Shown here piece after piece: positions 1-64,000 of a stretch of 64,000 nt of DNA. The position numbers and the translations under genes were made by a program. Under the pieces are notes generated by a model. The model was not told where the DNA came from and did no database searches. It saw only the letters and a list, made by a program, of their open reading frames with translations. Source of the DNA: Phyllosticta citribraziliensis (lineage: Eukaryota). The first letter of the stretch is position 1. Each line of letters starts with the position of its first letter. The DNA is taken from the NCBI RefSeq assembly GCF_038025025.1, contig NW_027117350.1, forward strand, positions 558,001 through 622,000, in the 5' to 3' direction.

Positions 1-640
1 CGGGTCAGCGAGATCTGGTGACGGCAGTTTGCATGTTGCGACTTTCCACCACGTCTAGTTTGGGCCATCGGGACCCTTGGGGAGCGTACGAGCTGTCGCA
101 AGTAACACGGACGACCGTGGCCCGCCGTGATTGGACGCCGACGAGGTAATTTCATACCACTTGGAATGGTGAGTCCGGATGGCTGCAGGGCAGTGTCGGG
201 AAAGAGAAAGGCCTCAAGTGTCGTTGCCAGAGGCATGACCGATCAAGCGGAACCGCGCGGGCGAAGGAATCAGTGCGACTGTTGAGACCCGGGACTTGTG
301 GCCCAAGCAAGGACGGACATGGGGGAATGAAATGAAGGCGACGTGAACCGGGATATGTGGAAAAGACAAACGACGACTTTGAAGCAAGGCAAAGAAGCAG
401 TGAGTGGTGTTGAACACGGGCTTGACCGCATGTTGATGGAGCCGAGTAGAGTGCCCGCCCGCGCAAGGAGCAACGAACGAACGGTGGACCAGACCTGACG
501 GACCCTGGCGGACCGGACGTCATCCGCTCACAGCACACGCGGGGCAGCTGCACCACCGACACCGCCCACCAAACTTCTCCCCCTCTACCACCAGAAACCT
601 ATCCAACCACCAGACAAGACCCCCAGCGCCCCTGTCCATC

Positions 641-1620
641 ATGTCTGCCGCCGACGCAAAGATCATCAAGGAGGAGCCTCTTGTACGTGCACCACCACCA
701 CGCCGACCCACGGACCGAGGAAAGAGAATCATGACCACCAGACCACAACGCTGATTCGGCACAGGATCCCCGGGAAGCGCGCTGGACGCGCCTCGTCAAG
801 TAAGCTCCTTCTCACCGCCTGCTCTGCCTCTCTCCAGTACTTTGCTACCTCACACATTGCCGGCTGGAAAACGAGACAGCGCCCACCGCCATTCCGCCTC
901 TCTCCCCGAATACTGCTCGAAACACGCCCTCGTCCACTCCACCTCGCCTCCACTCCATCCGCTCACCTCGCCCCGCCTCGCCGCTAACCGCATCCTCTCT
1001 GCCCCAGAACAACCTACACCGACCCTCTGAACCAAACCCGCGATTGGGAGTCCGCACAGCGTACAACACGTCCAGAGGGCGCCGCCATCGACGGCGTCGG
1101 CATCCTCGCCTTCCTCGTAGACCCCAAGTCGCCAACGGCGCCGCCGCGACTGCTCATGCAAAAGCAGTTCCGCCCGCCCGTCGCCAAGGTCTGCATCGAG
1201 GTGCCGGCCGGCCTCATCGACGCGGGCGAGAGCGCCGAGACGTGCGCCCTGCGCGAGCTGCGCGAAGAGACGGGCTACATAGGCCGCGCCATTGCGTCGC
1301 CCGGCTCGTCTGCCCACGCCACCGTCTCGCCCATCATGTACAACGATCCGGGCTTCTGCAACTGCAATCTGCAAATGGTGCACGTCGAGATTGACGTCAC
1401 GGCCCCCGAGAATGCCGATGGCGTCAGGCAAACGCAGCTCGAGGAGAATGAATTCATCGAGTGCTTTAGCGTCGAGTTGGGCAACCTATACGCCGAGTGT
1501 GTGCGCTTGGAGAAGGAGGGCTATGCCATTGATGCCAGGGTGGGTACGCTGGCTGAGGGCATCGAGGCTGCCAAGAAATGGGCTGGTGTCCTCAACACGA
1601 GCGAGCCCTTTTCGGCTTAG
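641..1620 (+). CDS. YSA1: ADP-ribose pyrophosphatase (Nudix hydrolase), 3 exons: 641-682, 765-799, 1008-1620
   Basis: Nudix box GLIDAGESAETCALRELREETGY; QFRPP and DARVG motifs. GT-AG introns with CTGAT/CTAAC branch points restore MSAADAKIIKEEPL-DPREARWTRLVK-TTYTDP. Confidence 0.9.
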
Positions 1621-2081
1621 AGGTAGGTGAGAAGAGATGGAGACGACGGGAGCTTGGTGCTTGTTTGACGTCTGTCAAGAGGATAGGTTTGGCAGCTAAC
1701 CACTCTCGCGCCATCCCATATTGCTTTCACGATTGTGACAGGATGAGACAGAACTCGTCCTGTTCGGGCACACGTCCATAGACACACATGGACCATTAGA
1801 TCCAAGACCTAGACTTTCAATTCATATCATCAAGAACCCATTCAGTTTCCTGCCAATGGTAGTGCTCCCCCTGTTCGCCCGTCCCATCCTCAACGCCAAA
1901 AGAAAGCCCCGCAAAAGCGAAAGGTTTACATCCGCCTGGTGAGATGTAGCCGTGTCCCAACCGTCCCCCCATCTTTTTTTAATTTAATGTCATCACTCAG
2001 GGCAGCCAAATTCATCCTGTGCCAAAAACGAAGCTCTCCCCTGTCCGAAATGATTCACTCGCGTGGATTTCGTAGAAACTC

Positions 2082-4139
<2,058 letters not shown>

Positions 4140-4869
4140 GATGATTGTCTCGAGGTTATTGTGCCTTTTCCTGGCTCTTGCCAGGGGGAAGGAAGAAAAG
4201 AGCAAGATGGAGCCGGCCGCGAGAAAAAATATTGGGTGGGGCCAGTCGGCTAGGGCTGAGGTCGCGGGAGGCGAGAGAGCCGGTCCAAACTCTAACCACC
4301 TCACCAAACGCGTCCCTTTGCAGTCCGCCAACGCGCATCAATATGCCGCTGTTGACATGTTCTAGCGCGACGCGGAATTGAAGCGTCTAGCCGTCCAACA
4401 TGTCTTGGCGTGTCTTGAGCTGCAGCAGTTCGCGTCGAGCAGTTCGCGTCGTCGCTTGCCGCTCTTGATCACAACAGTCGATGCAGGTCAACGTAGCAGT
4501 ATATCAAGTCGATTCTCTCGCCCATCTCTTCGTACAAGACTATCCGTCACTATTACCGCATTCCTCCATAAATTCATGCACGTGCCGGTCGTCAAGTCCC
4601 CTTCCATAAGTCGTAGACAAAATTTCTCATCAGAAGATTCAAAGAATGCTCCCGCCGCCGTACACGGTCGGCAAAATGCTGCTGCATAACTTGCCTGACG
4701 ACCTTCCGAGAAACTCAAAACACTAAGGCGATTCTCTTCAAACAGACGTCGCTTCAAAAGAGGGCCAACGAAGTGGGTATGCCATGCCAGCTTTAAAATG
4801 AACCCATAATGCTCGTGATTCAGACAGACCGTAATTTTGCCACGGGCAATCCGTGATTCAATCAAAATT

Positions 4870-6410
4870 CTACTCTCGACGCCTCTTTCGTCCTGCATTG
4901 GATTCGTCGTCGTCTTGCTCTTCCTCGCTTATGTTGCTGACTCGCCGTCGTGCCAGCGCCTTCTCGTTTCCTTTTTTGACTTGAATGTTGCACCCTTGAA
5001 GCTTCAAGGCCCGTGTAAGCGCACTGCTCGGGCGCATGCCTGGGAAATCTTTCGCAGTGTAGACGTGGAATACGTCGCTCAGTACTTCGGTCAGAATAGG
5101 CATGAGCCCCCCGACGTGGAGATTCATTGGATCGATGCGCATGAGGACAAAACGTAAGCGATATCGCCCGTGGGTTCGACAAGAAAGATCTGGGAAACAA
5201 AAGAAGCATCCCTCGACATCGTGCTCGTCCTTGGCCACCGAGGGTGATGCAACAAGCTGTCCCATGAGCCGCCTAGTTGTCCGTCGGTCAGGCTGAACAA
5301 GAGCCGTCTCCTCGCTCGTACCGTCGGCATTCCAGAGGGTGCAGTGGACCACGTTGAGTGAGTACCGCAGCTCGTCTGGATCCGACTGCCCAGTTTTTGG
5401 ATCTGTCACCAGGAGCTGGATAATAGGAGGGGGGTCGATGACTCGTCGATCGCGTTCGCCAAAGCCACAGGCTCGTGCTGCGACAGGCTGTTGCCTCACG
5501 ATGAGTTTATACTCGTATTGACTGCAGGTTCCGTTAGCAACATTGGCCAGGCCAACAGATGAGACGAAACTTGCATCTTATCTGGTGGTGGCCCGCGGTA
5601 GGGTGTGCTGGGCGAGATTCCTGGACCAGGATTTGCAATGGCGTTGGGAGGTGGCGGCGGTGGCTGTCTTTGGACTGGGACTGGAGCAGCTGGTTCAGGG
5701 TATGAAACTGGAGGACCGTAGGATGGTGGACCTGGGCTGCGATGTGAATCTATCGAAGTACGGTAGGACGTGCTGCCAGAAGAGTAGCTGGAGGTGTAGC
5801 TAGGTGATGGAAGCGCTTGGTACTGTTGGTGTTGCCTCGGGGGTGGAGGCAAAGGGTTGGCCGGTGGAAGATATGACGGCTCTGGATGAGCACGCCTGAC
5901 GGGCTCCGGCGGGTAACGGCCTATTGGATCCCTTGGGTCCCTTGGGTCCCTTGGGAGCGGCTTGCTATCCAGAATGGTCCTCGGCGAAGGTTGGCGTCCA
6001 TACTGATGGTGCACGTGGTGCTGGTGGGTTGGTTGGTGACGAGGTGGAGAGAAGGGAGGGTCCGAGCGAGGCGGGGAATAAGGGTTGGAGAGAAGCAACT
6101 TTTCGACCGGAGCTGCAGAGCGAGTCTGTGTCCGTGGCTCTGGCCTGGCGGCCGTGGTCGTGGGCAGCGAGTGGATAGAAGGCAGCGAACGTTGAGAGGG
6201 AGAGAGGAATGGAGGAATGTCTGGCCGGCCAGGGTCTCTCGGAATAGAGAGCGGAGGAAGCTGGACAGGCTGGGGCAGACGGCGATAGGGATCGCCAAAG
6301 TGCGGCGGCGGCGGGAAATGTGGGAGGTTTTGAGTCTCGGTCATGGCCATGGTAGAGTCGTCGGACGAGTTGGGAGGATGTAGCGGCGGCGGTGCTGGAG
6401 GTCGGGACAT
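4870..6410 (-). CDS. velC: Velvet-domain protein, VelC-like (Pro-rich N-terminus, C-terminal velvet domain); one intron ~5522-5574
   Basis: RQQPVAARACGFGERDRRVIDPPPIIQL, FCFPDLSCRTHGRYRLRF and VYTAKDFPGM are velvet-domain motifs. A C-terminal velvet domain after a long Pro-rich region fits VelC. The start codon is uncertain. Confidence 0.8.
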
Positions 6411-7316
6411 ACGTGTGTTAATAGGAGTCGGCAGCAGCAGGCGATGCACGAAGCCGCATTGGGAGCTCCGCGTCGCAACAGCTGGGACGACGGCGAGCGC
6501 AGACCAAATGCCAGAGTCGGTGAGGTCGAAACAATCGTCCAGCGCGAGGGCCCAGCGTGGCGGATACGGAGGTTAAAAAGGCACGAACGGGCCGCGGTGT
6601 CAAGGTTGTCTCTGGATCGACATGGGCAGCGAGCGAGTCGACGCCCCTTGAGCAGCGATTCAGGATCAGTGGTAGCTTCGGCTATCCGCTACGCTCACTT
6701 TGTTCCAGGGATGCCAAAGCCTCACGCCAGACATTTGCGACAACCTGGTAGAGCGAGTGACCGGCTGTGGCACCGGTTGCCGTGATGGCCACTGCAGGGC
6801 CGGGGCAGGCGAGAGGCGGAGGGGGCTTGGGCGGCGGCGGCGGCGTCGGCGGATGTTGTAGGTAGTAGAGTGCGTTGTGTGAGAGGGTGGAGAGTCGAGG
6901 GTGGTGGGCGGTGGGGGGTGGGTGGACGGACGGGATTGGGATGGGATGGCTTGCCTGGCGTTCCGGCGGCAGGCCAGGATTTTTAACTCGGTTTATGCTG
7001 CTTCTGCTGCTCTGGGTTCTGAGCAGCTCCAGCACAGAGTCGGTGCTGCTTGGTACAGCCAGGCCAGGACGGGTGCCGGGGGTGCGTCAAACTTGGGGGC
7101 ACCGCCCGGGCAGCAGAGAGCTGGGACTGGGGGGCGCACTACTCGCACCTTACAGAAGCACACGCTGCTGGGCCTGTGGGCCTGTGGCCTGTCCCGCCGG
7201 CCGGGAGAGAGGGCGCAAGGAGCCGGCGTTTCTCTTCCATTAAGACCTGTCATGCAGGTGCAGAAGCGCATTTTCGTCGCGCATCATCGAACACCGCCTG
7301 CGCTGGGGTCCTGTCC

Positions 7317-7338
7317 TTTTTTTTTTTTTTTTTTTTTT
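7317..7338. repeat. Poly(dT) tract of about 22 nt upstream of velC
   Basis: Homopolymer run in intergenic DNA. Confidence 0.85.
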
Positions 7339-10300
7339 GTTCGTCCCTCTCGCCCTCGGGCAGGCACTGGGCGGTGTTTCGGATCGACAGGCGCTGCATG
7401 TGTCACGTCCAATTGATCTGGCATGCAACTCGGCTGCGATGGTGGTGGTGGTGGTCGTCGACGTGTGGTGTCGCTGTCGGTGGCAGAGAGGCTGCCAGCA
7501 CACACACAAGACCGACCGAGAGACGAGACGAGACATGCGAGGGATGATGGAATGGTCAACAAGTGTGCGACTGGCAACCAGGAATCGCTGCATCTGTCAA
7601 CGGGCCCCCTTAGCTGCCGTTGATGGGTTGATTCCCTCGGCGTCAACGGCCACACCAGATGCTTTGAGCAACGCCCGCATCACACCCATGTCCTGGGAGC
7701 TGTGGTGTCGCCCTCGGCACCCGCTCCCAAGCCTTATATAAGGCGGCCCACCGAAGCGCGCATGAAAACACTGGCGGTCTGCTGTTTGCTGCCGCCATGT
7801 CTCGAACCTGATGAGTCGCCATGTCGTGCGCGACCCGTGCGCGGAAGCCCGCCTTGTGGGGGAAAAGTTGGGGATGGTGATGCAGCTCGTCTCGCTTTAT
7901 GCCCGCCGTCGACGATTCTCCCTCGTCCCGGATGCGGCGAGGGCGCCACGACTGGAATGAAGCTCTCGATAGCGTTTGTGTGACGCGGGCGGGTGTGGCG
8001 GTGGAGCTTTGATGCATGCGTTTGCTCGTTTCGCTTGCGTCCAGAGGCCCGGCGACGATCAACGCCTTTGCCGCAACACTTGACGACGACTCGACGAGTC
8101 TGTCATGTGAGGATCCCTCCCTTGATCATCTCCGTGATCCCTGACCCGGGAGAAGCTGCAAGCCCAAGACGTGAACCGGGGACCAGCCGACAGTAACAGG
8201 AAGCTTCTCCGCTTGCGTATTCCGATGTCCCTGGCTTCAATAGACGGCGCGTCGACATGTTGACCTCGATCGGGCCGGATCAGGGCGGCTCCAAGGATGG
8301 GCGTCGACTCTCTGGCTGTGATGTGATGCGGGGACGTCAGGTCAACAGGTCGGGTTTGGTTTGGCTTGGTGGAGGTGCGGGACGTGGCGAGGCGTTCGGG
8401 CCATGTCGACCTTAGCGTGAGCTTATTGTCATGAATCACCCACATCCCATCCGACCAAAACCAGGAACCAGGCTTGACACCCCATGGATGGCATCTTCCG
8501 CGACATGGTCCTCCTCCGACTGCCGACCACCTTGTTCAGAGAGCCGCATGAGTGGAGAGACGTCCACACCGACAAGTCACCGCCCGTCCAATCACTCGAC
8601 CATTTCCTAACCGCTGCCCGGCAGGGACATGCTGACATCAGCGCCATGAGACACTTGGCATCCCGTCCACCATGTGCGTTTGGGTGCTTAATCATTTTGC
8701 TCTTTGCGCTTGATTAAAAGCTAATGTGACTGCTCTTCCAGAACTGGCATTCGAGAACGCCCTCGGTCCCACACGAACGTGAGCCAACACTCTTTAGTTC
8801 CCTCGCATGACATCTCTTCGCAAAGTCAATATTGCACATGTCGAGTCCCGTTCGCGATTCGGCACGGTCCCCTTCAGCCATCATCGGATATAAAGCCCTT
8901 GAATGTGTCCGCTTCATCGAAACAGTAATCAGTGACACCTCGAGAACGAGTCAATCACTGAAACGGCAGATCCAATACATGAGAGATTTTTCATCTCAGG
9001 CCGTCACGGATGGTACCATCTTGAATGCCAAAACTGGCATTTCCAGAATCAACTTTGGATCTGGCTTGGCTATGGCCGTGGAGCATGGTGTCGGCAATCG
9101 GTAACTGTAAACCGATGCCTGGAAGTGCCTTGGGAAGCCATGTTGCGCATCCTTGGGTTATATTTGTCTCGTTCGTTCGCGAAGACACCGTCGTGACTCG
9201 AGTCGATCACTCTTGCTTCAGATCTCCCGATCCCTGACACCTGGTTTTCGCGGCCAGTTCCGGCCGCTCTCTGGGTGCAACTAGCTACAAACCCTGGCCA
9301 CGACGACTCGACGACCAGCGGTGATTCGAGCGCGCTGTTTGGCTGGAGATGTCGGGAATGACCGTAGGATCAGCATGCCGCTGCTCCGATTCCCGGGTTC
9401 TTGTCAACCCATTTTTTGGTTGAGCACACCTCGCTGCCTCGTCTGCATCTCGATTGTGGCATGGCTAACCGAACAAACGCCAAGCTCTCCATTCTCTCCT
9501 GAATGTGTTTGTTGCGCAATATTTCTGAATTTTTCATATTCCGCGCTTCTTGAATATTGATATCGAGCATAATTCATTTACTTGACAAACTGACCCCGCC
9601 TGCCCATAAATCGACGAATCAACTTGTCCCGTTGCCAAACAAAATCCAAAAAAGCGCAATGACGCTCCTTGCAAGGCAGGAAATCGCGGATCGGGAGCAG
9701 CACGTCAACTACCATGACGCGGGAGCGCGGGCAACAACCAAACGTCGGCCAAGCAAAAAGAAAAACTTTGTCGAGTTCCCGTCCGTCGTCGACGACGCAA
9801 TTCGGCCCAACGTACCGTCTTTCCGCCCAGGTTCTCCGTCGGGGTTGCGGGCTCGATCAACCCAAACAATTGCTGCCGATCCAATATATTAGATCTTTGG
9901 CACTGGCTTTGCGAATTTTACCCGCGCCTGCTGCTGTGGTGGGGGCTCCGTCAGGTCGGCATTTTTGGAAGACGTTGTCCGATAAACTGGACTTGGCCTT
10001 CAATTTGAGGCCCTCGATGCTGGCCGATTGCGACGAGAGTCAAAAAAAGGCTCGAGGGAGAAGGATCCGCAACTAAGAATCATGCGCAGAAAAGATCGAC
10101 ATCCCCTTCGTAGGTTCCTGGAGGTCGGTTACTCTGTCTCAAAACTCTGACTACATCTTTGATGCCCTTTTCGAATGCCGATTCAAATCCCGCTGTTGAC
10201 GCTTCAGAGATTTGCAATTGCTTACCGAACTTGATGTCATGGTAACTGGAGAGGGGATTGTATTGTGGTGTCAATCACGATCCTTCGATGTGTTCGCTTG

Positions 10301-12250
10301 TGCGCACACTTACTTTCTACCGCACCTACTGACTATCCCCTCAAACCAACCTCATGTCGGTATCTTGTTTTGCAGTCCGGAACCGTTCCTCCATCAACTC
10401 GATCTCCGTTCTCGTACAGACTTATTCATTGCCTTATGCAAAGATGGTCAAGTTCTCTGGTCAAGTTCTCCACCAATCTTTGAGACGCGGCTACGAGCGC
10501 CGGGGTAAAATACGAAGTATCCTGCCAATATCATCCTGAGATCTACTGTGCGGAGCAGCATGAGACGAGCTCTTGCAATACGACCGTGTTCATGAATAGC
10601 AACGCAGTTTAGGCGCCTCCAACCTCGTGTGCAAAAGGTGATGCAGAAGCAGACAGCCGATTCACTATTGTCTAACGAAAGAAAAGTGATGACATTGCAG
10701 GTGTGAAAGAGATGACTCTCTAGATCCGACCGATGCTCCATGAATCAAAACAGCATACTGGGAATGTTAAGCACCCCAAAGACTTGACCCCAGCGCATTC
10801 TCTTCCGCCTTTACCAACGGTTGGTGATCCGCTCTGTGATATCAAGATCTGGGTCTACCGACGGCACACGGCGCCAAATTCCTCTTTGTTCTATGTGAGC
10901 ACAAGGACCCGATTTCTCCTCTGCTCCCTCACCTGGTCTATCTCGTCGACGCACTCGCCAAATGCAGATACTGACTACACGCACCTCCGCTCTCACAAGC
11001 GGCACAGCACAAGACCAAGACAATGGAATGACCAAAGTGCCAAGTTCCATAGCTTGTCCATGACCGAGGAGCCAACCTTGCTTACGAGGCCGAAGTCGGC
11101 GGGCTCTCCAAGCTTTCGTTCTCCTCTCGCCTCCTCTTTTCCTCTTTTCCTCTTTTCATCTGGCTCCCTCATTCTCCCGGGGCTGAGGACAACTTTTGGG
11201 GGTCGATTCGGATTCTGTCGGGACCACGCAACCGCGCGCTTGCGCGCTTATCGGAAAGGAAGAGCGGATCCGCCTTTTTCATCTGCCACTATGCTGTCCA
11301 GTGACGGCAGAAACCGGGGAGAGCCCCACAATTGTAGCAAAAGTCCACACCTCCCTAGCTCTTTTCCACCACCGGTTCTAATCAACACCCTCCAAGTTGC
11401 CTTCCTGCTGCTTCTTCGTCCGTTCATCTGCTCGCCCGATCGTCCGCTCAGCTTATCACGAACTGGACTTAATGAAACGACTGAGAGCGTCTTTGCTACT
11501 TTGGCAGCATCGCGCATCTTCTCATCTTTCCGTCGCATCTCTGCTCATAAGTTGGAGAACCGTGCACCAAGCCAATTTACTCACTTCCTCGTTCGTAAAG
11601 CCCAAAACGCACAGTGGCGTGTTGTGATGTCGATCCAGGGGCGTAAGCGGGCGACGTGGTTGACGGTCAGCCAGCCAGTTTGCGCGGACGCTTGCAGCGT
11701 GCATTGGTGGTAGCGGAGAGTTTTGAAAGAAGCAAGCCATCGACGGCCAATCAGAGCGCTCTCACTTGCCTCCTTTCCGAGTTGAACAAACGCCGGGACT
11801 TTTTAGATGTTTTTGGCTTTTGCAAGTGGCCTGGGGCATGTGGGTTCCCCCGCTGTAGGAGGGCGGTTGGGTGCCCCTCGGTAACTTGTGGGAGATGGGC
11901 AAGGGAACTTGTTCTTTGTGCGCTGGCCTGGATGCGATGGGGATGGAAGTCAATGCTGTCGTGCTTGATGAACCGAAATCTGTTGGTTCATGCCAGGAGT
12001 GTGTGCGTGGCTGGGCTGACAAGGAATATGGAAAATGTGACCTGTTGTGGACAGGGAAAGACATCAGCGCTGTTGCATCAATGGACAAACGGCGTTGCAT
12101 CAGTCAAACTATCAAGAGCTACCACGAACCGGGACAAAGCTCCGCAGCTCTGCAAGGTTGGTTGAACAAAGTTTGCGCTTGCCCGTGGACACGCTTGTGA
12201 TTGTGCTCACGCTCGTTTTCTATTCGTCCATGATGCTCTCAGCTCTCCAC

Positions 12251-14426
12251 CTAACCCTCGCCACCTTCAGCGTCCGACTCGCCCGAATCGCCGTTGTACT
12301 CGACTGGTTTGTTCCGCGTCTTTGCCCTGGCAGCGTCTGCCTCCGGGCCTTGGGTGGCTGCAACGCCCTTGGAGCTCAAGTACAGGAAAAAGGGTTCTCT
12401 GTAACCGTCAATGTGGGCGAAGAAAGCATTGAACCTACGTCTGTTAGTACTGAACGTCATTCGGACAGGTCTGCGCTTACTGGTTGCTTTCCTCTTCCTC
12501 GCGAAATATTCTGTCATAAATCTCCCGCTGCTTGAACTCTTGGATTTCCTTTTCCCACTTGGAAAAATCAATCTTCTCGCGACCAAACTTCTCCGCCGCC
12601 TTGGCATTGTACGAATCGAAGACAGGCCTCTCCAGCAAAAGACCGAGGCCTGGGACCTTGGGAATGGCCACTTCGACATTTCCCAGAGACTCATGGATCC
12701 GATCCACGGGGCAGCCGCAGCGTACGACAAGGGCGGCCATTCCAACCATTTTGCGAATCTGATGCATCATGAAACTCTGACCGTGGACCTTGAGACTGAT
12801 CCACTCGGTATTCGCGATGATGATTGGTTTTTCAGCGGTCTTGAAACTCTTGATGTGACGTTTTGCGGAGGCGTCCTTGAATGACTTGCGCACTGTGTAG
12901 TTGTGGTAGTTTCGGGTACCAGTGTAGGCGTCGAGCGCTGCACGTAGGCGTTCTAGGCGTTTCTCGGGAATCCGATATGCTTTTTTCGCTTCCATGTAGA
13001 GACTCTTGACCTTTTTGACTGCACTCTCAATAGCACGCTTCTGGGCCAGTGTCAAGCGGTTGGGGTCCACGGGTGGCAAGTCGTCCTCCGCAGACGGGTT
13101 GGGCTTGTCATCTGCAACCTGTACTTCGTCCTTGGATGTCTCAACAGCCTCATGAGCTACGTCAACATCCATGGACTCAGTAGAGTCTTGCGCTGGTTCT
13201 GCTGCTTCCTTCACACCCTGTCCGTTTATCACAATGGCTGCTTCTTCCGTCTTTTCGTTTGGATCCACGGCAGTGCTCTTTTCGCCGGCAATCTTGACAG
13301 GCTGTCCCATGTCCGCCGCGTCTTCTGCGGCCGCCTCGTTGGTCTTTTCGTTGGGGGCTTCTGGGTCAGTGTCCGATTCCCACAGCGCCTTCTCAACGAG
13401 CTCCCGCACCCACGGCTTCATTTGCTCGAGTGCAGGCTTGATGTACTTTGCATCCACTTCGCTCCAGTAGTTTGCAACCTCTTCTTGCCGAGTCTCATAT
13501 CCCTCCCGGTCACCGACCTCGTCGGCCAACTCGGCCAGCTTCTTTCCCATGAAGCTTTTTGGATGCGGTGGAAGGAAGGAGTAGGTAGGGATCAGATACT
13601 CATACCAACGCGAGTCGACAGCTTGGTATGCGCTGAAGCTTCCCGTGGTCCGCTCAATGCCCCACACTCGAATTTGAGAGGAGAGGTGGCTGTTAATCTT
13701 TTCCACGACATTCCCATCCTCGATAATGAGCTTCAGGGAAATGACGTTTCCAGCGGCATGAACGCCCTTGTCGGTTCTCGCGCAACGAACAAGGCCTGAT
13801 TTCTTGGGGTCATTGGCGTTGGCTTTGGAGATTGCTCCGGCCTTAACGAAGGCAGCGAAGAGATCACCCTCAATCGTCTTTTGGTCGGGCATGCTGGTGC
13901 AATGTCAGTCCAGATTTGAGTAAAGGTCGATCCATCAGACTTACACCTGCATCCCCTTGTAACCGGAACCCGAATATCCCATCATGACCGCGACCTTTCT
14001 CTTTGGTCTCCGCTCCTCTTCGTCGATTTCATCCTTGGAGAATTTGACGGCGTAAACGGGATCATCAGCCTTGCCTTCCGCCTCTAATCTCTGGCGCTTC
14101 GCCTGGGCCTCATCGTTGCGCTGGCGCTTGTCTGGTTGTTCGCGACTTGTCATCAGTTAGTTGCGCGCACGTCGGTGGAGTGATAGAACGTACAAATACT
14201 CTCCTCTACCAATATCCTTTCTCTTATTTCGTTGACCAGATTTGTCAGAGCCCTTTTTCTGCTGCCACTTGCGCTTGTTGCCTCGGGTGCCACCGTCGCG
14301 GTACTGCTGTTTGCCCTCGTCTGCTGGCGTGCTGGCAGAGGGCTCAGCCGGGCCCTGGGAAATTTGGTTCGGGGGTTGAGCATCCATTGGGGCCGAGGGG
14401 CGAGTCTCGCTAGATTCTTGGGCCAT
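12251..14426 (-). CDS. PUS1: tRNA pseudouridine synthase (TruA/Pus1 family), 4 exons
   Basis: KRKVAVMMGYSGSGYKGMQ, catalytic ARTDKGVHA, YTGTRNYHNYT and GQSFMMHQIRKMVG motifs; GT-AG introns join the ORFs. Confidence 0.93.
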
Positions 14427-14714
14427 GGCGAGGCTTTGAAGGACATGGAGACGAAAGTTATGGGCCAGGATTTGGACTGTCGTGAAATTCAGAAACTACG
14501 GCCGGCTAATCGCCGGGATCGCCGTGCAACGTGCGCACGCGCCAACGGGACGAACTTCCCCGGCTTTGTGGATCTCCAGCTCTTCTTCATCACCGTCGCG
14601 ACCTGACTCTTCCCTCGCTCTCAATCTTGCCCCGCCGCCGCCAACTACCTCCTTCGCGCCTTGGCTGACAGATGTTGGGCGCATCTGCCAACTGCGAGCG
14701 CTGATTATCTGGCC

Positions 14715-16047
14715 ATGGAGATTGCCAAGGTCCTCGTCCGAACCGTCGCCCGCGTCTTCTACGACACTGAGCAGATCATTGTCGTCGATGCCCTGGTCAA
14801 CCATGGCGCGTACGTGGAGCCTGCATGCTCCGGGCCACCTGACTAGACGCTTATGCGGATTGCAGGATCTCTGCGGTTGACCTCTCTCTCGTCATGGACG
14901 AAGGCAAAAATCACAAAAAGGTCCAGAAGTACTGCGCGAAGCTGAGAGAAGGAGGCCTCGTCTCTGTGTATGACACCTTGAACTCTGCCATGGAATCCAA
15001 GCTGACATGCGTGGTAGCTACGTTCGCTCGGAAACCCGCGAAGGTGCACAGAAGCCAATTAATCGAGAATATTACTACATCGACTATCGGCGCGCGGTCG
15101 ACTGCATCAAATACCGCATCCACATGCTTGATGAGAAGATCAAGGCCATTTCCAAGCCAACGCAGGAAAAGAAGGATTTCAATTGTCTTCGGTGTGGATC
15201 ACAATGGACAATGATGGAAATCATCGACCATCCTGATCCCTTGGGAAGAGCCAGCGGTTTCCTCTGCAAGCGCTGCGATGCCCCGCTTCAGTCGCGGAAA
15301 CACGATGAAGAGGCCGAGCCCGAGGCAGACGACACGCCGGCCAAGTTCAACAAACAGTTCAAGCCTTTGTTGGACATTCTTCAGCAGATAGATTCCGCAA
15401 CTGTACCGGCGGTTTCTGGCGAGGAAGCCATCGCCAATGCCAAGCCTGTTCCCCGCGACGAGCAAGTCAATCCCGCTCAGAGGACGGAAGTGGTGCAAGA
15501 CGAGAAGCTGCGACCAACTGCCGTCAAGGGTCTACAGACAGGGCCCGACAAGGTTGAGATTACCATTTCTACTGAAGAAGAAAACACGGCAGCGGAGAGG
15601 GCCAAGATTGCGGAGCAGAAGGCGAAAATTGCAGCCTCCAATGAGCTTCCTGTTTGGGCCACGCATTCGACTGTCGCAGGCGAAGCAGCTCCTGTTGGCA
15701 CTAATGGCGCGAATGCCTCGTCAAGTGAGCCGCTGAATGGGAGCGCAGAGACGGAGGAAAAGAAGGCTAGCAACGCCGACTTGGATGCGTACTTTGCCGC
15801 CTTGAAACAAGAACAGGAGAGGGCGGCTCAAAAGGACGACGACGATGATGATGAGGACGACGATGACGATGAATTCGAAGACGTGACCCCGTCCGCTCCA
15901 GCGACTGATGGACAGCCAGATTCGAAGCGGGTAAAGACGGAGGAATCGGTCGCCCCAACACCACTGGTATCGTCGGCCGCTGCAGCATCTTCAGCCCAGC
16001 CTTCGGGCGACGAGTCTGACGCGGATGAATTCGAAGATGCTCTTTAA
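14715..16047 (+). CDS. TFA1: Transcription initiation factor TFIIE alpha subunit, 3 exons
   Basis: MEIAKVLVRTVARVFY N-terminus, REYYYIDYRRAVDCIKYR, zinc ribbon CLRC...CKRC, ELPVWATHSTV and acidic DEFED repeats. Confidence 0.9.
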
Positions 16048-16392
16048 CTGCATGGGATAGAGTCTTGCATTTGCTGGCGCTGGGGAACTGGGAAAATGGA
16101 ATAGACGATACAGCGTGATCAAGCTAGAGTAATTGATGCCAGTTGAGAGCGTCAACCTCTCGTATTTGGCATTTCCTCTGCGCGTGTGATTTGTAGGTCA
16201 TTGCTGTGAATTTAGAGAGCTCCCCGCGACGTGCGCCGACGGGAGCAAGCTTCCCTTGACCCACGACCCGCCGCGTCAATTCTCCGGCGATCAACCGCAG
16301 ACGTACGTCGACTGCGCCGACAACCCCACCGCCCTGTTCTTGCATGGCCTTTTGCTTTCTTGGACCATTGAAGACCCCTCCCACCGTCTAGC

Positions 16393-18389
16393 ATGGCCGC
16401 AAATTCGGGCGATCTATCGGCCTTGCTGGCGCAACTGGACCTCGACGATGGAAACGCCGACCACGACAAAATCCTCCAGGCCCTAAACGCCCATCTCGCA
16501 AAGTCCAAGAACGATGTCAACCTCCAGCACATGCGCGCCGTCGCGCTCCTCAAGCTCGACAGATTCGACGATGCCCTGCGGCAGTTTGAGCAAGGTGGAG
16601 ACAAGCTCAAGCAGAAGGCCCCACTGGAGTATGCGTATGCGCTTTACAAGACGGGCAAGCTGGAAGAGGCGTCAAAGGTGGCCAGTGGCAACAGCGGAAG
16701 AGGAATCAACCACGTCCTGGCACAGGCGACCTATCGCTCGGAGAATTTCCAGCTCGCTAGCGACGTATACCACAAGCTTGCATCGCGGCCGCAAGACGGG
16801 CAGGCTTTCGAAAGCCCCAATGACATCAACATCAACAGCCTTGCTGTCGACGCTCAACTTCACTGGCAATCGAATGGCGCACTTTCAAAAAAGAACAAGC
16901 TTGGGAGGGAGGACATGGAGGCCTTTGAGACTGCATACAATGCCGCATGCTTCAGCATTTCGAGAGGGGAGCTGGCGCAGGCCGAGGTGCTGTTGAAACG
17001 AGCCAGGGACCTCTGCTTGGCCTCTGAACTCAGCGAGGAGGACAAGAAGGCTGAGTTGATGCCCATTGTGATTCAGCAAATATACTTGTTGAATCAGCTG
17101 GGCAAGACAGAAGAGGCCGAGAGATTGGCCACCGAAGTGTCGATTCCAGAGTACGTCACTTGGTGATGTATTGATTCTTGGTGCTAACACTTGACAGGGT
17201 GCCGGATGCATCAACAAGACATATTGCGCAAATGAACGGATTTGCGTCGTCGGGCCAGACGGAAAACCCCTACCTGTCCAAACGCAAGCTGGATTCCACC
17301 TCCCACCTCCCCCGGAACGACAGGTTATTTGCCTTTCAGCAATCACTCATGGACCACAACAACTATATTTCTGAACTGCAGTCAAACAAGCATGAGGGTG
17401 TCGCACGCTCTACCTTGTCCAAGATTTCAACGCAGCCGACGTCCACGACCTCTTTTGCTACCAACGCCCTGTCCGTCTTGAATGCCGCTGCAAACACCAA
17501 GGGTCTGAGCGGCAGGTCAGCAATCAAGCAACTTCTTCCTCTAGTTCACAGAAGACCACGAGATGTCGGACTGGCTCTAACAGTCGTGCAACTTTACTGC
17601 CAAGAATCAAACTATGGTGCCGCAACACCACTACTGGAAAACTTTCTCAAGCGCCTTGAGGACTCGGCAGACTCCAGAGACCATGATGTGCGTTTCTCGC
17701 CGGGCCTCGTGGCCGCACAGGTTGCTCTCTATGCAAAGGCAGGCCGGAAAGCCGCTGTCCGCAGCGAGTTAGCCAAGGCCACAGACTATTGGCGCCAACA
17801 GACAAAGAACCCCCCGATATCCCTCTTGATGGCCGCAGGAATACACTTGATTGAGTCTCACCAGCCCGAGGATCTCGAAAAGGCAGGAGAAATTTTCTCC
17901 AGCCTCCTTGAAAATGACCCCAACGACCACGCCGCTGCCGCTGGTCTGGTTGCTGCCTTTGCCACTACACACCCGGAGAAGCTTTCGCCGGCCCAGCTGG
18001 ACAAGCTGACGCCTGTCCCCCGCCTCATTGCCGACGTCGATGTCGACGCGTTGGAATCCGCCGGCATCGCGACGCCGCCGTACCTCCAGCACCAAGCCGC
18101 CGCCAAGCGTCCGTCCCCTAAGGAAAAGGAACAACCGGCTAAGAAGAAGAAGGTCAGGCAGAGCCGGATACCCAAGGAATTTGACCCGAACAAAAAGGTG
18201 GACCCCGAGAGGTGGCTGCCGATGAAGGACAGGAGCTACTACCGTCCGAAGGGGAAGAAGGGCAAGAAGAGAGATGCAGGACTCACGCAAGGTGGGTTTG
18301 TCGAGGAGCCGAAGACGAATCAGGCCCAAGTGGCCACCGGCAGCGGTGGTGGCGGCCAAGGAAAGAAGAAGAAGAAGGGCAAGAAATAG
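16393..18389 (+). CDS. SRP72: Signal recognition particle subunit SRP72, one intron ~17152-17198
   Basis: TPR-like N-terminus (VALLKLDRFDDAL, YAYALYKTGKL, ETAYNAAC) and the C-terminal RNA-binding motif DPERWLPMKDRSYYRPKGKK. Confidence 0.93.
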
Positions 18390-20347
18390 ATGGTTGAAAA
18401 GTTGTGTCGGCTTGCGATGGAAGATCGGGATCACACAGTCGATGAAAAATGAGATTTGCTCTATCTCCTGGCTTTCTGCAATGTACTTCGACTCGAATGC
18501 AGATTAAAAGCCACAGCGGCTCTATGGATGGCTCCTAATCGACCATGGAACCCTCCATTGGCCGTGGAAGAATTTGGACCTACTCAGCGCAATCCAGCTT
18601 TTGTGCAACCTCACTGGTGTAGTGAACGACTGCTCCCTGGAATCCTGCTGCAACACCAGGGACAATTTCCTCTCTGGGCACCCACGATGTCACTGCCTCT
18701 CATGACGTCTACGCTGCAAGGTCATCGTCAAGCCTTGACTGTCTTGTCGTCAATGCCAGCCTCACTAGTCGATTCAGAGTCGCGTCGCTTTCTTGCAACA
18801 AGTCGCCGCAGAAATGAAGATCCACCGCTTGTGAAGCCACACATTACAACAATCACTCACAGACTACTGAATGGTGGTAGGGGCTTGAATGCTTCCTGTT
18901 GCATTCCGAAAGTTTGACTACCGTATCATACATATTGAATAGCACCATCATAAATCTTCATGAATGAAATCCCTGACATCTCTTCCAGATCCACCGCTGC
19001 AACATTCTGGACGTCATAAGTTCGAAGCCGATTGGTTGGTTCCATGTTTGGATCGGACAAGACCGGGTCATCCTTTGGTTTGCCTCCAAACATCTTTTCA
19101 AGACTGCTTCTCAAGTCTGCTCTTGCGTCAATTTTCACAGGACATTGAAACTTCGCCTTGTTCTGCCTTTGAGCAGGATTGCCGTGCGCATAGCGGTCGT
19201 GATGCCAGTCTCTTTCGTCTCATTCTCAAGAAGCGTCCACGACACGGAGTTTGGTGGGCCGTATTTCCGTCCATTGAGGTCAATTGAACTATGACAGCAG
19301 ATCTGGACAGATTAAAAACTCGGCAGGGGATGGAGGATGCTTTCCAAGCCATCAGCACGACTTCTGCTAAGTACTTGGTGGTTTGGAATGTTTTTGAGCC
19401 TGCAGCAAAGGCTGGCAATACCCCTCATAATGAAGACAAGAGGAAAGCCATTGTACAAGTCGCCAGGAGGCTCACAAAGACGAAGAAACTGGATGTGTTG
19501 AAGGGTTGAAAGACCTCGAAGATGATCAAAACTGGCCGTTGAGAAATACCTATATATTCTTCTCAGCCACAGAGCCAACTCAAGCTTCCATCGATCTTCC
19601 AGGGCAAATTGCGGTACCTACCCGAAACTCAGTCCTCTATGACCGGGGCTTCAACAACGCTTGATATCTGGCGTTGCTTGTGAATGAGTTGGCAAGTACG
19701 CCGGCCCAACGCTCTCTTTGTCGCCAGTTCAGACAGACCACCGTAAGCAGAAGCCTTCATCTGCATGGCGTCCCAGCCTGATTTGGTCATATGCTCGTCT
19801 ACTGTCACTAACCGAGGCCTGTCCCGAAAGTGGCGGAGCACATGACTACGAGTAGTGGGAGCGTTTAGTTGGTTTGATGGGGAGTAGCTATTCAAGCCGA
19901 TTTCAAGAGCATTGGAACACCCACAAGACAAAGACTTGGGAGCATTCAGCGCAGAATGCGCAGATGTGTCACGAAGTTTGACACAGTCCCATGCAGCATG
20001 CAGCGTGCAGGTAAGCACACGCCGCCAACACGCAGGCGACAAGGCAGCAGAGTGGGACCAAAAATATCAGAGTGGCTTGCAGCTGGCGCACATGCACCAC
20101 AAGGGGTTCAGCTTACACGTCGATCCCGCCCAGTGGACCCCTTCCGCCCGCCCTCGAGGCTACTACTGCTGGCCGAAAACCATCCTCGAGAATTTCTCTT
20201 TCTCCTTGGGCCGGAAAAGGAGCTCTCGAGAGTCTTATAGGGTGTAGTATCCATGGGTACTGCCTGAGAGATGGGTTTCTGATGACTAGAAGGACAGAGC
20301 CGTGCAGATAAACTACAGACATCCCCACAAGCGACAAATACGATTAG

Positions 20348-22975
20348 TTGACAACCCACGTTTCCAACCCACGGAAAATTGGTCTTGTCGCAGACGAGGA
20401 AGAGAAAGCTGCAAGCGAACCACTGTTCCTAGCAGCTCGACATGGACATTGTGAAGTGGCCCGGTTGATCATCGACCACAACCGGAGTCTTGTCTCTAAG
20501 CCCGCAGATGAAGACCTCCCTCTGAGCTTAGCATCGCGGCACGGAGACCCGAGGATGGTGAAATTGCTCCTCGAATGCGGCGCGGACAAGAACGCTGCCG
20601 CGCCGAAAGCTCTTAGGCCCGTATCGTCTGCGTGTTTCAACAGAAAACATGCTGTTGCCCGTGTCTTGTTGGAGGTAGGAGCAGACCCAAATCTTCCAGG
20701 CCCAAGCGGACGGTGGCCACCACTCCTGATTGCAGCTAGGGAGAACTACACTCTCTGCGTGCAGTTGCTCCTGGAACATGGCGCAGACATTGAAGCCGAC
20801 ACTTTCTGAGGACGCACTCCACTCTACCAGGCCGTTTGGAACGAGCGTAACAGAATTTGTCGCGTACTGCTGGAAAAAGGCGCAAATGTGAACTACTGTG
20901 GGAGAGGAGAATCAATTGTAGCTGCTGCTGCAGGCAAGAACAATCTCGAATTGGTGAAATTCCTCATCGAAAACGGGGCTGATTTGAAGGCTCGCGCAAC
21001 CGAAGAGGACTATACTGCTCTAAATCAAATAATTAGCAATTTGGCAAGCTTGGAGGTCATCAAGTGTTTGATTGACAACGGGGCGGACCCAAATATCCGT
21101 ACTCCTGGGGGAGCGCCGCTGTATCAAGCAGTCTTCCAGGAAAGGTCCGACTTCGTACGTCTTTCAATCGACGGAGGAGCAAGGGTGGACATCTCGGCCG
21201 CCGTACGTGGCTGGACTCCTCTCCACGCGGTCGACACACATCCCGAGATAACACGGATGCTCCTTGACGCTGGCGCTGACATCGATTCAATGATTGAAGG
21301 AAGCGGCCACTCTGCACTAATGCTTGCCGCCACGTTCGATAAGCCAGAAGTCGTAGACACTCTCCTCGAGTTCGGAGCAGACGTCAATCTCCGTGGTCAC
21401 TCAATTGGAAGGGGAAGACCAACCCGATATCACAGCGCTATATGCAGCTGTATCCTATGGCCACGTCAACGTTGCGAGAAAGCTGCTTGAAGCTGGCGCA
21501 GATGTCAACTTTCAGCACAAACTAAACGCCATCTTGCACAGCGCTGCCGTGAGTGGCGAGGCGATGCTGCGCACAGTAATGGAATTCTGTCCAAACCTGG
21601 CGGTGCAGGATGACTTAGGGGACATTGCTTTGAACAGACCGCTTGAATTGTCTTGCGCCAAAATTCTCGTCCATGGCGGGAGCGATGTTAACCATGCCAA
21701 CAACCGAGGCCGAATACCGCTCATTATGGCCGTGAGTACAGATATACTGGACGTGGCGCGTTTCTTGCTCAAAAATGGCGCAAACGTGGAGGCTTCGAAC
21801 GGCTACATACCGGTGCTCCATATGGCATGCAAGTACGGCTCCCTCGATGGGGTCAGGATGTTACTTGAAGCGAAGGCGGATATCAACAGGACCCACCCAG
21901 ACGTAGGCTCGCCATTGCACGCCACATGCGAGCGACTGAGAGGATATATGCCAGAAGAGCAGCAGCTCTGGGCGGAGCAAGACAAAATTGCTAGGCAAAT
22001 TCTGGGATACCTCCTGACAGGATGCGAAAGAAAGTCGGACCCAAATCAAGTTGGGGGTCAATTCGGGATTCCCCTCAGCGTTGGCTGTGCTTATTGTTCA
22101 ACTGCAACTGTGGACGTCCTACTTAACAACAGAGCAGATGTCGAAATTTGCGACGATTTCGGACGTTACCCCGTCCATTTTGCTGCGCGCTCAACCAAGG
22201 AAAATTTCCAAAGACTCTGCACAGCAGGCGCGAAATTGAGCATTTTGGACAATTCGGAAAGGAATGTTCTCCATTATGCCGTCCAGAGCGGAGACGTCGA
22301 CCTTGTAAGGTGCGTCATCGAGGCGACAGATGGACTGCTTCATAACGCGGATGCTCATGGATGGACGCCGTTACTCTTCGCAGCGAGAGGATCGCAAAAC
22401 ATTCGACCGTCTTCGTCGAAGGCAAGATGGAGTGTAGAAGTCATCGAACTACTTCTGGATAAAGGTGCAGACCCTTGCGTGGTTGGTCGTGGCCATGAAG
22501 GGGACTGGTCGCCACTGAAACTGGCGCGATATCACGGAGCCCCAGAAGAGATCCAGAAGCTATTAACGCCCGGAGAGGAGAGCAAGGCAGCGAAAAATTG
22601 GGACGAGGATGAGCATCGGTCGAGAAAGGCAGCGCGTCATTTCGCGTACTGTAGCTGCTGCTTATTTGTAAGCACCCCTCATGTCTTGGATTTCTGTACT
22701 GAGCTGACATTTTTCAATAGGATATTCATGGTTGTCAGTACCACTGTCTTGAGTGTGATGATTATGACTTGTGCTATGTCTGCTTCAAACTTTTTGAAAC
22801 ATTGCATCCTGGCCATCCGTTTACAGAAATGGGTCCTGAGTTCGAAGAAGACGGCTCCAACACGTCAGATCATGATACCAGCGACGACGAATCAGAAGAT
22901 GGTGGCAATGACGATTCAAGCGAAATTCCAGCGTCGGAAGCTGCGGAGACTGGCGGGAAGCCGGAAGAAGAGTAA
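20348..22975 (+). pseudogene. Multi-ankyrin-repeat protein with C-terminal ZZ-type zinc finger; disrupted
   Basis: Many ankyrin repeats (PLFLAARHG, LLECGADKN, GWTPLH, GWTPLLFAA). In-frame TGA at 20807-20809 and a frame change near 21390-21430. Intron 22668-22720 gives YCSCCLF-DIHGCQYHCLECDDYDLCYVC...H..H (ZZ finger). No clear 5' end. Confidence 0.75.
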
Positions 22976-23529
22976 GAGAAAGGTTTTCTGACACTGAACC
23001 CTTCTGTCTTGATGGCAGGCTATTTAGCAGTATCAAGCAGCCAGTCGGTCGTCTCGCTTCGTTTATGGTCTTGATGGCGCGGCCTTGCACGTCTTGCGCC
23101 ATGGTCCGAATACGGAGAGTGGAGGCTAGGAATGAGAAGACAAAAGCTTGGCGAACCAGGAGGCCCTCCTCTGTCTCCATCAATTCAATCCAGTTCTGTC
23201 CAGAGAAGCGCGAGTCGTAAGCGGTAATCGGGTATATCGTAGCAATTAACTCGGTCGCGAACACAGGAAGGTGATGTGAAATGTTCCGTTCCCTTTTCAG
23301 GTTCGTTGACCCCCTTTCCCCGGCAAAGGCAAAATTGGTTCTCTGCGCAGTCAGCAAAATACAGCAGGCTAGAGAAGTCTTCAAATACCCCGATTGAGCT
23401 CTAATTGGAAATTGTACATGTGTCTGATTAATCGGAGAGGTCCCCGTCCTTCTTCGTAAAAGTGTCATTCTAATTGCGCTTCCAACCCCCTGCTTGTTGC
23501 TGCTCAATATCCCAAATCAGGAGTTCGCC

Positions 23530-26500
23530 TTAGCCTGACCACGTGTTCGACGACATGCCATAGGACGATGACGGAGGCGGCGCAGGACGCGTTGTCAAGG
23601 TTCGCCTAGGATCGCCATTCAAGGCCGCAGCACCATCTGGGCCATCGCGACGTGCTTGACCATTTACGGAGCCGAGAGGCCAGTTTGGCTGTACCTGGGA
23701 GGAAGCAGACCGCGGCGTGAGCACCCGCGGCGGATCAGAAGCCAGTTCATGAGCCGATGGGTAGGGGACGTCAAGCTCCACGGGTTGCTGCGGCACCGGG
23801 GCCTCGAGTTCTTGGGCACACCACTGGCAGTATGCGCGCGACTCTTCCGCTGCTTGTCTCAGCGGCGTGGTGGGAGCTTCGTAGAAGCCGGGGACGATCG
23901 GAGTTGCAGGCGTTAAGCCCACTACCTCCTTTTCATATCTACCATTGCCAGTCGTTGGTTTCCGGTGAATCAGGTGCCGAAGGAGTTGTTGTGCGCGCTG
24001 TAGATAGTCGCGTGGGCTAAGTACTGGCGATTCTCGGGCTTGGCCATTTTCGTCTTCCGTCTGGGTCCCTATCTGCGGCTTCGTATCCCGGTAGCTTGCA
24101 AGAGACTCATGCTCTCTTGTTGCGGCCATTGGCGGCCTCCAATCTGCTGGCCTTTGTTCCTCCGTTGGACGGTTCCGGTTTCTTGCAGGCCGGCGCACAG
24201 TCAAGCTTCTCGACACTATTTCAGAATCTCATATCAGTGTCCGTTGTTGCATTAGACGGTCAGTTTCATACCTTGTTGCTCTTCAAACAGTAGTCGTGGG
24301 AATCCACTAAGGGGATAAATTTCCCATTCGCCAAAGTCGAGGTCCATTTCCGTAATTGCCCATTTGCTCGACAGATGGAACACCACTTTTGGCATCTCGA
24401 ACTGCAACTGCTTCGTCATACGTTCGATGACCTTTTCGTTGATACTCAACTCCCTCTTGACCACTGCCGAGTTTTGTTCCTTGATAAGAAACATGAGGGG
24501 TTGTTCTCTTGAGTAGGACCACTTCGCAATGAGCTGTCCCAGCTGCAAAAGCTCCTTGGATCCTTCCTCGAAACGGCAGTAGATGTCTCCTGAACAAAGT
24601 CAGATATGACTTGTAATGGCGCAGTCCTTCGATACGTACCGCGAGCAATATTGTTGCTGTCGATTTCTCCGTCGAGTTCAAAGTAGAAGCATGTGGAGAC
24701 TAAACGCATGGCGATGCGTCTGTATTTGAGCTCTTCCTCCGGAACCAATGCTTGATTTCGCACAAAGTTTTGCAGCGGCTTCATTTGATCAACGGCATCA
24801 AGCTGGGGCACAGTGCCCTTGAGCTCCGGGTTGATGCGAATGAACCTGGTCTCCAAGGAGGAGTCAGGAAGGCTTGACATAAATTCATTCCAAATTCTCT
24901 CGCAATCCAAGGATGTGTTGAGAACCCCTCGAAGGATTCTGAACAGCCTCTTTGGGTATTCTATCACTCCGCCATGGCGAACTGAAGGCGAGACAGGTGA
25001 TTCTTGTCGACTCATGCTCAGCGAACTACCAGTGCCGATGGAAAGAACTACATCCGGGGGCTCAGATGGTCGCGTCGGCCAAATGAGCTTGCGCTCACGC
25101 TCCGCGATTGCGATCGGGTTATTGTGATAGATTGCTCCGTCCAGGTAGACTTGTTCCGAAGGTTTGTGGTCGAAAGACTTGAAGTACCGAGGAGCGGCAG
25201 ACGTACAGCGTGCCCTAGCATGAAATGTTTAGTCTGCGTCACTCATTCAGGTAGACCTACTCACGCTTCCCATGTTTTGAGCTCTGCTTGTAAATCTTCC
25301 GGCCGCTGGAAATGGTACAAGACTAGAAATCGTCAGCATGCACGCTTGCGGGCAGCTTCATGTCTTACGTTTTCCAGAAACGGGTCTGTTGTAGTTTGAA
25401 ACCACTACTGGTACCCCCGTGACCGCCGACGTGGTTGTCACTGCAACTTTTACGTTTGAGCTGCGTTGATTGGGCGCACGGCGGCCACCAAAGAGATACT
25501 CATCCTCCCCGAAAGCTTCCATCAAGGCGACCTGGAGAGGCTGTGTCTCGTACATTGATTGGTAGTGGTTTTCGATGTACCAACTAAGCAGTGGAAGATT
25601 TCCTCCAGTGCGGCGCGTGAAAGCCTGATTGCACAAGGATTCGAAGCGGCTGATGCAAGTGGTGACCGACCACTCTTTGGCGGCTAGTCCCAGAGCGACC
25701 AGTCCTCCAGTACTGCGTCAAGTAGTCAGCATAGGCATTCTCCGGCGGCGACTCAACAAACCTCGTTCCGACGATGAGATCAAAAAAACTTTGAATGGGC
25801 AACTTTCCCCCCAGGGCCACTTCTATCTGCCTGAGCACCTCAAGTTCGATGATTCCTCTCACCCCGCCGCTGCAAAAGTCAGTTGATCGACCTCGAAATT
25901 GCAAAGGTATATAACTTACCCATCTAGACTCAGAACGCGGACGCCGGCAGTCTTGGGTTTCAAAGCGATCCTATAAGACCAAGGAGGATGCGAATGGTTG
26001 CCGCAGAGTGGACATGTCTGGATTGTGAACTCATTTCTGCCCGAAGCCAATCCATAGGTCTTGACGCAAGACGTGCACAATATGTGCCCGCACGGCAAGG
26101 GATGTTCCGGCATCTCGAACAAGCAACAAAAGCAGGCAGTATGACTGATGAAGCTGCAGCCCGTGTCTTGTTGCGCACATCGTCGGTAGAAATTCGCCAA
26201 GGTGTGTGTTTGGTGAATATACGCAGCAGCCTGTTTCTCTTCATTTCCACGCTTTTTCTCCGCATCCAGGGCTTCCCAAAGCTCCTTGAGAACAAAGTAG
26301 ACTTGAGCTTTGAACTGATGATGATAGGCGTAAAAAGTGAACTGCGACACGTAGTCACCAGCAGCCAGAACCTTGCCGTCTCTGGTCTGGTGTCCTTTTG
26401 AATGCCCACTGCGTACATTGACACAGCGCGCACCACTGGCTGTGATGTACTCACAAGGCCAATGACTGCTGCAAAAGGTCTCCAAGGCGTTGTCTAACTG

Positions 26501-28484
26501 CTCAATGTACTGAGGGAATATCGTGTCGACGTGACCTACAAACCGTTAGAGACAAAAGATGTTCAAAGGCGGCATGCAAACCTCTTTTCTTGTGGCGGGT
26601 TACATCGAACATTATCGCAGACGCGACCACATAGCTGATTTCGTCAAAAATTTGTTTGGCCTTTGCCTTGTCGCGCCACAATTCTGCCACCTGAAGAGCC
26701 AATTTGAGTATATTTCCTCCAAAGTTGAGCGGAATCGGGCTGTGCAAACGCGATGCCTGGACGAAGTCGAACGGTTTGTACAGCTCGCGGGCGAAGTGAT
26801 CAAACGCGCATTCCAAATAGCATTGGAGCTCATTCACGTCAAGGAGCATGCGCAAGTCCGCCCTCTGGTGACGAGCTGCCAAACAAGCTTCGCGGATGGC
26901 ATTGTGCAGAGTTCCCACCTGCCGCTGGATGAGCTGCGGCCGTCCTTGCCTTGGAATTCGGATGACCTAGATCTGTCAGACCTGCAGCAAGCGGACGCGC
27001 TCGCTCAGCATACCTGGATGGAGCCGTAGTAGCAGAGCATCAATTGTTCCACAGTCTCAATTTTTCTGTCGCGCTCAAGCCAGTACTGCGCCGCTTGTTT
27101 GAATGTGCGATTTTGGTCGACCGTCTTTGCCAGTGATTTCAGCATATCAGCCGTGGCTGCTTCTACTTCCCACAGTGATTCGTTTATGTTGTAGTCTTCA
27201 GCGTTCAGAGCGAGAATGGCGTGAGGTAGGACCGGCTGGTTCGACGAGGCTTCTAAAGCTGCAGCAGCCCAAGCCACGAGCTTCTCAAGCACATTTTCAA
27301 CGACGCTTCAGAATATCAGCAAATGAAACGTGCATAATGTGGCATGCGTACCGATGGTTTTTCAACACAAACACCACAACGTCTGAAAACGTGTAGAGTA
27401 GACGGGGATAGAGCTGGGCGACGGCAGCTTCTCTGCTGGAACAATCCCAAGTGATTTCCCTGGACGAAAGGGGAATTGCGTGATTGAATCCTCCTTGTGT
27501 GTCGTTGGCTTCGAGATTCATTTTCATCACGGCACTCACTGGCGGCCGCGAGCCTCCTGTCAGACCTTCACAGTCGGCGAAAACGATGGGGTCGTCCTGA
27601 TATTTTGTCGAGGGGTCGCAATACAGATGCACGTCTGATGATGTCGGGTCAAGAACGCCAGCTTCGCCTACGACGGGTGTAGGATGAACAGCAACATCGG
27701 CTTCGCCCGCTTGAAGATCAATAAGCAATTTGACGAGTGTGCTCTTCCCGTGGCCAGTTTCTCCAATGAAGGAAACCAGGCTAGGAGTCCGTTGGTCGTT
27801 GGATCCGCGGTCATCTTGGTTATGCGGGCGCGTGCTTCCAGGAGTGGTTGTCGATGCCTTTGTGCGTCTCATGAGGTCTGCAAACCTACCATAGTCCTGA
27901 AAAACAGCACGGCCAAACTCTGGACGCTGGATGCCGAACCAAGCAGTCTGAGTGTCGTCGAGATGCAACTTTTGCCTCAGCCGCGGATCTGTTGGCGGGT
28001 TCAAGGTCTTGATCACTTTCATGGCAATCTCTGCTCTTGTTCTCTCGTGCGGAATCCCTCCAAACGCGAGACGGCCCCTTTTGTGGGCAAGCTGTTGGCT
28101 CCAACATACTGGACAGAAGACAAAGTTGCATACGTTGCAGAAATCGAGGTCGCGGCTGGTTGCGTTGCAACTTTCACAACTGTCGCCGTAGTCATCTGAC
28201 CCTCCGTAACCAACGATTTGCTTGTCCGAGAATTCTTGGTTGTAGCGACTTGCTCCTCCTATAGATGGCGCTAAATCAACATCAAGCAGGCTACTCTGGC
28301 GTTGGATAGTCTTGAACGCTCCCCTGTTCAAAATCAGTGATGTTCAGGTTGTCCATTTCTGAGGCACTTGCACTTGCGGAGTGGGTCCTGCATTTTCGGG
28401 ACCATCGAAATCAATCAGATTGACCGTAATCCCGCTTGTATCCAGCTTATGCAGGTCTTTCCAAGGGTTTGGGTCGCCTGTCAT
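23530..28484 (-). CDS. Multidomain patatin-like phospholipase: B-box-like Zn finger + P-loop GTPase-like domain + RING finger + patatin; about 10 exons
   Basis: CESC..CNVC..CPVC..H; Walker A GETGHGKST; FADCEG; RING CFCC..LPCGHILCTSC..CPLC; patatin motifs LSLDGGGVRG, GTSTG and DGA (YLDGAIYHNNP). Exon frames are joined by introns. Confidence 0.85.
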
Positions 28485-30012
28485 ACTGGCGGATCGTTCT
28501 TCAGCACATGGGCAAACGACGCTGCTGAATTAACGAATGACGAACGCCGACTGGCGGTCAGGCTGGCAAGGAAAACACAGCATTATGTAGCAGAGCACCC
28601 GTTAACCAGAAAGCTGAGAGGTGGGGGCGTCAAGTGGGGGCGAATTGCAGTCTCCGCCTCAGGCAGAAGGTTGGTTGCGTCCACTGCAGCAATTGGCCTC
28701 TCGGGGCGACCTCGACCAGTCAAGACCAATGCACTCTCCTTTTTTATGGCAGGCGTCGGTGGTGGGATGTTGCATCGAGGGGGCCAAACCTCGCGGCGCA
28801 GCTTGATCGCCCCTTTTCTTCCAAGCCACGCGGGCACGCGGGCGGCTGACTGCTGTGGCACCCTTGGAGAACCGTTGCCGTGGTGTTCCAAAACAGAGCA
28901 CTGCCACTTGCGCCCCCGATTGAACGCGTTTGAAAATAGCACCGGCGAGTGTTGCGATATTCTGACTGCCGCAAGATCCATGGCCCGGGAGAAATCGGTA
29001 GAGAGTTCGAAGGTTGCTGTACCTGCGGGAGGCTGAATGGAACAGGTTCGTGGATTCAGGTGTCTTTGGATCGATGCACACAGATACGTCAGCTGAAAAG
29101 ACGCGTGGTCTTCGAGCATACTGGAGATTATTCAGCCTGTAGGGTGGTGTTATATTGCATGTGAAAGCGAATCTTGCATCGTGGCATGGATAGCCTTGGA
29201 GGCTGATTCCAAATTGACGAGGCTCGACTGTGATGGATGGACCTAGAGAACGGCGAGGAAGCTGATGGGCACTCTCTTTTCTCTCTCATCCTACTACCGC
29301 ACTCCAGCAATGGTCTGGAGTGAATAATGGCTCCGTTGCTGTGTCCAGACGTTGATGGGCCATTGCCCTTTCTGGAGCCGCGTTGGATGGCCGCGTTCGA
29401 ATCGTGGGCGACGCGTCCCGCACACAACAAATCCGTCATCCAGCTGTCTGGTCGCTGTGCCCCAACGCCGGGGCTCGTGGGCTTCGAGCTGCTCGAACAA
29501 GATGATGCTGGAAGCTCCTTCGGAGACCACGAATCGGTGACATTCCAGCGGGGGCATCCAGGCTGTCCTAAGCGAGCATCATATCCCCACATTGCAAACT
29601 AACTTCGGCACGATCCTTCTGCCCCTTGACCGAACAAACCGTCTTCAGCATCTCTTGTTGCTTCTCGAATGCCATCGGCGCGCGACCGCGGTGTCGATTT
29701 CTGGTGTGGGCGAAACGGATTCCGACGAACGAGCTCCACGAAACGATGCGAAGAAACTTCCCGAGCGGCCTGATGCCACGACCACTCCTGGGTGGAAGCC
29801 GTGACAATAACGGACCAAGGCGCTGAGGCACGGCACATTCGAGCGATGTTGGTGCATGGCACTGCCAGCAGGGACGACAAAGGAGGGTGGACGTTGGGTT
29901 TGGGTTGCTGGTTGTGGGCGCAAGCGGTAGGCGCGATGGGCAGGCGCCATGAGTCCGGCTGCGCTGCGCCCACACTGGCATTTGTGGTGGTGGGGATTGG
30001 CGGGGCCCCCAT

Positions 30013-30020
30013 TATATATA
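30013..30020 (+). promoter_or_regulatory. TATA box of the U6 gene
   Basis: TATATATA about 30 nt upstream of the predicted U6 start. An internal A-box-like TGGTCAATTTG (TRGYNNANNNG) lies at 30057-30067. Confidence 0.7.
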
Positions 30021-30043
30021 TTCAATAAACGGGCTAAGCTTTC

Positions 30044-30225
30044 GCCTTCGGGCATTTGGTCAATTTGAAACGATACAGAGAAGATTAGCATGGCCCCTGC
30101 ACTAAGGATGACACGGTAAGCCTTCCACAACTCCAACATATCCCCAAATCCAACTATTCTACAACAACCAAAAGACAACCACTAACTCTCTATGTAGCTA
30201 CAGTAAAGAAAGCTACAAGTTTTTT
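30044..30225 (+). ncRNA. U6: U6 spliceosomal snRNA with an mRNA-type intron (30116-30197)
   Basis: 5' GCC-TTCG-GGC hairpin; invariant GATACAGAGAAGATTAGCATGGCCCCTGCACTAAGGATGACACG core; GTAAGC...ACTAAC...TAG intron; 3' exon ends in an oligo-T Pol III terminator. Confidence 0.95.
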
Positions 30226-33175
30226 ATCTTTTTGGCCGTCCGTTGCTCTCGAAAGGCAGCGGGCAGGCTTTTTGCTGAGCCTGCGGAGCGGTAGGCTGCG
30301 GGGAAGCGAAATTCGGGGCCTCTCGCTTACAAAGCCACAGGGCGATGTGATAGAGGACCAAAGTTAGCACCAGAGTAGACTTGAGGATGCCAAAATTGCC
30401 AAAGAGTGCTCAGCCTGGGTCTGCAATTTTGTGCATGACCAAAAATGGTGCACATCCTGTGGTTCGACTTGGGTTTATAGTTTACGACTAGTTTACGACT
30501 TAGTAACCACAGCCCCAGGCGGCACGCATCGCTTAAAACTGTTGTCGCGTGTTCGAATCTTGTTTGTGGCAAGAGCGGTAGATACCAACCCAGAAATTTA
30601 CCTATCGTCACCACGCTGCTGCAGTAGACTTATGAAAATTAATCTCAAGACTGTTATTTTACGCTTGCGATATTCGCTTAGTGGGAGGATGGCCAGGAGG
30701 GCCTACGAAAGGAAGGAGCCGAACGGAAAACCTGCTGCGCGTCGGCTACCAAAAACTCGGCCGCTCACTCCCTAGGCAGGTCCCGAGCGAAGAATGGAAC
30801 CGCTTCGGCCCGGCATGTTGCTCCAACCGCACGGGCATCCGCGACCCGACCCCAGACGTCAACATGCCCCACCCCGTCTTCTCCTCCAGTCTTCTTCAAC
30901 GCGACCCGCATGCTACCATGTCGTTCGCAATGGATTCGAATCAGCCAAACTGGGCAGCTCGGTCTGTTTGGTGTCAGGGCAATGGCGTGCTCTTCTCCGC
31001 TCTCAGAGGTCAACCTTGCCAATGATCCATCCACGCTGATGAGCGAGGACTGCGCGCAGAAAGCTTCCTCGAACGTGGTCGGTCTACCGGCTTCTGCCAG
31101 CAACTCGGGGCGCGACGGCGGTGCCTTCCTGGATGGCGTTGCCAACGAGACTTGGACGGGTGCTGATCTCGCAGAAACCTCCAACCTAGCAACCACGAAT
31201 CGTCAACTCCCAACAGCAGTGCAAGGGTCAAAGTTGACGCTCACACGATTCGCAATGCTCCCCGTCTGCTCGGCCTTGGACATATCGTACCGTCTTGAAT
31301 GCTGGAGTGCTTCGTGGCTTTTATTGGGGATGCAAAAACTCATTTGAAGGACAGGATGCTCATGCCACACAGTCTGCTCGAAGGGTTTGCAGCTATCTCG
31401 GTCCAGGGCCTGGCGGCGTCATTCTGACATCTCCTGAAGACGTCAGGCCGGAGAGAAAAAAGAAACCTCGCTTTCAGGCGAGTCTGCCACGGTGACCAGG
31501 CCAAGTGAGCACCAGGGAAACTCCTTTGACCGGGAGACAGTCTCACTCGATCCACAAGGTGTCACGGCGGGCACAACGCCTCGGACCCGAACATACTCGA
31601 CTGTGTCTTCTTGCTTGCTGGAGCCGAAAAATCTACCTGCTCCGCCGTTCCACAATCTGCATGGTATGCTCAAAACCACAGAGCCAAGACAACAGTGACT
31701 TGCCCAAATAGCGTGGCAAACGACGTGCTGAACGCGATGCGATGTCGCGAAGCCTTTGGCCTTTTGGCTACTGACCATTCGCACGGAACATCCGTCGGTG
31801 GCAGACTACGCTCAGCGCATAACCGGAACCCTCACCCGTTTTTCTGGTCGTGGAAACTCCATGCCCTTTGGAATACCAGCGGACAATCCAAATGCAAAAG
31901 AGCGGCTTAAAAGGCACCCCCATCTGCTCGAAGCGGTTAGATTCAGGGTTGAAGACTTGGCCGCGCCAGTGCTCTGGAACAGAATCATCCACGGTTGCTT
32001 CTCAAGACCTCATTCTAGGTTGTGGTCGAGAGAAAGTCGAGCTTTGGCGCTAATCCTTCGAGAATAGCGCAAGCGAAGCCGGCGCAGGCACCAGTCACGG
32101 CGTGCGCGAGGTGCGAGGTCCGAGGTGCGAGGTGCGAGAGTTCGCACGAATACTTGCTGGAGATGGTTGTAGAGCTTGCTCAGGCGCTCATGATATGGAG
32201 AAGCCAAAATATTGCAGGTACGTGTTGTTTTGTCAGACGTGGGACTAATGACTCTGCTTCTCCCCTGCGACGCTCGAATGCTTCCTGGCAGTCGTCCGTA
32301 TCTTGGAGTCCACGTTTCTTCCAGTACTGCTCCCAACTTTGCCACCAGGATTCTGTCTCTCAACCACTAAACCCGTGAAATCGTCGGCGCCATTCTCCTC
32401 CAGCACTCCACTCTGCTCACTCTGCCCCACTCCTTCCTCTGCCCTCTGTCCTCCGCCTTCCGCCCTCCGCCCTGCAACCTCCACCTTCTACCACCACACT
32501 TTCCACAGTGGCCGCCGCCCAGGTCATTCACAGCCCAGATCATACGCAGACTTCATCAGGTCTGCACTCAATTACTAGCTCGCACCCTCAAGCCTACCCG
32601 TGTCACCGTCGTCAGATCTTCGCCCGCGGTCCACTTCAACTGCAACATCAGCCCTTGGCTCGAAAATTTGAGCCCCGCTATCGACCACGGCTTTTCAGGT
32701 GAGCCAGCTGTGTATACCACTCTCAACCCGTCGCTCGCCGCCCTCCGTATGTACTGACCCATCGAATTTCAGCAGTGTGTTCTGCTCCTGATGCAGCGAT
32801 ACTCCCGCTTCACTTCACATTGAACATCAGGACCTTGGTTTGCGCCTGCAGCTTGAAACTTCAGCAGATCAATCAGCCTCACACGTCCCAAAGTTCACTC
32901 TTTGTGGGTGAGGTGGCTGTATTTACCATTGAGCCTCATAGGTATGCACAACGCGATGGTCGCCAACGACGGGTCTTCTAACCTGATCGGGTAGGTTTGG
33001 ACGGTGATTCGCCAATCAGAACCGAAGACCATTCGACCGCACGGGCCAGCCCTGGTATTCCATACTCCCTCAAACTGCCATCTTACTCCTCGCTCCGTCC
33101 CTCAATCGCTCGTCCGAACATCCAACAATCCACTAAGGCTTCCGATCACACCAGCCGCCAAGACCAGGAGCCAAC

Positions 33176-34501
33176 ATGGCTGAATCTGACGCTTCTGCAC
33201 CTGCTGCTGCGCAGACCAAAAAGCGTAGTGTATGTTCGGCCTGTCGCCTGCACCTCGTGTAAACTTAATGCTGATTGTATGTCAGGGCGATGTCCTCGTC
33301 AAAAAATCTAAACGCGTCAAGAAAGAGAGCGGCCAGAAAGAGAGTGACGAGAAAGAGCGTGTCAAGACAGAGAGAAAAGAGGTATGCGAGCGGAGAGCTC
33401 CTTCAAATAACGTTTCAACTGACTTGACGCAACAGGCCGGCACCTCCAAAACCACACCATCTAAAGGAAAACATCACGATTCTGTGGTGAGTTTCGATGT
33501 CAAAGCTTTCTTTGAAGAGCACAATGAAGATTGGCAGCGAAAGCATGAAGATGTGAGTGGGGATACTGCTTTTCATCGCCTGCTCGACATTATGTGGATG
33601 TGTACCCGAAACACAAATATTGCTAACCTGCTCTATGCAGTGGGATGGTCAAAAACGCTTAAACATACTGCTTGAAGCGGCCCGTCAGCACCATGCTGTA
33701 CAAGTTCGGGAACAGATCCAGCGCGACATGAAGGTGATTGAGAAAGCCAGCGATGCTTCTCGTCGCCTCGAGACAAATATCCAAGCCTTGAACATCCAAC
33801 ACGAGACGATTGCACTCAGCGCAAAGGTTTACGACGCCATGTCGATCGAATTCGCTTGGCAGCTCCCGGATATCGCTCAATCGGAGGAAATGCTGAAATC
33901 TGTCTGGTGTTGCACCAACCACTACGAGATTGAAGAGGAGCTTCCCGCCGTCGTAGAGAAGTTTTGGTCCCTTCTCAAGGAAAGCTCGACCTTGAAAATC
34001 ATGGCAAAGATGAGAGCGGAAGCAGAAAAACGACAGTTGAAGCTGGAGCAACAGCAGCAGGAGCTCATTGACCGCACCCACTACTCAAACACAGACTACG
34101 AGCTTTACCGTGCCATCTGCAAGGTGGAGGACGGCTTTCCCAACAAGGAAGCGAGCTTTCGCAAGCTGATAGATCCCGATCCGGAGGATGAGTGTTCGGA
34201 GGAGGATTATGAGGTGGCCAATGTCTTGACAATCATCCGACGCATCTGGCTTGGTCAGGATTCACAATTTGGCGTCCAACATCTCCTCCACGCGGTCAAG
34301 AACATGTTCGAGGACCGCAACAGGATGGTGGAAGCAATGGGTTCCGACTTGCCTTTCCGCCTTGGACAGCCGGTGGAGCCTCCGCCAAAAGTGAAGGAGG
34401 AGGACAAATCTTGTGACGAAGTGCGCAGCACACATCAACGAGACAAGATGGCGATGAGTTCAGACAGCAGGCGAACGGCCACAGGTGTATGCCAGGGTTG
34501 A
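33176..34501 (+). CDS. Hypothetical multi-exon protein with coiled-coil-like segments; 3' end uncertain
   Basis: ATG in a CCAACATGG context; GT-AG introns with branch points; long ORF 33557-34501 rich in E/K/Q. No family recognised. Confidence 0.55.
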
Positions 34502-34803
34502 TCACAGAACTATGCCCCCTAAAAGATGAAGGAGACACATTCAAAGGTGCACAAGGAAGCAAGACTGGGCTGTCACTGCACAATGCCCCAAAAATGGTAA
34601 ATGGGGTGTGAAAGAAAGGTGCACAACAAGCAGGACTGAGCTGTCGTCGGACAGTACCCCAAAACCGGTGAAATAGACAGGGCCGGAAGTTGCACAAAAG
34701 GCAGGGCAGGGTTGAGAGGGAAGCAGGACTGGGTGTCTTCTTGGGAGATGAATTATCTGCTTCGTTCCACATAAAAAATGGAGCTTGGATTTGGAATGGT
34801 AGC

Positions 34804-36070
34804 TTAGTGATTCATAATTACCACCGCAGTCCACGGACTCGACTTGACTTGACAGTGTTTTCCCCTTCGTGATGAGTGATCACTTGACAACATATTAGAG
34901 TCAAAGGCGAGCAGGAGCATCGGAATGTGGTTGGTGGAGATCTCCTGCAGAGCCGCGTGCATCCAGCGCAGTGTAGTTCCACCCTTCAACCATCTGAGCT
35001 CCATCGGAATAAGCCAGGAAGACTGCCTCATCCGAACGCAGACTACCATGCCGGCGTCTTCCACTTCAGAGGTCAAAGTCCGACTCAAAGTCCAGCCTTT
35101 CTCACCTGTCACTTCCACAAAAGAATGACCGGTAGGCCGAGCGACCTTGTGGCGCCTCGACGCACAGCCTCCACCAGCAGTGACAGGCAAGTCAGCGAGG
35201 TCAGGGACAGCGACAAAGGCCTCATGCGGCAGACGCTTCCACCGCGAACCGACGGTCTCATTCTCTGGAACATGGTCGCCTTGCGCTGCTGCAGGCCAGA
35301 CCGCAGGAAGCAACTCCAACTCCACAGAAGCCTCGGCCGCGTGGACAAAGCACGCCACGAAATATGCGCGTCAGGCGCTGAGGGTGCGAGCGAGGCGCTC
35401 GTCGACGTCGGCGGGGGGTTTCGATGATGCTGTGGAAGTCGATGCCGTTGCGCATCGTGCCGTGTATGTCGCGCGTGAGCTGGAGTCCGGCCTTGCGCTA
35501 CACGCGCATCCAGATCTGGGTCTCTCTCTGCTCGGCCGTGAGGCGGGCGATGTCGACGCGCTCGCGGGTTTCTTTTCCTCCTACCTCGGTGTTGGTCTTT
35601 TGCTTGCACCTGTAGCCAAAAGAGTGCTTCGGGTACTTGTGCAGGAGTGCGTTCATGTCTTCGGGGTTGATGTCGTGCCGGACAAAACAGACGAGAGCTC
35701 GAAGATTCAGCATCTTCTTTGACGAAGTGCCGGGCTCAGCTGTGGACACCAAAGCCTTAGTAAGCTCATGGAAACTTTGGGCGTGCTCACTCTTTCCGCA
35801 CCCCTTGTTGGCAGTGCAGTGTCCTCGCGCATGAGGTCGTCGAGATATCCCGCCGGGCCGGCAAGGGTGATCTTGCGTCCGGTCAAGATTGGGGCGCGGA
35901 AGTACTCGTCGTCGTCATTGAGGGCAGCCTCACGACTGTTGCGCCTGCGTGCGCTGCTCAGAGGAGTGGCCGCATTCCTTTACTTCTGTCAGCACTCCTC
36001 TTTCGTGTCCATACTGTTCTAGAGTGGGAGATGCTTACCGGCTTGTGCGTCTCTTTGGAGTGGAAGGCAT
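34804..36070 (-). pseudogene. Possible degenerate or orphan gene
   Basis: MPSTPKRRTS start with a clean intron at 35978-36038, followed by protein-like frames broken by a TAG at 35498-35500 and by frame changes. Confidence 0.3.
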
Positions 36071-37072
36071 GGCGGTGTTGGGAGTGAGATGGTGGGAGAT
36101 TCGTGATCCTTTCTTGACCTGACAAAGCGAGAAGACTTTCCAGGACCAGAGTACCATTGTGACTGTTCATATCACTTCACTTGGTGCGATGCGAATAACG
36201 GACACAGGCACACGCGGCAAAGCAGCATCGGAGAAAGAAAAGTGCCAGGTATATATATACTCGACTCGGCAAGGAGACAGCGGATCCTCTAGCGCCAACG
36301 TCCAAACACCAACGACCCAAGCAAGTAAAGTGGAAAAAAAGAGCCCAACGGTGTTAAAAGACTACTAAGAAAATGCCATCAAGCAATATCCCATTCGATC
36401 GAAAAGCGTCATGTACACGCGCGCACGCCGAGCATTGAGCCGCGTCGCCCGTTCAGAGCAAAGCGCGGAGCATTCGAGGCAAGGCGATGCGGTAGCAGAA
36501 GAAGAAGAAAGAGAACAAGGCCAAAGGGAACTGCAATGGCCGTGTGTGCATGCCATGACCGGCGCGCTGGGCCTCAGACCAGAAGAGTACTAAAGAAACT
36601 GGGACGGAAAAAAGAGACTAGGACGAGACGCCATCTACAAGCAACGATCTCGACGCGACCTCATCTGTCGAAGTAGGGGCGAAAGGGGAATTGAGCCATG
36701 GACGCTCCTGCATCGACGCCGGAACCAAGCCGATGGGGCGGACGAACACGCAACTGCCTTGCGAGCCCCACATTGTACACTTGGCCACGTGGGCTGTGTA
36801 TCCACATGGCGCACAAACGTCTTCGATGATGATCCCGACCCCAGATCATCGGTTCAACTTTTCCTGGTGATTTTCTTTGGCCTGGGTGCGCGCCGTTAGA
36901 CACATGCCAGCCTGGCGTTCGGTCGGGCATAGAGTAACTGTATTGGGAAAACGAGCGGACTGCAACTGGCGGGCCGCGCCTTAGGCTCGAGTTAGTGATT
37001 AAGGTTATTGGGTGGTTGGGATGAACGCTGACTAGTGCGGGAAAAGTTGTACATACCAGAAAATGCAAGCTA

Positions 37073-38191
37073 TTACTTCTGGCTTTGCGTGTAGACGACA
37101 ACACCGATGATGATGGCAATGATGATGATGAGCAAGACTGTAAGCCGAGTCAGCATGCAACAACAAGGAGTCTTGGCGACAATGCTTACTGCAGATTCCC
37201 AAGCAGTACCACTTTTTGCGATTGCGCGAGCGGGCGCTGGTAATGGCCTGGCCAATCTCGTCGTTTGCCTTTTCGACATTTTCGCGCACCTCCTCGCCCT
37301 TTTGCTCAATGTTCTCAATCAAGGGCTCCTGCTGGACAACAATCTGCTCGAGGTCCTGGAAGAGCTGCGCCAGCTCGATCATCTGCTGCTCAATCTTTTG
37401 AATCTCAAGATGACGGCCCTCGACGGCCCGGAGCGCCGACTGAGCCTGGCCACGACGATCGCTCTGCATCAACTGTGTCGCGAAACCACATTAGCGCACG
37501 TGGACCTCGGCGAGGATGGCACAACGGCCGTTGGAAAAACGGGCGGGAAGACGTACCGCTTGCTGGAAGATCTGCGTGTTCGGATCTTCAACCGCATTGC
37601 GGACCTCGTCCTCGGTAGCGTCGGGTCTAACAATTCGGTACTGGCGAGCCTGGCTCTCCTGCAAGTCCTTGCGGAACCTGCTCTCGACCTCCTGAAACTT
37701 GTTGATGGTGGCTTTGAGGCGGCGGTCCACGCGGCCGACCTGCGGCTTGTTGCGCGGATTGCCGCTCTCGGGCAGACCCTTGATTTTGCGCATGCGATCC
37801 ACCAGTCCGCGATTGCCCGTCATGACATCGTTATTGAGCGAGTCGATTTGGTTCTTGTAGACGAGGGGTTCGTTGACGGCCGACTTGTGCAGGCGCTGCA
37901 GCTGCTCGAGCTGCGAGTCGATTGAGTCGAGCGCGCGGTCGATTTGCTGACATTCGTTCAGAATGGCGTTTGGGTCCGGGGCTTGCTGCCCGTTCATGGC
38001 TTGCATCTCGTAGTCGGGCTCTGTGAAGGCTACGCTCTTAGTCGACGGTTCCGACAAGTGGAGAGGAATCGGGGCACTGTACGGTTGCTGTAGCCATTCT
38101 GGGCGCCGTAGCCAGCACCAGCGTTGTTCTCGCCGTAGGGGTTGGACTGGCCGTAGCCGCCGCCCTGGTTGTATCCGCCGTACTGAGACAT
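37073..38191 (-). CDS. SSO1: Plasma-membrane syntaxin (t-SNARE, Sso1/Sso2 type), 4 coding exons
   Basis: SNARE motif RHLEIQKIEQQMIELAQLFQDLEQIVVQQE; RQYRIVRPDATEDEV; ARSRNRKKW followed by a C-terminal transmembrane segment. Confidence 0.92.
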
Positions 38192-38745
38192 GTCGTTAGA
38201 ATTGGCGAGGAGATGGGGGGATGGGAGGGAATAAATGTCGGCGTCGGTGGTTGGGAGAGCTCACACTCATGTTGGATAGAAGAAGCCGGCGGGCGGTTGT
38301 GAGGCAGGTATGGTATTAGGACGGTTTTGTGCGGCTAGGTCGAGGCCAGGTTTGAAGGCAGCAGCGGTAACAGACAAAGAGGAAAGGAGCGTGGGGTGAT
38401 GATGCGCCGGACGAAAGAGGGTAGTGCGGCTGAGAAGGGCTGCTAAAGAGCGACTGGACGGGTGTGGTAGGATGGTTCACTGTTGGTTGGTTCAGGTTGG
38501 CTTAGTTGACTGCAGTGGAGAGGGACCCGGACGGCGAAACTCGACTGGCGACATGGAAGGCGCTGCCTGCCTCAGGCTGTTGTGTAGGAAGCCCCTGGCT
38601 CCGGCTCCATCCAGACGTCGCCCCCGGTCGGCGGTGCCCGTGCCACACGAGGCCAAGGATGCCCCTAATTTTGGCTCCCCGTCGTTCCGCAACACCAACC
38701 ACCCACGTCCAATCCTAACCGCCCCCAACCGCTATTCTACTCTAC

Positions 38746-40298
38746 CTACGCCGACTTGCCCCATCGCGTCCGCTCATCGCCGCCCTCCCACGTCTTCTCC
38801 ACGTATCCTAGCCGCCGCTTCACTTCCGCCACCTTGTCCTTGTCGCCCGTGTTTTTTCCAATGTTGTCGCTGATCTTGACCGCCGGCCTGCCCTCCGCCG
38901 ACGCGATCTTGATGACAATGTTCAGCGGCACCGACTTTTGTCCCGTCGACACGCGCTCATAATCGTCTGCGCCAACCTGTCAGCCTACTCTCCACAACCT
39001 CAAACGCGGCACTCACTGGTCAGAAAAGTCCCGACGCCAAATGTCGGCTGCAAGCCCTCTGCTTCGGCCAGCTTCTTGTACTCCAAGCACAACTCAATGT
39101 TTAGCGAGTCGGAAAACACAATGACCTTCTTCTCCTTGATGCCCTGGCTGTCGTAAAACTCTCGCATCGTCTTTATGAAGCCCCTCGGATCGCCCGAGTC
39201 CTGGCGCACTCCGGTAAAGACGCGTGCATAGGATGGCAGATCCTTCGTATCCCTCTGCTCATCCGCAGCAGGGGCCGCAATCGGTGGTTTGGTGTCGCAG
39301 ACTTCTGTCGCGTCTGATGAGGCACTCGTGGTTGCTGCACCCCGCTCGGCAGCAGTGTAGGCGGGTATGCGCTTGCCAAAGGCACGCAGGAACGCTGGCG
39401 TACCAAACGTGTCGGTCAGGGCGATGCCGAGCACGCCCTCGCCAAAGGTACCAACCCAATACCGCAAGGCCGTCTCGTTGGCCTGCTCGTAGTCGTTTGT
39501 GATGGCCGCGATGCCCATGAACCATTCATGCGCAACGGTTCCCACCGGAGGGATGCCATACTTCATGGCAAAATGGACGTTGCTCGTGCCCGACAGCTTG
39601 CCCTCGTACCCCTTGTCCTGCCCCTCGTTGGCAGCCTGTAGCAAGCCCTGGAGCACAGTATCCTGCGTGTGGTAGTCCCGCCGCCTCCTGCTTCCAAACT
39701 CGGAAAAGATGCACCCATTCTTGAGAAGTTGGACGCCCTTGTGGCGCGCCTTTTCTAGTTGCCCGTCATAGTTCCAGTCCTTGTCGCAGAACTTGAAGTA
39801 TGCCTCACTGATGAGAGCCAGCAGCGGAATCTCATACAAGATCGTCTCCACCCACAATCCTTCCGTGTGAAGTCCCAGATCGCCCACGTCACCGTCTGCG
39901 CCGGTGTCGTCATCCGCCTGGAACGAAAGCTGGATCTGCCGGTCGGGATGGAACCGAAACTTGGACAGGTAGTCGATGTACGGCTTGGTGAGGTAGGTGC
40001 ACGTCGTCTCGAGGTAGCGCAGCTCGTCGGCGGAGAGTGTTAAATTGGCAAGCTTGTCAATCTGCGCCTGCAGCCAGCGGTAAGCTTCGCGGGTGAAGCG
40101 CATATGAGGAGTTCGATTTGTGAAGCTGTATGTGACGTGGACTTGGGAAAAGTACTTGAGGACGCAACATTGCATCGTCAATTTGTAGAGGTCGCTACTC
40201 GGAAGTCAAGGTTTGTTCACTCGGATTCATTGCTCCGGTACTTACGTATCGAGGAGGGACATGATGCCTTCGGGCAGTGTATCGGCGTCGGAACCCAT
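38746..40298 (-). CDS. NPT1: Nicotinate phosphoribosyltransferase, 3 exons
   Basis: SLLDTDLYKLTMQ, EFGSRRR, GTSNV, GTVAHEW, LTDTFGT, GVRQDSGDP, FSDSL and KISDNIGKNTG motifs. Confidence 0.96.
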
Positions 40299-40631
40299 GG
40301 TGATGGCGGGTTGTGAGGTGGTGAGGACGAGGCTGGAGGCGGAGGAGTAGAAGTTATAGAATGAGGGCTGCCGCGTAATGGTGGAGGGGTATCTCAACAG
40401 TCCAATGTGAAATCTGGTATCCACATCCCACCTCAGGCCCAGCGGGATTCGGAGATAAGATCTGTTATCTGTCCCGTCTTGGCGGCATGTCGCCATGCAG
40501 GTCCATTCGAGGCTCAATTCCACGGATGGCGTGCTCGACTCAAACTCGACTTCATATAAAAACCATTCATCCATCATTCAACATTGCTATTCTTCTTGTG
40601 CATCGTACCAATGCGCCATCCCCCAACATCT

Positions 40632-41351
40632 CTACTGCGGCACCTTCCTGAAATCAATGTACTTTGGCTCGCCAAACGTCTCCCTGACTTCCGGCACAGC
40701 CAACACCCGCTCGAACCAGCTCACAACATTGGGGCACTCAGTCCTCTGCTTCTCGTCGATGACGTGTGCAAACGGCCAAAGCAGCGAGCTCGCCAAGCTG
40801 ATATCCGCCAGACTGAACTTGTCCGTCGCGACCCACTGCCTGCCCTTGAGGTGCCTCTCGAGCCCGACGAGTCCCTTCACAATCGTCGCAACGCCGTCGT
40901 TCTCCACCTTTTCGTCGTACGGACGAATGCCGAAGCGCCAGGCAATGAGGGGGATGAAGGGCATGAAGATGTCGCCCTCGCCGTAGCAGATCCACTGCCT
41001 CACGCGCGCGCGCTCCAGCGCGCTCTCGCCGAGCAGCTGCGACGCCTTGGGGCCCGACTCGGCGACGTACTGCGCAATGGCGTCCGAGTCTGCAATGGGG
41101 TTGCCGTCGGCGTCTTCAAACGCGGGCACCTTGCCGGCGGGCCATTTGGCCAGGAATTCGGGCGTCTTGTTGGTCTCGTTTATCTTGAAGTCGGCGGGAA
41201 CTTCAATGTCGAGGCCATTGAGCTTGGCAACAGCAAGAATCTGCGTCTATGAGATTGCATGCCTTTCCAAGCATCTGGAACGACTTACCTTGCTAACTTT
41301 GGGAGAGGGGGCGTAGCTGTAAAGCTTGCCGAAAGGAGCCACGCTGCCCAT
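40632..41351 (-). CDS. Glutathione S-transferase, EF1B-gamma-like; 2 exons
   Basis: APFGKLYSY, KTPEFLAKWPAGKVPAFE, DSDAIAQYVA and FSLADISLA motifs; lacks the EF1B-gamma C-terminal domain. Confidence 0.87.

Positions 41352-64000: not shown

Follow-up and report, generated by a model that had tools for sequence, protein, structure and literature searches.

The locus described here is a U6 snRNA gene on the forward strand at 30044..30225 of a 64,000-nucleotide (64-kb) stretch of DNA, the whole of which we refer to as the window. The Rfam covariance model for U6 (RF00026) matches the window at 30044-30142 (+) with a score of 71.8 bits, against a gathering score of 44, and an E-value of 3.3e-16, and the same match is recovered when 501 bases around the locus are rescanned. 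RF00026 is the sole Rfam family found at gathering level within the window, where it identifies one U6 copy. An earlier note on this DNA had placed a U6 gene at these coordinates, an assignment that is borne out both by the score and by the intact core of the RNA. All positions given in the note, among them those for the end of the core (30115), ACTAAC, TAG and CAG, agree with the sequence. The elements of the locus are listed below; the TATA-like box, the splice signals, exon 2 and the terminator were read directly from the sequence, with the length also taken into account for exon 2.

30013..30022, + strand: TATA-like box TATATATATT, at about -31 to -22 relative to the start of U6
30044..30115, + strand: U6 exon 1, 72 nt, from the RF00026 alignment; contains the 5' stem-loop, ACAGAGA box, AGC triad and internal stem-loop (ISL)
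30116..30197, + strand: predicted spliceosomal intron, 82 nt, GT...AG, from sequence signals and composition
30116..30121, + strand: 5' splice site GTAAGC
30181..30186, + strand: branch site ACTAAC, branch A at 30185
30195..30197, + strand: 3' splice site TAG, preferred; first AG past the branch point, branch A to acceptor 12 nt
30201..30203, + strand: 3' splice site CAG, alternative; branch A to acceptor 18 nt
30198..30225, + strand: U6 exon 2, 28 nt, 3' tail with AAAGAAAG motif and T6 end
30220-30225, + strand: T6 Pol III terminator
30229..30273, + strand: downstream region with T5 (30229-33), GC-rich hairpin (30234-30269) and T5 (30269-73)

We consider it probable that the locus functions as a U6 gene in a Phyllosticta-like Dothideomycete, and that the intron at 30116-30197 is spliced out at the TAG. 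Pol III would initiate near 30044, some 30 nt past the TATA-like box, would pass through exon 1 and the terminator-free 82-nt intron, and would halt in the T6 run at 30220-30225 to give a precursor of about 182 nt. The spliceosome would then excise 30116-30197, with GUAAGC as 5' splice site, the A of ACUAAC as branch nucleotide and the nearest AG beyond it (UAG, 30197) as acceptor, and the mature U6 would be about 100 nt long.

The U6 core, 3' tail and flanking elements

The U6 core runs uninterrupted from 30044 to the last base (30115) of ...GACACG. Positions 1-78 of the RF00026 model are aligned with high posterior probability and are near-identical to the consensus, and the ACAGAGA box, AGC triad and ISL are all present and contiguous. 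The ISL also forms in the minimum free energy (MFE) fold of the 100-nt spliced U6. The 5' stem-loop is short (3 bp and UUCG), and we counted a stem of just 3 bp against the gene being a working one. The model has 105 positions, 27 of which come after ACACg. Since cmscan aligns globally, these last 27 positions are forced onto the first 27 bases of the intron, and the end coordinate of 30142 is thus an artefact and no real boundary. Rfam-based annotation would in the same way assign wrong end coordinates to this gene and miss its 3' exon.

The 28-nt tail provided by exon 2, which includes a AAAGAAAGCU stretch, compares with the 27 model positions that follow ACACg, and the product left by removal of 30116-30197 has a length of 72 + 28 = 100 nt, compared with the 105 positions of the model. 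Only if 30116-30197 is removed does the RNA have a tail of the expected length, about 27 nt, with a U-tract at its 3' end; in the unspliced sequence the nearest run of four or more T lies 105 nt past the core. Exon 2 alone gave no separate Rfam match at E-values up to 10, which we also counted against a working gene.

No run of four or more T occurs between 30044 and 30219. Runs of five or more T are then found at 30220-25, 30229-33 and 30269-73, that is, three within 54 nt, compared with 52 on the whole forward strand of the window. The hairpin that follows the U6 terminator comprises 14 bp and is GC-rich, with a fold of -35 kcal/mol (z -2.31; equaled by 5 of 200 shuffles). Together with the T5 runs this hairpin may act as a reserve terminator for Pol III, or may have arisen by chance. 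The region 30226-30300 weakly resembles Rfam models of bacterial terminator-type sRNAs, at an E-value of 0.049 that falls below gathering level.

Upstream of the gene, the position of the TATA-like box is consistent with that of the upstream TATA of fungal U6 genes, as outlined in the review of Didychuk et al. (2018). Matches to the B-box consensus with at most one mismatch number 12 in the window against 18 expected; at this stringency there are none on the forward strand near the U6 gene and none inside 30116-30197. This lack of a B-box signal above chance was likewise counted against a working gene. The same review states that fungal U6 promoters may be without identifiable boxes (Didychuk et al. 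2018). A B-box-like sequence with two mismatches, GGTTCGACTTG, is present at 30461-30471, 236 nt past the terminator; we draw no claim from it. The U6 gene is located in a stretch of several kb (28400-33200) bordered by two long open reading frames, at 27297-28343 (-) and 33557-34501 (+), in which a search for Pfam families found none.

The intron and its relation to the introns of the host

The homology to U6 breaks off exactly at a GT (30116). We scanned both strands of the window (127,500 positions) for a composite signal made up of GTRNGY, a CTRAY 25-150 nt downstream, a YAG 6-30 nt after the branch A and, as the last condition, a run of five or more T 15-40 nt after the AG. The complete signal occurs at one position of the 127,500, and this position is 30116, where the U6 homology ends. 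If the terminator is left out, the first three elements are found in the required arrangement at 63 positions. The earlier note had read the locus as a U6 gene interrupted by a spliceosomal intron, and the unique arrangement within the window of the GT, branch site, YAG, tail and T6 upholds that reading. We regard the presence of a spliceosomal intron in this U6 gene as very probable, and infer from these signals that the transcript is spliced.

The base composition of the intron is A32 C28 T17 G5, with a longest T run of 2, so that on recomputation its description as an A/C-rich, 82-nt sequence without a run of more than two T proves correct. The note had also seen in this composition the avoidance of premature termination expected of a Pol III transcript. 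Here the observation of short T runs stands, but it has no statistical weight, since between 39 and 44% of the 82-nt segments in this DNA likewise have no T run longer than 2. The short T runs were accordingly discarded as evidence, and the ordinary introns of the host are themselves low in T (19-36%). At a length of 176 nt, segments without a run of four or more T make up 56-62% of this DNA. A terminator-free intron is a necessary condition for a Pol III transcript and nothing beyond that, and the intron at 30116-30197 is terminator-free.

The intron is predicted to be unstructured (MFE -0.5 kcal/mol, z 0.45). A search for a similar copy elsewhere in the 64-kb window found none, and the idea that it was copied from another intron of the window was rejected. 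We also considered the intron as a possible carrier of another RNA and rejected this idea, as there is no Rfam match of note at E-values up to 10 and no structure.

For comparison, a sample of five host introns was mapped by aligning the CTP synthase and SRP72 proteins back onto the window. The CTP synthase fragment at 2082-3206 (-) is 97% identical to the Phyllosticta citriasiana and P. citricarpa proteins, and that of SRP72 (17175-18389) shares 92% identity with the P. paracitricarpa protein and 85% with that of P. capitalensis. These identities assign the window to a Phyllosticta-like fungus (Botryosphaeriales, Dothideomycetes). When the mapped intron boundaries are applied, the CTP synthase model agrees with P0001 at 80 of 80 N-terminal residues. 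The five introns are as follows.

4114-4063, - strand: CTP synthase intron 1, 52 nt, GCAAGT, TCTAAC, branch A to acceptor 10 nt, CAG
4029-3963, - strand: CTP synthase intron 2, 67 nt, GTGCGA, GCTGAC, branch A to acceptor 16 nt, AAG
3921-3853, - strand: CTP synthase intron 3, 69 nt, ATATGT, GCTGAC, branch A to acceptor 12 nt, CAC
3790-3739, - strand: CTP synthase intron 4, 52 nt, GTATGC, GCTGAC, branch A to acceptor 12 nt, AAG
17151-17197: SRP72 intron, 47 nt, GTACGT, GCTAAC, branch A to acceptor 10 nt, CAG

These host introns (n=5) are 47-69 nt long and contain 19-36% T; they have CTRAC branch sites, and their acceptors lie 10-16 nt from the branch A. The U6 intron, with its GTAAGC, ACTAAC and 12 nt to the TAG, matches them in signals and spacing. 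At 82 nt it is longer than the 47-69 nt of the host introns, and it is also G-poor and A-rich, with 6% G and 39% A; the four introns of the CTP synthase gene have 19-30% G and 17-20% A. Its greater length and lower G content relative to the mapped introns were counted against a working U6 gene. A G-poor, unstructured intron might have been selected so as not to pair with U6 itself; the host sample is too small for the G-poverty to be called selection.

Two of the CTP synthase introns have unusual boundaries. Intron 3 (3853-3921, -) is apparently an AT-AC intron (ATATGT...GCTGAC...12 nt...CAC, 69 nt) with a U2-type branch site and no U12-type 5' motif. The conserved CTP synthase exon junction, and with it the agreement with P0001 in 80 of 80 residues, is obtained with these boundaries alone; in-frame read-through of the intron hits a stop, and the sequence from the branch site to the exon is devoid of AG. 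Intron 1 (4063-4114, -) is a GC-AG intron (GCAAGT...TCTAAC...CAG, 52 nt).

The acceptor, the splice junction and the state of the gene

Joining of the exons at the TAG recreates the ACACG-C of the Rfam consensus. In the MFE fold of the resulting 100-nt product U43-A75, A44-U74, G45-C73 and C46-G72 pair across the junction and so extend the ISL. These junction-spanning pairs place the splice junction directly opposite the AGC triad, and the predicted fold thus has the junction G|C at the 3' base of the ISL, facing the triad in mature U6. The insertion had been described earlier as lying just 3' of the ISL, which is accurate, since that element ends one base before the site. In the predicted fold the site directly faces the G-C step of the AGC triad. 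The intron follows the G next to the ISL, which we take to correspond to G80/C81 of human U6 and G86/U87 of yeast U6. In the numbering of yeast U6 the ISL comprises nt 63-84 and helix II nt 93-102, as given in the review of Didychuk et al. (2018).

The same gene and intron could in principle be spliced at the CAG ending at 30203, with an 88-nt intron, a 94-nt U6 and a 22-nt tail. This CAG is a good YAG located 6 nt beyond the TAG, and its distance of 18 nt from the branch A is near to the 16 nt of one host intron. However, past the branch point the TAG is the first AG to be encountered, and its distance of 12 nt lies within the host range of 10-16 nt. In addition, splicing at the CAG would remove the C found next to ACACG in the Rfam consensus, would do away with the additional base pairs facing the AGC triad, and would leave a tail 5 nt shorter than that of the RF00026 model. 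We consequently think use of the CAG unlikely, and clearly favor the TAG as the acceptor.

A second alternative is that this U6 copy is silent or its transcript stays unspliced, making it either a pseudogene or a spare paralogue, with U6 supplied by an intronless copy elsewhere. A survey of 145 fungal genomes gave a mean of 2.3 U6 genes each (Canzler, Stadler and Hertel 2016, RNA Biol 13:119, as summarized in the review literature), and the review of Didychuk et al. (2018) states that experimental validation of the intron-bearing fungal copies is still required. The lack of a B-box above chance at the locus would also fit a silent copy. Against this reading, the core is intact, every conserved element included, and exceeds the gathering score by 28 bits, the TATA-like box is at the right distance upstream, and the splice signals and terminator are both intact and uniquely arranged. 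Decay of the copy would be expected to have cost it at least some of these features, and we regard a silent or unspliced copy as quite unlikely. That a truncated U6 fragment has come to lie beside unrelated sequence that is intron-like by chance is already very unlikely: exon 2 is indeed short, weakly conserved and devoid of an Rfam match of its own, but the composite signal falls precisely at the homology break, and the tail length and terminator fit U6.

Known U6 introns and the origin of the intron

Introns in U6 genes have been known since 1989 and are found in many fungi, and the working, TAG-spliced gene that we favor for the Phyllosticta locus is one more example. The occurrence of such genes in Schizosaccharomyces and other fungi, and their link to reverse splicing, had been mentioned in the earlier note; U6 introns of S. 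pombe and many other fungi, and the reverse-splicing model, are also covered by Didychuk et al. (2018). That review reports, from the survey of Canzler et al. (2016), that many fungal species have unrelated U6 introns with canonical signals, up to four per gene, and that these introns are spread throughout U6 with a concentration near the ISL and the ACAGA box. As far as the survey is summarized there, the Phyllosticta intron resembles the surveyed ones in its canonical splice signals, its location in a Pol III U6 gene and its insertion close to the ISL, and the locus differs from genes with up to four introns in having a single one. Fungal U6 genes are elsewhere described as those that "often have multiple introns".

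The best-known U6 intron for comparison is that of S. pombe (Tani and Ohshima 1989, as cited by Didychuk et al. 2018), which lies beside the AGC triad and contains a B box. As summarized in that review, S. pombe U6 likewise has a single spliceosomal intron next to the catalytic core, which has been explained by reverse splicing and reverse transcription. However, the S. pombe intron is located on the 5' side of the ISL, whereas the Phyllosticta intron is on the 3' side, opposite the triad in the predicted fold. The two also differ in that the S. pombe intron bears a B box and the intron at 30116-30197 has none with up to one mismatch.

Among other ascomycetes, U6 of A. fumigatus was measured at 105 nt by northern blot, and the available text of the report mentions no intron (Jöchl 2008). 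Introns are also common in a second small structured RNA gene: those of the fungal U3 snoRNA are spliceosomal, are frequent in Pezizomycotina and have a mean length of 92 nt (Canzler et al. 2017, PMC5832005). The U3 introns belong to a different RNA from the intron described here, and are clustered in the U3 5' stem-loop (PMC5832005). The U6 genes of relatives were sought with a 15-base pattern taken from near the 5' end of the gene, which returned at least 117 metagenome loci and 120 viral-contig loci; the pattern was too short for the metagenome collection, and among the 237 metagenome and viral loci listed local blastn found no U6-like sequence beyond the seed.

The gene for the catalytic RNA of the spliceosome would, at this locus, have to be spliced itself, a situation classically invoked in favor of reverse splicing at the active site. 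In the model outlined by Didychuk et al. (2018) and credited there to Brow and Guthrie (1989) and Tani and Ohshima (1991), U6 introns originate by reverse or aberrant splicing at the catalytic center, followed by reverse transcription and recombination. The site of the Phyllosticta intron at the 3' base of the ISL is compatible with this model, and we suggest that the intron may have arisen in this way. A bolder reading, possible but doubtful, is that it represents an independent and previously uncatalogued gain in the Botryosphaeriales, at a site that is the mirror image of the S. pombe site across the same helix. Fungal U6 intron positions are listed in the survey of Canzler et al. (2016); among the papers covered by our literature search, none lists those of Pezizomycotina. 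An independent gain, if real, would provide a further instance in support of reverse splicing into U6 at the catalytic center, and a position that was both new and independently acquired would modestly strengthen the case for a clustering of insertion sites around the catalytic helix.

An intron in this gene also bears on the practical use of its promoter. The U6 promoter of Trichoderma reesei has been used "with 1st intron" for guide-RNA expression. Like the Phyllosticta gene, T. reesei U6 is an intron-containing gene of a filamentous ascomycete (Pezizomycotina), in that case evidently with more than one intron. Users expressing guide RNAs from the promoter described here would need to account for the intron.
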